The notes beneath the pieces were generated by a model, which was not told where the DNA came from, made no database searches, and saw only the letters and a program-made list of their open reading frames with translations. A stretch of DNA of 64,000 bases from Candidatus Latescibacterota bacterium (GTDB taxonomy: Bacteria; Latescibacterota; UBA2968). The stretch covers positions 7,040,001 to 7,104,000 of the forward strand of contig OZ240241.1 of NCBI GenBank assembly GCA_965198115.1, in the 5' to 3' direction. The first letter of the stretch is position 1; every line of letters begins with the position of its first letter. The position numbers were made by a program, and so were the translations under genes. Shown one piece after another: positions 1 to 64,000 of this stretch.

Positions 1-183
1 ATCAGCCACGATCGCTGGTTCCTCGATCGGGTCGCGACCCACATTCTGGCGTTCGAAGGAGATAGCAACGTCGTTTTCTTCGATGGGAACTATACGCAGT
101 ATGAGGAAGATCGACGTGCGAGGTTGGGCGAGGAGGCGGACCAGCCGCACCGGATCAAATATCGGAGGCTGACGAGGGACTGA
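1..183 (+). CDS. ettA: 3' end of ABC-F ATPase EttA (partial)
   Basis: Frame 1 reads ISHDRWFLDRVATHILAFEGDSNVVFFDGNYTQYEEDRRARLGEEADQPHRIKYRRLTRD*, the typical EttA C-terminus. Confidence 0.9.
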   Translation: MSHDRWFLDRVATHILAFEGDSNVVFFDGNYTQYEEDRRARLGEEADQPHRIKYRRLTRD

Positions 184-192
184 GGGGAAGAG

Positions 193-232
193 CCCTTCGA
201 TACGCCTGCTGCGCAGGCTACTCAGGACAAGC
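193..232. repeat. REP-like element (ccttcga...ctactcagga family)
   Basis: cccttcgatac-[gcctgctgcgcagg]-ctactcaggacaagc; relatives at 23701, 26442, 34319, 37840, 37931, 53343. Confidence 0.8.
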
Positions 233-384
233 GGGAGATGGGGGTGGCGACGACGGCCTTGCGCGATCGGGGTTGCCAGTCCTGCGTAAGCTCTGGTCCC
301 ACTCCCATTGAAACGAGTGGCCCTGGGATCACAGCTTGATTCCACACGGATTCCGGGCATCGTGGAACCGCTCTGATGACTCCC

Positions 385-744
385 CTACCCAATCAACTGC
401 TTGACCTCGTCGCGGAACCGGTGGACAAGCTGCAGAACCGTAGCGTCGTCCATACCGACGTAATCGTGAACGGAAAGGTTCCGTGCGTTGAGGAACTGGT
501 TCCACGATTCGAGGTCGTCGATTCTCTTGAGCTGGGCGGCAAATCTCAGCGTGTCCCGAGGACTGTAGGCCTCGAGCCCTGCGTGGTCCACCTCGCGTTT
601 GAGATATTTCCAGACGTACTCGAATGTGCTCTCGAAAGCCTTGGCAAGGGCGGCCCTGCGAAGAGGACTCTCAGGGTCGGCATCGCACTCCGACAATGCC
701 GCCTCCAGTAGCTTGAAAGCGCTCAGCAGCCTTTCGTCATTCAT
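385..744 (-). CDS. HEPN-domain protein (HI0074/NTase substrate-binding type), putative RNase toxin
   Basis: 119 aa helical protein, FExTFEYVWK and RNLSVHDY (Rx4H) motif; overlaps the upstream MNT gene by 8 nt. Confidence 0.85.
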   Translation of the reverse strand: MNDERLLSAFKLLEAALSECDADPESPLRRAALAKAFESTFEYVWKYLKREVDHAGLEAYSPRDTLRFAAQLKRIDDLESWNQFLNARNLSVHDYVGMDDATVLQLVHRFRDEVKQLIG

Positions 745-1318
745 ACAACCGCATCCCCGCTTTTCGCAGAAGGCCGCACCACGCTGCGTACGAGCCTGCT
801 AAAAACGTCAAGTCATCGGCTGCTGCGTGAACGAATGACGCATCCGCGCGCCCAAGATCGACCAGCTGCGCCGCCACGATCGAATCGTCATTCCAGTCGG
901 CAGCAATGTCGAGAAGACGCGAATAGATCGCGAACTCCATCCCCTCTATATGATAAACACCGATGTCATAGTCGGAGTATGGCTTTGCAGTGCCACGGGC
1001 GCGCGAACCGAATAGAACGAACGCCGCCCCCGGAACCGCTACGTGCAGGTCTTCGATCAGGTCTGTTAGGGAGAGACCGGGCACAGACTTGTGGCGCAAA
1101 GAAAGCGAAAGGACGTCCGCCGGTGTGAGATCGAGTGCATTGAGGATTCTGCCGAGAGCCGTTGGCAAGCCGGTCTTCCCGGCCAGATAGTTCCCCACGG
1201 TGTTCCGGTGAAGGCCAAGGGAGTCGGCGAAATTCTTCACAGAGCCGAAACCGTGTGCGTGGATTGCCTGCTCTATTCGGTTGGCATCCAAGATGAGCCT
1301 GGGAGATATAGATTCCAC
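737..1318 (-). CDS. XRE-like HTH + minimal nucleotidyltransferase (MNT) fusion, putative antitoxin
   Basis: N-terminal HTH (FADSLGLHRNTVGNYLAG); C-terminal LFGSRARG...SDYDIG polymerase-beta motif. Confidence 0.85.
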   Translation of the reverse strand: MESISPRLILDANRIEQAIHAHGFGSVKNFADSLGLHRNTVGNYLAGKTGLPTALGRILNALDLTPADVLSLSLRHKSVPGLSLTDLIEDLHVAVPGAAFVLFGSRARGTAKPYSDYDIGVYHIEGMEFAIYSRLLDIAADWNDDSIVAAQLVDLGRADASFVHAAADDLTFLAGSYAAWCGLLRKAGMRLYE

Positions 1319-1326
1319 GTGCGAAT

Positions 1327-1355
1327 AGTATAAATAGGCATATGCATATTGTCAA
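1327..1355 (-). promoter_or_regulatory. sigma70 promoter for MNT-HEPN, probably leaderless
   Basis: Minus strand TTGACA-17 nt-TATACT, 8 nt before the GTG; palindrome atatgcatat in the spacer. Confidence 0.75.
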
Positions 1356-1425
1356 TGTGCATAGCCGATACACAGATGGTCCCCCTGGTGGCCTGTGGTT
1401 TCATCTCCAAATGTATGAGGACTGC

Positions 1426-1460
1426 TTGACACGAGATTCGTGTAGCACTAAATTCGTGTT
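1426..1460 (+). promoter_or_regulatory. sigma70 promoter with putative operator for vapBC, probably leaderless
   Basis: TTGACA-17 nt-TAAATT, 6 nt before the ATG; palindrome acacga-gat-tcgtgt and repeated attcgtgt. Confidence 0.75.
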
Positions 1461-1700
1461 ATGAAGAACGTTACGATAACGCTGGAAGAGAATGTCGCCC
1501 GCTGGGTGCGGGTGTGGGCTGCGGAACACGATACCAGTGTGTCACGCTTTCTCGGCGATCTGCTGAAAAAAAGGATGCAGGACGAGCTCGAATATCAAGA
1601 CGCCCAAAGGAGATATGTGGAGCGAGAAGCAACCGTCTTGAAGGATTCTGGCCACTACCCCCGGCGGGACGATCTGCATGAGCGAAATCTGCTTCGCTGA
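1461..1700 (+). CDS. RHH/CopG-like VapB-type antitoxin
   Basis: 79 aa, MKNVTITLEE...TSVSRF..., C-terminal RDDLHER; overlaps the PIN gene. Confidence 0.8.
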   Translation: MKNVTITLEENVARWVRVWAAEHDTSVSRFLGDLLKKRMQDELEYQDAQRRYVEREATVLKDSGHYPRRDDLHERNLLR

Positions 1701-2127
1701 CACAAACCTTTTCGTTTATGCGCGTGATCGTTCGGAGGAGCAGAAGCAGCCTAAGGCCCGGGAATGGATGTTCCGGCTATGGGAGGGTCGCTGCGGTCGC
1801 ACGGGGGTTCAGGCTCTGAGTGAGTATTTCGTGACCGTCACACGAAAACTCAACCCAGGGTTGAGCGAAGACACCGCCTGGATGGATGTCGAGGATTTGC
1901 TGTCGTGGGATCCGATTCCGGTTGATGCAGGAGTGCTCAGGCGGGCGAGGGGTATCGTCATCGCGAACTCTATCTCCTGGTGGGACGCTCAGATTGTTGC
2001 CGCGGCCCAGATGAGTGGCTCTGATTTTCTGCTCACTGAGGATCTACAGGATGGACAGGATCTGAACGGACTGACCATCGTCAATCCGTTTCGCCACTCG
2101 CCGGACGATGTGCTTTCCTCGGCGTAA
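1678..2127 (+). CDS. PIN-domain VapC-type toxin
   Basis: FADTNLFVYA, QALSE, SWWDAQIVAAA, LLTEDLQ motifs. Confidence 0.9.
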   Translation: MSEICFADTNLFVYARDRSEEQKQPKAREWMFRLWEGRCGRTGVQALSEYFVTVTRKLNPGLSEDTAWMDVEDLLSWDPIPVDAGVLRRARGIVIANSISWWDAQIVAAAQMSGSDFLLTEDLQDGQDLNGLTIVNPFRHSPDDVLSSA

Positions 2128-2266
2128 CCCATGAATAGGTGTGCTCTATGGCTTGTCCCAAAAGGACGGGTAAGACACGCTTGCTGTTGTTCGAAATGGA
2201 CAGACTTCGAAAGCAGGTGAAGGGCACGGATTTGGCACGCCACTGGGGTTGTGTTACCTTTAGCCC

Positions 2267-3106
2267 GTGACGAGTGATTTCGACATCAAGCCCACGGATG
2301 GCCCACTGGGCGCCTACATCGAGCGTTGGAGTGCGGGTAAGGAGCTCGATGCCGAGGGCGTCAAGACGTTGCGGGAGGCTCTCTGGACCCACGGTGTCCT
2401 CATTCTGAGAGATAAAAAGCTGACGGAGGCGGAGCAGGTCGCCTTCAGCAGGATGTTCTGCGATCCCATCCCCCATCCCATCAATCAGAGCCACGTCGGA
2501 TCCCTTCCCGAAATCACGCTGATCTCCAACGTCAAAAAAGATGGCCGAGTCAATGAAGCGCTCGGCCAGAGCGAGGTCCACTTTCACTCCGACCTGACTT
2601 TTCTACACGAGGTGGGGACGGTTTCGACGCTCTTTTCTGTGGAGACGCCGGTCGTGGGGGGCGAAACCTCGTGGTCGAGCGGCTACGCGGCCTACGATGC
2701 ACTCGATGAAGAGGAGCTCGGCCGCCTGGAGAAGGTGAAAATTGTTTACACACACGCGCTCGAGTCGTATCGCCCCGAGGAGCCGGCTGTCCATCCGCTT
2801 GTTCTGGATCATCCCGAGTCAGGACGCCGAACACTCTACTTCAGCGCGAGTCACGTCGCACGAGTAGCGGATGTAGCAGAAGAGGACAGTCGCGAGATCA
2901 TCGAGCAACTCGTTGCCCACACAGCCGATGAACGGTTTACGTGGACGCACGCGTGGTGGCCGGGTGATTTGGCTGTTTGGGACAATCGATGTGCTCAGCA
3001 TCGTCGGAATGAATTCGATCCAAAAGCTCGCCGGATCATGCGGCGAACACAGGCGGTTGGTTCACTCACAGAATCATCTGCCGCCATACAGAGGGAGGAA
3101 TCATGA
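2267..3106 (+). CDS. TauD/TfdA family 2OG-Fe(II) dioxygenase
   Basis: FHSD, GGET, HPLV..HPESGR, WDNRCAQHRR motifs. Confidence 0.9.
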   Translation: MTSDFDIKPTDGPLGAYIERWSAGKELDAEGVKTLREALWTHGVLILRDKKLTEAEQVAFSRMFCDPIPHPINQSHVGSLPEITLISNVKKDGRVNEALGQSEVHFHSDLTFLHEVGTVSTLFSVETPVVGGETSWSSGYAAYDALDEEELGRLEKVKIVYTHALESYRPEEPAVHPLVLDHPESGRRTLYFSASHVARVADVAEEDSREIIEQLVAHTADERFTWTHAWWPGDLAVWDNRCAQHRRNEFDPKARRIMRRTQAVGSLTESSAAIQREES

Positions 3107-3507
3107 GCCAGATGCCGATCGACAATATGCAGGTCGATGCGGATAATCTTTATCGTGAAGAAGCGATTACAGACTTGAAGGTGGCTTCGATCCGTCGTCT
3201 GATTCCGATCAAGGCTGACGGGTCGGATGACCCGTCACGGAAGACCATTTTCACTGGACAGGCGCACATTATGTCGCAGATGGGTCCCGTTCCAGTCAGT
3301 GCAGAAATCGATGCCGACTCGCTGGAGGAGGCGCTGCAGAAGTTCCCCGAGGCGATCAGAGCCGGCATCGAGCGAATGGTCGACGAGGCGAAGGAGATAC
3401 AGCGCCAGGAATCATCGCGAATCGTCGTTCCGAAGGGCGCGCCGCCGAACCTGACGGGTGGAGGGGGAGCTGCGCCGGGTGGAGGAAACATCATTCTGGG
3501 AAGCTAG
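3103..3507 (+). CDS. Conserved hypothetical cytoplasmic protein
   Basis: ATGA overlap with tauD, RBS gggagga; LYREE..TDLKVASIRRLIP..QESSRIVVP. Confidence 0.75.
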   Translation: MSQMPIDNMQVDADNLYREEAITDLKVASIRRLIPIKADGSDDPSRKTIFTGQAHIMSQMGPVPVSAEIDADSLEEALQKFPEAIRAGIERMVDEAKEIQRQESSRIVVPKGAPPNLTGGGGAAPGGGNIILGS

Positions 3508-3574
3508 ACCGGTAGACGGTTGACGGTTCTGTTGCCGGCCGCAAGCGCAGCGGCATTGGGTGTGTGAATCCTTG

Positions 3575-3603
3575 CCGGTGGGAGCGGCCTCCCGGCCGCG
3601 AAC
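3575..3603. repeat. REP-like palindrome (cggtgggagcgg...ccgcgaac family)
   Basis: Relatives at 31650-31688 (reverse), 48236-48264, 53325-53379. Confidence 0.75.
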
Positions 3604-3728
3604 CGTGCGAGAAGACAGAACACAGACGACAGCGCCAGAGTCTTCCCGAACACTGCCTGCCCTGAATAGCGGCCGCAGGCCGCGTATCGTAGGGAACACC
3701 GAACACTTTTTCACTGGGCTTTCACAAA

Positions 3729-5102
3729 TTGGCTGACACATTCGACTATGATGTAATTGTCATCGGTTCGGGCCCGGGCGGCGAAGGCGCTGCGATGAAG
3801 TGCACCAAGTCGGGCAAGAACGTGGCGGTGGTCGAGGAGAATCCTCTCGTCGGTGGAAACTGTACTCATCGCGCGACGATTCCGAGCAAGTCGTTGCGGC
3901 AGACGATTCAGGTGATGGCCGACCACGGGGACTACGGCGAGATCGATTTTCAGCAGATGTTGCGTTCCGCCGAGTCCGTGATCGATCAGCAGGTCGAGCT
4001 TCGACAGGGCCACTACGAACGAAATGACCTGGATGTGATCGGCGGTCGCGCACGGTTCACGGACCCGCACACGATCGAAGTGACGCAAACGGCGGGGGGC
4101 ACGGAGACTTACTCAGCCGGAGCTTTCATTCTCGCGACAGGATCCAGACCTTACCACCCGCCGGACGTCGATTTCGGCAATCCTCGAATCGTGGACAGCG
4201 ATTCCATTCTAAAGCTTCAGGAGAATCCCAAGTCATTAACGATCTACGGGGCGGGCGTGATCGGCTGTGAATATGCGTCGATTTTTCGCGGGCTTCGGAT
4301 CAAGGTCAATCTGATCAACAGTCGCGACCATCTGCTCACGTTTCTGGACGATGAGATTATCGACGCGCTGGCCTACCATTTGCGCGATCAGGGTGTCGTC
4401 ATCCGTCACAGCGAAGAGTACGATCGGGTCGAGGCAACCGGGGACGAGGTGTGTGTCTATCTCAAATCGAACAAGGTCATTCGCAGCGACATCCTGTTGT
4501 GGGCCCAGGGACGGACGGGGAATTCCGACGGCATCGGGCTGGACACAATCGGAGTTGGAATGGACGAGCGGGGCTCGATCGTCGTGGACGAGAACTACCA
4601 GACTGCGCAGTCCCACATCTACGCCGTCGGGGATGTGGTTGGATACCCCAGTCTTGCGAGCGCGGCTTACGATCAGGGTCGATTCGCAGCGACGCACATC
4701 GTAGAGGGTGTCAGCGAGACCGGTCTCCTCGAGCATATGCCGACGGGTATCTTTACGATTCCCGAGATCAGCTCAGTGGGATTGAACGAGAAGGAGCTGA
4801 CGGAAAACAAAGTGCCGTATGAAGTCGGGCACGCCTTTTTCCGCAATATGGCACGCGCTCAGATCACAGGTCGAAAGACGGGAATGCTGAAGATCCTGTT
4901 CAACCGGGAAACGCTGGAGATCCTGGGCATCCATTGTTTCGGCTACCAGGCTTCGGAAATCATCCACATCGGGCAAGCGATCCTCGCGCAGGAAGGCGAA
5001 GCGAACACGTTGATGTACTTCATCAACACGACCTTCAATTACCCGACGATGGCCGAGGCGTATCGCGTGGCGGCGTTGAATGGGCTTAATCGAGTGACCT
5101 GA
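3729..5102 (+). CDS. sthA: Soluble pyridine nucleotide transhydrogenase
   Basis: [24 protein letters not shown]-terminal [23 protein letters not shown]. Confidence 0.93.
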
Positions 5103-5314
5103 AAAGCAGAAGAAACCACTGAGAACACAGAGCACACGGAGGGGAAGAACCTCACAACATCGAGGCCCTATTCGGGGAGAGACATCGAATGAGAACCGAG
5201 CCTAGGATACACACGGCATTCAGTGATGATTGGTAGCCCGCTTTAGCGGGTTAGCTGTTTCGCGCGGGGCTTCAGCCCGCGTGTTTTTCCTGAACACCGA
5301 ACACTGGTTTCTCC

Positions 5315-6097
5315 CTATATCTTCCCCTTACTGGCCAGATCATCGGCCAGCCTTTTTCTGTACGCCTCGACCGCTTCTCGATTCTCTTTCGCTTCGGCAG
5401 AGAGGTAGACGAAGCCGATGGCCGGGCGGTCTTTGGATTCGCTCGTGTTCCCATCGGCGCGGTGAACGGTGACGGCGTGGTGGACGGAGAGGTCTCCCGG
5501 TTCGGCCGTGAAGACGACCTCGTTCGCGAGGTCGTCGGGTTGCCCAAAGTCGGTAATGCCCTGGGAAAACCCGAGGGTCTGCGTTCGTGCGTGGGGACGC
5601 AGGCCCTTTCTGTGTGAACCCCGGATGTAGCGCAGGCAACCGTTGTCCTCGTCTGCGTGGCCGAGAGAGAACCAGGCCGTCAATCCCACGCACGGTGTGA
5701 CGTTGAAGTAATAGCCGTCCTGATGAGGAGGTGTTGGAAGACCTATGCGTGGGGGTTTTCTGAGGTATTGGACGTTTCGCCCGACGACGGGGCCGTCGAG
5801 CAGTACCTTTGACAACCGTTCGAAGCGGCTTTCGAACATCAGATCCTTGAAGTAGGAATCGTGTTCCTCCATGCGGGGCAGCTGCTTCAGGGATTGGGGA
5901 TCGTCCCTGTTCTCGTAGAAGACGTGCTCACGAGGTAGGTCCGGGACTATTTCGTCGATGTAACGTGCGACGTTCTGCTGGACGTCGACCGTCTCCTCGG
6001 CATTCAAGAATCCTCGAAGGACGGCGTAACCATCCTGGTCGAACGAGTTCTTCGCATCGCTGAAATCTTCCACGGTTACATCCTCACGTGAGTCCAT
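5315..6097 (-). CDS. Phytanoyl-CoA dioxygenase (PhyH) family 2OG-Fe(II) oxygenase
   Basis: KPP..TPPHQD, NGCLRYIRGSH, HH...VHRA..N motifs; overlaps phnA. Confidence 0.88.
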   Translation of the reverse strand: MDSREDVTVEDFSDAKNSFDQDGYAVLRGFLNAEETVDVQQNVARYIDEIVPDLPREHVFYENRDDPQSLKQLPRMEEHDSYFKDLMFESRFERLSKVLLDGPVVGRNVQYLRKPPRIGLPTPPHQDGYYFNVTPCVGLTAWFSLGHADEDNGCLRYIRGSHRKGLRPHARTQTLGFSQGITDFGQPDDLANEVVFTAEPGDLSVHHAVTVHRADGNTSESKDRPAIGFVYLSAEAKENREAVEAYRKRLADDLASKGKI

Positions 6098-7319
6098 TAC
6101 AGATCAGGTCGAATACGTCGAAATTTCTGAGGTCTGCTCTTGTTCTTTGCGTGTACGCTGGCGAAAGAGGTGCGGACAGGATCATGGGGACCATTTCCTC
6201 GTAGCGGCCGCCGTGGGAGCGCAGCGCACCTTCGAGTACGGAAAGGTCGTGATGTTCGGGCGTTTTTCCAATGACGACATCCCTGCCCGACAAGGCTACG
6301 AGCTCGCCGATTCGGTCGCCTGGCAACTCGAGCAATCGCATCGCCGCTGCCCGATCGTGAACTTCGGTGATGCCTTCGAGTTCGGCAATGTATGAGCCCA
6401 CGGCGGACGCATCGTGCTCGGGAGAGAGATGAATGGTGGCGAAGGATCCGAGCGCGCCGTGGTGCACGACGTAGGGATCGGTAATGGGGAGCAGGACGTT
6501 GATGTCCCCGTGGAACTTCGCGCTGAGCTCCGACTCGAGGTAAATGACGTTGGGTGAGCCATCGGGACGTTGCTTTGCGTTCATGCCGTGATCGGCGGTG
6601 ATGGCGATGGTCGCACCGGTTGATCTGATTCTGCCGATTTGTTCGTCGATCCGGGCGTAGAAGTCGAGGGCTCCGGCCTCGTCGTGGGCGAAGCTATGCT
6701 GGATGTAGTCGGTCGTCGACAGATAGAGGAAGTCAGCGAAATCGTTCTCGAGCAGAGCGACGCCAGCTTTCAGCACGTAAATGCTGGCATCGCCGCTGTA
6801 GATGCCGGGTCCGGGTTCCCCGACGAGTGTCTCGGCCGTATCGAACCCGTGCTGGGTGAGATCGATCTCAGAGGCTTTCTCGACAGAGATGGTGATCCCG
6901 TCGAGATCCGATGAGAGAATATCCCTCAGTTTGTCCTTGGCTGTGACCATTCCGACCCGTCGTCCCGCACGAGCGGCGCCGGCCAGGATCGTCGGACAGC
7001 GCAAATAGGAGGCATCGTTCATCATGACCTCCTGGCCCGATTCGGGATCGAGAAAATAGTTGCCCGATATGCCCGTGATGGACGGCGGGGCACCGGTGAC
7101 AATAGCAGCGTTGTTGACGTTCGTGAAAGAGGGCAGCGCCCCCCGGGCGAGTCCACGATAGCCTGCTCGGACGACGACGCGAAGATGAGGCATGAGGTTT
7201 CGATCGAGCGCGGCATCGAAGTATTCGTCCGCGGATCCGTCGAGGCAGATGACGACGAGAGGGCGATCGGGAGGATCGTAAGTACGGTCGTTGACGGTAA
7301 ACGGCACGGTCAGAGACAC
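6084..7319 (-). CDS. phnA: Phosphonoacetate hydrolase
   Basis: ICLDG, PSFTNVNN, STTDYIQH, ADHGMNAK, LPITDPYVVHHGALGS, LRSHGG motifs. Confidence 0.92.
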   Translation of the reverse strand: MSLTVPFTVNDRTYDPPDRPLVVICLDGSADEYFDAALDRNLMPHLRVVVRAGYRGLARGALPSFTNVNNAAIVTGAPPSITGISGNYFLDPESGQEVMMNDASYLRCPTILAGAARAGRRVGMVTAKDKLRDILSSDLDGITISVEKASEIDLTQHGFDTAETLVGEPGPGIYSGDASIYVLKAGVALLENDFADFLYLSTTDYIQHSFAHDEAGALDFYARIDEQIGRIRSTGATIAITADHGMNAKQRPDGSPNVIYLESELSAKFHGDINVLLPITDPYVVHHGALGSFATIHLSPEHDASAVGSYIAELEGITEVHDRAAAMRLLELPGDRIGELVALSGRDVVIGKTPEHHDLSVLEGALRSHGGRYEEMVPMILSAPLSPAYTQRTRADLRNFDVFDLICNGLT

Positions 7320-8452
7320 TCGATGAGAAGTTGGCGGAGCGACGCGGCGGTTACTCGGCGCGGGTTGTTGGCTAGGCGATCGACGTTGACGCTCTCCGCG
7401 AGGACCGAGACGTCGTCCATTCTGACACCGACATCCGACAACCGGCTGGGGCAGTCGATCGAACGCAGCAATACATCGAAGCGGTCGGCGGCTTCGGCGC
7501 TCGAGTTCGCGCCGATAGCTTGAAAAATCTCGCCAAGGGTCGTCCGGACCCGATCCTGTCCACGAGGATCCTGACAGTCGGAGTCGGTCACCGAGTCATT
7601 ATACCGCAGCCAGGCACCGAGCGTCAAAGCGACCGCGAGGCCGTGAGGTACGCCAAAGTCGGACGTGAGTTTATATGAGACGGCGTGGGCGCCCGTCGTA
7701 AAGCTGATGTCGATCGCCTTTCCGGCCAGGTGCGCCGCTTCAGCCATGGCCGAACGCGCTTCCGGCGTCGGGTCGTTAACGGCGGTTTGGATGTTGGATG
7801 CCGCCAGCGAAAGCGCTTTGGAAGCCAACCGACGTGATTCGTCGGTCGACTGGATGCTCCAGAGTGACTCGATGGCCTGACAGAGGGCGTCGAGGCCGGT
7901 GTGTGCTGTGATGGATTGCGGGAGGGCGTGTGTGAGACTGGGGTCCACGATCGCCACGTCTGGCCTGACTGAAGGGTGGACGACCGAGTACTTGATGCCG
8001 TCAACATAGACGACCGCGAAGTGGGTGGCTTCGCTCCCCGTGCCGGCAGTCGTAGGGACGGCGACAAGTGAGGGTCGTTTTGGGCCAATGCGGTCGGTGT
8101 AGAGAACGATCTCGCGACAGGTCCGATCGGTCGAGGTTGTGACGGCGATGAGCTTGGCGATATCGATGGCAGTGCCGCCCCCGATGGCAACGATGACGTC
8201 ACACGCGTGTTCGCGATACAGAGCACAGCCACGCTCGGCGGCTTCGATCGACGGGTTGGGGTCGAATTCACTGAAGCGAACGACACGCCTCGACGAAAGC
8301 GCGGGGTCGACAAGTCCTGACGCACCCGACTCCCTGTAGGCTCTTTCATCGACGACGAGGAAGACGCTGCCGCAATCCGATAACACGTCGGATAGAGCGG
8401 CGAGCGAACCAGGTCCTATGATTTCCTTCTGTTGCGATCGTGTGAGAATCAC
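7310..8452 (-). CDS. Fe-containing alcohol dehydrogenase, phosphonoacetaldehyde reductase/HEP dehydrogenase-like
   Basis: GGGTAIDIAK, PTTAGTGSEATHFAVVY, DALCQAIESLWS, TTGAHAVSY, VPHG, RLANNP. Confidence 0.85.
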   Translation of the reverse strand: MILTRSQQKEIIGPGSLAALSDVLSDCGSVFLVVDERAYRESGASGLVDPALSSRRVVRFSEFDPNPSIEAAERGCALYREHACDVIVAIGGGTAIDIAKLIAVTTSTDRTCREIVLYTDRIGPKRPSLVAVPTTAGTGSEATHFAVVYVDGIKYSVVHPSVRPDVAIVDPSLTHALPQSITAHTGLDALCQAIESLWSIQSTDESRRLASKALSLAASNIQTAVNDPTPEARSAMAEAAHLAGKAIDISFTTGAHAVSYKLTSDFGVPHGLAVALTLGAWLRYNDSVTDSDCQDPRGQDRVRTTLGEIFQAIGANSSAEAADRFDVLLRSIDCPSRLSDVGVRMDDVSVLAESVNVDRLANNPRRVTAASLRQLLIECL

Positions 8453-8517
8453 GGTGGGACTGGCCTCCCGGCCAGGAACTCCGTCAGAAAGGATTGTGCC
8501 CGTTTCGTAGCATACGG

Positions 8518-9396
8518 TCAGAACAGGTCAAGCTGCCTGGCTTGTTTCGTTTCGATCGGCCACGCGGGCAACTCGCCGACGTCGACGAGCGCAGACAGCC
8601 GATCGTGGAAGAACCGTGCGAGATGGGGCGCGTAGACGTCGGACGGTGGGTGGTGGGCGAAGAAGTAGGGCTCTCGACCTTCCCGTATCCAGCCCGCGAC
8701 AACCCGTGCCCACCGTTCGAGATGGATTTCGTTGTCCGTCGGATCCGGGGGCCCGACGAACCGGACGAACGGATGCCGGCCGAGCGCGTAGTCGCGGTAG
8801 GGCACGGGCGGTTTGTTTCGTTGCGACTCGATGATCTCGGGGTCGTTCGTCTGGAGTTGGAGGAGAGCCCGAGTGTGAAAATGAATGCGGTCGGCGCCAC
8901 AATCCGCGAGTAGTCGGTTGGCCGGTTCCTCGAGTTCACCGAAGAAGGCTGAATGCCTGAATTCGACCGCAAACCGGTAATGACCAGGCATCTGGCCGAG
9001 GAAGGTACCGAGGGCATCGAGGAGAGGCGGGCCGAACGAGGGCGGCAGGCCAATGAAAAAGGGCCCGAGCCGATCTGCAATCGGCCTCAGCAGTTCCACG
9101 AATGACAGCGCTTCGTCCTGAACGTCGACGAGTTTCCTTTCGTGTGTGACGGTTCTGGGAAACTTGAAGCAGAAACGAAAACCATCGGGCGTGTGTTCCG
9201 CCCATCGAGCGACGGTTTCGGGTTTGGGAGCCGCGTAGAACGTGGTGTTGCCTTCGACACTGTTAAATACGTGGGAATACTCAGAGAGGAAGTCACCGGC
9301 TGGAGTTCTATCCGCATAGAACTCGCCCAACCACGGTTTGTGCGTCCACATTGGGAGACCGAGGTAGTAGCCTTTGATCATTGGGACATTGAACAT
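8518..9396 (-). CDS. DUF72 (YecE-like) protein
   Basis: GLPMW, VEGNTTFYA, FKFPRTVTH, AVEFRH; exact start uncertain because it lies in a heptamer repeat. Confidence 0.88.
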   Translation of the reverse strand: MFNVPMIKGYYLGLPMWTHKPWLGEFYADRTPAGDFLSEYSHVFNSVEGNTTFYAAPKPETVARWAEHTPDGFRFCFKFPRTVTHERKLVDVQDEALSFVELLRPIADRLGPFFIGLPPSFGPPLLDALGTFLGQMPGHYRFAVEFRHSAFFGELEEPANRLLADCGADRIHFHTRALLQLQTNDPEIIESQRNKPPVPYRDYALGRHPFVRFVGPPDPTDNEIHLERWARVVAGWIREGREPYFFAHHPPSDVYAPHLARFFHDRLSALVDVGELPAWPIETKQARQLDLF

Positions 9397-9467
9397 AGAA
9401 CATTGGACTATCGCTTTGCCGTGGGTATTCCGCTGCCCTATGTGTGTGTTCGATGTTCAATCTTCTA

Positions 9468-10841
9468 GAGCTATAATCAAAAGGTGTGGAAAAAGAGAAA
9501 GGGCGACCCTACCCTTCCCGTGAGATAGTTGATTCACACAAAACCGGGTGAGAGGCCCGGTTGGGAAGGAGGATCGCCGTGAAGGAACATACGCATAGAG
9601 TCCCATTGAAGTCCATGCCGACGTGGGAGACGGTTGACGATTGGATCCGTGAAGAGATCCAGGGCCGGTTCCAGTCCATTCTGGAGGAGGAGGCGACCGC
9701 GTTCTTGGGCCGGTCGTGGTATGAGCGCCGAGCCGAGGTCGATAGCTCCAGGGGCTACAGGAACGGCTACGGCAAGCCCCGGCGTCTCTCGACGAGCTGC
9801 GGAACGATCAAGGTCCGGCGTCCCCGGGTTCGTGGTCTGGAAGAGCGGTTTGAAAGCCGCATCCTCCCCCTGTTCGCCCGGAGAACCAGGGCCATTGGAG
9901 ATCTGCTTCCCGACCTTTATCTCCACGGTCTCTCCCAGGGCGACTTCGAGTTGTCTTTGCGTGCGCTGCTCGGTGATGGCGCGCCGCTTTCGCCGACCTC
10001 GATCGCTCGTCTTCGAGGGAAGTGGGAGGTCGACTTCCAGGACTGGAAAGAAAGGCGTCTGGATAATCGCGAACTGGTCTACGCCTGGGCTGATGGCATC
10101 TACGTCAAAGCCGGGCTCGAGCGCGAGAAGGCGTGTCTGCTGGTCGTGATCGGCGCGATGAGCGACGGCAGCAAGGAGATCCTGGCGATAGAACCCGGTT
10201 ATCGAGAGTCTACAGAATCCTGGCTCACGGTGCTACGGGATCTCCGGGATCGCGGGCTCGAACATCCTGTCCTGATCGCCGCGGACGGGAATATGGGCAT
10301 CTGGGCGGCCGTTGATCAGGTCTGGCCAGAGAGCCGGCAACAACGGTGCTGGAACCACAAGATCCTCAACGTGCTCGACAAGGTCGCCAAGCGTGCACAG
10401 GCTGAAGCCCGCGCACTGCTCGTCCAGATCCCCTATGCCGGCACGAAAAAGGAGGCCGAGAAGCTCCGGAAACGCTTTGCCGCACGGTATCGCTCACAGT
10501 TCCCTGCCGCCGTGGAGACGCTCGAAAGAGACTGGGATCGGATGGTCACGTTCTACGACTTCCCGAAGGAACACTGGAAACACCTGAGAACCACGAACGT
10601 CGTCGAGAGCCCCTTTGCTTCCGTTCGGCTTCGCACAAACGCCGCCAGGCGATTCAAGAAAGTCAGGAACGCCACGACTCTCATCTGGCGTACGCTCAAG
10701 GTCGCAGAGAGCCGATTCAGGAAACTCACCGCGCCACACTTGCTACAACAAGTCTACGATCAGAAACACTCAACCGGACCGCAGGTCGAAGCCGGGAAGA
10801 TGGCCGCCTGATTTCTTTTACACACCTATTGACCTGAGCTC
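9468..10841 (+). mobile_element. IS256-family element A, intact
   Basis: Imperfect TIRs gagctataatcaaaaggtgtgg / gagctcaggtcaataggtgtgt; 8-bp TSD atcttcta at 9460-9467 and 10842-10849. Confidence 0.95.
9579..10811 (+). CDS. IS256-family (Mutator-like) DDE transposase
   Basis: RNGYG, WADGIY, AADG, QRCWNHK, LRTTNVVES; GTG start after GGAGG. Confidence 0.93.
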   Translation: MKEHTHRVPLKSMPTWETVDDWIREEIQGRFQSILEEEATAFLGRSWYERRAEVDSSRGYRNGYGKPRRLSTSCGTIKVRRPRVRGLEERFESRILPLFARRTRAIGDLLPDLYLHGLSQGDFELSLRALLGDGAPLSPTSIARLRGKWEVDFQDWKERRLDNRELVYAWADGIYVKAGLEREKACLLVVIGAMSDGSKEILAIEPGYRESTESWLTVLRDLRDRGLEHPVLIAADGNMGIWAAVDQVWPESRQQRCWNHKILNVLDKVAKRAQAEARALLVQIPYAGTKKEAEKLRKRFAARYRSQFPAAVETLERDWDRMVTFYDFPKEHWKHLRTTNVVESPFASVRLRTNAARRFKKVRNATTLIWRTLKVAESRFRKLTAPHLLQQVYDQKHSTGPQVEAGKMAA

Positions 10842-10862
10842 ATCTTCTATGTCCTCAATGTT

Positions 10863-11939
10863 CTATGGCGATAGGGTCACTTTGATTGATTCTGTGCCGG
10901 AGGCGACGAGGTCGATGCCCTTTTGGAATGCCGTGAGAGGGAGCTGGTGGGTGACGATACGATCCATCGGGAGCAGACCCTTTTCGAGCATTCGGATCGC
11001 GACAGGGTAGCAATTGGGACTGAGATGAGACCCGTGGACGTTCAACTCTTTGCTGTCGCCGATGATGGTCCAGTCGACCGTGACGGGTTCGCGCATCACG
11101 CTGAATTCGACGAACGTGCCGAGCTTTCGAATCATACGTAGACCCTGTTCGACGGCGGCAGGATGGCCGGTCGCTTCGATGTAGACGTCGCAACCGTAGC
11201 CTTCGGTCAGTGCGTGGACTTCGTCGATGACGTCGACCTTGGACGGGTTCAGTCCGATATCGGCACCGCAGGCTCTGGCCGTTCCGAGCCGATCGTCGTT
11301 GAGGTCGAGTGAGACAAGAAGGGACGGGCCCTTGAGGCGTGCGGCGGCCACCATTCCCAGTCCCAGAGGACCGGCACCGGCGATGACGACGACGTCTTGT
11401 AGCTCGATATCTCCCCGTTGCACGGCGTGGATGGCGCATCCGAGCGGCTCGATGTAAGCGGCGTGATGCGCGGGTAGGCTGTCGGGGACCCTGTAGTTCA
11501 GAGCTTTGGCTGGAAACTTCATATACTCGGCCATTGCGCCGAAGGTTGCTTGCCTGAATCCGTAAATGTCGTGAACGGAGCACATCCAGTAGTGTCCGTT
11601 CCGACAATAGCGACAGTCGCCGCAAGGTACAATCTGTTCGGAGACGGCCCGATCGCCGATGGAGAGACCGTATTTTTCGCCCGCTCCTTCGCCGAGATCG
11701 ACGACTTCCCCAACGAATTCGTGACCCGGAATGATGGGAGCTTGGCAGTAGCCGTCGCGATGTTCGTCCCCCCAGAAAAGCGGGGCGCCCAGGTAACACT
11801 TCAAATCGCTGGCGCAGATGCCCACAGACTCTACGCGAACGACAACCTCGCCCGGGTCTGCTGTGGGTACCGGATACTCTTCGAGGCGGTAGTCTTCGGG
11901 TGCGTGACAGATGACGGCAGGCATCGTTTTTGGCAGCAT
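10863..11939 (-). CDS. Zn-dependent alcohol dehydrogenase, erythritol/L-threitol dehydrogenase-like
   Basis: GICASD, PGHEFVG, CGDCRYC...C, GAGPLG; start re-called at MLPKTM. Confidence 0.85.
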   Translation of the reverse strand: MLPKTMPAVICHAPEDYRLEEYPVPTADPGEVVVRVESVGICASDLKCYLGAPLFWGDEHRDGYCQAPIIPGHEFVGEVVDLGEGAGEKYGLSIGDRAVSEQIVPCGDCRYCRNGHYWMCSVHDIYGFRQATFGAMAEYMKFPAKALNYRVPDSLPAHHAAYIEPLGCAIHAVQRGDIELQDVVVIAGAGPLGLGMVAAARLKGPSLLVSLDLNDDRLGTARACGADIGLNPSKVDVIDEVHALTEGYGCDVYIEATGHPAAVEQGLRMIRKLGTFVEFSVMREPVTVDWTIIGDSKELNVHGSHLSPNCYPVAIRMLEKGLLPMDRIVTHQLPLTAFQKGIDLVASGTESIKVTLSP

Positions 11940-12130
11940 CGCAGGACTCGGTGTTCGAGTGGACCCTCCTCGCTGGCGCCCTTCGGCGCGCAGGCGGTGG
12001 ACGGTGATGAGGTCGTACGGAATGATACACGGCGGTCTTGTCAGAGGCAACCTTCGGTGAAGCGTGAGGATGGTGGGATGCGCGAGCGGACCCTATCTTG
12101 GGAAACGGTACCTGAACCAAGCGAGGGAGT

Positions 12131-15100
12131 ATGAATCGTCGAGACAGGGTCTGGATCCTTGCGTTTCTCGTGGCTGGGGTGGCCGGTGTGCTGACGTTCC
12201 TGAACCTGCACGACCGGGCGTTTCCGATTGCGTCGATCGATTTCAAGCTGAGTCGAGGAGAAGTGTTCGATCGGGCACGTGCCTACGCGCAGGATCGGGG
12301 GCACGACCTGAGCGCGTTCGAGCACGCGCAGACGTTCAGCTACGACCAGGCCGTGCAGATCTTCCTACAGAAGACGGTGGGTCTTGAGACATCCAATGCG
12401 CTCGCCAGAGACTGGGTCTCGGTCTGGAGCTGGCAGATCCGATGGTTCAAGCCCCTGGAGAAGGAGGAAGTTCACGTCCACGTGGACCCCGGTGGGCGGG
12501 TCGTGCGCTACAGACATATGATCCTGGATACGGACGAGGGTGCAAACCTCTCGATCGAGGCGGCTCGCGAAATCGGGCACCCGTTCCTGACCGAACGGGT
12601 TGGTCTCGATCTGGACGCGTGGTATCCGATCGAATCGTCGAGCGAAGCGCGAAAAGCCCGGACGGACCACACGTTCACCCTGCGCAAGCGCGAGTGGTCG
12701 GTGGGGGATGATGGACACTACCGCATGGAGGTGATCGTTCAGGGTGACCGCATCGGATGGTACAGCGAATACCTCCAGGTTCCAGAGTCGTTCGAACGAG
12801 GGTATGCGGAAATTCGGTCGCGGGCGAATTTACTTGCGCGGGCCTTTGAAATCTTCTGGTTCGCGCTGGGAGCTGCCGTTCTGGTGATCGTCGCTCGACG
12901 TTATCGGACCGGGACGCTCCCGTGGCGAAACGGGGGAATCGTCGCCATCGCGGTGACGACGGCGATGGTGGTCACGGCAATCAACTCCTGGCCCCTCATT
13001 CGCTACGGCTACGAGACGACTCAGGCTTACGCGACGTTTATGGGCCTGACGATTTTGTCGGCGATCGTGGGCGCCGTGATTGTGGGTGGAATCGTCGGGC
13101 TCGCGGGGGCGGCCGGTCAGGCCATTGGCCGGGAGACTTTCGGGCTGGGCGTTATGTCGTCGTTGAGCCTTCGTGGCTTTCTTGCCGGTCGTTTCGCGAC
13201 ATCGACGCTGATCGGATACGGTCTGGCCGGGTTCAACCTGGGGTATGTCGTTCTCTTCTATATGGTCGGAAACCGGTTCGGTGTCTGGTCGCCCGCCCAG
13301 CTGATGGACTACAGCGAGACGTTCAGCACGATGTTTCCCTGGATCTATCCTCTCTTCATCGGACTGATCGCATCCACGAACGAGGAATTCTTTTTCCGTC
13401 TGGTCGCGATCTCGCTCCTGATGCGGTGGACGGGTCGCAGGTGGCTGTCGGTACTGATTCCCGCCATCGTATGGGCGTTCCTTCACGCGAACTACCCACA
13501 GGAGCCCATTTACATCCGCGGCATCGAACTGACGATCGGCGGGTGTATCGCAGGCATCGTCTTCCTGCGATGGGGGATCTGGACGGTGGTGACGTCGCAC
13601 TACGCGTTCAACGCGTTCGTGGGCGCCTATCCGATGATGAATTCTTCCAGTTCGTATTTCCAGATCTCAGGGATCGCGGTCGTGGGGCTTCTCGCGCTTC
13701 CCCTGATTGCCGCGATCTACGGTTGGGCGACGGGGCGAGTCGATACGAGCGAAGAGGAAGAGGCGATGGTCGATCGGCCACGCGCCGCCCCGCAGCCAAT
13801 CGCGTTCGAGGGTGACGGCGATGAAGGCCCTGCTGCAGCATCCTGGACGCTGACATCGAGGCAACGCAGAATCGCCGTGGGCGCACTGGTTGTGGGACTG
13901 GCGGCGATCATCGCATTGTCTCCGTCAAAATTTGGCAAGGATAGTTTTCAGATGACGGTGGATCGATCTGCCGCCTTCGGGATTGCGGATTCGGTTCGCA
14001 GCGTGCTGGGATGGCAATTGCCCGAACCCTCTACGGTCACCTCGTATGAGGACCTGTTAGGGCAGGACGACCACACGTATCTGCTACGCAAGCGGGGCGT
14101 TTCGAAGGCGGATTCGCTGATCCACGCCACGTCCCATCCTCGTCGGTGGGTGGTTCGGTGGTTCGCGCCTTTGGAAAAGACTGAATTCAGCGTTGGGATC
14201 TCGATGGATGGTCGGGTAGCCTTTGCTGAACGCCTTCTGCCAGAGAGTGATCCAGGAGCGACACTGTCGAAGGAGGATGCCCAGCTTCTGGCGAGTAGTT
14301 TTCTGCTGGAGAACGCCGGTGTCGACGTTTCGGACCGGTCGCGTTACAAACTCCTCGAGTCGCTCGAACAAAAGCACGAATCCAGGCTGGATCACGACAT
14401 TGTCTGGGAACGGACCGATTTGAAGGTCGAGGATGGAGAGTTCTGGGTCCGGGTTGGACTTCAAGGCGACGAGGTAGGATCCTACGACTTCGGTTTCACC
14501 GCACCCGAGCCCTTCCTCCGAGCGCTGCGCGAGCGCACGCTGGTGGACGGTGTCGTGACCGGACTGTCGATCGTGGTGTTCCTCGCAACAATCATTATTG
14601 GCGGTGTGCATTTCCTGCGTCTCTACCGCCAGGAGGCGATCGCGTGGCGAACGTGCTATGCCCTTGGGTTTGTGATTGCGGCAAGCCGCGCCCTGGATTA
14701 CCTGAACGGTGCGTCGGTTTTCTACATCGATTATGACACGGAAGAGGCCCTCGCGACTTTCATCGGCTCGGAGGCAGTGGGATTCCTGATCTCCACGGCG
14801 GCGCTCTCCCTTTTCGCTGTCCTCCTGCTGGGTCTGGCCAATGCGTTGACCCGGGATCAGCTTCCGGATGCCGCTCGGCCGGGTCGGTGGCTGGCCGGCC
14901 TACTGTCGGGGGACGTGCGTGGCGCGCGCTTACTGGACGGTGTTCTCGGAGGCGCGGGACTCCACATTCTCCTGCGGGGGCTCTCCTCGATCAGCGACTA
15001 TGTCGATCGGACCTGGTTTTCCGAGTATGCGAACGCTGCGGGTTTCTCACCGGACGGGGTCGATACGTATCTACCGTTCGTCGAGCTGATTTCGCGAGTG

Positions 15101-15523
15101 CCAGATTCGATTGTGGTGATTCTCGTGTTCGCGTGCTCGATCCTGGTCTGGAAAAGAGCACTGAAGCATTGGGTTCGAGTGGGCGCACTCGCACTCCTGG
15201 TCATCTGTCTGGTCGAGGTCGGGAATGCTGAAAACGTGACGCAAGCGATTTCTGCCGTTGCAATGGGGGTCGTCCAATTCCTCGTTCTGGTCCGCTTTTG
15301 CTGGGTTGTCTTGGGTTCGAACTTTTTGGCCTTCGCCTTTGCGTTCACCCTGGGGCCGCTGGTCGATGCGGGCCTTCATCTGATGCGAACAGACCTGGTC
15401 TTCTACGACGTCAACGGCGCCCTGGTGCTCATGCTGGCAGCGGTGCCTATTGCTGTCGGTCTGTGGCAACGAAACAGAGATGGGGAGACTGTAGAGCAGA
15501 GGACAGAAGTCAGAGGACAGTAG
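12131..15523 (+). CDS. Large CPBP (CAAX protease/Abi) intramembrane metalloprotease with internal duplication
   Basis: EEFFFR, WAFLHA, HYAFN motifs; many TM helices; repeated RWFxPLEK...GAxLS...QGD module. Confidence 0.85.
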   Translation: MNRRDRVWILAFLVAGVAGVLTFLNLHDRAFPIASIDFKLSRGEVFDRARAYAQDRGHDLSAFEHAQTFSYDQAVQIFLQKTVGLETSNALARDWVSVWSWQIRWFKPLEKEEVHVHVDPGGRVVRYRHMILDTDEGANLSIEAAREIGHPFLTERVGLDLDAWYPIESSSEARKARTDHTFTLRKREWSVGDDGHYRMEVIVQGDRIGWYSEYLQVPESFERGYAEIRSRANLLARAFEIFWFALGAAVLVIVARRYRTGTLPWRNGGIVAIAVTTAMVVTAINSWPLIRYGYETTQAYATFMGLTILSAIVGAVIVGGIVGLAGAAGQAIGRETFGLGVMSSLSLRGFLAGRFATSTLIGYGLAGFNLGYVVLFYMVGNRFGVWSPAQLMDYSETFSTMFPWIYPLFIGLIASTNEEFFFRLVAISLLMRWTGRRWLSVLIPAIVWAFLHANYPQEPIYIRGIELTIGGCIAGIVFLRWGIWTVVTSHYAFNAFVGAYPMMNSSSSYFQISGIAVVGLLALPLIAAIYGWATGRVDTSEEEEAMVDRPRAAPQPIAFEGDGDEGPAAASWTLTSRQRRIAVGALVVGLAAIIALSPSKFGKDSFQMTVDRSAAFGIADSVRSVLGWQLPEPSTVTSYEDLLGQDDHTYLLRKRGVSKADSLIHATSHPRRWVVRWFAPLEKTEFSVGISMDGRVAFAERLLPESDPGATLSKEDAQLLASSFLLENAGVDVSDRSRYKLLESLEQKHESRLDHDIVWERTDLKVEDGEFWVRVGLQGDEVGSYDFGFTAPEPFLRALRERTLVDGVVTGLSIVVFLATIIIGGVHFLRLYRQEAIAWRTCYALGFVIAASRALDYLNGASVFYIDYDTEEALATFIGSEAVGFLISTAALSLFAVLLLGLANALTRDQLPDAARPGRWLAGLLSGDVRGARLLDGVLGGAGLHILLRGLSSISDYVDRTWFSEYANAAGFSPDGVDTYLPFVELISRVPDSIVVILVFACSILVWKRALKHWVRVGALALLVICLVEVGNAENVTQAISAVAMGVVQFLVLVRFCWVVLGSNFLAFAFAFTLGPLVDAGLHLMRTDLVFYDVNGALVLMLAAVPIAVGLWQRNRDGETVEQRTEVRGQ

Positions 15524-15594
15524 AGATACGGCTTCGCCCCATTTGTCAAATGACGGTGGACAGAAACGGAAGGCAGAGTTAAACGCTGAAAGGC

Positions 15595-15636
15595 AACAGG
15601 GCCGCTCGATCGAAGGTGATCGGGCGGCCCTGTTTG
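15595..15636. terminator. Intrinsic terminator-like hairpin
   Basis: aacagggccgctcgatc / gatcgggcggccctgtt followed by T's. Confidence 0.7.
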
Positions 15637-15758
15637 TGCACGAGCGAATCCGAATTTCAGTTCCCCAAAGAGATGAGACATTGGGAACGATATCCGAGAG
15701 CCGAGTCGCGAAATCCGAGTTCCGAAAGGGCCAATCCAGCCAGTCTCGGCGATCCTTA

Positions 15759-17020
15759 GTGCATGGTTTCATAAATATTATTACGTATGTCCTGAACATT
15801 ATTTGTAGCTTATGTTCTCCTTCAAAAGGAGGAGAACAATGCCAAGACGTTCGCCTTATGTGGTGCTACTGTCTGAGAAGGAACGGGTCGACCTCGAGCG
15901 AATGGCTGGACAATATACGTTATCGTATTATCAAGTGATCCGATCGAAAATCGTGCTTCTCGCCGCCGAGGGATTATCCAACAAGATTATCGCCCAACGG
16001 TTGGATGTCCCGCGTCCGATCGTAAGCAAATGGCGTAAGCGCTTTTTCGAAGAGCGTCTTTCGGGACTCGAAGATAGATCTCGTCCCGGGCGCCCGCCCG
16101 GTTTTCCCCCCTCAGGTGGTCGTTCAGATCAAGGCGCTGGCGTGTGAACTACCGAGCGAGAGCGGGATACCGCTCTCGCGGTTCAGCTGTTCCGAGATTG
16201 CCGCCGAGGCAGTGCAAAGGGGCTTCGTTGCCAAGATCAGCGGCGCCACTGTCTGGCGCTGGTTGAACGAGGACGCGATTCGTCCTTGGTATCATCGCTC
16301 CTGGATTTTCCCACGGGACCCGGACTTCCAAACCAAAGCAGGTAGAGTCCTTGATCTGTATCACCGCCAATGGCAAGGAAAGCCTTTAGGGCCGAGGGAA
16401 TATGTACTTTCTGCCGACGAAAAGACCAGTATTCAAGCACGAGCTCGCAAGCACGTTACCCTACCGCCAGCCTCGAACAGAGCGGCACGCGTTGAAACAC
16501 GAATACGAGCGGAAAGGAGCCCTGGCCTATCTGGCTGCTCTCGACGTGCACAATGGTCGAATCTTCGGTCTCTGTGAGTCTTCTTCGGGTATCGAGCCCT
16601 TCAACCGGCTCCTGAGCCTGATCATGAGCCGGAAACCCTATTGCTCGGCAAAGAAAGTCTACCTCATCGTGGATAATGGCTCCTCGCACCGAGGGCAAAC
16701 ATGCATCGACCGTATCCAGGGGAAGTGGCCAAACATCCACCCCGTTCACCTTCCGATCCACGCAAGCTGGCTCAATCAGATCGAGATCTACTTCTCGATC
16801 CTCAAACGCAAGGCTCTGACACCTATCGAATTTGCATCGCTCGAAGAGCTTGAGGCAAGAATCCTCGGTTTTCAGGAACGCTACGGACGTATCGCCACAC
16901 CCTTCAAATGGAAGTTCACACGAACAGATCTCGCGGAGATGATCGACAAACTCAGGTTCTACGATACGCCCTTGGCAAAGTCTGCTTAGAATACGTCACC
17001 GTATTTGAGAACAGGAGTAC
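15759..17020 (+). mobile_element. IS630-family element, copy 1
   Basis: TA at both ends (15757-58, 17021-22); imperfect TIRs sharing gt...ttc..aaata....acgtat; HTH and DDE ORFs. Confidence 0.9.
15839..16989 (+). pseudogene. IS630 transposase split over three frames (15839-16147, 16116-16577, 16402-16989)
   Basis: HTH, then ADEKTSIQAR, HEYER.G, VDNGSSH, HASWLNQIEIYFS; +1 shifts at gttttcccccc (16101) and gttgaaacac (16491). Confidence 0.8.
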
Positions 17021-17823
17021 TAAGCTGGGCGCGTGGGATCGGGATGAGCGTATTCCATCCAGGTGGTGAGTTCCTTCTGTGTTTCGTTGAGGCGGGCGCG
17101 CAGATCGGGCGGAAAATGGAAGTGATGACAGTTCTTCGGCTCACGGAACATCACGTTGTAATGAGCGTGGACGTAGTTGTAGTAGAGGTTCGTGCGGATG
17201 CCGTCGGTGGTCTTGGGGAGTCCGTCGTGAAGGGTGGATTCCGAAAAGAGCAGCAGATCGCCGGCTTTCCCGGTGACGGACGTGGCGTTGGGCAATTCGT
17301 AGGCTGGATGAGACTTGAGATCGATGTCGATGTTGCTCTTGTGCGAGCCCGGGACTGCGACAACACACCCGTCCTCCGGCCCGTTGTCGGTGAGGAGCCA
17401 GACCGTATTGAACATCCGCGATCGGATTTCCCCGTTGCGATACGAGTAGTCGGTCGTCGGAACGCCTCGGTGCCAGCTGCTGAAGGCAGCGTCCTTCCAC
17501 TTGCTGATCGACCAGGTATTAATGAGCTGTGGCTGGCCGACGAATTCGTAAAGGTAGGGCAGGAGCGCTTCGTGGTCGATCAGTCGATCGAAGATGGAAT
17601 CGAGTCGTGGCAATCCATTCAGGCGAATCTGGTGGTTGCGCCGATCTTCTTTCGTCGGGCGACCCTCGCCAGTCTGTTTTATCCACGCGTCTTCGTAGTC
17701 GCGGGCCTCGAGTTCACGAAGAACTGTAAGGATCTTCTCGCATTCCTCGAGGCTCAGGACATTGCGTAGGATCAGAAAGCCGGCGAGATCAAACTGAAAA
17801 CGGTCTTCTATCGAGACGGACAT
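17020..17823 (-). CDS. PhyH-family dioxygenase-like protein
   Basis: FDLAGFLIL, VPGSHKS, AGDLLLFSE..LHDG. Confidence 0.85.
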   Translation of the reverse strand: MSVSIEDRFQFDLAGFLILRNVLSLEECEKILTVLRELEARDYEDAWIKQTGEGRPTKEDRRNHQIRLNGLPRLDSIFDRLIDHEALLPYLYEFVGQPQLINTWSISKWKDAAFSSWHRGVPTTDYSYRNGEIRSRMFNTVWLLTDNGPEDGCVVAVPGSHKSNIDIDLKSHPAYELPNATSVTGKAGDLLLFSESTLHDGLPKTTDGIRTNLYYNYVHAHYNVMFREPKNCHHFHFPPDLRARLNETQKELTTWMEYAHPDPTRPA

Positions 17824-17868
17824 TTGGAGATTCCTGAGGCGTCGGATGGTTGAGGATGCGATAGATGG

Positions 17869-20274
17869 TCATTCGTCACGCAGGGCTGTGACCGGGTCCG
17901 TTCGCGCAGCTCGTAGCGCCTGGTAGCCGACGGTGAGCAGCGCGAGCGTGAGAGACAGACAACCGGCAGCGGCGTACGGGGCGATGCCCTGATCGATACG
18001 ATACGCGAATTTCGTGAGCCAGTCGTCCATCATCAGGTAGGCGACCGGCCAGGCAACGACATTCGCGAACACGACGAGCCGGGCGAACTCGTGCGTAAGA
18101 AGGAAGACGATCGCCCGTTCGGTTGCCCCGATCGTCTTGCGGATGCCGATCTCCTTGGACCGGCGTTCGGCCGTGAATGCCGCCAGACCGAACAGGCCGA
18201 GGCAAGCGACGAACACAGCGAGGTCGAACGCGACGGCGCAGATGCCCTGAAATCGCACATCACGTCGATACTCTCGCTCGAGCCGATCGTCGAGAAAGGC
18301 GTAGACCATCGGCCGATGAGGGATCAGCGTTCGCCACGTTTTTCGGAGGAACGTCATCAGTTCGTCGAGACCCTCGGGGTGGAATCTGAGCGTGACCACC
18401 CGATAGCGCTGAGGTTCGTAGGCGAAGACGTAAGGCCCGATCGATTCGTAGAGGTCCCGGGTGTGGTGGTCGGCGATGACGCCGATGACGTGGCCCTGCT
18501 TGTCCCCCCAGCGAAAGGGAGTTCCTATGGGGCTCGTCAGCCCCAGACGGCGCACGGCTGTCTGATTCAGGATGAAGGCCTCGTCGAAGTCGGTCTTGCG
18601 ATCGGCCGAGAAATTTCGTCCTGCGATGAAATCGACGCCAATGTAAGGAAACCAGTCTTCGTCGATCGCGTAGTTTCGCATTTCGAACTCGACACCCGGC
18701 GTCGGCTCGAAAGTCCGCCGCCGGGCGGTCCATCCTTCTCCGGGTAGACTGGCGGAGGCGGAAATGTCCAGGACTGCGGGATGGTTCGCGAACCGTTCCT
18801 TCACCATCTGATAGTTGGGTTTCAGGCGGCCGTCGTTGTCGAAGATCCGTACGGCGAGAATGTTGTCGCGGTTGAACCCGAGGTCTTTGCTTCTCACGTA
18901 GCCGAGCTGCCGTGTCGCGACGAACGTGCCCAGTACGAGGACGACGGCTAGAACGAACTGCACGACGACGAGGGGCTTTCTGAACGCCCCGCCCCCCACG
19001 GCGGAGGCACCTCGAAGCGAACGAGTCGGGTCGAACGCGGAGAGGTAGATGGCGGGATAAGCACCCGCCAGAATGCCGACGGACAGCGTGATTACGGCAA
19101 GCCCGACCAGAACACTCGCGTGGGAAAGCTCGAACGCGACGGGGTGGTCCACGAAGCTTCGCCACGTCGGTAGAGCGAGATAACTCAGCCCGACGGCAAG
19201 GGGCAACGACACCACCACGGTCAGGAGCGATTCGGTCATAAACTGTCCGATGAGGGCCCTGCGAAGGGCCCCGACCGACTTTCGAACGCCGACCTCTCTG
19301 GATCTGCCGATGGACCGGGCCGTCGCGAGGTTCATGAAGTTGAGGCATCCGATGGCGAGCACGGCGGCCCCGATGATTGCGAGTGTTCTCAGGTACTCCG
19401 GGTTGCCTTGCCCCATTCCCGAAGCCAAACCATCGATTCCGTTCGGGAAGTCCTCGTGGACGTGCAGTCGCATTCTCAGGAAGTTCTGGAGGCGAAACTG
19501 TTCTTCCGCCTGTTCGGCGTCGGGCAGGATCGTGGTCGAAAACTCCGGGAGCTTGGCTTCGAGCGCTCTCGGGTCTGCGCCGTCGCGGAGACGAATGAAG
19601 GTGACGGTCTGTCTTCGACGTGGGGACTGGTGGAAGTCATCCCAGCTTGCGCGCCTGCGAATGTTATGAGGGACCGTGCCGGTGATGAAGTTAAAGTGGA
19701 TCATCGAGTTTCTTGCGAGGGGCTCGAGGATCCCGGTGACGGTGTAGTCCCCGTCCTGTGCGTGGATGACTTTTCCGAGCGGATCGATTTCGCCGAAGAA
19801 TTCTTTCACGATGGCAGGGTTGATTATGACCCCGTTGGGTTCGGACAGGGCCGTTTCAGGGTTGCCGCGTGCAAGCTTCATCCCGAAGAAATCGAAAAAA
19901 TTCGTGTCGGAAAACCAGAAGGTTGTACGACGGCTGTATTCTCCGTAGCGGATCCACCGGGCACCGATGCGAACACGGCTCGTCTCCTCGACTTCGGGAT
20001 ATATCCGAACGAGAGCAGGTCCGACCGCCCCGCTCAGACCTTCGAAGGGCTTCCGTAGCAGTCCATGAATCGTCGACGTGGGGCCTTCTCGCAGAACTCG
20101 ATAGATCCGATCGGCGCCCGGCCGGAAGCTATCCCAGGAAGTTTCGTAGTCGACGTAGAGGTAGATGAGAATGGCACACGACATCCCGATGGCCAGACCG
20201 AGGATGTTGATGGCGGCGTAGCCCCGCTGGCGGAGGAGATTGCGATAGACGAGGGTGAGGTAATTTGAAAGCAT
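17869..20274 (-). CDS. ABC transporter permease (duplicated MacB/FtsX type)
   Basis: INILGLAIG, NFMNLATARS..R.REVGVRK, RRSKEIGIRK, DPVTALRDE. Confidence 0.92.
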   Translation of the reverse strand: MLSNYLTLVYRNLLRQRGYAAINILGLAIGMSCAILIYLYVDYETSWDSFRPGADRIYRVLREGPTSTIHGLLRKPFEGLSGAVGPALVRIYPEVEETSRVRIGARWIRYGEYSRRTTFWFSDTNFFDFFGMKLARGNPETALSEPNGVIINPAIVKEFFGEIDPLGKVIHAQDGDYTVTGILEPLARNSMIHFNFITGTVPHNIRRRASWDDFHQSPRRRQTVTFIRLRDGADPRALEAKLPEFSTTILPDAEQAEEQFRLQNFLRMRLHVHEDFPNGIDGLASGMGQGNPEYLRTLAIIGAAVLAIGCLNFMNLATARSIGRSREVGVRKSVGALRRALIGQFMTESLLTVVVSLPLAVGLSYLALPTWRSFVDHPVAFELSHASVLVGLAVITLSVGILAGAYPAIYLSAFDPTRSLRGASAVGGGAFRKPLVVVQFVLAVVLVLGTFVATRQLGYVRSKDLGFNRDNILAVRIFDNDGRLKPNYQMVKERFANHPAVLDISASASLPGEGWTARRRTFEPTPGVEFEMRNYAIDEDWFPYIGVDFIAGRNFSADRKTDFDEAFILNQTAVRRLGLTSPIGTPFRWGDKQGHVIGVIADHHTRDLYESIGPYVFAYEPQRYRVVTLRFHPEGLDELMTFLRKTWRTLIPHRPMVYAFLDDRLEREYRRDVRFQGICAVAFDLAVFVACLGLFGLAAFTAERRSKEIGIRKTIGATERAIVFLLTHEFARLVVFANVVAWPVAYLMMDDWLTKFAYRIDQGIAPYAAAGCLSLTLALLTVGYQALRAARTDPVTALRDE

Positions 20275-20351
20275 CGATTAACGAACATCAAGAGTCGAGA
20301 ATTGAAGTTTCTGAGCGCCCTCAACACCGTCAGCAGCGAACGTCGGCCAAA

Positions 20352-20407
20352 GCGAAAGCCATTGTCACCCCGGTACGCACTTTGGCCGGGGTGACAATGG
20401 CTTTCGC
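20352..20407. repeat. Perfect 22-bp inverted repeat
   Basis: gcgaaagccattgtcaccccgg / ccggggtgacaatggctttcgc with a 12-nt loop. Confidence 0.85.
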
Positions 20408-20522
20408 GGGAAAGAAATCGCTCCAGCCATTTCGGAGCGCAGGCCACCCGATCTGATTCTTCGTCAAAGAAATCCCCATCGATCAGGGACCGATGGGGAA
20501 CCTGCACCAGCGTGGTTTCGAC

Positions 20523-20921
20523 TCAGTGCAGCGGCGAGAATGAGGTGGGAATCAGGACGCGTGAGTGCAGCACACGCATGCTCGCGAATTTCTCGGTCTG
20601 GACCTTTCTAAGGTCTGGATCCGCGTGGGCAGTCTGAATGTGAGCCAGATCCTTGCATCCCATCAGGAAGATCATCTGATTGGAGCTGCCTCCGAGCCCG
20701 CTGGTGAACGCACCGATCAGCTCGACATCGTGCTTTTTGAGGATGGGGAGAATCTCTTTCTCTATAATCTCGGCGTACGCTGCCCCTTGACCTGGTTGGA
20801 CATCTGATGTGTAGAGGCCAAAGACTCTTGGTGTTGCTTCATGATGGGCGGCAAAGAGACTACCGACGGTTGCCGACACAGCGGCAATCATCAAGATAAC
20901 GACGAACATTCGACGTGACAT
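20523..20921 (-). CDS. Secreted NIPSNAP-like protein
   Basis: Signal peptide, LKKHDVELIGAF, LIPTSFSPL terminus; RBS ggagg. Confidence 0.7.
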   Translation of the reverse strand: MSRRMFVVILMIAAVSATVGSLFAAHHEATPRVFGLYTSDVQPGQGAAYAEIIEKEILPILKKHDVELIGAFTSGLGGSSNQMIFLMGCKDLAHIQTAHADPDLRKVQTEKFASMRVLHSRVLIPTSFSPLH

Positions 20922-21018
20922 TGCGACCTCCTTTGAAAATCGAGTGGACGAATCTGAGCGGCACCAATATCTCGAACATTCGCTCAGACTTCAAGCCTTC
21001 CCAATTGACCATTGGGGC

Positions 21019-22014
21019 TTACATAGATTGAACCGCGTCCCAGAGCTCTGGGACGACGGGGATGCCGTTGGTGAGGCTGTCGCGGCGGATTGCGAGCATA
21101 CCCTCACCGGGATAGCGCACGCTTTCGATCCCCTCAAGAGGCTCGGCGCCGAGAAAGTGGGCGACGATGCGATCGATTCTGGCATCCGTGTTGTCTCCGA
21201 GCTGTTTCGTGTCGATGGCGATGTAGGCCTGCGATACGGCGGTTTCGTGGGGTCGCGCGCCAATTTCGTGTGTCGAATCGCCGTCGGCGATGGCGGAAGC
21301 CATGATGTCGAGGACGAGGGCGAGTCCCGACCCCTTCCAGTAGCCGATGGGCAAGGCCCTGCTCGAATCGAGGATGGCGCCCGGGTCGGTCGTGAGGTTG
21401 CCGTCGGTGTCGTAGCCGCCCGCGATCGGCAAAGTCTCGTCGCGATGGCGCAGGACCTCGAGCTTTCCGTTCGAGTACTGACTCATCGCCATATCGAGCA
21501 GAACGTGGCCGTCCTTGCGAGGGATGCAGACGACCATCGGGTTGTTGCCAATGCGCTTTTCCGCGGATCCCCACGGGGGCATGAGGATCGTCGTGTTCGT
21601 CCAACAGATCCCGATGCACCCGGCGTCTGCCGCCTGCAGGCCGAAGGCTCCGGGTCGCATCCAGTGGTTCGTGTTACAGAGACCGACGCAACCCATCGCG
21701 TTCTCTCTGGCCAACTCGACGGCGCGTCCCATCGCGAACTCGGCGTTGAGCAGACCGATTCCCCTATTGCCGTCCCATTGCTCGAGGGCCCCCAGGGCAC
21801 GGACCAACGAGGGTTCGAGGTTGGGATTCACCTTACCGGTTCGGATACCCTCGACGAATCCGGGAAACCGATTGAGGCCGTGTGAATAGACACCGTCGCG
21901 GGTGTTCTCTGCGAAGAGGGTCGCAGTCCGCTTTGCTTTGGAGTCGGGCAGGCCTGCACCGAGCAGGACCCTGTTGAATTCGGCTTTCAGCTTGTCGAAT
22001 GGAACCCGTTCCAT
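21019..22014 (-). CDS. yiaK: 3-dehydro-L-gulonate 2-dehydrogenase (2,3-diketo-L-gulonate reductase)
   Basis: DGVYSHGLNRFP, NTNHWMR, IGNNP, DMAMSQYS, PIGYWKGSGL, VRYPG. Confidence 0.9.
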   Translation of the reverse strand: MERVPFDKLKAEFNRVLLGAGLPDSKAKRTATLFAENTRDGVYSHGLNRFPGFVEGIRTGKVNPNLEPSLVRALGALEQWDGNRGIGLLNAEFAMGRAVELARENAMGCVGLCNTNHWMRPGAFGLQAADAGCIGICWTNTTILMPPWGSAEKRIGNNPMVVCIPRKDGHVLLDMAMSQYSNGKLEVLRHRDETLPIAGGYDTDGNLTTDPGAILDSSRALPIGYWKGSGLALVLDIMASAIADGDSTHEIGARPHETAVSQAYIAIDTKQLGDNTDARIDRIVAHFLGAEPLEGIESVRYPGEGMLAIRRDSLTNGIPVVPELWDAVQSM

Positions 22015-22180
22015 CTTCCCTTTCCGTCAACAGATCAGCCGTCTGATTGGCCGTGGGTGGGTGAGGATGGTATATTCGGTCCGAGGTGATATCAAGTCCT
22101 TCCCGCTGGGACCGTGTCTCTACGAAGCCTTCCCTGGGGTATACTTCCCGGTAGGGTAGCGAAACTGACGAGGAAGCGAC

Positions 22181-22798
22181 ATGAAAGACTGGCAGGAGGA
22201 CGCGATCGACCCGGAGGGCCTCGCGGCGGACCCGGTCGATGAGTTTCAAAAGTGGTACGACATGGCCAAGGCATCGGACGATATTCTGCCCGAGGCGATG
22301 TCCCTGGCGACGGTGACGCGAGAGGGTGTCCCGACAGTCCGGATTGTCCTGATGCGAGGGTGCGATGAGCGAGGTGTGAGCTTTTTCACGAATTATGAAA
22401 GCCCGAAGTGCGACGACATGGCGTCGAACCCTCGCGTCGCTCTGGTTTTTCACTGGAAACCGCTCTACCGACAGATTAGGATCGAGGGGACGGTCAGCAA
22501 GGTTCCGGAAGAGGAATCGAAAACGTATTGGGATTCCCGTCCGCGCGGCAGTCGTTTAGCGGCGTGGGCGTCCAAGCAGAGCGCCGAAGTCGATGCGTGG
22601 GAGATCCTTGCCGAGAAGGTCGACTCGCTCGAGAAACAGTATGCTGACGACGATATTCCCCTGCCCCCTTTCTGGGGGGGCTATATCGTTGAACCGTCGA
22701 GGTTCGAGTTCTGGCTGAGTCGACCGAGTCGGTTGCACGATCGGTTCGTGTATGAGAAGAGTGATGGAGGTTGGAGGATTACACGGTTGCAGCCGTAG
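22181..22798 (+). CDS. pdxH: Pyridoxamine 5'-phosphate oxidase
   Basis: FFTNYES.K, RQIRIEG, SRPRGSR, PPFWGGY, EFW...SRLHDR, RLQP. Confidence 0.95.
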   Translation: MKDWQEDAIDPEGLAADPVDEFQKWYDMAKASDDILPEAMSLATVTREGVPTVRIVLMRGCDERGVSFFTNYESPKCDDMASNPRVALVFHWKPLYRQIRIEGTVSKVPEEESKTYWDSRPRGSRLAAWASKQSAEVDAWEILAEKVDSLEKQYADDDIPLPPFWGGYIVEPSRFEFWLSRPSRLHDRFVYEKSDGGWRITRLQP

Positions 22799-22929
22799 TC
22801 CAGGGAATAAGGCGTCCTCGTGCTGAGCACGAGGACGAGTGGTACGCGTTTCATATACTCAAGTGTATCTCGCCCGCTCGTCCCTGTGCTGTGCCCTGGA
22901 ACGTGAAGGCGGCGAAATCGGATTCTGAC

Positions 22930-23658
22930 ATGACAAAGCTCAGCGTGAACGTGAACAAGGTAGCCCTGCTCCGGAACAGCCGAACGATCGGGATTCCGAG
23001 CGTCATACAGGCGGCAGAGGTGTGTGTCGACGCAGGATGCCACGGGATCACGGTCCATCCACGGCCGGATGAACGGCACATCACGATTCGAGATGCGTAT
23101 GAGGTGGCTGAAGTGGCGACCGGGGTGGAGTACAATATCGAGGGCAATCCCTTTCCGGAATGGTTGGAAATCGTGAGGACGGTCAAGCCCGATCAGGCGA
23201 CGCTCGTCCCGGACGATCCAAACGCCTTTACGTCGGATCACGGTTGGGATCTGAAGGATCGCTCGAACGCCGAACGGCTGAAACCGATCATAGCCGAACT
23301 CAAGGACCTGGGCATCCGCGTCAGCCTGTTCATGGATCCCGATCCGGACCAGATCCCGCTGGTGTTGGAAACGGGCGCGGACCGGATCGAGCTGTACACG
23401 GAGCCCTATGCCGCCGCTTATCGAGAAGGGGATGTTGGCCCTGTATTCCGCCAGTTCGCGGATGGGGCGAAGCTCGCCCAGGATTCAGGTCTCGGCGTGA
23501 ATGCGGGGCACGATCTCAATCTCGAGAATCTGGGCGAGTTCGTGACGATCCCGGGGATTCTCGAGGTGTCGATCGGCCACGCGCTGATCGGGGACGCGAT
23601 TTTCATGGGGCTGGAGGAAACGGTGAAGGCGTACTTGCGTGTTCTTGGGTATGACTAG
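22930..23658 (+). CDS. pdxJ: Pyridoxine 5'-phosphate synthase
   Basis: LSVNVNKVALLRN, TVHPRPDERHI, IELYT, NAGHDL, EVSIGHALI; start re-called. Confidence 0.95.
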   Translation: MTKLSVNVNKVALLRNSRTIGIPSVIQAAEVCVDAGCHGITVHPRPDERHITIRDAYEVAEVATGVEYNIEGNPFPEWLEIVRTVKPDQATLVPDDPNAFTSDHGWDLKDRSNAERLKPIIAELKDLGIRVSLFMDPDPDQIPLVLETGADRIELYTEPYAAAYREGDVGPVFRQFADGAKLAQDSGLGVNAGHDLNLENLGEFVTIPGILEVSIGHALIGDAIFMGLEETVKAYLRVLGYD

Positions 23659-23700
23659 CGTGGAGCGATGGCCTATCGTGACACTTGATTAACAGCCGAG

Positions 23701-23740
23701 CCCTTCGGTACGTCCGCTTCGCGGACTACTCAGGACAGGC
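23701..23740. repeat. REP-like element (ccttcga...ctactcagga family)
   Basis: cccttcggtac-[gtccgcttcgcgga]-ctactcaggacaggc. Confidence 0.8.
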
Positions 23741-23830
23741 AGGAGAGCAGGCGTGGCAATGTCACTGTTGGATGGCTCGTCCAGAAGATCCACCCTTTGA
23801 ACCCTGATGCGTTAGCGTCGGGGTTTTCTC

Positions 23831-24355
23831 TTATGTCGAGGTGATCTTGTCGAGAAAGGCGAGGGATACGTCGTTGAGGTCGAGTTCTCGAGCCTGCTCG
23901 ATTTCCACCCACTCCGCCTTCAGCTCCCATTCGTCAGGCCCAATCTGGCCGACTTCCCGACCGGCCTCCGCCTTGAACACACGCTGGAGAAAGTCCGGGT
24001 ATGGATAGGGATAGTTTTCCGGTTCAGGTGTGAGGTGATGGTAGTGCAGGAATCCGATCGGATGAAGATCGCCGACTTCCCATCCCGTTTCTTCGACCAG
24101 CTCTCGCCGCAGTGCTTCTTCGTGAGATTCCCCGGACTCGATTCGCCCGCCGGGTAAGAGGTGACTGCCGTTCGGGTGCGTGACGACGAGGACACTTCGA
24201 TCGCGGGTCACGATGGCACGAACGGACGTGACGTACTCGATAGGCGGTTCCGATTGCGTGATGTAACACCTGCCACGGACCCGAATGCCGTTAGGCCAGT
24301 CTGTGACGTCATCGAGAGCAGGGTCGAGGCTTTCGAGAATGGAGTTGAGGTTCAA
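23831..24355 (-). CDS. NUDIX hydrolase
   Basis: PGGRIESGESHEEALRRELVEETG Nudix box; start uncertain. Confidence 0.85.
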   Translation of the reverse strand: MNLNSILESLDPALDDVTDWPNGIRVRGRCYITQSEPPIEYVTSVRAIVTRDRSVLVVTHPNGSHLLPGGRIESGESHEEALRRELVEETGWEVGDLHPIGFLHYHHLTPEPENYPYPYPDFLQRVFKAEAGREVGQIGPDEWELKAEWVEIEQARELDLNDVSLAFLDKITST

Positions 24356-24586
24356 CACAGCGTATCTTCCAGGCTCCTCTGCAGCTGAAGAGGGATCCCT
24401 CACGACATTAATGCCAGAACCGTCTGCGTTCAAACGCCTTTCACATTGTCGTTCGGGATGACAGCTGTGTGTAGGAGGTTGGTGCTTCGATGACCGGGTC
24501 TATCTGGCTCTCCTAGTCGGTCTCGATCCCGACAGCCCTCGGTATTCTCTCAGTGTTCTCTGTGTGCTCAGTGGCTGTCTTGTGCT

Positions 24587-25696
24587 TTACGCGATTCCCT
24601 CATTCCGCCACCACCTGACTTCGTTACTCCCACGTTCTGCACCGGCGATGATGTCCAGAAGTCCATCCCCGTTCAGGTCGGCGACGATGACCTGGTTGGC
24701 CTTGGGCCAGTGTTCCTTCAAGATCTGCATCGACCAATCGCCTCGAGGATCGCCGTCGTGTTTGAACACGGCGACCCGGCCGTCGTCGCCCCAGGCGGAG
24801 GCGATGATTTCGACCTGGCCGTCGTTGTCGATGTCGGTTGCAATGGCTTCGAAAGCATCGGGGAAATCGTTGCAGACGATGTGCTTCGTCCACGCGCCCT
24901 GTGGATCGCCTTCGTGTTCATACCAGACGATCTGGTGATCGACCGGGTCTCGCCCGTCGACCAATCGCATGCCGAGCGCCATTACCACGTCGACACCGCC
25001 GTCGCCGTCGAGATCTGCGGGGTGACCGTGAATCGGTTGAGGCGAGGTGTCGATGACGTGTTTCAACCAGGGTTCGTTGATAGGATCACCAGGATTCTCA
25101 TACCAGGCCACCTGGTCGTCGAGAAACGCCGTTCCAAGCAGATCCATCTTGCCGTTTCCGTTGACGTCAATGGCACAGACCGTGCGTGTTTCGGCAATGT
25201 CGTCCTCGATCGAGTGTTTGACCCATTCTCCATCACGATTTTCGAACCACGCGAACTGGTTCCCCTTTTTCCAACTCGATGCAGCGACATCGAGCCGACC
25301 ATTGCCCGTGAAATCAGCCACGACGACGTCGTATGACCCGGGCAGATCGTTGACCGTGATGTGGTGCTGACGCCAGGACGCTCGATCCCGCGGATCGCCG
25401 TCGCATTCGAACCAGACGAGGCCGCCATTGATGTTGTCGACGCTGACGATCTCGGGTCTTCCATCTCCGTTGATGTCCGCGATCGTGTGGCGTTCCAGCC
25501 ACTCTTCTTCACGCTCGTGGATGACGTGATGCGTGAAGTTCCCATCCCCGTCGTTTTCGAACCAGTAGAGACCGACATTCGTGTCGACGGACACGAGATC
25601 GAGACTTCCGTTACCCGTGAGGTCCACGGTTGAAAGACCGAAGCTGTAGTTATAACCGCTGTGGATCTGGTGTTCGGTGAAGCGTATCTCGGCCAT
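24587..25696 (-). CDS. FG-GAP/VCBS repeat protein
   Basis: About seven D(L/I/F)xGxGxxD(L/I/V) repeats, each followed by WFE/WYE. Confidence 0.88.
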   Translation of the reverse strand: MAEIRFTEHQIHSGYNYSFGLSTVDLTGNGSLDLVSVDTNVGLYWFENDGDGNFTHHVIHEREEEWLERHTIADINGDGRPEIVSVDNINGGLVWFECDGDPRDRASWRQHHITVNDLPGSYDVVVADFTGNGRLDVAASSWKKGNQFAWFENRDGEWVKHSIEDDIAETRTVCAIDVNGNGKMDLLGTAFLDDQVAWYENPGDPINEPWLKHVIDTSPQPIHGHPADLDGDGGVDVVMALGMRLVDGRDPVDHQIVWYEHEGDPQGAWTKHIVCNDFPDAFEAIATDIDNDGQVEIIASAWGDDGRVAVFKHDGDPRGDWSMQILKEHWPKANQVIVADLNGDGLLDIIAGAERGSNEVRWWRNEGIA

Positions 25697-25699
25697 CCG

Positions 25700-26413
25700 T
25701 CACGCTCCTGTGGTCTTGCTGAAGATTTCGGTGAATTCATCCCAGTCGTCGAATTCGACGTCTGCGATAGGAGCCTTCTCTTCGAATCCGCGCGAGTTGT
25801 AGAGGAAAGAGGCCATTCCGACGGCCTGTGCCCCGGCGACATCGACGGGCGGGACATCGCCGGCGAACCAGCAATCCGTTGGGTCGATGCCGAGCCGATC
25901 GGCTGGGATTCGCATCAGGAGAGGATGAGGTTTCTGGATGCCATAGTCGGTGCTGGAGACTATGAATGCGAAGTAGGGGGCGAGCTTGTTCTGTTCGAGG
26001 TGCCAGTTGAGCGCCCGATACCCGAACGGCGAATTGCTGATGATCGCCATCGGTAAGCCCGCCCGATGGATTGTCTGGAGCGTGTTTTCGATCCCGGGTT
26101 TGTGGGAGAAAGTGTGTGCGGCTCTACAGAACTCGATGTCGATCTGCTCGGGTGGCAAATCGAAGCTCATGCCGAGGCGATGGTAGATGAGGAGGCTCCG
26201 GATGACCCCCGGCGGTTGGACGACGAAATCACTCTCGGGGAAGGCCAACTCCGAATCAGACTGCATTTGCAGGACATCGTCGAGGGTCACACCGCGCGGA
26301 TTGTGAGCGATTTCCAACAGCCGCTCGTGACCGGCAACCTCTTCGTATCGGTCGTTGTTCAAGACGGTATGACCGAGGTCGAAGAAGACCGCTTTCGGAG
26401 CAGTTGGTATCAC
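25700..26413 (-). CDS. HAD-superfamily hydrolase
   Basis: FFDLGHT, ISN, KPHP, GD...DVAGA. Confidence 0.88.
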   Translation of the reverse strand: MIPTAPKAVFFDLGHTVLNNDRYEEVAGHERLLEIAHNPRGVTLDDVLQMQSDSELAFPESDFVVQPPGVIRSLLIYHRLGMSFDLPPEQIDIEFCRAAHTFSHKPGIENTLQTIHRAGLPMAIISNSPFGYRALNWHLEQNKLAPYFAFIVSSTDYGIQKPHPLLMRIPADRLGIDPTDCWFAGDVPPVDVAGAQAVGMASFLYNSRGFEEKAPIADVEFDDWDEFTEIFSKTTGA

Positions 26414-26424
26414 ACTCGTCCTTC

Positions 26425-26523
26425 CAGCCCGCTTCAGCGAGCGGAGTTTATCCTGAGCCCCTCGACTTCGCTCGGGATAAACTCCGTCGAAGGGCTGCCG
26501 TAGCGTGGGGGTTCAGCCCCACG
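26425..26523. repeat. Composite nested REP-like element
   Basis: cggagtttatcctgagc[ccctcgacttcgctcgggataaactcc]gtcgaaggg inside an agcccgcttcagc...gggggttcagcccc element resembling 5231-5281. Confidence 0.7.
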
Positions 26524-26576
26524 TACCGCCGGCGGTTGGCTTCCCTTAAGCCGGCGATTCAACGCGTACGTCTCAA

Positions 26577-28115
26577 TTACTCTTCCCCTAAATCCGCGAG
26601 CAGTCGTTTGGCCAACGCTTCACCTGCGATCCGATTGCCTCGTGCATTCCAGTGCGTGTCCTGAAGGTGATAAGTTCTGCCCGAGCGCTGTTCGTTGCGC
26701 AGGAGGGGGAGTGTGTCCAGGTAGTCGATGCCGTGTTGGTCGCAATACTCTCGGATCTGCTGTTGGGGATAGTCTCGTTCATAGTTTTCGGGATGATCGA
26801 GATCCCGCAAGAGCTCCTGCCAGAGGTCGTCCTCGATCTGGAACTGGTCTGGTATCAACAGGACGAGTAGACGATCTCCGAGCTTTCTGTCAAAGCGAGC
26901 AAGGGCATCGAAGAAGTCTTCGTACTTTGCCGTAGTTTCTGTGCTCCGCGTGTTGCAGACCGGGAGTCGCCTGGTTTCCCAACGGAGGAACGTGACCCGA
27001 TCGAGATGCGGCTTCTCTTTCCGCCAATCGTGGACATACTCAGGAGTGTCAGTTTCTGTGTCGACCGTGTCCCCTCCCTCTTCGTTAGCGACGGTTCCCC
27101 CGAGCGCTTTCATCCCGACGAATTCGGCGAGCTCACTCAGCCCCCGGCCTTCCGCACGGAGGTTTCGGTAGACGGATCGGGCTCGGGCAAGATACGTGGA
27201 GAAGAGCCAGTCCTGCAGCAGGTAACGCTGCCGCCGGGACGGATTCTCGATGCCGTCGATGTCGTTGCCGACAAATACGCAAACGACGACTCGGTCAGGT
27301 TTATACTGAAACACCTCTTCTTCCAAAAGATGCAGATACTCTCGCATCCCCGCGGCCGGAATCCCGAAATTGTGAACGGCGACCCGGTTGTGGCTTCCAG
27401 CCAGGGAGGATCGGAGTCTTTCTTCAGCGACGGTTGCGAAGTTGTAGCCGTAGGGGACGACACCGACGCCGAAGGAATCCGCCAGAAGAGCAACGACTAG
27501 ATCGCCGTCGGACGCGACGAAAAACTCCTCATCGTGATACCCCATGCTGGAATATCGGAATCCGAACCCCGTGGCGTGGGGTCGTATTCTCCAGACGTCG
27601 ATCGTTGAGGCTGCGGATGTGGGGTCGAAAAAGAGTCTCGATGGGTAGACATGGCTGATGACGAGGAGACCCGATTCGAGTAGCAGGATGCCGATGACCA
27701 CGTTCGCTGTGAGGATGTCGAACGTGCGCTGAAACCGCTTCGGTCCGGCGGGTCTGGATGCCACGACGCAGGAGAATGTCCAACCGGCCGCGAGTGTGAT
27801 GAGGAAGAAAACTCGCGCCATTGAACGACTGAGGATACTCACTCCGGCGAGTGCTGACGTGAGTAGCAGGACTGCGACGAAGACATAGGCAGATAGTCGA
27901 GCAAGACGACCGACTGGAGGGTCGGGGGGAGAGGTGCTGCGGAGGTTGACGGCGAGATAAAGGGCGCTGGATGCCTGGAGCACGACGGCCAGGATAAAAA
28001 GCAGACCATCGCTCGACGACTCAACGGGAGCGTGCGTGAAGCGGGTCCAGAGATCGAAGCAGGCGACCGCGTGAAGCCCGGACAGAAGCCCGATGTAGGC
28101 ATTCCGAACGGTCAC
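26577..28115 (-). CDS. Membrane-anchored SGNH/AlgX-like protein
   Basis: N-terminal TM helices, ADSF, NFG, FVGND, DTHWN. Confidence 0.75.
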   Translation of the reverse strand: MTVRNAYIGLLSGLHAVACFDLWTRFTHAPVESSSDGLLFILAVVLQASSALYLAVNLRSTSPPDPPVGRLARLSAYVFVAVLLLTSALAGVSILSRSMARVFFLITLAAGWTFSCVVASRPAGPKRFQRTFDILTANVVIGILLLESGLLVISHVYPSRLFFDPTSAASTIDVWRIRPHATGFGFRYSSMGYHDEEFFVASDGDLVVALLADSFGVGVVPYGYNFATVAEERLRSSLAGSHNRVAVHNFGIPAAGMREYLHLLEEEVFQYKPDRVVVCVFVGNDIDGIENPSRRQRYLLQDWLFSTYLARARSVYRNLRAEGRGLSELAEFVGMKALGGTVANEEGGDTVDTETDTPEYVHDWRKEKPHLDRVTFLRWETRRLPVCNTRSTETTAKYEDFFDALARFDRKLGDRLLVLLIPDQFQIEDDLWQELLRDLDHPENYERDYPQQQIREYCDQHGIDYLDTLPLLRNEQRSGRTYHLQDTHWNARGNRIAGEALAKRLLADLGEE

Positions 28116-28151
28116 GGAACAGTCTCTAAGCCGACCGCCGGTAAAGGGCGA

Positions 28152-29288
28152 TCAGCCGTAATCAACCCATCGTTTATGGTAGAAGTCGCTGCTCTCGTCA
28201 TCGGTGAGATTGGCTATCAGATCGAACATCCAAAGGTCGAGAGGCTCTTCGTGGCGATCCCAACGGGGGAAGGGATTGTCGTCTCGACCAGAGATCTTCG
28301 CGCCGATCTGGTGGAGCATCGCAAGACCCAGTTCGGGGATGTCGAGGCGGCGAATACCACCGTCGTACATCAGTTTTTCAAAGAGGTAGGACATCATCAC
28401 GCCGCCAGGGATGAAGGGGAGTGCGCGCGTGCGCATGGTGGGGAAGAAGACGTCGATCCAGGGTTTACGCGCGGCATACGCGTTCGACACGGCTTCCTGG
28501 ATGACATCCTTCGGCAGGTAGAGGCTGGTGGAGTAGGATCCCCAGCGACCGTAGGCGGGGGACTCTGGATTTCGACTATCGCGATCGAGACTGCCACGCC
28601 AGTCACAGAAGGCCGCACACTCGACCTCGACGCCCGCCTCCTCGATTACGTGGACGAAACGCACGGCGAGTTCTCCCATGATGAGCTTGGTCGTCTCGAT
28701 GTTGCGTTCGGGTAGAGGTGTCAGTTGCCACTGGTAGAGACCGTCCTCGTCGACGTCCTTGACGAAGACCGGTGGCATGTCGGGGAGTGTCCCCGAGCTG
28801 GCCGCCGCTGAACCGTTGACGTAGATGATGCGGTCGGCCCCCTTTGCCTCGAGGATTCCCAGCATCTGTTCAAGGCCTTCACCCTCGACCGCGATCCCGT
28901 CGTTGAGCCAGGTGAATTTTTCGGCGTGGTTGGCTGCCCCGGCTTCCATCGCGACACCCGACTCGAATTCCATCGATCGTTTCAAGTCGCGGCCGACAAC
29001 AGTGAGGCTGCCGAGTCGATCGAGGTTGTTCAACCCGGCGATGGCGATGGCTCCACCGATTCCTCGCCCGGTTGCACCGATGAGTACGAGATGCTTTCCG
29101 TCGATCCAGGAGAGGTCGTATTCGCCACTGTCGATTCTGGGCTTCTGGTCGCCCCAGACTCGATCCAGCAGATCGGCTGCGTCCTGAGGGTAAGCGGTGA
29201 TCTGCTCTTTGGTGGGACGTGTGACCGCGGGTGCTCCTTCCTGGATGCGCAGGCCGGGGGTCGGATCGGCGAAGGGACTGCGTGGCAT
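28152..29288 (-). CDS. Hypothetical Rossmann-fold protein, divergent FabV/trans-2-enoyl-CoA reductase-like
   Basis: LVLIGATGRGIG; ETTKLIMG; TRALPFIP...LFEKLM; PRWDRHE, in the same order as FabV motifs; RBS ggagg. Confidence 0.55.
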   Translation of the reverse strand: MPRSPFADPTPGLRIQEGAPAVTRPTKEQITAYPQDAADLLDRVWGDQKPRIDSGEYDLSWIDGKHLVLIGATGRGIGGAIAIAGLNNLDRLGSLTVVGRDLKRSMEFESGVAMEAGAANHAEKFTWLNDGIAVEGEGLEQMLGILEAKGADRIIYVNGSAAASSGTLPDMPPVFVKDVDEDGLYQWQLTPLPERNIETTKLIMGELAVRFVHVIEEAGVEVECAAFCDWRGSLDRDSRNPESPAYGRWGSYSTSLYLPKDVIQEAVSNAYAARKPWIDVFFPTMRTRALPFIPGGVMMSYLFEKLMYDGGIRRLDIPELGLAMLHQIGAKISGRDDNPFPRWDRHEEPLDLWMFDLIANLTDDESSDFYHKRWVDYG

Positions 29289-29346
29289 TCAGCCTCCGGT
29301 GGAAACCTGTTGGGAAATCAGGAAATTATGAAAATAGGAAATCGAC

Positions 29347-29751
29347 TCACGGGCCTTTGAATCCGAGGACGACCAGGAGGCACGATCCGTCGGCGATGAC
29401 GTTGAGACCCAGTTCCTCTGCGCGTTGGACGGCCTTTGGGCTCTCGGCACCGGGTTGCATCCACAGGTTCTTGACATCCGCCTGGTGTGCGTCTTCGACG
29501 ATGGTCTCGGTGATGTGAGGGGGCGTGATGATGGAAACGCTTTCCACCGGTTCTGGTAGATCGGACAGACCCGGATATGCCGGGAGGCCCTCGACTTCCC
29601 GTGTGCTCGGATTGATCGGGTAGACCGCGCGGCTATTTTGCTGGTAGCAACGAAGGACCTTGTTGCCATATTTATTGCGGTCTCTGGAGGCGCCCACGAC
29701 TGCATAGGCGGGTGCTTCGAGAAAAACGCGGATGCGAGATTCAGTGTCCAC
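29347..29751 (-). CDS. CoA-binding protein (YccU-like)
   Basis: AVVGAS....KYG, VYPINP, WMQPGAES, CLLV. Confidence 0.9.
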   Translation of the reverse strand: MDTESRIRVFLEAPAYAVVGASRDRNKYGNKVLRCYQQNSRAVYPINPSTREVEGLPAYPGLSDLPEPVESVSIITPPHITETIVEDAHQADVKNLWMQPGAESPKAVQRAEELGLNVIADGSCLLVVLGFKGP

Positions 29752-29849
29752 GGTGCCATCCTGAATTTTCGTGCGAGTCTACACGCGGTTCAATATGGCG
29801 TGAACCCTCGTTTCGATCAAGAATCTCCGGTCTCAGCGATTGATTCACG

Positions 29850-30950
29850 ATGATAGAGCTCTATCCAGACGTCATTCGGCCGTTTCTGTTCCAGTACGAT
29901 CCCGAAAATACCCACGCGTGGGCGCTCGGCGCGGCCTCGATGGCCGGAAAGATCGGGCCGATTCGGTCGATCGTCGAGCGTTGCTATCGGTTCGAAGATC
30001 CGGCCCTGGAGACGGATCTGTGCGGGTTGAAGCTGCCGAATCCCGTGGGTCTGGCGGCCGGCTACGACAAAAGTGGAACCGCCATCGATGGCGTGGCGGT
30101 GCTCGGATTCGGCCACGTGGAAATCGGCTCGATTTCGATCGATCCATCGGCTGGGAATCCGAGGCCTCGGCTGTTCCGTTTGCCCGATGATCGCGCAGTG
30201 GTCGTTCACTACGGACTTCAGAACGACGGTGCAGAAGTCGTAGCCGGTCGGTTTTCGTCCCGATCGGCCGCGGTCCCGGTGGGCGCGAACATTGTGAAGA
30301 CGAACCGGGGAATCGATGCGCCACCCGAGCCGGCGGACAAGATCGTCGATGAGTATGTACGCGCTGTTAGGATCCTACACGACGTCTCGGATTACCTGAC
30401 GCTGAACCTGAGCTGTCCGAACACGGAAGATGGACGGGACTTTTTCGCCGATGTCGCCCATACCCGAAGGTTGATCGAGGCCCTGAAGGACGTTTCTATC
30501 GACCGCCCCGTTTTTCTCAAAGTCTCGCCTCTGGGAGGCGACAGGGCTGTGGATGGACTGTTGGAAGCGGTCGATGACGCATCCTACGTCTCGGGTTTCA
30601 TCCACAACCTGGCACCGGGGATTCACGCGACGCTGCGGGGAGATGCTCGGGGGATGGTGGGGGCGCTGTCCGGCCGCCCAGTTGCGTCTGAGATGAACGA
30701 GTGCCTTCGACGTCTTTACACGCGAATGGATCAGGATCGATTCCAGATCATATCGGCTGGCGGTGTGACTACGGCGGAAGATGCTTACGAGAAGATTCGC
30801 CTGGGCGCGACGGCCGTTCAGCTGCTGACCGCGCTCGTGTATGAGGGGCCGGGGGTGGTGAGACGGATTTGTGAGGGTCTTTGCGAGCTGCTCGGGCAAG
30901 ATGGACTGACGAGGATTTCGGAGGCCGTGGGAGTTGCGGACGGCGATTAG
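29850..30950 (+). CDS. pyrD: Quinone-dependent dihydroorotate dehydrogenase
   Basis: DPENTH, NPVGLAAGYDK, GNPRPRLFRL, NLSCPNT, GALSG, GATAVQL. Confidence 0.9.
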   Translation: MIELYPDVIRPFLFQYDPENTHAWALGAASMAGKIGPIRSIVERCYRFEDPALETDLCGLKLPNPVGLAAGYDKSGTAIDGVAVLGFGHVEIGSISIDPSAGNPRPRLFRLPDDRAVVVHYGLQNDGAEVVAGRFSSRSAAVPVGANIVKTNRGIDAPPEPADKIVDEYVRAVRILHDVSDYLTLNLSCPNTEDGRDFFADVAHTRRLIEALKDVSIDRPVFLKVSPLGGDRAVDGLLEAVDDASYVSGFIHNLAPGIHATLRGDARGMVGALSGRPVASEMNECLRRLYTRMDQDRFQIISAGGVTTAEDAYEKIRLGATAVQLLTALVYEGPGVVRRICEGLCELLGQDGLTRISEAVGVADGD

Positions 30951-31115
30951 GAAATTATGAAACTATGTAATTAGGAAATTGACATTCTGGTAAGGTCCCC
31001 AGTCGAGCTTCTTCGGAATCCCCGCCCAGGGTAGGCTGCAACGTGGAGGGTTTCGATCATGGCCAGAAGTAGGGGCTGAACGATCACGTCTGTGACGCTC
31101 AGCCCCGTTCGTGTT

Positions 31116-31466
31116 TCAGGCCGCGGCGAAGACCGATTGCCTCTGATTGGCGAGGGCACTCTGAACGCTGGCGAATGTTTTCAATCGGTCCACACGCGCG
31201 GCCTTGAGGATACGTCTGATCTTGCTCGATTGGGTGACGAGCAGAAGCTCTCCGCCGCGACTGGCCATGCGCTGCTGAGCCTGAATGAGTTCGTCGAGGA
31301 TCGGGGGTCCGAACCACCCGGTTGCCGTGCAGTCGACGACCAGACGCCGAGACTGCGCTGCGATTGCCTCTTCGATCGACTGGTGCAATCGACGTCGATC
31401 TTCTTCGCTGTAGATCGGTGCTTCGATGTTCAGGATCACGGAATCACTCACTGCTGATGCTGCCAT
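31116..31466 (-). CDS. STAS-domain anti-sigma factor antagonist
   Basis: RLVVDC....F, GGELLLV....IRRILK..R pattern; RBS ggagg. Confidence 0.75.
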   Translation of the reverse strand: MAASAVSDSVILNIEAPIYSEEDRRRLHQSIEEAIAAQSRRLVVDCTATGWFGPPILDELIQAQQRMASRGGELLLVTQSSKIRRILKAARVDRLKTFASVQSALANQRQSVFAAA

Positions 31467-31503
31467 TTTCCCATCCTCCGGTTTAAAGTTCGAACGGGAG
31501 GTT

Positions 31504-31519
31504 TGCAAGCAGTATGCCA
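31504..31519 (-). promoter_or_regulatory. sigma54 (-24/-12) promoter for the STAS gene
   Basis: Minus strand TGGCATACTGCTTGCA, exact GG-N10-GC spacing, about 40 nt upstream of the start. Confidence 0.65.
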
Positions 31520-31704
31520 GAAATCATTGTGAAATTAAGTAATTGATAATTAGGAAATTAGAGCGGTGGGACGAAGACCGGAAGACAGAGAAGCTGGTGG
31601 GAAACACCAATCGAGGGGGGATATAGGCCTGGGCCTAGTCTCTGTGTAGCAGTTCTGCGGTCTCCCTCGACTCCGCCGCTCCCACCGGCAATGATGTCAC
31701 AGCC

Positions 31705-32440
31705 TTACTTGCCAACCGTTCCGAGATACACCGCGAAGTGATCGTTGCCGTCTAGGCCGAGCAATCGGTTCAGGTCGTCGTCGTGGAAGGCAGCCGTGGT
31801 GCAGACACCGCAGCCCACGGCGAGTCCAGCGAGGTAGAGGTTCTGGCCGACGTGTCCTGCGTCGAGGTGGATGTAACGGTAGCCTCGATCGCCGTAGCGC
31901 CACGTCATTCGATGGGCAACGGCCGTCCAGATGAACGCAACCGCAGATTGTTCGATCAGGTCCGGCTGAAGACAGGCCTTGGCAACAGCCAACGTGACCG
32001 ATGGATCCTGTCTGAGGGTTTCGAGTTGGTGGGTCGGGCCGACATACCGATGGAGTCCCTTGTCGACACCTTCTACGCGGTTGACGACGAGAAAGGTTTC
32101 CAAAGGGTGGCGGGCACCCGCTGACGGCACGGTTTTGAAGACGTCGATGCCGTCTACCTCCTTGACACCTTGGGTTGCCCAGAGCAGGTAGGAAAGATCA
32201 CGCGTGGTGAGAGAGACGTCCGTCAGATAGTCCCGTTCCGATTTTCGCTCGCCGATTGCGTCGTGAAGCGAACCGCTTGGATCGGGGATCTCGGGGGACG
32301 GCAGGTCGACACACGCGTTCCGAGGCTCTATGAAAGGTGGTGTGGGGGGTAGCTGCTTGGACTGTTCGGTGGCTTCGAGAAATTTGAACTGTTTTCCGCA
32401 TAAAGTCACGGCCGACGGCGGGTCTTCTTTTTCGTTTCAT
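31705..32440 (-). CDS. SagB/ThcOx-like nitroreductase-family protein, apparent frameshift near the 5' end
   Basis: LSYLLWATQG, PSAGARHPLE, YGDRGYRYIHLDAGHVGQN; N-terminus MKRK..GRDFMRKT lies in another frame, junction near 32390. Confidence 0.85.
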
Positions 32441-32503
32441 CGAGGAAACCTTTCACCGCGGAGCACGCCGCCTAAACCGCAACTGCCGCTGACCGCTTGC
32501 ACG

Positions 32504-32950
32504 CTACCTGTCCGGATTCTCGGGTATAGCGCGGGTCGGCGAAGCGCCCATTTCTGCCACTTCGACGCAGAAATGTTGAAGACCGTTCGTGACGACGAGG
32601 TAGCGGGCGGCGATGGCCTGGTTGTATTGACCGATCTGGTCGAAGGCACGCTGGTCGATGTTTACATCAGGCGCTTTACACTCGGCTGCGAGGATGGCCT
32701 TACCCGTCCTATCGTGGACGATGATGTCGGCGCGATAAGGAACGCCCTTCCATTCGAAGCCCGTCTCGATACCGGTTCGCCCGGCAGAATACCCCAGATC
32801 CTCCACCAGATGACGGACCATATGCTGACGCACCCATTCCTCTGGCGTGAGGACGAGCCACTTTCGGCGGATGGTGTCGAAGATCTCCTTTTGACCGCCG
32901 TTTTCGCGAAGATCGAAGTCGTAGGCGCGTGGGAAGTTGAGGGATCTCAT
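32504..32950 (-). CDS. Stand-alone HsdR N-terminal (HSDR_N_2-like) PD-(D/E)xK protein
   Basis: RRKWLVLTPEEWVRQ, RADI, ECKAP, QIGQYN, TNGLQH. Confidence 0.88.
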   Translation of the reverse strand: MRSLNFPRAYDFDLRENGGQKEIFDTIRRKWLVLTPEEWVRQHMVRHLVEDLGYSAGRTGIETGFEWKGVPYRADIIVHDRTGKAILAAECKAPDVNIDQRAFDQIGQYNQAIAARYLVVTNGLQHFCVEVAEMGASPTRAIPENPDR

Positions 32951-33060
32951 GAAAAGCAGAATAAACCACGGAGCACACGGAGTGGTGCTTTAGCCAGGAT
33001 CCAGGCCCTAGTTGGGGAAACGGTCCGCAGGTAGTCCCGGAATCGCGTTATTCCGTTCAC

Positions 33061-34299
33061 TTATCCAAACAACTCCCTGTACTCACGGTCGAAGTCGTCG
33101 CTGTCATCGTCGAGACGTCGATCGAGGGTGATTCCCGGGAGGGCTCCGGTCAGCGCTCCACTGAGGAATTCCGAACGGTAGCTGCCGTCCGGATAGTGAA
33201 GCGTACGGCCACTCGGCCACCTGATCGTGTGGATCTGGCGACGGACGGAGACTCTGAATTCGGGATCCACGCGATAGCGCTCGACGGCATCCTCATCGAT
33301 CGTGACACCGAGGCCGGGTTCTTCGGGAACCTGGACGTGACCGCCCTCGATCGTGAACTCGGTGATGAGGGGATGCTCGTAGACGTTGATGCAGGGGATG
33401 TAGGGCCAACGCGCCATCTTCAACACGGCGCCGAGGTGAACGGACCAGATGGTCGTGAGCCCCGTTCCAACGAGCTGCAGCCAGAAGGGCATGTTGGCGT
33501 GTTCGGCGATCGTCGCCTGGGACGTCACGCTCGACACACCACCGCCGACGACGAACCCGTCGCAGACGCCCTCGCGAATGGCCGTCATCACGGGCGGGGT
33601 GCCGAAGTGCATCGCGATGGGCGTGGCAATCTTTCGACGCAGGATGGCGTTGCCCGCGACGTCGTTCTGTGGGATCGGCGATTCGACTATGGCGAAGTTC
33701 TTGTGGCGGGTCTCGAGACGGCGGATGAGCGGGGCGGCAATGTCTTCTGCGAGAAGCAGACCGTTGAAGTCGACATCCAGCTTGAAATGCGGCGATACCG
33801 CCTCGCAGACGGCTTCGAGCTGCTGGTCGATGTCGAACCACGGTCGCGCCTTGGCCTTCATCGACGTGTAGCCCATCGATTCCGCTGTCTTCGCCTCTCT
33901 CGCCCACTCCTCGGGCTTCATATCCTGCGCCCACCAGGACACGGGACAGGCGTCACGGTGCTGGTGACCGAGCAGTCGGTGGCAGGGTAGATCCGTGAGT
34001 TTGCCGGCCAGATCGTAGAGCGCCATCTGGATTCCGACGCCTAGACTGTCGTCGCTCAGTAGATCGAAGACGTTTTGTCCGATCGCTCGGCCGAACAGAT
34101 CGTCCGTCGAGCGAGGCGAGCCGTAGAACGGCAGATTTTCACCGATTCCCTCGACGCCCGACCGGGAACGGATCCGGAACAGGTCCACCACACCGAAGTC
34201 AGGGACGCGGATATCCTTTACGTCCCGGCATCGCGGGTGGAAGGGGATATGATGACGTGTGCGCTCGATGGATTCGATGGTGTTTGCTTGGCTGTTCAT
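33061..34299 (-). CDS. Mandelate racemase/enolase-superfamily protein
   Basis: GIGE, MALYDLAGK, KAKARP, DFN, ESP, PGLGV. Confidence 0.88.
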   Translation of the reverse strand: MNSQANTIESIERTRHHIPFHPRCRDVKDIRVPDFGVVDLFRIRSRSGVEGIGENLPFYGSPRSTDDLFGRAIGQNVFDLLSDDSLGVGIQMALYDLAGKLTDLPCHRLLGHQHRDACPVSWWAQDMKPEEWAREAKTAESMGYTSMKAKARPWFDIDQQLEAVCEAVSPHFKLDVDFNGLLLAEDIAAPLIRRLETRHKNFAIVESPIPQNDVAGNAILRRKIATPIAMHFGTPPVMTAIREGVCDGFVVGGGVSSVTSQATIAEHANMPFWLQLVGTGLTTIWSVHLGAVLKMARWPYIPCINVYEHPLITEFTIEGGHVQVPEEPGLGVTIDEDAVERYRVDPEFRVSVRRQIHTIRWPSGRTLHYPDGSYRSEFLSGALTGALPGITLDRRLDDDSDDFDREYRELFG

Positions 34300-34318
34300 G
34301 GTGGTGTCTTTCCTGATG

Positions 34319-34350
34319 CCGTCGTCCTTCGACTCCGCTCAGGATGACGG
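34319..34350. repeat. CGTC-type REP-like palindrome
   Basis: ccgtcgtccttcgactccgctcaggatgacgg. Confidence 0.8.
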
Positions 34351-34364
34351 ATTGCTGAACCTTG

Positions 34365-35813
34365 TCACCGTATCGGATGCGGGTAGACGCGTTGCCAGTC
34401 GCCCTCGCCCCTCGCGAAGGCTGGATCTTCCCAGTCGGTGTTGTGATTCTTCTCGGCGTGCGCTTTGGCGATTGAGGTCAGGAAGTAGGCGGTAAGCTCG
34501 CGATCCAACCGCTCGCGGATCATCTGGCAATCCGCATCGCGGATCTTGTTGTCCTGCTCGGCAGGGTCCTCATCGATGTTGAACAGCGCACTCCACCCGT
34601 TCGTGTAGCGAACGAGCTTTCACGTGCCGTCGAAGTTCATCGACCCGCTCGCAAGACAGCCGAAGGCCCGATCCCGACCCACCGCTCCCGGGATGCCCAG
34701 ATCGGCGAGCGGCCTGGAGTCCATATAACCGGGAATCTCGCACCCCCCATAGTGCAGGAGCGTCGCAGTGATGTCTTCGATGCTTGCGGGTCCCTCGTGG
34801 ACGACCGCCCTACCGAGGTTCGGGTCGTGAACGATGAGGGGGACTCGGGTACTGGCTTCGAAGAACGTGCCTTTTCCGATCAGACCGTGGTCGCCGAGGT
34901 AGTCGCCGTGGTCGCTGCAGAAGATGACGATGGTGCTTTCCCATCGACCGGTGTCCTTCAGCGCCTGAACGATCTCGCCCACCTTGTCGTCGATCTGCTT
35001 GACGAGCCCGGCGTAGTGGGCGCGGATTTTTTTCTTGTGCGCAGTCGTGAATTCCGTGTAGTCGACGCCGTTCCACTCACCCTTATTCCCGTTGACGTTG
35101 GTCTCGATGAACTGTGGGGGCTGATCCTCGCCGATGGGATAGGGTTCGGGCATCGCGTCTGGAGCATAGCGATCGGCATATTCGAGGGAGGGATCGTAGG
35201 GACAGTGCGGACCGGGAAAGCCGACCATCATCGCGAATGGCGTGTCAGCGTCCTGCTCGCGAATGTAGCGCACAGCTTCGTTTCCGACGAAACCGTCCCA
35301 CGAGTCCTCGTAGGCGTGCTGATGAACGAACGCGCCACGATTTTCCTGGTAGCCTTCGTGCTCATTGCCGTGGAGTTTTCTCAACCCTTTTGCTTTGAGG
35401 TATTTCTGGTAATCGTCCTCGATGTGGATCCAACGCTTGTCCTCGCAGACGACGCGGTGGTCGAACCCCATTGAAGCTTCCCAAGGGTAGAAGTGCATCT
35501 TTCCGATTGCACAGGTGGTGTAGCCATGGTCCTTCAGCATCGATGGCCACATTCGGATGCCACAAGCTTCGAGATCGGGGCGGAGATACTGGCCGTTCCC
35601 CATCACGCCGGTCCGGATCGCGTTGATGCCGGTAAGTAGCGTCGACCGCATCGGGACACAGACCGGGTGGGGTGCGTAGGCTTTTTCGTAGCGGACGCCG
35701 CTATCACACAGACTGTCGATATGGGGCGTGTCGATGAAATCGGCGCCGTAGCAGCCCAGGAAGTCGGAGCGCAACTGGTCGGGCATGATGAAAAGGAGAT
35801 TGGGGCTTGGCAT
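34365..35813 (-). pseudogene. Cys-type sulfatase with an in-frame TGA at 34620-34622
   Basis: PNLLFIMPDQ, CVPMR, GKMH, GPHCPYD, SDHGD; DGT*KLVRY continues in frame for 84 more codons. Confidence 0.8.
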
Positions 35814-35841
35814 TATGTCTCTGTTTTGCGACGAATCAGAA

Positions 35842-35940
35842 ACCATATCCGAGATCCGATGTCCGACCTCAGATATTCGAAAGGAAGTGCGCATTCATCT
35901 CAGATATCGGATATCTCCAGTCGGATATCTGATATCGTTT
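35842..35940. repeat. Inverted pair of heptamer tandem arrays (gatatcc-like)
   Basis: aaccatatccgagatccgatgtccgacctcagata ... tcggatatctgatatcgttt. Confidence 0.75.
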
Positions 35941-36828
35941 TCAGGTTGCGATCGGGACTAGACGCAGTGCGTTCTGACTCATCAGTTTTTCCCGGACGGA
36001 CGGGTCCAGCTCGAGTTCGGACAGGAAATCCTGAAGGTCGTTGCCGGGGGCATCGCGGCCGTAGAGCAGGCGATCCTGATATCGTGTGATAAAGTCGACG
36101 GCGTGACCCGGGTCGCGTCGCATTGCAGTCAACCCCGAGCCCGCAGAGAGGTCGGCCCACAGGTTGGAGTGACGCTCGAAGAGGTCGAAGAGCTTCCCGC
36201 CGGGGACAATCGGTCCATCTGGGTAGGTCTTGGGGTCGTCGGCTTCATCTCCACTGATGTGGCGCCAGAAACCGGGCGCGTGGCCGATGAAGATCGTGTC
36301 CGGACATTTGCCAAAGGTTCGGTCGAGCGCGTCGATTTCGCCACCATACCAGGCTTCCTGATAGACGCGCTTGCCGGCGCCATCGGAGAGGTAGGGCGTG
36401 TCGATGTGGAGCACGACGGGTGCGCGGCACTCGCCCGCGGCGATGAAGAGTTCGATGGCTCGGGGATCGTCGAGAATCGTGCGATACGACCACTCACCAC
36501 AAACGCGGATGCCGTGTGTTCGCGCGGCCACTTCGAAGAGCGTAGCGGCGTCGCCTTCGGTCGGGCAAGGACACCAGCCGGCGACGAAGCGATCCGGATA
36601 TTGGTCCCGCGATCGAGCGACGTCGTCGAGTGTGACCCCAGCGTGGGTGCCGTCGGTGCGCACGTTGGCCGGATTGAAGCCACGGTGGCTTCCCGGGATG
36701 TGCTGGTCGGGCGGCAGATACCACGTGAGCAGCCAGCCGTGGTCGATGCCGAACGCGTTCATTTCGCCGATGACGCCGGTCGCGTCGAGGCCGTGGTAGT
36801 AGGGATGATTGTGTGTGTCGATGATCAT
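35941..36828 (-). CDS. Amidohydrolase_2-family protein
   Basis: IIDTHNH, CGE, VLH, GHAPGFW, DLSAGSG, LLYGRD, NALRL. Confidence 0.88.
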   Translation of the reverse strand: MIIDTHNHPYYHGLDATGVIGEMNAFGIDHGWLLTWYLPPDQHIPGSHRGFNPANVRTDGTHAGVTLDDVARSRDQYPDRFVAGWCPCPTEGDAATLFEVAARTHGIRVCGEWSYRTILDDPRAIELFIAAGECRAPVVLHIDTPYLSDGAGKRVYQEAWYGGEIDALDRTFGKCPDTIFIGHAPGFWRHISGDEADDPKTYPDGPIVPGGKLFDLFERHSNLWADLSAGSGLTAMRRDPGHAVDFITRYQDRLLYGRDAPGNDLQDFLSELELDPSVREKLMSQNALRLVPIAT

Positions 36829-36840
36829 CGCGTAAAGAAA

Positions 36841-36947
36841 AACGATATCAGAAATCCGATGTGCGACTTCTGATCTAAGAAATGAAAACCACTTTCATGC
36901 TTGCCTTTCTGATGTCGGACATCTGCTATCGGATTTCGGATATCGTT
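36841..36947. repeat. Inverted pair of heptamer tandem arrays (gatatcc-like)
   Basis: aacgatatcagaaatccgat ... atcggatttcggatatcgtt. Confidence 0.8.
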
Positions 36948-37778
36948 TTACACCAGGTTCAGCAGCGAGAGGCTGTCACGATAAATCATACTCTCGGTCT
37001 CTTCCTCATCCAGTCGTGGCAGATTCGTGCCTTCGACCATTTTGTTGAGCGAGCGGATGCCCTGGAGCGAGTTGTCCACCGTGGCGAACGGATAGTCCGT
37101 GCCGAACAGCACTTTGTCCCAGATGCTGTACTCCTGTACGAGCATCAGGCTGTTGTAGAGCCGCCACGGTCGGTAGTGAATGGCGCTGACATCGGTGTAG
37201 ACGTTCGGGTGCTTTCGAACTGTGACGACGCACTCGTTTTCGTAGGGATGCGAGAGATGGGCCATCACGATAGTGACGTCGGGATACCGGATAGCGACAT
37301 CGTCGAGATGACGCGGGAGTGTGCATTCGAGCGGCGCGTGCTGAGTGTGGAGCAGGACGGGTAGCTCGTGTTTCGTTGCGTAGGACCAGAGGTGATCCAG
37401 CTCGGGGTCACAGGGTCTAAATCCCGCGTACATGGACAAGAGTTTGATGCCTCGCAGGCCGAGATCCTGGTGACCCTGTTCAAGCTCCTCTTTCCACCCT
37501 GCCTGCGTGGGGTCGACTGAAAGGAATCCGATGAGGTCGTCTGGATGCTGTGACACGTAGTCCGCGACGTAACGATCGTCGACCCACAAACCGCTGAGGC
37601 GAGCCTTCCCACCGAAGACGACTGTTTTGACTACTTCCGACGACTGTCGCTGGTAATCCCCGTAGTTGACTGTCAGGTCCAGCTCCTGTGCTTTCCACGC
37701 TCGAGCAAACTGGTCGCGGAAGTAGTCGCCGAAATGGTCGGGGTACTTCCAGGCGTGTGAGTGGATGTCGATGATCAT
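36948..37778 (-). CDS. Amidohydrolase_2-family protein
   Basis: IIDIHSH, LRGIKL, LLH, MAHLSHP, NVYTDVS, LFGTDYP. Confidence 0.9.
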   Translation of the reverse strand: MIIDIHSHAWKYPDHFGDYFRDQFARAWKAQELDLTVNYGDYQRQSSEVVKTVVFGGKARLSGLWVDDRYVADYVSQHPDDLIGFLSVDPTQAGWKEELEQGHQDLGLRGIKLLSMYAGFRPCDPELDHLWSYATKHELPVLLHTQHAPLECTLPRHLDDVAIRYPDVTIVMAHLSHPYENECVVTVRKHPNVYTDVSAIHYRPWRLYNSLMLVQEYSIWDKVLFGTDYPFATVDNSLQGIRSLNKMVEGTNLPRLDEEETESMIYRDSLSLLNLV

Positions 37779-37839
37779 GGAGGTTAGTGACCTTGAACAG
37801 GCCTGACGTTTTCCTACCAGAATGTCTCATTCCACTACT

Positions 37840-38015
37840 CCGCTCATCCTGAGTAGCGCTGCTTACGTTCTCTAGGCACCTCAGAGAGAGATTCGTATAT
37901 CGAAGGATGTGCGGCCTGTGGCAACGCCCACCGTTCGTCCTTCGATATGGGGATCATCCCCATTCACAACTCCGGTCGCCGAACTCTTCTCGATACCCCT
38001 ACTCAGGATGAACGG
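37840..38015. repeat. Inverted doublet of REP-like elements with enlarged cores
   Basis: ccgctcatcctgagtag...atatcgaaggatgtgcgg and ccgttcgtccttcgatat...ctactcaggatgaacgg. Confidence 0.8.
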
Positions 38016-39132
38016 TGTTGCCAAATCATTCTTGTCGTTTCTGTGACCACGCCCGCTCTCCTGCCCGTCCCGACCGCGAAGCGGACGTACCGAGGGGATC
38101 GCCTGCTCGACTTCAGATCGTATCCACTTCCACAAAGCGATCCTCGTCTTTGGCGACGCGAAGGGGATTCCGCAACGGTCTCCCGAATCCCTCCCACGCG
38201 ACGGCCATGACATCGCCATCCTGGAGCGCAACGCCTTCGCCGAAGCTGAAGCCGTCCGCGCCGTAGAAGTGGATGTGTGCGTCGCCGGGCCGGCGATGGA
38301 TGTCATACTTGAAGTGATGGTGTTCGAGGTTGGCGAGGGAGTGGGACATGTTGGCTTCGCCCGTGACGATCGCCCGTGACCAGAAGGTGTCGCTCTCGCG
38401 TTCGATGTGGACGGTTCCGTGCACGTCGCTGAAATCGCCGTCGAGGACGAGTTCGGGACCGATCGCGCAGTCTCTGAGCTTGGATGGCGCGAGGTAGAGG
38501 TAATTTTTCTTTTCCATCACGTGATCCGCGAATTCGTTTCCAATCGCGAAACCGACCCGGCGTGGGTTTCCTTCGTTGTCGATCAGGTAGCAGCCGGCAA
38601 TTTCGGGCTCCTCTCCGCCGTCGTCGGCGTAAGCGGGCACATCGAGGGGCTCGCCGTGAGCCCGGACGATCGACGCTGGTCCCTTGTAGAACCATTCCGG
38701 CTGGACGCCGATGGTACCCGCTTCCGGTCGACCGCCTTCGACGCCCCAGCGAAACATTCGCATACTGTCAGTGATGGTTTCCTCGTCGTCTGTGGACGGG
38801 GCGCCGGTCTGCTCTTCGTGTATGGCCTGACGATTGGCGGCGCTGGCCATGTGCGTCAGTCCCGTTCCAGCCACGAGGCAGCGGGCGGGTTCGCCTGGAT
38901 GGTCGAAAGCCGGCAGCAGCGACCATTCGCTCTTTCCGCTGTAGACGTCGTCGTAGGACACTGACTGGGTGGACGGGGCTCCCCTGACGAGGTCGAGCAA
39001 GGACTGTCCCCGTTCGATGGCGGATTGGGCGAGGGCAAGCGTCGACGGGGTCTCGAGAATGTCGAGGGTGTTCCCATTGACCCGGGCGACGCGCCGGTTC
39101 CATTGAGGATGTTTGATTTGAACCAGGGAAAC

Positions 39133-40520
39133 GGTGAGGTCCCTATCCTAGTTGAAACTTAAAGGGCTCCAAACTTACGTTGTGGGTAGACGTGTGAGAG
39201 CGTGTACCCGTAAGAAAGGAGCCCACGATGGAGAAGCTATTTGCAGGGGATGGCGAAGTCAAGGTTGGGTCAGACGTTATGGATTTGGAGACGCGTTTAT
39301 CGGTGATCCGGGCGCTGATTCCGCTGGGTCTGGAGGCCGTTGCCGACGTGCTCCAGCAGGAGGTGGAGCAGCTCGCAGGCGTTCGGTATGCGCGTAAGGG
39401 TTCAGAGCAGTCGCATCGTCGATGGGGAAGCCAGAAAGGGTCCGTGTATCTGATGGACCAGAAGCTGCCGGTGGCCGTTCCCCGTGTGCGCGACGTCGAG
39501 TCCGATACGGAGGTTTCTCTGGCCGCATACCGGGGGATGCAGAGGCCCAGAGCGATGGATGAGAAGCTGCTGCTTCGTGTGCTCAAGGGAATCTCCTGTC
39601 GCAACTACAGAGCCTGTGCAGAGTCGGTACCCGAAGCGTTCGGAATCTCGGCATCCTCCGTCTCGCGACGGTTCATCAAAGCCACCGCAAAGAAGCTGAA
39701 GCAGTTCCAGGAACGACCGCTCGACGACTACGACTTGGTCGCCCTGTTCATCGACGGAAAGAGCTTTGCCGACGAAGAGATCGTGATCGCTCCGGGCGTC
39801 ACGACGGACGGCCAGAAGATCCCCCTGGGCTTCGTCGAATCGGCGACGGAGAACGAACGGATCTGCCGTCAGCTGATCCAGGATCTCATCCGGAGAGGCC
39901 TGTGCTACGACCAGGGCCTTCTCGTTGTGCTGGACGGCTCAAAGGGACTCCGCAGTGCCGTCACCAAAGCCCTCAAAGGGGATGTGTGCGTGCATCGCTG
40001 TCAGTGGCACAAGCGCGAGAACGTCGTCAGCTACCTCCCGGAGGCAGAACGTCCAAGAGTTCGACGGAAACTTCAGAAAGCCTATGACTGCGACACCTAC
40101 GAGGAGGCAAAGGCCGCACTCGAATCACTCAAACCCGAACTCAAGCTGATGAATCAGTCTGCCGTGGCAAGCCTCGAGGAAGGACTGGAGGAAACCCTGA
40201 CCCTCCACCGGCTGGGGATGCTCCCGTTCTTGAAGCGAAGCTTCCGAACCACCAATTGCATCGAGGCGCTCAACAGCATGACCGGCAACCTGATACGGAA
40301 GGTCAACCGCTGGAACAACTCTCCTCAGCGACACAGATGGGTCGCGGCCGCACTCCTCGACATCGAACCACGCCTGCGACGCGTGAGCGGATACAAACAC
40401 CTCCCGCTGCTCAGGCAAGCACTGAAAAACAACCTGAATCTCGGCGACAATCAAGATGCTCGGCAGAGAGCATGAATACCACGGAGCCCGATGAGTTTCA
40501 ACTGACTATGGGACTTGACC
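39133..40520 (+). mobile_element. IS256-family element B, intact and distinct from A
   Basis: TIRs ggtgaggtccctatcctagttgaaact / ggtcaagtcccatagtcagttgaaact; TSD agggaaac at 39125-39132 and 40521-40528. Confidence 0.95.
39228..40475 (+). CDS. IS256-family transposase
   Basis: VPRVR, FIDGK, VLDGSKGL, RCQWHKREN, RTTNCIE. Confidence 0.93.
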   Translation: MEKLFAGDGEVKVGSDVMDLETRLSVIRALIPLGLEAVADVLQQEVEQLAGVRYARKGSEQSHRRWGSQKGSVYLMDQKLPVAVPRVRDVESDTEVSLAAYRGMQRPRAMDEKLLLRVLKGISCRNYRACAESVPEAFGISASSVSRRFIKATAKKLKQFQERPLDDYDLVALFIDGKSFADEEIVIAPGVTTDGQKIPLGFVESATENERICRQLIQDLIRRGLCYDQGLLVVLDGSKGLRSAVTKALKGDVCVHRCQWHKRENVVSYLPEAERPRVRRKLQKAYDCDTYEEAKAALESLKPELKLMNQSAVASLEEGLEETLTLHRLGMLPFLKRSFRTTNCIEALNSMTGNLIRKVNRWNNSPQRHRWVAAALLDIEPRLRRVSGYKHLPLLRQALKNNLNLGDNQDARQRA

Positions 40521-40564
40521 AGGGAAACCATTGAAATCGAGAATGGACTAGAATTGGAAAGACG

Positions 40565-40893
40565 CCACTGAGGGCACTGAGACCACTGAGGATTAAAAGC
40601 TGACTCTGATCGGTCGTGTGGCTGTAAACCGGAGTCTGCCGTATGTAACGGGAAATAAGCAGGATACTCAATGGAAAGTTTAGGTGGGAGGCGATATTGG
40701 CAGAAATCAGTGTTTGAAGACAACTTTTTTCGACAATCGATCGTCTTCATACCAGGAACACACATTGCAGAAGGGGCTGGTGAGGGTTCGGGTATTGGTG
40801 CTGAAGCAGCCGGGGCCGTAGAAGGACGGGCACAATGCACTCCGACCTGATCCCTGATGGGCCTCTCTCCGTGTCCTCTGTGTGCTCAGTGGC
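40565..40893. repeat. Inverted pair of nonamer arrays bracketing about 270 bp
   Basis: ccactgagggcactgagaccactgagg ... cctctctccgtgtcctctgtgtgctcagtggc. Confidence 0.7.
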
Positions 40894-40911
40894 GCATTTA
40901 AGGGGTTTCGC

Positions 40912-41491
40912 TTGACAGAAACCTATCTCATCGACGCATTCCTACAGGGTGACAAGGCCGCCTTCAACGACCTCGTCCGTCTGTGGCATACTCGGATTTA
41001 CAACTTCGTTCTGCGATACGTGGGGGACCGGGATGAGGCGAGCGATCTTGCCCAGCAGACGTTCATCCGGGCCTACACGGGGTTGGCCAGGCTCGAGGAT
41101 CCCGACAGCTTCTCGACGTGGATCTACCGGATTGCGATGAACGCCTGCCGGGACGCGGGACGGGCTCGGCAGCGACGGGTGATGGTGGATGCAGAAGATG
41201 AGGCGGTGGCCGTGGAGCTACAGGCCAATCCCGCTACGCGGCCCGATGCGACAACCCAGGCAGGTGAACTGAGGGACTTGCTAAAACCGTGCACTGCAAT
41301 CGATTCCCGAAGAACAACGCGTCGTGGTGATTATGAAGGAGTATGAAGGGTTGAAGCTGCGTGAAGTGGCCGAGGCACTCGATGTATCGATCAACACGGT
41401 GAAAACCCGGCTGTATCGCGGGCTGGTCAATCTGAAAGAGGTTTTCGATTCGTGGCAGGTCACTGAGGAGATGATCCGGTATGACACGTGA
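40912..41491 (+). CDS. ECF sigma-70 factor (RpoE-like), frameshift at about 41283-41286
   Basis: GDKAAFNDLV, DLAQQTFIRAY, FSTWIYRIAMN; region 4 (IPEEQRVVVIMKEYEGL..REVAEALDVSINTVKTRLYRG) lies in the +1 frame after ctaaaac. Confidence 0.85.
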
Positions 41492-42137
41492 CGAACTGAA
41501 CGAGCAACTGGTCGCCTACCTTTACGACGAGTTGGATGAGGACGAGCGGCGTGAGCTGGAGGTCTTTCTGGATGCGAACGAGGATGCGCGGCAACAGCTC
41601 GCAGATCTGCGGCGCACGCGCAGAGTGCTGGGAGCGTGGGAGGATGAGGCGCCGCCTTCCGAAGTGACGTTCGTTTCTGAGGATGCGTCGGTGGGTAAGA
41701 AGCGACTCGTGATCGACTTTACCTGGCAACGGGCAGCCGCGGTGGGGTTCGCGATCGCTGCGGTCCTGGTGTTGGCCTTTACACGTGTGGATGTATCCGT
41801 GAACGAAGGGTCGATGGCCGTCCTGATGAACTGGTCCGATCCGACGGGCTCTTCCGCATCCGAATCGGACTCGGTCCTGACGGTCGATCGGTTCGTCGAG
41901 TATCAGCGCGAGTATTTGGGATTGACGCAGGGTCTGATCGAGGCATCGGAGCTTCGACAGCGAGCTGCGATGATCGAATTCGCGGGCGTCCTCGAGGCCC
42001 GACGGCAAGAGGACCTTCGAGAGATCGGCAGGGGGATGCAGAATGTGGGGCAAATCGCCGAAAGGGGTTATCTGCAGTCGGGAGCGCTCCTGACGCGACT
42101 GGCCCGTTCCGGGAAGGAGAGAGGAGACACACGATGA
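41481..42137 (+). CDS. Membrane-anchored anti-sigma factor
   Basis: LVAYLYDELDEDERRELE N-terminal anti-sigma-like domain, one TM helix; overlaps the sigma gene. Confidence 0.75.
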   Translation: MTRDELNEQLVAYLYDELDEDERRELEVFLDANEDARQQLADLRRTRRVLGAWEDEAPPSEVTFVSEDASVGKKRLVIDFTWQRAAAVGFAIAAVLVLAFTRVDVSVNEGSMAVLMNWSDPTGSSASESDSVLTVDRFVEYQREYLGLTQGLIEASELRQRAAMIEFAGVLEARRQEDLREIGRGMQNVGQIAERGYLQSGALLTRLARSGKERGDTR

Positions 42138-43405
42138 TGCACTTATTGATGGCCTGGTTGTGTCTGGGCTTTGTCGTATCGGGCACGGACGCTGCGGTCG
42201 ACCGCGCGAAAATGCAACGCGATGTCCGAATCATGGAAGGCGTGCTGAGCGAGTTGTTGTCGGGTAACGATGTCTTCGAGGACCATGCGGATGTGAGTGG
42301 GATGTATTTCGATGGGTACGGCGTGCTGTTTCTCGTGGAGAGACCGCGGGTGATCGTTCGCGTCCGACACGGGAACCGCACGGTCAGCCGTACCGAATCG
42401 GGCGATGAGGAGACCACGAAGCTCAAAGAGCACATCGAGGCGTTCTATGGGGACTACGCGAAAAACTTGGGTCTGTTGTCCGACGACGAGCGGGTGACGG
42501 TGAGGGTTCAGGGTGGTCGAGGCTCGGGCTCGGACTATTCCTCCTTCGGTGGGATGTCTGAAATGGACCTGGAGAAGATGCTCGAGACGAAAATGAGGTT
42601 CCTCGAGATCGAAATGGAATCGGTAGAAGACGAGATGGAGGCTGTCGAGGTGGAGATGGAGGTCGTAGAGGAAGAAATGGAGGCTGTCGAGGAGGAGATG
42701 GAGGCGCTCGAAGAGGAAATCGAGGAGGAAGGTGACGAATCGGTCGCGATCAAGCGGTATGGGTTCGATCCGGCCCAGATCCAGAAGCAGATCGAAGAGG
42801 CCACGAGACGAATCCGCAAGGCAGTCGTGAAGATCTCCCCACACGGGGGCAGCGACTTTCCGACGCTCGAGGCGACGGCAACAAAAGCCGAAATCGATCG
42901 AGGCCAAGAAGGGTTCGTGAAGTTCAAGGAGTACGAAGTCGGAGAAACGTCCGAGAAATCGATTCGGATTATGGCAGGGATTCTGAACAGTGCGCTGGAG
43001 GGGGGCTCGTATGGGCGTTCCCACGGCCACGCATCCGGGTTTTACCAGGAAGGTCTCGGAGCTGTCCTATTCCTCGACACTTCTCCAGGGCAACGCGGGT
43101 TCTACGGTCACGCCATCGACTATTACAAGTCTGCGACAGGGGACACGACGCCGAACGAAACCGAAGAAGTCGGGAAGTTCACCAAGGAGTTGGTGTCGCT
43201 GATCGGCGAATACGGGGGAACGCTCAAGTCTGTGAAGGCAGATGAATCAGTCGCCGTAAGAGCGGATTTCGGTCATTGGGGCAGGCTGAAGGGGCGTCCT
43301 TCGGGTCTGCTGGTTCAGATCAAGATGCAGGATGTGGAGCGATTCGGGAAAGGGCGGCTGGATCTGGACGGACTGATGGAGGCGGCGATCGTGGAGGAGT
43401 TGTAG
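42134..43405 (+). CDS. Secreted hypothetical protein with a duplicated domain and acidic heptad repeats
   Basis: Signal peptide; two RIM.G.L...SG.Y..G.G..F modules; five EMExVEx-like heptads. Confidence 0.7.
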   Translation: MMHLLMAWLCLGFVVSGTDAAVDRAKMQRDVRIMEGVLSELLSGNDVFEDHADVSGMYFDGYGVLFLVERPRVIVRVRHGNRTVSRTESGDEETTKLKEHIEAFYGDYAKNLGLLSDDERVTVRVQGGRGSGSDYSSFGGMSEMDLEKMLETKMRFLEIEMESVEDEMEAVEVEMEVVEEEMEAVEEEMEALEEEIEEEGDESVAIKRYGFDPAQIQKQIEEATRRIRKAVVKISPHGGSDFPTLEATATKAEIDRGQEGFVKFKEYEVGETSEKSIRIMAGILNSALEGGSYGRSHGHASGFYQEGLGAVLFLDTSPGQRGFYGHAIDYYKSATGDTTPNETEEVGKFTKELVSLIGEYGGTLKSVKADESVAVRADFGHWGRLKGRPSGLLVQIKMQDVERFGKGRLDLDGLMEAAIVEEL

Positions 43406-43694
43406 AGAGAGTCAAAGTGCAAAATGAAAATGCAAAGTGCCGGGCGGTTTCCGCTCGGCATTTTCGTTTCTGACTCGGCCCGTCCATCGAGGAAACCGCA
43501 GTCAACCCGGTGCGCCACTCTTCCCCAAACAGAGCCACCGCAAGCGGTTACGACAGACGATTTACACCAGCAAGTGCCTGAACGAAGGGCCAGGTCTGTG
43601 TTCGATATTTTGGCCGGTGCATCCCGCCGAAGATGGGTTATCTTTTGACTGTCGCGCATCACTTTTCCACCAGTCTTACGATTGGAGGCGTCCT

Positions 43695-45536
43695 ATGGCT
43701 GAGACGCTGACTTTGACGGATACCGAGCTGGACGGGATGGAAGAGGGGCTTCCGAAGTTGCCTCAGGTCGATCCGTCCGATCTGATGTTCCACAAATTGT
43801 GTGAGGCGACCGACCTCGAGGAGGGGCAGAGCAAGCCGTTCACGGTCGAGGGCACTCATCTGGCGTTGTTCAAGGACGATGGGGCGTTTCACGTCGTCGA
43901 CAACCGGTGTCCTCACATGGGCTATCCCATGTCGGAGGGCAGTGTCAGAGATGGGGTTCTCCTCTGTCACTGGCACCATTGGGAGTTCGATCTGAAAACC
44001 GGTGGCTGTTTTTTGACGGGGGGAGACGACCTGAAATCATTTCCGGTCGAGGTGCGGGACGACGGTAACGTCTATGTGGGCTTGTCGGGCGGCGAAAAAG
44101 AGGAGGCCCGACTCCGAATGATCGCGCGCGGCAAACGAACACTCGAACAGGGGTTGAAGGATCGGAGTTCCTTCCTGATCGCCAAGGCCGTGACCGCATT
44201 GCGCGAGAGCGGGGCGACGCCACAGGAGATCATTCAGCACGGTCTGTTCTACGGTTCCTACAAGACGCAGGACGGAGTGTCTTCGGGTGTGGCGATTCTG
44301 GGGATCGCGGCGAATATGTGGGACGACGTCGCGGACAACGATCACAACCTGTTCCTGGTCCACGGTCTGACACAGATCGCGCGCCGGACAGGGGGCGGAT
44401 CTCGGCGCCAACGGTTTCCCTTTCCGAGTGCGAGTGGTGACCCCGATCTGGAAACGCTGAAGCGATGGTTTCGTCGGTATATCGAGCTGAGGGATCGCGG
44501 GGCGGCCGAGCGCATTCTGATCACGTTGTACGATCGAGGTCACGATCCGAGCGTGATCGCGGATTTCGTGTTCGCTGCCGCGACCGATTTCTACTTCACG
44601 GGAGACGGCCACGCGCTCGATTTTGCGAACAAGATGTTCGAGTCTCTGGAGTATATCGATTGGAAGGGCGCTCAGGAGATTCTTCGACCGATCGTCGTCG
44701 ATCTGGTTGGGCGGACCCGTCACGAAGAGACGTCGCGGTGGGCGGATTCGGTTCCGGTTTTAGAGGATGTGTTCAAACGACTGGACGGGATCTGGGAAGA
44801 CAATCAGTCGAATGAGGCCGATCTGGATGTGTCGGAGTTCGCGCAGGTGATGCTCCAGGACGAATTCGAACCGATCGTGGCTGCGGTCGAGGAGAAACTG
44901 CGAGAGGGTGTCGATCCGAAGGCGATCTGCCGGGCGATGGCCTACGCGAGCGCGATTCGTACCAGCCGCTTCCACCTGAAGAACGAAGGTGATTGGCACG
45001 ATGTCGCCAACATTTACTCCTATGCTCACGCGCTCTATCGCGCCTTCCATTTGGCTCCAAGCAAGGAGTTGCTGCGTGGGTTGTTCCACGGCGCCGTGTT
45101 TATGACGTATGTCCGGTGGCTGAATATGCCATCAGCGAGAGTGCCGAATCCCGGCCAGACTTTGGGTGAACCCTTTGCGTCGGACAAGGCGATGCTGGAG
45201 CGGTTGCAGGAGTTCGCCGACTTTCAAAAAGTGTTCGAGGCAGAGCTGGTCGTGAATCAGTATCTGGAGGAAGGCCGAGACGTTGAGGCGCTCAGGTACG
45301 CCCTTGCTCACGTGACGCTGCGGGAGGACGCAGAGCTTCACATGTTCCAGGTGCTGGAGGTGGCGTATCGACACTTCGAGCTGAGCGATGATCCCGAAGA
45401 ACAGCGGATGCATATGCTCGCGGCGACGCGTTACATTACCGCTCAGAAGGTGATGAAGGGGATTCTGTGGTCGACGGAGAATGCGGAGCGGCTGCAGCGA
45501 GGTGATTTGCTGAGCGAGAGGGACGACGACAACTAG
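43695..45536 (+). CDS. Rieske [2Fe-2S] domain fused to a large uncharacterised helical domain
   Basis: NRCPHMG...LCHWHHWEF; RBS ggagg; start re-called at MAETL. Confidence 0.88.
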   Translation: MAETLTLTDTELDGMEEGLPKLPQVDPSDLMFHKLCEATDLEEGQSKPFTVEGTHLALFKDDGAFHVVDNRCPHMGYPMSEGSVRDGVLLCHWHHWEFDLKTGGCFLTGGDDLKSFPVEVRDDGNVYVGLSGGEKEEARLRMIARGKRTLEQGLKDRSSFLIAKAVTALRESGATPQEIIQHGLFYGSYKTQDGVSSGVAILGIAANMWDDVADNDHNLFLVHGLTQIARRTGGGSRRQRFPFPSASGDPDLETLKRWFRRYIELRDRGAAERILITLYDRGHDPSVIADFVFAAATDFYFTGDGHALDFANKMFESLEYIDWKGAQEILRPIVVDLVGRTRHEETSRWADSVPVLEDVFKRLDGIWEDNQSNEADLDVSEFAQVMLQDEFEPIVAAVEEKLREGVDPKAICRAMAYASAIRTSRFHLKNEGDWHDVANIYSYAHALYRAFHLAPSKELLRGLFHGAVFMTYVRWLNMPSARVPNPGQTLGEPFASDKAMLERLQEFADFQKVFEAELVVNQYLEEGRDVEALRYALAHVTLREDAELHMFQVLEVAYRHFELSDDPEEQRMHMLAATRYITAQKVMKGILWSTENAERLQRGDLLSERDDDN

Positions 45537-45610
45537 AACCACTAAGGCTCCAAGACACCAAGAAGGCTAAACACGAAGACGCGAAGAACTGTGTAAGCCT
45601 TCGGATATCG

Positions 45611-45646
45611 AGGCGGGATCTTATCTTGAGATCCCGCCTTTCCTTT
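45611..45646 (+). terminator. Intrinsic terminator
   Basis: aggcgggatct / agatcccgcct followed by ttccttt. Confidence 0.7.
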
Positions 45647-45681
45647 GTGTTAGAGCGTGGATGTGACGCTACATTGTATCG

Positions 45682-46275
45682 ATGGCTGAGGAGATCGACA
45701 AGGTAGGGGAGCTGGTCGATAGGATTGCGACGAAGGAGTCGCGCGCCAGGACGCGGCTGGTGGGAATCGATGGATGCGGCGGAGCGGGGAAGTCGACGCT
45801 GGCGCAACAGCTCGTGAACCGAATGACAGATGCCAGGGCGATCGGCGTCGATGACTTCTGGTTGACGAAGGCGATCCGACCGGAGCGGGCGAGAGTGATT
45901 GAGGAACCGGGGTGCGATTACGACTGGCAGCGCCTCCGCGACCAGGTTCTCGTGCCGCTGATGGGGGACCGACCTGGGCGATATCAGCGATACGATTGGG
46001 AATCGGACGCCCTCCACGAATGGCACGATGTGGCGGTGGGTGGAACGGTGATTGTCGAGGGCGTGTTCGTCACCAGACAGGAACTGGCATCCTACTATGA
46101 CCTGCGGGTCTGGGTGGACGTCGATGAGGGGGAGTGTCTGGCGCGAGGGATCGAGCGGGATGGCGGCCAGCATCGTGAGCTCTGGGAAGGTGAATGGATG
46201 CCGGCCTATCGGACCTACATCGATCAGGATGATCCTGTGGCACGAGCCGACTTTGTATTGAAGTATGGAAATTGA
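45682..46275 (+). CDS. Uridine kinase-like P-loop kinase
   Basis: GIDGCGGAGKSTLA, DDF, RYDW, IVEGV, RGIERDG. Confidence 0.85.
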   Translation: MAEEIDKVGELVDRIATKESRARTRLVGIDGCGGAGKSTLAQQLVNRMTDARAIGVDDFWLTKAIRPERARVIEEPGCDYDWQRLRDQVLVPLMGDRPGRYQRYDWESDALHEWHDVAVGGTVIVEGVFVTRQELASYYDLRVWVDVDEGECLARGIERDGGQHRELWEGEWMPAYRTYIDQDDPVARADFVLKYGN

Positions 46276-46302
46276 AAAATTCAAATTGGGCATCGACTTG
46301 GT

Positions 46303-47126
46303 ATGGCTATGAGTGACCGACTGGCGGGGAAGGTGGCGATCGTTACCGGGTCGGGGACGCGTGAAGGGGACGGCGTCGGCGTCGGGCGCGCGATGGCGGT
46401 GAGGTTTGCCCGTGAGGGCGCACGTGTGCTCGTGGTAGATATCGAGATGGCGAACGCTGAGGAAACGGTAACGGCACTGGAGGATGAAGGATTCCAAGGG
46501 TCGGCGTTCGAGGCAGACGTTTCGGCGGAATCCGCGTGTGAAGGGATGGTGGCTGCGGCGGTCGATCGCTATGGGAAGCTGGATACGCTCGTCAATTCAG
46601 TCGGCATCGGCGGGCGAGGCAAGGTCACGGAGGTGGATGAAGCCGAGTGGGATCGGGTCGTGGATGTGGATATGAAGAGCTGCGCGATGGCCTCGAAACA
46701 CGCGATTCCGGCGATGGTCGAGGCAGGGGGCGGGTCGATTACGAACATCGCGTCGATCGACGGGATCAAGGCGGGATCGTGGCCGAACATTCCCTACGCA
46801 GCCGCCAAAGGCGGAATGATCGCGATGACACGCAACATGGCAGTTCAACACGGTCGAGACGGAGTTCGCGTGAACTGCATTGCGCCGGGGCATATCTACA
46901 CGCCGATGGTGAGCGGAATCCTCACCGAGGAAACGCGAAAACGTCGAGCCAGCGCCGGGCCGCTCGGCACGGAGGGCACGGCGTGGGATGTGGCGTGGGC
47001 GTGTTCCTGGCAAGTGACGAGGCGCGGTGGATTACGGGTGTGGTGCTGCCGGTCGATGCGGGGACGCTCGCCGCGAATCCTTTGTCGATGTACGATCAGA
47101 TTCGGGAAGGAGAGGGTGGAGATTAG
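46303..47126 (+). CDS. SDR-family oxidoreductase, frameshift at about 47000
   Basis: KVAIVTG, YAAAK, VRVNCIAPG; C-terminal VFLASDEARWITGVVLPVDAG lies in another frame. Confidence 0.85.
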
Positions 47127-47171
47127 GAAATTGCCGTATTAGGAAATTACCACATTGCTCCCTGCAGCGGC

Positions 47172-48122
47172 TCAGACGTGGAGATAACGGTCGGCCTCGT
47201 CGTCCTGCCACTGGAGCTGAAGCCCATTGGTCTCGTGGGGTTTGAAAGCTCGTGCGACGTCCTCGATCCTGGTTTCGAGGACGTCGATTTTGTCGAGGTC
47301 GGCTACGCCCAGACCGAGATCGTTCCCGTAGGCGAGTAAACCGAGGGTCATCGGCTCGAAGCCCATACACTTGGCCATCACGGCGTCGGTCGCGTAGACG
47401 TCGATTCCAGCCGCTGCAACACCCAGGTCGACAGCATCTTCTCCAGTGGGCCCATTGCCCTGGAGACCGACGGTACCGTCGATGACGGCGATATCGGGCG
47501 TCAGACGACTTGCCAGCCGGATGAGGTTGACGTTCAGCCGCTGGGCCTCGGTCGGTAACTCGCGCTCTTCGTGCGATGGATAGCCGTGCATCTTGACGCG
47601 GTCTTCCTTCCGGATGGTTCCCATAATCATGTTCTTCAGGGCGAGGGTGACGCAGCAGACATCGTGTGTCTTGGCGATGGCCATTGAGATCTTGCAGGGA
47701 CAGTCGAGGACGGTCTTCGGCATGTGCACGAGGTATTCCGAGCGGTCTGCCACGTAGATGGGGATGGTCTCCCACTCCGTTTCCTGATGGAGATCGATCA
47801 GCTGGATCGGGATGTCGCTTTCTTCGACGAGGGCCTGATAGGCGAAGTTTTCGAAGCTTTCCCCGGAATACTCTTCGTTCCCACCTTCAGCGATCAGGAT
47901 TTCCTTCGGTGGATTTGGGCACGAAAGCAGGAAGTCGATCGCGCCTCTCATCGCGTCAGCGTGGCTGGAAGCGAGCTGATTCTTGTTCGACAGGAAATTC
48001 GGCTTGAGTAAGACCTGGTCGCGGATTCTGGGGACCAAGTCATCGCGTACGAGATCCATTGCGGCGTAGATGTTTTCGCGACGTGTGTCGCGGCGGGCAA
48101 GAGCGACTTTGGGGTTCGACAT
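47172..48122 (-). CDS. DUF362-domain protein
   Basis: VLLKPN, IAEG, KTH, TLALKN..MG, IDG..G.QGNGP, D.YATD. Confidence 0.85.
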   Translation of the reverse strand: MSNPKVALARRDTRRENIYAAMDLVRDDLVPRIRDQVLLKPNFLSNKNQLASSHADAMRGAIDFLLSCPNPPKEILIAEGGNEEYSGESFENFAYQALVEESDIPIQLIDLHQETEWETIPIYVADRSEYLVHMPKTVLDCPCKISMAIAKTHDVCCVTLALKNMIMGTIRKEDRVKMHGYPSHEERELPTEAQRLNVNLIRLASRLTPDIAVIDGTVGLQGNGPTGEDAVDLGVAAAGIDVYATDAVMAKCMGFEPMTLGLLAYGNDLGLGVADLDKIDVLETRIEDVARAFKPHETNGLQLQWQDDEADRYLHV

Positions 48123-48362
48123 TTTAATTCTCCGTAGACAGTCGACGTTTTGGCTTTCACCCAAGATAGTGTAATTCGTCGACGATGGACAGTGTAGCGG
48201 AGGACAGAGGTCAGGGAAGGCGGCTTCCCTCCCGTCGGTGGGAGCGGTTTCTGACCGCGAACTGTATCTGATAGGTCGGCGGTGGGCTTAGCGGTCGGCG
48301 GAGACACGGCTTCGCCCCTCTTGCCACTGACAAAGGTACTCTCTCTGTGAACTCAAAACTCG

Positions 48363-50459
48363 CTATTCGCTACTCTTTTTCCGTCCCTCCCAGGACACCA
48401 ATACGCTGTCGATCACCGCAGGTGTGTTAGGGCGCGTGTCTGCTGGCAGGGCGATGGTGATGGGCCGTATGGAGGTCGTGTCTATGAGCGCTGGTTCGAG
48501 ACCGGTGATGGGGTGGACGATTCGGTGGACGACGCCATCGGGAGGACGAAAAACACCCGATGGGCGGGGGTTTACGGTCTTCATGAACGTTGCCCAGATC
48601 GGCGCTGCGCCGTTGCCTCCGGTGATCTGCCGCCGTGTCTTCTGATCGATCAGGTGTCGGTTTCCTCGCCGGCTGTCGAACCCGACCCAGGCGGACGCCA
48701 CGTAGTCCGGCGTGAATCCGGTGAACCAGGCATCGGTGTTGTCGTTCGTGGTTCCGGTTTTTCCGGCCGCCGAGCCGCGATAGCCCAGGCGTCGGACGGT
48801 GTAGCCCGTTCCGCGATCGACGACGTTCTGCAGGAGACGCAGCACGGTGTAGGCGTGGGTGGGATCGACGACCGGTGTGGGCGACGGTCGATGTCGGTAG
48901 AGATCGGTGCCGGTATTCCGGTCGACGATTCGAGTGATGAAGGTGGGTGCTACGCGCAGACCATAGTTCGCGATCGTCCCGTATGCGGTGGTCATGTCAA
49001 CGACGGAAACTTCGTTCGAGCCCAGGGCGATGCTGGGAACGGCCACGAGAGGGCTCGCGATGCCGAGCCGTCTGGCCGTGTCGACGACCTGTCGAGGGCC
49101 AATCCGGTCGACGATCTGAACACTCGTCGAATTGGCGGATCGAATTAGTGCCCAGGAAGCCGTCGTCAACCCGAGGTAGCTCTCCTGAAAGTTGCGGGGC
49201 GTCCACGGGCGGTTGTTCACGCGATACGTGCGGGGCTCGTCGACAAACAGCGACAGCGGTGTAACCGCGCCGGACTCGAAAGCGGATAGATAGACGATCG
49301 GTTTGAAACTGGAACCGGGTTGACGTCGGGCATCGGTCGTTCGGTTGTAATAGCTGACAAAGATGTCGCGCCCCCCCACCATCGCTTTGACGTGGCCATT
49401 CGAAGGATCGGTGCAGAGGAGCGCGGCCTGGACGTAGTCCTTGCGACCGTCGGGAGATGCGTCGGCGTAGGCGGGGAAACCGAGTCGTCGGTCGAGGTCG
49501 GTGACACCGCGAGTGACCGCCTCTTCAGCCGCTCGTTGGAAGGCGAGATCGAGGGTCGTGTGGATGTCGAGCGCGCCGAAGCTGAGGACCGATCGCCCCC
49601 ATCGGCGTGCGACCTCGGATTTGATGGTTTCGACAAAATAAGGTGTTCGATTGCGACGACGGTCACGTGTCGAGAGCCGTAGTGAGTCCGCTTTCGCGCT
49701 GTCGGCGGCTTCTGGCGAGAGGTAGCCCTCGGTGACCATTCTGTTGAGGACGTGGTGGGCTCTTCGAGTGGCGGCAGCGATCGACGCCGCGTCCCCGACG
49801 CTTGGGGAGAGTGTGGTTGGCGCGTTGGGGAGACCGGCCAGGACGGCCGCTTCGAGGGGTGAGAGGTCGAGACCGGATTTCCCGAAGTAGACCCGAGCCG
49901 CATCTTCGATGCCGTAAGCGTTCGTTCCATAAAAGCTGCCATTGATGTAGACCTCGAGCAGCCGATCCTTGTATCGGTCACCGTAGGTGTTTTCGTACAT
50001 CGCTTCGAGCTGGAGCGCGAGCAGGACCTCCTTGAGTTTACGTGTGTAGGTTTTCTCACGCGTGAGGAAGAGGTTCTTGACGATCTGCTGGGTGAGGGTG
50101 CTCCCGCCCCGGGTCTTGCGCCAGGTGACGAGGTTGTTGGCCGCCGCGCCCGCGATGGCCTTGAGGCTTACGCCTCGGTGGTGGTAAAAATCCGCGTCTT
50201 CGGTCGCGATGACGGCGTGGAGAAAGACGGGGGCGACGTCTTCGAGTCTGACGCGGTCGATGGTCCTGTTGATCGTGTAGATCAACGTTCCGTCTTCGGC
50301 GTAGATGTTGACACCGACCTGCTTGTCTAAACTGTCCAGTTCGTCGGGTATGCGTGGCAGGCGCACGGTTGTGATGTAGTAGATGCCCAGAAGCCCGATG
50401 ACGACCAGGTCGAGGATCCACAGGCCGATGATCGTGGTGGCGCGGTAGCGCCGGTTCAT
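48363..50459 (-). CDS. Class A penicillin-binding protein (PBP1A family)
   Basis: TEDADFY.H.G, GGSTLTQQ, RKLKE, RQPGSSFKP, SAN, GKTGT. Confidence 0.93.
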   Translation of the reverse strand: MNRRYRATTIIGLWILDLVVIGLLGIYYITTVRLPRIPDELDSLDKQVGVNIYAEDGTLIYTINRTIDRVRLEDVAPVFLHAVIATEDADFYHHRGVSLKAIAGAAANNLVTWRKTRGGSTLTQQIVKNLFLTREKTYTRKLKEVLLALQLEAMYENTYGDRYKDRLLEVYINGSFYGTNAYGIEDAARVYFGKSGLDLSPLEAAVLAGLPNAPTTLSPSVGDAASIAAATRRAHHVLNRMVTEGYLSPEAADSAKADSLRLSTRDRRRNRTPYFVETIKSEVARRWGRSVLSFGALDIHTTLDLAFQRAAEEAVTRGVTDLDRRLGFPAYADASPDGRKDYVQAALLCTDPSNGHVKAMVGGRDIFVSYYNRTTDARRQPGSSFKPIVYLSAFESGAVTPLSLFVDEPRTYRVNNRPWTPRNFQESYLGLTTASWALIRSANSTSVQIVDRIGPRQVVDTARRLGIASPLVAVPSIALGSNEVSVVDMTTAYGTIANYGLRVAPTFITRIVDRNTGTDLYRHRPSPTPVVDPTHAYTVLRLLQNVVDRGTGYTVRRLGYRGSAAGKTGTTNDNTDAWFTGFTPDYVASAWVGFDSRRGNRHLIDQKTRRQITGGNGAAPIWATFMKTVNPRPSGVFRPPDGVVHRIVHPITGLEPALIDTTSIRPITIALPADTRPNTPAVIDSVLVSWEGRKKSSE

Positions 50460-51262
50460 CGGTCGACCTCGTCGGCGATGCCGAGGATCGTTTTGACCGC
50501 TTCGGTGTCGATCGTGAATGTGGCAGGCCGCGTGTCCAGGTCCTCGTAGAGCTCACCGCGATAGGCGCCCATCATCTGGTTGAGAAAGATCTGACTTACG
50601 TGACCACTCTGATACGACGAGCGGATGCGATCGGCTTCATCCACCCGACGCTGTTCACGGATGACGTCGGAAACCGTTCGCTCGATGTCGGCACGGACCG
50701 GGTCGATGTGTGTCGTGTCATCGGGAGATGTGGTAAGACCCCCCGCCAGTTCGATCGTCCGCTCTACCTCTTGGGCCACGTCCGTTTCAGATACGGTTAT
50801 CTCCAGATGAGCCTCGGTGAGCAGGCGCTGGCCGATCGCGAAGATCCGGTGGTCTTCGATCAGCGTTCGGGTGTCTCGGGTATCTGCAGGGGAGCGTCGA
50901 TACTCTAGGGCGAGGTAGGTGGGCAGACCGGAGGGCGGAATCCGTTCGAGCGTGTAGGTTCCGCGTGAGACGGCGCCTGGCAGGCTCGCGTCGGGCGATG
51001 TGGGCAGGTCCTCGAGTGCGATCGCATTGCGCGCCCGATCTTCGGATGTCAGGCGAGACCAGATCGACCCGGTCGATTGCCGGACCCCGTTGGTCGAAAC
51101 GAGATACGCGCCAACTTTCCCCGCGATCCAGTTCGTCTCGTATTCGAACACGGCGAGTGCGCATCCAGCGAAGAGCGATGCGGTTACCGCCCCCACCCAA
51201 AGGCGCCAACGTCCGGACTGTCGATCGCGTCTGTTGTGTCTGTCCTCGGCGGCTAACGACAC
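50456..51262 (-). CDS. Hypothetical membrane-anchored protein
   Basis: One N-terminal TM helix; 4-nt overlap with PBP1A. Confidence 0.6.
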   Translation of the reverse strand: MSLAAEDRHNRRDRQSGRWRLWVGAVTASLFAGCALAVFEYETNWIAGKVGAYLVSTNGVRQSTGSIWSRLTSEDRARNAIALEDLPTSPDASLPGAVSRGTYTLERIPPSGLPTYLALEYRRSPADTRDTRTLIEDHRIFAIGQRLLTEAHLEITVSETDVAQEVERTIELAGGLTTSPDDTTHIDPVRADIERTVSDVIREQRRVDEADRIRSSYQSGHVSQIFLNQMMGAYRGELYEDLDTRPATFTIDTEAVKTILGIADEVDR

Positions 51263-51411
51263 CCGAATCCCCCAAGTTCATCTGGTTATCTCATCGAGGT
51301 TACATTAGTAGATGACATCGCGCTGAACTTCTATAGATGTAGCTTCCGATGGTTTGGCAGGACCTCCTGGCGTTTGCTCACCCGGCAAGCGCCTTTGATA
51401 TGTGAGAACGA

Positions 51412-51951
51412 ATGACGATTCGAAAATTGGGCTGCCAGTACGTGCGATTCGCCGACGATCTGAGCGAACGCGTTGGACGCGGCGTGTCGTGGCTGACGAC
51501 GATTCTGGTCTTGATCGTGTGCTACGACGTGTTTTCGCGCTACTTGCTGAAGCAGAGTTACGTGGCGGTGCAGGAGATGGAGTGGCATCTGTTCGCGCTG
51601 ATCTTCCTGCTGGGGGCGGCCTACACGCTGAAGCACGACAATCACGTGCGCGTGGATGTGTTCTACAGCCGTTTCTCCCCACGAACCAAGGCGATCGTCA
51701 ATGTGGCGGGCAGCGTGCTGTTTCTCGTGCCCTTCTGTCTGATCGGAATCTGGGGGGCGCAGACGTTCGTCAAGACATCGTATCTGATCGGAGAGACTTC
51801 ACCGGATCCGGGCGGGTTGCCTTTTCGGTTCATTCTCAAGGCGACGATCCCGGTCGGGTTCATTCTAGTCCTGATTCAGGGAATCTCCCTGGCGTTCACG
51901 TCGTTCGCGACAGTGATGGGATGGATCGACGAGGAGGGCGTCGAGCAATGA
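51412..51951 (+). CDS. TRAP transporter small permease (DctQ)
   Basis: [23 protein letters not shown]. Confidence 0.9.
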
Positions 51952-53267
51952 TCGAGTCGATGCCTCTCATGTTGTTCCTCGTGCTGTTCGTTCTGATGCT
52001 GTTCGGGTTTCCCGTGGCGTTCACGCTCGGTGGGGTCTCGGTGCTGATGGGTGTGATGACGTTCGGCTTCGACTTCTTCAATCTCCTGCCCCTTCGCGTG
52101 TGGGGCGTGATGACGAACTACGTGCTGATCGCCGTGCCATTATTCGTCTATATGGGCGTGATGCTGGAGAAATCGGGGCTGGCAGAAGAGCTGCTGGAGA
52201 CGATGGCGCTGCTGTTCGGACGTCTCCGCGGTGGACTCGCAATTTCGATCGTGGTGGTGGGGGCGATGCTGGGCGCGTCGACAGGGATCGTCGGAGCGAC
52301 CGTCGTGACGATGGGATTGCTTAGTCTTCCGACAATGCTGCGTCGCGGTTATGCGGCGACGGTGGCGACGGGAACGGTCGCTGCGTCGGGGACGCTCGGA
52401 CAGATCATTCCGCCGAGCATCGTGTTGGTACTGTTGGGCAGCATCCTGAACGTTTCGATCGGCGATATGTTCATGGGCGCCGTGATCCCAGGGTTCGTGC
52501 TCGTCGGGCTCTATCTGGCGTGGTTGATCGCACTGGCGATCTCGCGCCCCGATCTGACACCTGCGATGCCTGCGGAGGAGCTGATGGCGTTCAGGTCGGA
52601 AGGGATGATGCGCCGGGTGTTTCAAGCGTTCGTCCTGCCGTTCGTCCTGATTCTGGCCGTGCTGGGGTCGATCTTCGCCGGTGTGGCTTCGCCCACGGAG
52701 GCGGCGGCGGTCGGGGCTTTCGGCGCGACGGTCCTGACGATCGTGCAGGGCAAGTTTTCGATGCACACCCTCCGAGGCGTGATGTCGGAAACGACGCATC
52801 TGACCTGTATGGTTTTCTTCATTCTCGTGGGCGCAACGTCGTTCGGTCTGGTGTTCCGGGGGATGCAGGGCGATGTCTATCTGACGCAGCTGATCCTGAA
52901 CGCGAATATGGGGCCCAGCACGTTTCTGGCCCTTGTGATGGTGATCATCTTCGTGGCCGGGTTCTTCATCGATTTCATCGAGATCACGTTCATCATCGTC
53001 CCGGTCGTGGCGCCGATTTTCGAGACGCTCGGTGTCAACCTGCTTTGGATCGGGATTTTGATCGCGATGAATCTGCAGACGTCGTTTCTGACCCCGCCTT
53101 TCGGCTTTTCGTTGTTCTACCTCAAAGGTGTCGCCCCGGATGGTGTGGAGACGAGTCATATCTATCGTGGGATCGTTCCCTTTATCGTGATCCAGCTGAT
53201 CGGATTGGGACTGGTGATCGCCTTTCCCCAGATGGCGACGTGGTTTCCAGTTTGGATTTCGGGGTGA
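51948..53267 (+). CDS. TRAP transporter large permease (DctM)
   Basis: [36 protein letters not shown]; start re-called. Confidence 0.92.
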
Positions 53268-53404
53268 CGGGGGATGGACAGTGGACGGTAGACGGTAGAC
53301 CGAGAGACGGCTTTCGCCCCATTACCGGTGGGAGCGGTCGGACCCTGTCCCGAGCGGAGCCGAGGGAGACCGCGAACTGAATTGCAGTCCAAGTAATACA
53401 CAAA

Positions 53405-53434
53405 CGGCCGATTCGCACGTTCGCGAGTCGGCCG
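53405..53434. terminator. Hairpin between convergent dctM and dctP
   Basis: cggccgattcgc / gcgagtcggccg. Confidence 0.6.
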
Positions 53435-53459
53435 CTTTGCTGTTGGTATGGAACGAGTG

Positions 53460-54578
53460 CTATGTAGAGAGTTTGGTGTAGTACATCTTCTCGGAAAGCT
53501 GGGCCCACTCGCCGACGTCTTTGCGGAAGGCGTCGAATGACGCGAAGACCTTTTTGCTCATCGGATCGGCGGAGACGATCTCGTCGATCACTTCGGCCGC
53601 ATAGCTGCGAAGGCGATCGAGGACTTCATCGGGGAACGCGCGTAGCTCCACGTTGTGCTGGTCGACGAGTTCCCTGAGTGCGGTGTTGTTCTGAGCTTCG
53701 AGTTCGGTGGCCATCCAGAGATTGAGTCGAGCGGCCGCGCTGCGGATGATGGTTTGCAGGTCGAGTGTGAGGGATTCGAACGCGCTTTTGTTGACGAGGA
53801 GCTCCAGGACCGTCCCGGGTTCGTGCCACCCCGGGTAGTAGTAGTATTTCGCAGCTTTGTGGAAGCCCATCAGCTTGTCGTGATAAGGGCCGATCCACTC
53901 CGTCGCATCGATCACGCCACGTTCGAGGTTTGTGTAGACCTCGCCGCCGGCGGAGAGCACGGCTGAGCCACCGGCTTTCGCGATGACCTTTCCACCGAGA
54001 CCTGGGATCCTCATTTTCAAGCCCTGAAAGTCGTCGATGTTGTTAATCTCGCGGTTGAACCAGCCTCCCATCTGGACGCCAGTGTTCCCGGCGGGCATGG
54101 GGACGAGGTTGAACGGCGCGTAGAGCTCGTCCCACAGTGCCTGGCCGCCGCCCGCGTAGATCCAGGCGTTCATCTGCTGCGCGTTCATTCCGAAAGGCAC
54201 TGCTGCGAAGAACTGGGTTGCCGGGGCTTTGCCCGCCCAGTAGTAGGCGGCACCGTGGCACATTTCGGCGATGCCTTGGCTGACAGCGTCGAACCCCTCG
54301 AAGGGGGGAATCAGTTCTCCCCCGCCATAAACTCGGATTCTGATACGACCCTCGGACATTTCCTCGATCCACGCCGCGAGATGATCGGCTCCAACCCCGA
54401 GAACTGGAAAGTGAGGAGGCCAGGTGGTCACCATCTTCCACTCGTAGGTTTTCGACGATCTGACGGATGGTGCACCGCCGTCGTTCGGAGCAGCGCAGGA
54501 CGCCAGTGCGGCCGAGCCGACCGCAGCGGCCGAGGCTTTACGCAGGAATGTGCGTCGATGGACCCTTTCCAATCTCAT
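53460..54578 (-). CDS. TRAP substrate-binding protein (TakP/DctP type), Tat-lipoprotein signal
   Basis: RRTFL...LASC; WKMVTTWP, GNTGVQMGGWF, KMRIPGLG, YPGWHEPG. Confidence 0.92.
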   Translation of the reverse strand: MRLERVHRRTFLRKASAAAVGSAALASCAAPNDGGAPSVRSSKTYEWKMVTTWPPHFPVLGVGADHLAAWIEEMSEGRIRIRVYGGGELIPPFEGFDAVSQGIAEMCHGAAYYWAGKAPATQFFAAVPFGMNAQQMNAWIYAGGGQALWDELYAPFNLVPMPAGNTGVQMGGWFNREINNIDDFQGLKMRIPGLGGKVIAKAGGSAVLSAGGEVYTNLERGVIDATEWIGPYHDKLMGFHKAAKYYYYPGWHEPGTVLELLVNKSAFESLTLDLQTIIRSAAARLNLWMATELEAQNNTALRELVDQHNVELRAFPDEVLDRLRSYAAEVIDEIVSADPMSKKVFASFDAFRKDVGEWAQLSEKMYYTKLST

Positions 54579-54722
54579 CCTCCTGTCGATTCTGTTGAGG
54601 GGACAATATACGAATGGCCGTCGGTCGAGACCTACCGGCACTTTTGGAAAGTCGGCTATCCATCGTCGACGATTCCCTATACTTAGCGTATAGGCTTCTC
54701 CCGGGAACCACAGCCGAGAACC

Positions 54723-55487
54723 GTGATGAATCTCCTGCTGTTGCGCTTTCCTTCCATCCTGACCACGCTCGAGTCCGCCCGAGCCGACCGAGACCAGTTC
54801 AGACGTCTCCTGAACGATCGTCGAAACAGCGTGACGGTTTCCACTCGGGCCAAGCGTCCCTCGTTCGATCTTCACCTCGGCCATCGAACAAGAATGCTCC
54901 AGTCGGGCGTGACCGTGTTCGTCGTGGGTGCACTCGTCGTGAGCACGCTCCCTGACCTCACGATCCGAAGCGTGAAGCGCCAGACGGAGCAGATCGTCAT
55001 TCAGATGGACGATATTCCCGAAACGCGCCAGGTCAGACGCCCGCCGCCTCCGCCCCGCCCAGCCGTTCCGATCGAGACCGAGAGCGAGGACGTACCAGAC
55101 GACGTCACGATTGAAAGTACGGACCTCGACTTCGACGATGTCGTGTTAGATCTTCCTCCTCCTCCGAGTGAGATCGCCGATCAGGCAATGGAAGACGAAC
55201 CGATCGAGGTCTGGGCGGTGGAAGAAAAGCCCAAGGCCATCACACGAGTAGTACCTAAATATCCGCTTTTCGCTCAGAAGGCCGGCATCGAAGGGACCGT
55301 GCTGATCCGGATCCTGCTTGGAAAGGACGGGAGGGTTAAGGAAGCAAGGGTGATGAATGGTAAGGAAATCTTGCGCGAATCCGCACTCGAGGCCGTTAAG
55401 CAGTATGTGTTCACACCAGCCCGGCAGAACGACCGTCCCGTGCAGGTTTGGATGGCAATACCAATCCGGTTCAGGTTGAGGGACTGA
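54723..55487 (+). CDS. tonB: Energy transducer TonB
   Basis: TM helix, Pro-rich linker, PKYP..A..AGIEGTV, FTPARQ..RPV.VW..IPIRF; start uncertain. Confidence 0.85.
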   Translation: MMNLLLLRFPSILTTLESARADRDQFRRLLNDRRNSVTVSTRAKRPSFDLHLGHRTRMLQSGVTVFVVGALVVSTLPDLTIRSVKRQTEQIVIQMDDIPETRQVRRPPPPPRPAVPIETESEDVPDDVTIESTDLDFDDVVLDLPPPPSEIADQAMEDEPIEVWAVEEKPKAITRVVPKYPLFAQKAGIEGTVLIRILLGKDGRVKEARVMNGKEILRESALEAVKQYVFTPARQNDRPVQVWMAIPIRFRLRD

Positions 55488-55586
55488 CCGAGCTACGTCA
55501 GGGTATCCAAGAAGTGCCCGCGTCTGAGCCAACGGGTAGAATGATGCGTTCGAGCGGCTTCTGGGTCCCGGAGCCGCTTGTTTCTT

Positions 55587-56540
55587 TCAGTCTGGGGACG
55601 GCTGACGAGCCGTTTTGCCCGGAACAGCGCCGATCATAGATCCTACGACAACCAGGAGTGCGCCGAACAGGGCGACGGTGTTGACGTTTTCGAGTGGGAG
55701 CCGATCGACGTAGGGAGCGACAGCAAGGGAGGCCGCCAGGGTAACCAACGGGATGTTGGCGATGACGATGCCGGCTGTCGATGCCCGTACGTGACGGAGC
55801 GATGATGCGAACGCGACGTAGGAGGTCGCCGTGATCGCGATGCAGACAATCAGGATGGCCACCATCTGCGGGCCGAGTCGCCAGATGCTGCTGTGATCGA
55901 CGGCTATGGCGAGGATGAAACCGCCGGTTGCGTAGCATCCGAGCATCGTGGTTCGCGATCCTACCAGTTCGGTCAGTTTCTTCTGAAGGAGCACGTATGC
56001 CGCCCAGGCCACGGCCGCCAGAGTGATGAGCCCGACGCCTGTCACGAAGGCGGATGACAAGGAACGAAACTCGCCGAGACGCTGGTTGAAGAACAGAGTG
56101 CACCCGACCAGGAGAATGAGGACGCCCAGCCACTGACGCCGTGTGAACGGCTCGTTGAACAGGAAAACCCCGCCAAAGACGACGAAGAACGGTGAGACCT
56201 GGAGGATGATCTGGGCAGTGCCCGGGGTCAGATACGCGAGGCCGCTCATGTACAGTGTGTAGTTCGCAGATAAGCCGAGCCCGGCTGCGACAATGAGCCA
56301 CCGTGTGGACGCGTGCGATATGGCAGCCTTGAACCGCGCGGCACCTTTGGAACCGCTGACCAGGGCGATGCTGAGACCGGCGAAGATGAAGCGATACCAA
56401 GTGAGGGTGATGGGGTCGACTTCGGTGATGAGGACCTTCAGCAACAGCGGAAGCGCCCCGAAACACAGCATCGCGTAAACGATCAAGGTCCAGCCGAGCG
56501 CGACGCTGCGCGATGTGGGTGCCTCCAAGGATTCTGTCAT
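55587..56540 (-). CDS. EamA/DMT transporter
   Basis: About 10 TM helices, TWYRF, LFNE, WAAYVLLQK. Confidence 0.88.
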   Translation of the reverse strand: MTESLEAPTSRSVALGWTLIVYAMLCFGALPLLLKVLITEVDPITLTWYRFIFAGLSIALVSGSKGAARFKAAISHASTRWLIVAAGLGLSANYTLYMSGLAYLTPGTAQIILQVSPFFVVFGGVFLFNEPFTRRQWLGVLILLVGCTLFFNQRLGEFRSLSSAFVTGVGLITLAAVAWAAYVLLQKKLTELVGSRTTMLGCYATGGFILAIAVDHSSIWRLGPQMVAILIVCIAITATSYVAFASSLRHVRASTAGIVIANIPLVTLAASLAVAPYVDRLPLENVNTVALFGALLVVVGSMIGAVPGKTARQPSPD

Positions 56541-56555
56541 CGGTCGAGGTAGCGG

Positions 56556-57632
56556 TTACATCCCGGAGGGCAAGTGGTAACCTTCCGTGTTCAGTCGAAT
56601 GCTGTAGAGGCTTTTGCCGGCGGTGATGTAAAGGAGGTTGGCGTCCTTTCCGCGGCCGAAGGCGACGTTCGTGGGGATTTCGAGCTCGGTGGGGAGATAC
56701 ACGACGTCGGGGTTCTGGATGGGCTTCAAATCTGTCGGGATGAATCCGAGCTCCTGCCCTTCTGGATCACGAACGGCGATGCCCGGACGCTTCATGCTGC
56801 GTTCGGCGACGTAGATGTTGCCGTGGATATCGGCGACAAGGCCGTCCGGACCATCTTCGGGCCAGTAGTCGACGAGAACTTTTCGGAAGGTGGCCGTTCC
56901 ATCAGTGTGGAGGTCGTAGGCGAGGAGTGCCATTCGTCCTTTGTGGTAGGTCGTCTCGGGTGGCAAGCGGTCGAATGCGACGGCGCCGTTGTCATTGCTG
57001 ACGACATAGAGCGTTCTCTGATCGGGTGAGATGGCGACGCCGTTGGGCTTGCCTGCGTCGGTGATGACGCGATGGATGGACGCGTCGGTGTCGATGCGGT
57101 AGACGCCCATCACGGGCTGGTCGACGGGCTCGTGGCCGAGGTATCGGGGGTCGCTGAAGTAGATGCGGCCCTTTTCGTCGATGGTGATGTCGTTGGGCGC
57201 GTTGAACGGTCGGCTTTCGTAAAGTCCGGCGATGATGTAGCTCTTTCCCGTTTCCATATCGGTTCGGATGACCGTGCGGCCGCCGTAGTCAGCGCCCCGG
57301 GCGACGAGCATATCCCCGTTCGCATCGAATTTGATGCCGTTGGACATTCCGCTGGGTGACCGGAAGATGGACGTTTTGCCTGTTTCAGGGTCATAGCGCC
57401 AGATGTGACCCGCCTCGACGGCATTCGGCAGGGCCGCGAAGGTGAACGTGATGTCGCTGAAATAGACACGTCCATCGGGGGCAACGGCCGCGCCCTCGGT
57501 CAGGGTCGTTCCACCCGCGAAGAGCGTGTCGAGCGATGGGTCATCCGGAACGATCTGTCCGGATGTGTGACCGAGCCCGCAGATGAGAAGGCCCGTTATT
57601 ATACCAAGCGTATGACGACGGGTTCTGCGCAT
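56556..57632 (-). CDS. SMP-30/gluconolactonase-family protein (secreted)
   Basis: TEG, FSDI, SNG, PNDI, PNGVAISPD, PDG, TNVAFG. Confidence 0.9.
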   Translation of the reverse strand: MRRTRRHTLGIITGLLICGLGHTSGQIVPDDPSLDTLFAGGTTLTEGAAVAPDGRVYFSDITFTFAALPNAVEAGHIWRYDPETGKTSIFRSPSGMSNGIKFDANGDMLVARGADYGGRTVIRTDMETGKSYIIAGLYESRPFNAPNDITIDEKGRIYFSDPRYLGHEPVDQPVMGVYRIDTDASIHRVITDAGKPNGVAISPDQRTLYVVSNDNGAVAFDRLPPETTYHKGRMALLAYDLHTDGTATFRKVLVDYWPEDGPDGLVADIHGNIYVAERSMKRPGIAVRDPEGQELGFIPTDLKPIQNPDVVYLPTELEIPTNVAFGRGKDANLLYITAGKSLYSIRLNTEGYHLPSGM

Positions 57633-57662
57633 TGCGTTCGTCCTCCGTGAACCGTTCTGATG

Positions 57663-59120
57663 CTACATACCGAATAGCTTTTGGTACAACCCCCACCCGT
57701 TGATTCCGGCGAATGCGGCCAGCACGGCAGCGGATACGACGGAACCGATCAGGAAGGGGAGGTTGACTCTGTAGGGACGGGGAAGCACGAAATTCAGATA
57801 GATCGCCGCGATGATGGCGAGGGCGATCGTGAAGTTGGCCAGGATGAATCCGGCGATCTGCGTGAGAATGTCAAACGGGATATCGGCCCAGACAATGATC
57901 ATCGTGGCGCAGAAGATGTAGGTGCAGACACGTGTCTTGATACGGTCGTAATCCCACACACGATCCGGCCAGATGGCCTCAAAGAATTCCTGGATGACTC
58001 GAGCGTAGACCTCGGGCAAGGCCTGGAGCGTGCCCCATAGTGCGGCCAGGATGCAGACGTAGTAGACCCAGACGAGGGAAGGATGGATGTTGCTCCAGAC
58101 GTGTGCCTGGTTTGTGAGGAGTCCCCAGCCTTCGAATTGCGCTTCGAGTGGGTAAAGGACCGCAGCGCCCGATACCATAAACGCGGCCGTGACGAAGAAC
58201 AGGACGAGAGCGCCGAGGCCTACGTCCCACCGCAACGGCGTGGCCAGGGCTTTGAGACGGTTCGCTTCGGCAGGATCTTCGGGGAGATAGTCGATCGTTG
58301 CGGAGGCGAAAGCACGGTTTCGGATCTCGGCGATCTTTTCGTGACCGGCCAGGCCCCATCTGTGAATGCCCACCCAGTTGGCGTAGACCAGGTAGGACAT
58401 CACGCTGCCACCCACGTAGCCGAACGTTGTGGACATCGTCAGATAGGGATGTCGGACTGCGTCCGGGGGTGCCCAATCCGGATAGGAGGGTAGATTGCCG
58501 ACTGCAAGGGTGCCGGTCACCGTCCTGAGGAAATCGGGTTGGACGAGAAGCGTTCCCATGAGCGTGCCGACAACGAGGATGCAGCAGATGGCGATCTGTT
58601 GCTTCTCCAGCCGTTCGAACGACAACCGGACGCTCATCAGGATTGCTGCGGCAACGAATAGCGAGGTGATAATGTTCTCCCAAACGGGTTCTGATATGGA
58701 TGTCGGGAGGATGTTCTGCAGGAGGAAGTGGAACAGGTCTCCGCAGGGTTTCGCGATCGGAACCCAACCGAGCGGAGCGCCGATCATTTCGGCACCGACG
58801 ATGAGGAGGAGGAGCCAGCCACGGGGCCCGGGCAGCTTGACCAGGCGGTGACCGATGTACTCGCCACTGATGGCCGTGTATCGTCCGAACAAGTAGGTGA
58901 CGAAGATGCCCTTGACGATGCAGCTTATCAGGACCAGCCACAAGAGGTCGTAGCCGGCCCAGGCGCCGGCTCGGACGACGACGATAGTTTCGCCCGCGCC
59001 GATGGAGAGGGATGCGACGATGGCCGCCGGTCCAAAGACCCCGAGCAGGCCGATGAACTTCCTCACCGACCAGGGCTGTGCGAAGACACCCGTTTGCTCC
59101 GGGATGTCGATTCTCTCCAA
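57663..59120 (-). CDS. Nramp-like (YcsG-type) transporter
   Basis: FGPAAIVASLSIGAGE, about 11 TM helices; TTG start after AGGAGG. Confidence 0.75.
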   Translation of the reverse strand: MERIDIPEQTGVFAQPWSVRKFIGLLGVFGPAAIVASLSIGAGETIVVVRAGAWAGYDLLWLVLISCIVKGIFVTYLFGRYTAISGEYIGHRLVKLPGPRGWLLLLIVGAEMIGAPLGWVPIAKPCGDLFHFLLQNILPTSISEPVWENIITSLFVAAAILMSVRLSFERLEKQQIAICCILVVGTLMGTLLVQPDFLRTVTGTLAVGNLPSYPDWAPPDAVRHPYLTMSTTFGYVGGSVMSYLVYANWVGIHRWGLAGHEKIAEIRNRAFASATIDYLPEDPAEANRLKALATPLRWDVGLGALVLFFVTAAFMVSGAAVLYPLEAQFEGWGLLTNQAHVWSNIHPSLVWVYYVCILAALWGTLQALPEVYARVIQEFFEAIWPDRVWDYDRIKTRVCTYIFCATMIIVWADIPFDILTQIAGFILANFTIALAIIAAIYLNFVLPRPYRVNLPFLIGSVVSAAVLAAFAGINGWGLYQKLFGM

Positions 59121-59175
59121 AGTGAGCCTCCTATGAATGGCCACTAAGGAACGACCTGAAAGGGTGTGTACCAAA

Positions 59176-59206
59176 TAGAAACGGACACCGAGAAACCCGG
59201 TGTCCG
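59176..59206 (-). terminator. Intrinsic terminator
   Basis: cggacaccg / cggtgtccg followed by tttct on the minus strand. Confidence 0.7.
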
Positions 59207-59232
59207 CTGCGTTGGTCGGCCGATCCGTAGTG

Positions 59233-59964
59233 TCAGAGATCGATACCGCGTGACCTGGCGACCGTGAGACTGGCCTGCAATAACGATTCGTGATTTTCTC
59301 CAGCGTCGAGCCACCAGCCCTCGAGGCGGTCGTACATCATCTCGCCCCGCTCGATGTATGCATTGTTGACGTCGGTGATTTCAAGTTCTCCGCGCTGCGA
59401 CGGCTCGAGGCCGTCGACGATTTCAAATACGTCAGACGGATACATATAGACGCCAATCACAGCTGTGTTCGTCGGTGGGACTTCGGGCTTTTCGATGATC
59501 CGCTTGATGCGATCGCCATCGGTTTCGGCGATGCCGTATTCCCAGGGGTGAGCGACTTCCTTGAGGAAAATCCGAGCACCTCTTTCTTGGTTCTCAAAGG
59601 CATCGACGCTCGGTTTGATGTTCCGTTCGAGGATGTTGTCGCCAAGGACCACGATCATCTTGTCGTCACCGACGAAACCACGACAGAGGCCGAGGGCTTC
59701 GGCGATGCCGCCATTGCCGGATTGATACGCGTAGTTAATCCGAGGGAGGCCGAAGTCCTCGCCGTTTCCGATAAGGTTCAAGAACTCCCCCGCAAAGTTG
59801 CCGTCGGTGAGGACGATGATGTCCGTGACACCTGCGTCGACGAGCATTTGGATGGGGTAGAAGACCATCGGCCGATCGAAGACGGGGAGGAGATGCTTGT
59901 TCGTGATGCGGGTCAGGGGTTGGAGTCGAGTTCCGAGCCCTCCCGCCAAGACGACACCTTTCAT
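59233..59964 (-). CDS. Glucose-1-phosphate thymidylyltransferase-like sugar-phosphate nucleotidyltransferase
   Basis: VLAGGLGTRL.PLT...NKHLLPV, LGDN, EKP, RGELEITDVN, WLDAG. Confidence 0.9.
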   Translation of the reverse strand: MKGVVLAGGLGTRLQPLTRITNKHLLPVFDRPMVFYPIQMLVDAGVTDIIVLTDGNFAGEFLNLIGNGEDFGLPRINYAYQSGNGGIAEALGLCRGFVGDDKMIVVLGDNILERNIKPSVDAFENQERGARIFLKEVAHPWEYGIAETDGDRIKRIIEKPEVPPTNTAVIGVYMYPSDVFEIVDGLEPSQRGELEITDVNNAYIERGEMMYDRLEGWWLDAGENHESLLQASLTVARSRGIDL

Positions 59965-60054
59965 CCGGATGCCCTTTCGATTCTGCGATGAGGAATCAGT
60001 CCTTCAGACGGTTGGATACACCAACCTTATGTGAAGAACGACGGGGGTCAACTG

Positions 60055-60095
60055 CATAGAACATAGAACATTGAACATAGAATATAGAACATTGT
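60055..60095. repeat. Heptamer tandem array (catagaa-like, about six units)
   Basis: catagaa catagaa cattgaa catagaa tatagaa cattgta; same unit as at 9386-9410. Confidence 0.8.
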
Positions 60096-60188
60096 ATGTG
60101 GTATACACGCCCGATGGGCTTGACGTTCGGATCGGATGAGGCCTAACGTTGAGTAGAGTCGTTACCCTCAACCGCGAGGAAAGACGCT

Positions 60189-60845
60189 ATGAAAACATTC
60201 AACTGGGTCACTGCGATCGTGATGTTGACTGCGGGTTCATCCCACGCCGGAATCGGCATCACGGGGAAAGGCGGGACACTCGGAGTGGGGGGCGAGGCGA
60301 CATTCGGTGTGATCCCGATGGTCAATGTGCGTGGCGGATTGAACCTTTTGAATGTCGGCCTCAATCTGTCCGCTGGTGGTATCGACTACGATGCCGATCT
60401 CGAGCTGCTCTCTGCGCACGTCCTGGGCGATTTCCATCCGATACCGGAGAGAGGTTTTCGTCTGTCGGGCGGCATCATCTACAATGCGAACGACCTGCAA
60501 ATGGTCAGCGAGGAGCTGACGACGACAGTAGAGGTCGGGGGCCAGCCCTATCCCGTCTCCGATGTCGGAACCCTGGCGAGTCAGGTTGATTTCAAAACGA
60601 CCGTTCCCTACATCGGCCTCGGCTGGGGCAACGCCGCTGCGAGTCGCGTGGTGTTTTCGGTCGATCTGGGGGTGATGTTTCAAGGTTCACCGCAGGTGAC
60701 TCCGCGCGCCACCGGGCCGATTGCGGACGATCCCGTGTTCCAGGAGAATCTCAGAAGAGAAGCGCAGGAACTCCAAGATGACATCGCGTGGTTCAAATAC
60801 TATCCCGTTCTATCGATCGGGATCGGTTTCAAGATTACACCGTGA
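60189..60845 (+). CDS. Putative outer-membrane beta-barrel protein
   Basis: Signal peptide, GTLGVG, DFHP, PYIGLGWG, YPVLSIGIGF terminus. Confidence 0.75.
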   Translation: MKTFNWVTAIVMLTAGSSHAGIGITGKGGTLGVGGEATFGVIPMVNVRGGLNLLNVGLNLSAGGIDYDADLELLSAHVLGDFHPIPERGFRLSGGIIYNANDLQMVSEELTTTVEVGGQPYPVSDVGTLASQVDFKTTVPYIGLGWGNAAASRVVFSVDLGVMFQGSPQVTPRATGPIADDPVFQENLRREAQELQDDIAWFKYYPVLSIGIGFKITP

Positions 60846-60999
60846 CCTTTTCCCAACCCTGACCGAGTAGGGGGCAGGAGACTGTGAGCCGTCGAGATCT
60901 TTGCGATTTCGGCGGCCATTGTTTTGGGCAAAACGAAGGGCGAGTCTCGACGACAGACTCGCCCTTGCCCTGGCAAATGGCTCAAACTCACAGACCTGC

Positions 61000-61179
61000 T
61001 TAGCTGTCGTTGCCACCCATGATCATATGCCAACCGATTGCGAGGAGTGCCGTGTTTGCGCTCGCGCGTGAGAATCCCTCGGGGGGATAGCCGGCAATGT
61101 CGCCGCTCACGGTCCCGATGATGGCAAGGATGAGGGCAATCGCTGAAATCATGATGAGCGCTTTTGGGGCTGCTTCCAT
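61000..61179 (-). CDS. Small two-TM membrane protein (59 aa)
   Basis: RBS aggagg; MEAAPKALIMISAIALILAIIG...PEGFSRASANTALLAIG. Confidence 0.6.
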   Translation of the reverse strand: MEAAPKALIMISAIALILAIIGTVSGDIAGYPPEGFSRASANTALLAIGWHMIMGGNDS

Positions 61180-61256
61180 AGGTTCCTCCTTGGGGCAGGA
61201 TTTGTGTGACGCATCCCCAGCTTCCCCAGCCCGTCGTGTGTCGTGTAGCCTACAAA

Positions 61257-61787
61257 GAGCTATAATCAAAAGGTGTGGAAAAAGAGAAAGGGCGACCCTA
61301 CCCTTCCCGTGAGATAGTTGATTCACACAAAACCGGGTGAGAGGCCCGGTTGGGAAGGAGGATCGCCGTGAAGGAACATACGCATAGAGCCCCATTGAAG
61401 TCCATGCCGACGTGGGAGACGGTTGACGATTGGATCCGTGAAGAGATCCAGGGCCGGTTCCAGTCCATTCTGGAGGAGGAGGCGACCGCGTTCTTGGGCC
61501 GGTCGTGGTATGAGCGCCGAGCCGAGGTCGATAGCTCCAGGGGCTACAGGAACGGCTACGGCAAGCCCCGGCGTCTCTCGACGAGCTGCGGAACGATCAA
61601 GGTCCGGCGTCCCCGGGTTCGTGGTCTGGAAGAGCGGTTTGAAAGCCGCATCCTCCCCCTGTTCGCCCGGAGAACCAGGGCCATTGGAGATCTGCTTCCC
61701 GACCTTTATCTCCACGGTCTCTCCCAGGGCGACTTCGAGTTGTCTTTGCGTGCGCTGCTCGGTGATGGCGCGCCGCTTTCGCCGACC
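61257..61787 (+). mobile_element. Truncated copy of IS256 A (left 531 bp)
   Basis: Near-identical to 9468-9998 (one substitution seen); identity stops at ccgacc; no right TIR or TSD. Confidence 0.93.
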
Positions 61788-61832
61788 CATCACCGGCGCC
61801 ACCCATTTCGCACAGGAGCCGAAAGGCAGTTT

Positions 61833-62078
61833 GGAACCACTGATGAACACGGATGAACACAGATAGGATCGGACCGGGGTGAGACCGTTTCAGCGAGACA
61901 CGAACAGATCGAGGGGCACTGTTGGGGCCGGAGCGATGGTTGATGTGATAGGGCGGGAGATCTCGAGCGAAGTCGAATATTGTCAGGTCTGGCTCTGTAG
62001 ACGGTTTATCGGAATGGATCGATCATTCCCGCCCTGACCAACCGCCATCTGGGTCTATCTGTGTTCATCGGTGGCTCC
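61833..62078. repeat. Inverted pair of decamer arrays bracketing about 185 bp
   Basis: ggaaccactgatgaacacggatgaacacagatagg ... tctatctgtgttcatcggtggctcc. Confidence 0.8.
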
Positions 62079-62085
62079 ACGCTTT

Positions 62086-62852
62086 TTATCGCACGGAGAC
62101 ATAGCCCACGGATTCATTGTGGGCGATTGCGTCGGGAAAGTTGGTGTAGAGGTGATCGAGGATGGCGTCGATGTGATCCTGACACACGGTTGATTCGTAA
62201 GGGAATTCCCCGGTTTCGCGGAACTGCTGACCGTTGCGGTCGTGGAAGTCGCCCCGCCGATCGGTGAATTGACCCCAGTGACCCATCGTATACCGGACTT
62301 CCCTGTGTCCCTCGGCACTGTCCGCCCACGCCTGCGGGAAAAGATCGGCGAACGATGGCACGGAGTTGAGCCAGCTGCCGCAGGCGACAGTGTCGATGTC
62401 GGGTCGATTGCGCTTGGAGTCTTCGAGCATCCGGATGAGGGCGGCGGCGAACGCGTCCTTTTTCGATGTCAGCGGTGATTCGGGTGCGTAGGTGTTGAAG
62501 ATGTGGATGTTGAGTCGTTCGCCGCCCCTGTAGTCGCACGACCAGCTCTCATATGGCCGGTCCTCCCGTGGTTCCTGGGGATCTCCTGTCGTGTCGACTT
62601 TCGCTTTGATGTCCGGCCAGAAGATCTCCAGGCCCTTCTCCTCGAGGGTGTTCGGGTCATCGATGTGTGCGTCGAAAACGTCGCGGAGACGATCGAGCAA
62701 AGCGGTCCATTCGGGAATGACGTCCCCTTTGGATGGATGGACGCCACCCGTGCTGAATCGGGTGTTGCGGAAGATGTTCACGCGATGGTTGAGCGCACCT
62801 TCGAAGTCGCTGGAACCTTCGAGGATGCGCTTTCGCGCGTACCAGAGACTTA
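62086..62852 (-). pseudogene. Hypothetical protein whose 5' part is displaced by IS630 copy 2
   Basis: The first ORF residues MRTGVL come from the IS end; the rest has a CGSWLN motif, a weak resemblance to GNAT-like acyltransferases. Confidence 0.65.
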
Positions 62853-64000
62853 GTACTCCTGTTCTCAAATACGGTGACGTATTCTAAGCAGACTTTGCCA
62901 AGGGCGTATCGTAGAACCTGAGTTTGTCGATCATCTCCGCGAGATCTGTTCGTGTGAACTTCCATTTGAAGGGTGTGGCGATACGTCCGTAGCGTTCCTG
63001 AAAACCGAGGATTCTTGCCTCAAGCTCTTCGAGCGATGCAAATTCGATAGGTGTCAGAGCCTTGCGTTTGAGGATCGAGAAGTAGATCTCGATCTGATTG
63101 AGCCAGCTTGCGTGGATCGGAAGGTGAACGGGGTGGATGTTTGGCCACTTCCCCTGGATACGGTCGATGCATGTTTGCCCTCGGTGCGAGGAGCCATTAT
63201 CCACGATGAGGTAGACTTTCTTTGCCGAGCAATAGGGTTTCCGGCTCATGATCAGGCTCAGGAGCCGGTTGAAGGGCTCGATACCCGAAGAAGACTCACA
63301 GAGACCGAAGATTCGACCATTGTGCACGTCGAGAGCAGCCAGATAGGCCAGGGCTCCTTTCCGCTCGTATTCGTGTTTCAACGCGTGCCGCTCTGTTCGA
63401 GGCTGGCGGTAGGGTAACGTGCTTGCGAGCTCGTGCTTGAATACTGGTCTTTTCGTCGGCAGAAAGTACATATTCCCTCGGCCCTAAAGGCTTTCCTTGC
63501 CATTGGCGGTGATACAGATCAAGGACTCTACCTGCTTTGGTTTGGAAGTCCGGGTCCCGTGGGAAAATCCAGGAGCGATGATACCAAGGACGAATCGCGT
63601 CCTCGTTCAACCAGCGCCAGACAGTGGCGCCGCTGATCTTGGCAACGAAGCCCCTTTGCACTGCCTCGGCGGCAATCTCGGAACAGCTGAACCGCGAGAG
63701 CGGTATCCCGCTCTCGCTCGGTAGTTCACACGCCAGCGCCTTGATCTGAACGACCACCTGAGGGGGGAAAACCGGGCGGGCGCCCGGGACGAGATCTATC
63801 TTCGAGTCCCGAAAGACGCTCTTCGAAAAAGCGCTTACGCCATTTGCTTACGATCGGACGCGGAACATCCAACCGTTGGGCGATAATCTTGTTGGATAAT
63901 CCCTCGGCGGCGAGAAGCACGATTTTCGATCGGATCACTTGATAATACGGTAACGTATATTGTCCAGCCATTCGCTCGAGGTCGACCCGTTCCTTCTCAG
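62853..64000 (-). mobile_element. IS630-family element, copy 2 (inverted, runs off the window)
   Basis: Reverse complement of copy 1 with at least two substitutions; TA at 62851-62852; same three-frame transposase. Confidence 0.93.

What the first reader, a model, noticed from the sequence alone, without database searches (positions are those of the whole stretch)
5315..8452. Fe-ADH + phnA + PhyH operon: candidate non-canonical phosphonate catabolic pathway
Seen: three overlapping minus-strand genes, namely an Fe-ADH of the phosphonoacetaldehyde reductase (PhpC/FomC-like) type, phosphonoacetate hydrolase, and a 2OG-Fe(II) PhyH oxygenase. Known: the canonical route is PhnW-PhnY(aldehyde dehydrogenase)-PhnA, while PhpC-type ADHs are normally biosynthetic and sit with pepM/ppd. 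None of phnW, phnY-ALDH, phnZ or pepM is in this window. Inference: the ADH may run oxidatively (2-hydroxyethylphosphonate to phosphonoacetaldehyde). The oxygenase could supply substrate (for example by hydroxylating or dealkylating a C2 phosphonate) or perform the missing oxidation, feeding PhnA.
Basis: partly seen in the sequence, partly recalled or inferred. Interest (0 to 1): 0.72.

Follow-up and report, generated by a model that had tools for sequence, protein, structure and literature searches.

The report
Hydroxyethylphosphonate breakdown genes lacking phnY
Two adjacent genes for phosphonate breakdown (a likely 2-hydroxyethylphosphonate dehydrogenase and a phosphonoacetate hydrolase) sit beside an oxygenase that is probably a bystander, which makes this a variant of a route published in 2026 with one linking step unaccounted for.

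Summary
The three genes are real: a PhpC-type dehydrogenase, phnA (over the family cut-off, catalytic residues kept) and a PhyH-fold 2OG/Fe oxygenase. This protein is 51% identical to a degradative PhpC listed there. The genome has no pepM, ppd, phnW or phnY match over cut-off, but it has an intact phnX 354 kb away. Across 168 genomes of the phylum, phnX accompanies 22 of 27 phpC genes. The oxygenase looks like a passenger: about 300 paralogues in this genome; orthologue next to phnA in 2 of 29 genomes; very weak PhnY* score; phpC-PhyH linkage also in a genus without phnA. An FzmG-like PAA oxidase role has chemical precedent and is not excluded (about 12%). One open point remains. Ten genomes of the phylum put an HEP dehydrogenase beside phnA with no PhnY detected. 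Eight of them lack phnX too, and seven of those eight lack this PhyH. Verdict: new variant of a known pathway, modest interest.

The parts
7310..8452 (-). phpC: PF00465 dehydrogenase, likely HEP dehydrogenase / PAA reductase
   Evidence: 51% identical to WP_283435124 (P0241), a degradative PhpC in Table S1 of PMC13576164. K154, D188, Q192, T252, H256, Y260, H270 and R359 are the same as in that protein. It falls in a 27-row clade (SH-aLRT 97, quick tree) with pepM- and phnX-linked homologues.
6084..7319 (-). phnA: phosphonoacetate hydrolase
   Evidence: TIGR02335 476 bits, cut-off 407.55. PDB 1EI6 E 8e-110 and 3SZY E 2e-102. D27, T66, N87, K128, K130, D204, H208, D243, H244, H286, H287 and H369 are present.
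5315..6097 (-). PhyH-family Fe(II)/2-oxoglutarate oxygenase of unknown substrate (start possibly at 6073); probably a passenger
   Evidence: PF05721 E 3e-27. H125, D127, H212 and R224 are invariant in 40 relatives. AlphaFold model pLDDT 91; closest folds SnoN, PHYHD1, SnoK and EctD at 18-25% identity. GmPhnY* model 23.6 bits against a 500 cut-off, rank 51 of 56 hits in this genome.
8518..9396 (-). DUF72 gene directly upstream; part of the inherited gene block, no phosphonate link known
   Evidence: PF01904; upstream of phpC in G001, G010, G007 and G002 too.
3729..5102 (+). sthA soluble transhydrogenase, convergent; marks the conserved block boundary
   Evidence: NF003585 677 bits, cut-off 465; same position in G001, G010, G007 and G002.
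9561..10811 (+). IS256 transposase between the Zn-ADH gene and DUF72; not part of the pathway
   Evidence: NF033543; not found at this place in G001, G010, G007 or G002.

Best explanation
The locus likely encodes a degradative PhpC that oxidises 2-hydroxyethylphosphonate to phosphonoacetaldehyde and a PhnA that hydrolyses phosphonoacetate, while the aldehyde is likely cleaved by the genome's unlinked PhnX and the PhyH oxygenase is probably a passenger. Step 1 is HEP + NAD+ -> PAA (inferred from homology; shown in vitro for the P. fungorum homologue). Step 2 is PAA -> acetaldehyde + Pi by PhnX at G000 C1:7401693-7402442 (gene shown, coupling inferred); this pull makes the unfavourable step 1 run. 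PhnA releases acetate + Pi from phosphonoacetate taken up as such, or made in small amounts by non-dedicated aldehyde oxidation (inferred). History (inferred from synteny): phpC left its usual phnX partner and settled in a ZnADH-DUF72-[phpC]-PhyH<-sthA block in the ancestor of two genera. phnA then entered between phpC and PhyH in this genus, or was lost from the other.
For: PhpC identity and residues. No pepM, ppd, phnW, phnY, phnJ, PbfG-like or TIGR03364 gene over cut-off in a 100%-complete single contig. phnX over cut-off and full length. Of 27 phpC-bearing genomes among 168, phnX is adjacent in 17 and elsewhere in 5, including G000; 2 of the other 5 keep a phosphonatase fragment next to phpC. 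Of 29 genomes with the PhyH orthologue, it is adjacent to phpC in 4, to phnA in 2, and to phnX or pbfG in 0; co-occurrence is near chance (phpC 6 vs 4.7 expected, phnA 13 vs 11.7; kin not independent). In G010 and G007 it follows phpC in genomes where no phnA was found; in G002 it is missing from the block while phpC stays. 62 flanking ORFs of orthologues in 24 other loci gave no PhnA, Fe-ADH, ALDH or HAD family at Pfam E<=1e-14. The genome holds at least 152 (capped at 150 scored candidates) and about 306 PhyH-like genes; 76 of 2,235 tight downstream neighbours are PhyH-like. PMC13576164 shows PhpC + PhnX releasing phosphate from HEP.
Against: phnA is packed directly behind phpC in G000 and G001 and lies 1.8 kb from it in G005, where no phnX was found (89% complete). 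In this phylum an HEP dehydrogenase sits beside phnA in 42 of 68 phnA genomes, which argues that PhnA is fed from HEP rather than only scavenging. The phpC-PhyH junction is kept in 4 genomes of two genera at 58-79% PhyH identity. A review I recall says PhnWX and PhnWAY rarely co-occur, so holding both phnX and phnA needs a reason. No enzyme was assayed and no RNA data were found.
Confidence: 0.55

Rival explanations
1. phpC-phnA is a working HEP route without PhnY and without the PhyH. The aldehyde would reach PhnA through a housekeeping aldehyde dehydrogenase, through a second oxidation of the PAA hydrate by the dehydrogenase itself, or by PhnA cleaving PAA directly.
For: 8 genomes (G005, G099, G119, G127, G159, G164, G166, G167) have phpC or a pbfG-like gene beside phnA with no PhnY, no alternative ALDH and no phnX detected. 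7 of the 8 lack the PhyH orthologue; G159, G164, G166 and G167 are 94-96% complete, G119 and G127 only 75% and 58%. Five other genomes place an ALDH unrelated to PhnY (28-32% identity) beside phnA, so substitution happens. PAA is partly hydrated, 3.5:1 aldehyde to hydrate. One review states that PhnA accepts phosphonoaldehydes (PMC7916636).
Against: G000's nearest ALDH is a class-wide enzyme (71-90% identical across 12 sequences from 12 other genomes) that lacks a His and an Arg invariant in the 7 PhnY sequences compared. Another review says P. fluorescens PhnA degrades only phosphonoacetate and 2-phosphonopropionate (PMC10574752), and the primary papers were not available. G000 has PhnX, so it does not need this route. 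The window's PhnA shows no active-site change against its relatives.
Confidence: 0.22
2. The operon is self-contained: PhpC makes PAA, the PhyH oxygenase oxidises PAA to phosphonoacetate as FzmG does, and PhnA releases phosphate.
For: Gene content fits exactly in G000 and G001, neither with PhnY. FzmG, a 2OG/Fe dioxygenase, converts PAA to phosphonoacetate with kcat/Km about 6 x 10^2 M-1 s-1 (PMC4303578 passages). The PhyH subfamily keeps several basic residues (K71, K114, R167, R171, R224) that could bind an anion. Matching longest-contig lengths among close relatives of all three proteins hint at a few more copies of the trio (indirect).
Against: The orthologue is adjacent to phnA in only 2 of 29 genomes and absent from 7 of the 8 genomes that most need such an enzyme. 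It sits behind phpC in G010 and G007, where no phnA was found and the product would be a dead end. It is among the least PhnY*-like PhyH genes of its genome; best E among 40 relatives is 7.5e-17. PhyH neighbours are common by chance here. No direct comparison with FzmG or DhpA was possible.
Confidence: 0.12
3. The PhyH hydroxylates a phosphonate: either C1 of HEP or phosphonoacetate, as DhpA, FzmG and PhnY* do, to feed the unlinked PhnZ-like enzyme, or an alkylphosphonate to supply HEP to PhpC.
For: A phnZ-like gene exists in G000 and in 76 of 168 genomes. The phpC-PhyH linkage appears older than the phnA insertion.
Against: No listed phnZ-like hit lies next to a PhyH orthologue; the closest pair I found by comparing coordinates is about 23 kb apart in G167. 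The PhnY* model score is very weak. 7 of 29 orthologue-bearing genomes have none of phpC, phnA, phnX or pbfG.
Confidence: 0.07
4. The dehydrogenase has drifted away from phosphonates or acts reductively (PsrA-like aldehyde detoxification or sulfoacetaldehyde reduction), and the neighbourhood with phnA is accidental.
For: PhpC is only 56% identical between G000 and G001, against 88% for PhnX, 75% for PhnA and 79% for PhyH. The best PDB hit is 6JKO/6JKP, a sulfoacetaldehyde reductase according to PMC13576164. PhpC enzymes are faster as reductases in vitro.
Against: It keeps Y260, the Tyr that the paper says is Phe in sulfoacetaldehyde reductases (the 6JKO alignment shows F there), and the other predicted substrate residues. 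Orthologues sit beside phnX in 17 genomes. The genome has no detected PAA source that would need reduction.
Confidence: 0.04

Closest known systems
Degradative PhpC (HEP dehydrogenase) clusters phpC-phnX and phpC-phnY-phnA (Piazza et al. 2026, PMC13576164; read parts 1-5 of 8 of the text and part 1 of 3 of the supplement)
   Same: Same enzyme family and predicted active-site residues; 51% identical to a Table S1 member; no pepM, ppd or phnW; linked to a C-P hydrolase gene.
   Different: Every phnA cluster in Tables S1 and S2 also shows phnY, which was a selection criterion of the paper. Here phnA has no phnY in the locus or genome, phnX is unlinked, and a PhyH gene follows. The term 'Latescibacter' does not occur in the main text.
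PhnW-PhnY-PhnA pathway of Sinorhizobium meliloti and stand-alone phnA of Pseudomonas fluorescens 23F (passages of PMC10574752, PMC3266647, PMC7916636)
   Same: PhnA with the full metal, nucleophile and lysine set; phnA without phnW and phnY has a precedent in strain 23F.
   Different: No transaminase, PhnY, LysR regulator or transporter in the locus; the upstream gene is an alcohol dehydrogenase.
FzmG, DhpA and PhnY* phosphonate 2OG/Fe(II) oxygenases (passages of PMC4303578, PMC8942020)
   Same: A 2OG/Fe oxygenase with the HxD...H triad beside phosphonate genes; FzmG oxidises PAA to phosphonoacetate.
   Different: FzmG and DhpA are biosynthetic and PhnY* pairs with PhnZ. This protein scores 23.6 bits on the GmPhnY* model (cut-off 500) and its orthologues are not tied to phosphonate genes.
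pbfG-phnA clusters in the same phylum
   Same: HEP dehydrogenase gene directly beside phnA, often with the aldehyde dehydrogenase unlinked or undetected.
   Different: The dehydrogenase there is a Zn-ADH scored with TIGR03366 (mostly just under cut-off; equating it with PbfG is my inference), not PhpC; no PhyH is adjacent.

Membership tests
PhpC / HEP dehydrogenase | PF00465 fold, grouping with pepM- or phnX-linked PhpC rather than generic Fe-ADH | tested here: met
   27-row clade at SH-aLRT 97 containing WP_283435124, apart from a 23-row generic clade. Quick tree only; the careful search did not finish.
PhpC / HEP dehydrogenase | Metal ligands (Asp191, His/Gln195, His260, His274) and predicted HEP-binding Lys157, Thr256, Tyr264, Arg349 | tested here: met
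   D188, Q192, H256, H270, K154, T252, Y260 and R359, identical to P0241. Mapped to the paper's numbering by spacing, not by direct alignment with the P. fungorum protein; R359 is the least sure.
TIGR03405 (PsrA / Phn_Fe-ADH equivalog) | Score over curated cut-off 423.7 | tested here: not met
   205 bits. The paper's own Table S1 member P0241 scores weaker still (no hit at E<=1e-55), so this model does not define PhpC.
PhpC / HEP dehydrogenase | NAD+-dependent HEP oxidation, Zn2+ use | not testable with these tools
   Needs an enzyme assay.
Degradative HEP cluster (phpC + phnX or phnY-phnA) | phpC clustered with phnX or with the phnY-phnA pair | tested here: not met
   phnA adjacent, phnY not found, phnX 354 kb away. 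It works like such a cluster in trans but does not meet the paper's clustering criterion.
Biosynthetic PhpC cluster | pepM and ppd in the genome | tested here: not met
   Best pepM hit is methylisocitrate lyase; ppd best 40.7 bits against 312.5.
PhnA phosphonoacetate hydrolase | TIGR02335 over cut-off; two-metal ligands, Thr nucleophile, two Lys | tested here: met
PhnA phosphonoacetate hydrolase | Hydrolysis of phosphonoacetate | not testable with these tools
   Needs an assay.
PhyH-type Fe(II)/2OG oxygenase | PhyH-type fold with HxD...H triad and conserved Arg | tested here: met
PhnY* phosphonate hydroxylase | Similarity to GmPhnY* (NF052437) | tested here: not met
   23.6 bits against 500; rank 51 of 56 in the genome. 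The model is narrow: no gene in the genome exceeds 97 bits.
PhnY* phosphonate hydroxylase | Adjacent phnZ | tested here: not met
FzmG / DhpA-like oxygenase | Sequence orthology to FzmG or DhpA | not tested
   No tool returned these sequences.

The most novel reading that the evidence does not exclude
PhpC, the PhyH oxygenase and PhnA form a self-contained catabolic route HEP -> phosphonoacetaldehyde -> phosphonoacetate -> acetate + phosphate, in which a 2-oxoglutarate oxygenase replaces PhnY: a catabolic FzmG-type aldehyde oxidase, and a substrate for one of the hundreds of orphan PhyH enzymes of this lineage.
Probability: 0.12. Interest if true: 0.65.

Novelty: new variant of a known kind. 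Interest (0 to 1): 0.3.

Why it matters
HEP is described as a major component of marine dissolved organic phosphonates, and its dedicated catabolism was characterised only in 2026. This locus and its relatives extend that route to another phylum, probably Latescibacterota (inferred from source names of near relatives, not tested). One family there uses PhpC + PhnX and another uses a PbfG-like enzyme + PhnA. The part a specialist might follow up is not the oxygenase but the recurring HEP-dehydrogenase + phnA pairing with no PhnY or PhnX detected. It points to an unidentified way of getting from the aldehyde to phosphate, and a two-enzyme assay tests it directly.

Tried and rejected
The genome-contig scan with the single ADH protein returned one distant locus, so cross-phylum synteny in named genomes was not obtained. 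The metagenome scan with alignment A1 kept 80 of 577 loci; none had a PhnA or PhyH match by tblastn at E<=1e-8, but many are short. Among the top 23 loci (78 of 162 ORFs scanned), 8 had pepM + ppd, 1 phnX, 2 a phnX-phnW fusion and 1 C-P lyase genes. Plasmid searches gave no close PhyH relative (best 31%) and two proteins named phosphonoacetaldehyde reductase as top ADH hits. The protein atlas gave only generic PhyH clusters. PDB sequence and fold searches for PhyH gave no phosphonate enzyme. The promoter and terminator scan was near shuffle level. Sequencing runs: no RNA holder listed. Earlier-findings look-ups were empty. The primary PhnA papers PMC3102601 and PMC4321816 are not held, so PhnA specificity rests on two reviews that disagree. 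The ADH model was not fold-searched, and the representative-library search for PhyH was never collected. Paper searches for phpC + phnA without phnY or with a PhyH found no description of this arrangement; the library lacks most subscription papers. G093 (424.7 bits on TIGR03250, no phnA) was left out of the PhnY list. Phylum searches score only the top 8-15 candidates per genome and use my E-value thresholds, so 'not found' is not absence.
Full report
Observation. The window has three tightly packed minus-strand genes at 7310-8452, 6084-7319 and 5315-6097, preceded by DUF72 at 8518-9396 and closed by a convergent sthA. They match PF00465 Fe-ADH, TIGR02335 PhnA over cut-off, and PF05721 PhyH. 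Whether they overlap depends on which start codons are used.

The dehydrogenase is a PhpC. Named relatives at about 50% identity are annotated phosphonoacetaldehyde reductase. One cluster contains WP_283435124, which Table S1 of PMC13576164 lists as a degradative PhpC beside phnX; the window protein is 51% identical to it. Both carry K154, D188, Q192, T252, H256, Y260, H270 and R359 (window numbering). By spacing these match the metal and predicted HEP-binding residues given in that paper, including the Tyr that is Phe in sulfoacetaldehyde reductases. In a quick tree of 92 sequences the protein lies in a 27-row clade (SH-aLRT 97) with pepM- and phnX-linked homologues, apart from generic Fe-ADHs. 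The paper shows that P. fungorum PhpC oxidises HEP with NAD+ (kcat/Km 270 M-1 s-1), that the equilibrium favours HEP, and that adding PhnX drives phosphate release. I read parts 1-5 of 8 of the text and part 1 of 3 of the supplement.

PhnA is ordinary. All residues named for the S. meliloti enzyme in a review passage are present. Against about 127 relatives, the six positions where the window departs from a 90% consensus are not among the catalytic residues.

Genome context (8.43 Mb, one contig, 100% complete, 5.1% contamination). No match passes cut-off for pepM, ppd, phnW, phnY, phnJ, the PbfG-like family TIGR03366 or the FAD oxidase family TIGR03364. The best PhnY-model hit (382.7 bits against 635.65) is a class-wide ALDH lacking a His and an Arg invariant in the seven PhnY sequences compared. 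A full-length phnX passes cut-off at C1:7401693, and a phnZ-like gene is just under cut-off at C1:7446546. HEP -> PAA -> acetaldehyde + Pi is thus complete in trans.

Phylum survey of 168 genomes. PhpC-clade genes occur in 27, phnX in 32, phnA over cut-off in 68, PhnY in 33 used of 34 listed, PbfG-like genes in 60 and the PhyH orthologue in 29. Cross-tabulation with a 3.5-kb adjacency limit gives the following. Of 27 phpC genomes, phnX is adjacent in 17 and elsewhere in 5; phnA is adjacent in 3 (G000, G001, G005) and PhyH in 4 (G000, G001, G007, G010). The trio exists in 2 genomes, both of the window's genus. Block comparison shows ZnADH-DUF72-phpC-PhyH<-sthA in G010 and G007 without phnA, and the same block without PhyH in G002. 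The PhpC sequences of these two genera form one clade (SH-aLRT 96), so the phpC-PhyH junction looks like one inherited event.

The oxygenase. It has an intact HxD...H triad and a well-conserved subfamily, but nothing ties it to phosphonates. Its orthologue is adjacent to phnA in 2 of 29 genomes and to phnX or pbfG in none; co-occurrence with phpC (6 vs 4.7 expected) and phnA (13 vs 11.7) is near chance. Flanking genes elsewhere are mostly sugar-type oxidoreductases, hydrolases and housekeeping genes (62 ORFs from 24 loci). It ranks 51 of 56 genome hits on the GmPhnY* model. The genome has about 300 PhyH-like genes, so 3.4% of tight downstream neighbours and 12.6% of two-gene neighbourhoods contain one. 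Against this, gene content in G000 and G001 fits a PAA-oxidase role exactly, and FzmG shows that a 2OG oxygenase can do that reaction (PMC4303578 and PMC8942020, passages). I could not compare the protein with FzmG directly.

What stays unexplained. In 42 of 68 phnA genomes an HEP dehydrogenase gene is adjacent. In 32 of these PhnY or another dedicated ALDH is present; in 10 none was found. Two of the 10 (G000, G001) have phnX elsewhere. The other 8 have none detected, and 7 of those 8 lack the PhyH orthologue; a deeper ALDH search in 5 of them found only housekeeping ALDHs. Possible fillers are a housekeeping ALDH, double oxidation by the dehydrogenase, or PhnA acting on the aldehyde; two reviews disagree on the last.

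Verdict. This is a degradative phpC with phnA, completed in trans by phnX, with a probable PhyH passenger (0.55). Rivals are a PhnY-free, PhyH-independent feed into PhnA (0.22), an FzmG-like PhyH (0.12), a hydroxylase role for PhyH (0.07) and a non-phosphonate role for the ADH (0.04). All functional steps are inferred; none was assayed. Four paper searches found no report of this arrangement, in a library that lacks most subscription papers. Novelty: new variant of a known kind; interest 0.3.

Noticed in passing
L220:8200-12045 (G098), L221 (G094), L223 (G105); also G096, G097, G147: An ALDH only 28-32% identical to PhnY, closest in the PDB to betaine aldehyde dehydrogenases, occurs in 6 of 168 genomes and lies beside phnA in 5, behind a pbfG-like gene in G094, G097, G098 and G105. 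The PhnA of the three examined belongs to a divergent clade. Candidate non-orthologous replacement of PhnY.
   Followed up: partly
G159, G164, G166, G167, G099 (L274, L225, L273, L226, L228): pbfG-like gene directly before phnA with no PhnY, alternative ALDH or phnX detected in genomes 91-96% complete. In three, a 156-180 aa ORF without Pfam match follows phnA on the same strand.
   Followed up: partly
whole genome G000: About 300 PhyH-like oxygenase genes, roughly 4% of 7,381 called genes.
   Followed up: partly
G000 C1:7437376-7450083 (L214, L306): phnZ-like HD gene (206 bits, cut-off 214.6) with an unmatched 284-aa gene directly upstream and PhyH genes nearby. The genome's best GmPhnY*-model hit (97 bits) lies about 8.5 kb away. 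phnZ-like genes occur in 76 of 168 genomes.
   Followed up: partly
window 7310-8452 against L037 (G001): PhpC is only 56% identical between the two genomes of the genus, while PhnX is 88%, PhnA 75%, PhyH 79% and SthA 89%; active-site residues are kept.
   Followed up: partly
family f2, genus g7 (e.g. L039): phnA over cut-off in 15 of 15 genomes with no phpC, pbfG-like, phnY or phnX found; it lies beside sulfatase genes in G025.
   Followed up: no
window 385-1318 (-) and 1678-2127 (+): Nucleotidyltransferase plus HepT-like pair and a PIN-domain gene; they look like toxin-antitoxin modules.
   Followed up: no
window 9561-10811; 15812-16989: IS256 transposase not found at this site in four relatives. 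Three short ORFs at 15812-16989 look like a split transposase (recalled resemblance, not tested).
   Followed up: no
G000 C1:498238-498729 and C1:2318282-2319612: A partial second phnX-like sequence (165.6 bits) and an aldehyde dehydrogenase gene in two pieces.
   Followed up: no
L269:1538-3562 (G001), L057:6023-7981 (G021): A DUF6785/DUF6784 gene lies next to phnX in G001 and next to phpC in G021; possibly a transporter, two cases only.
   Followed up: no
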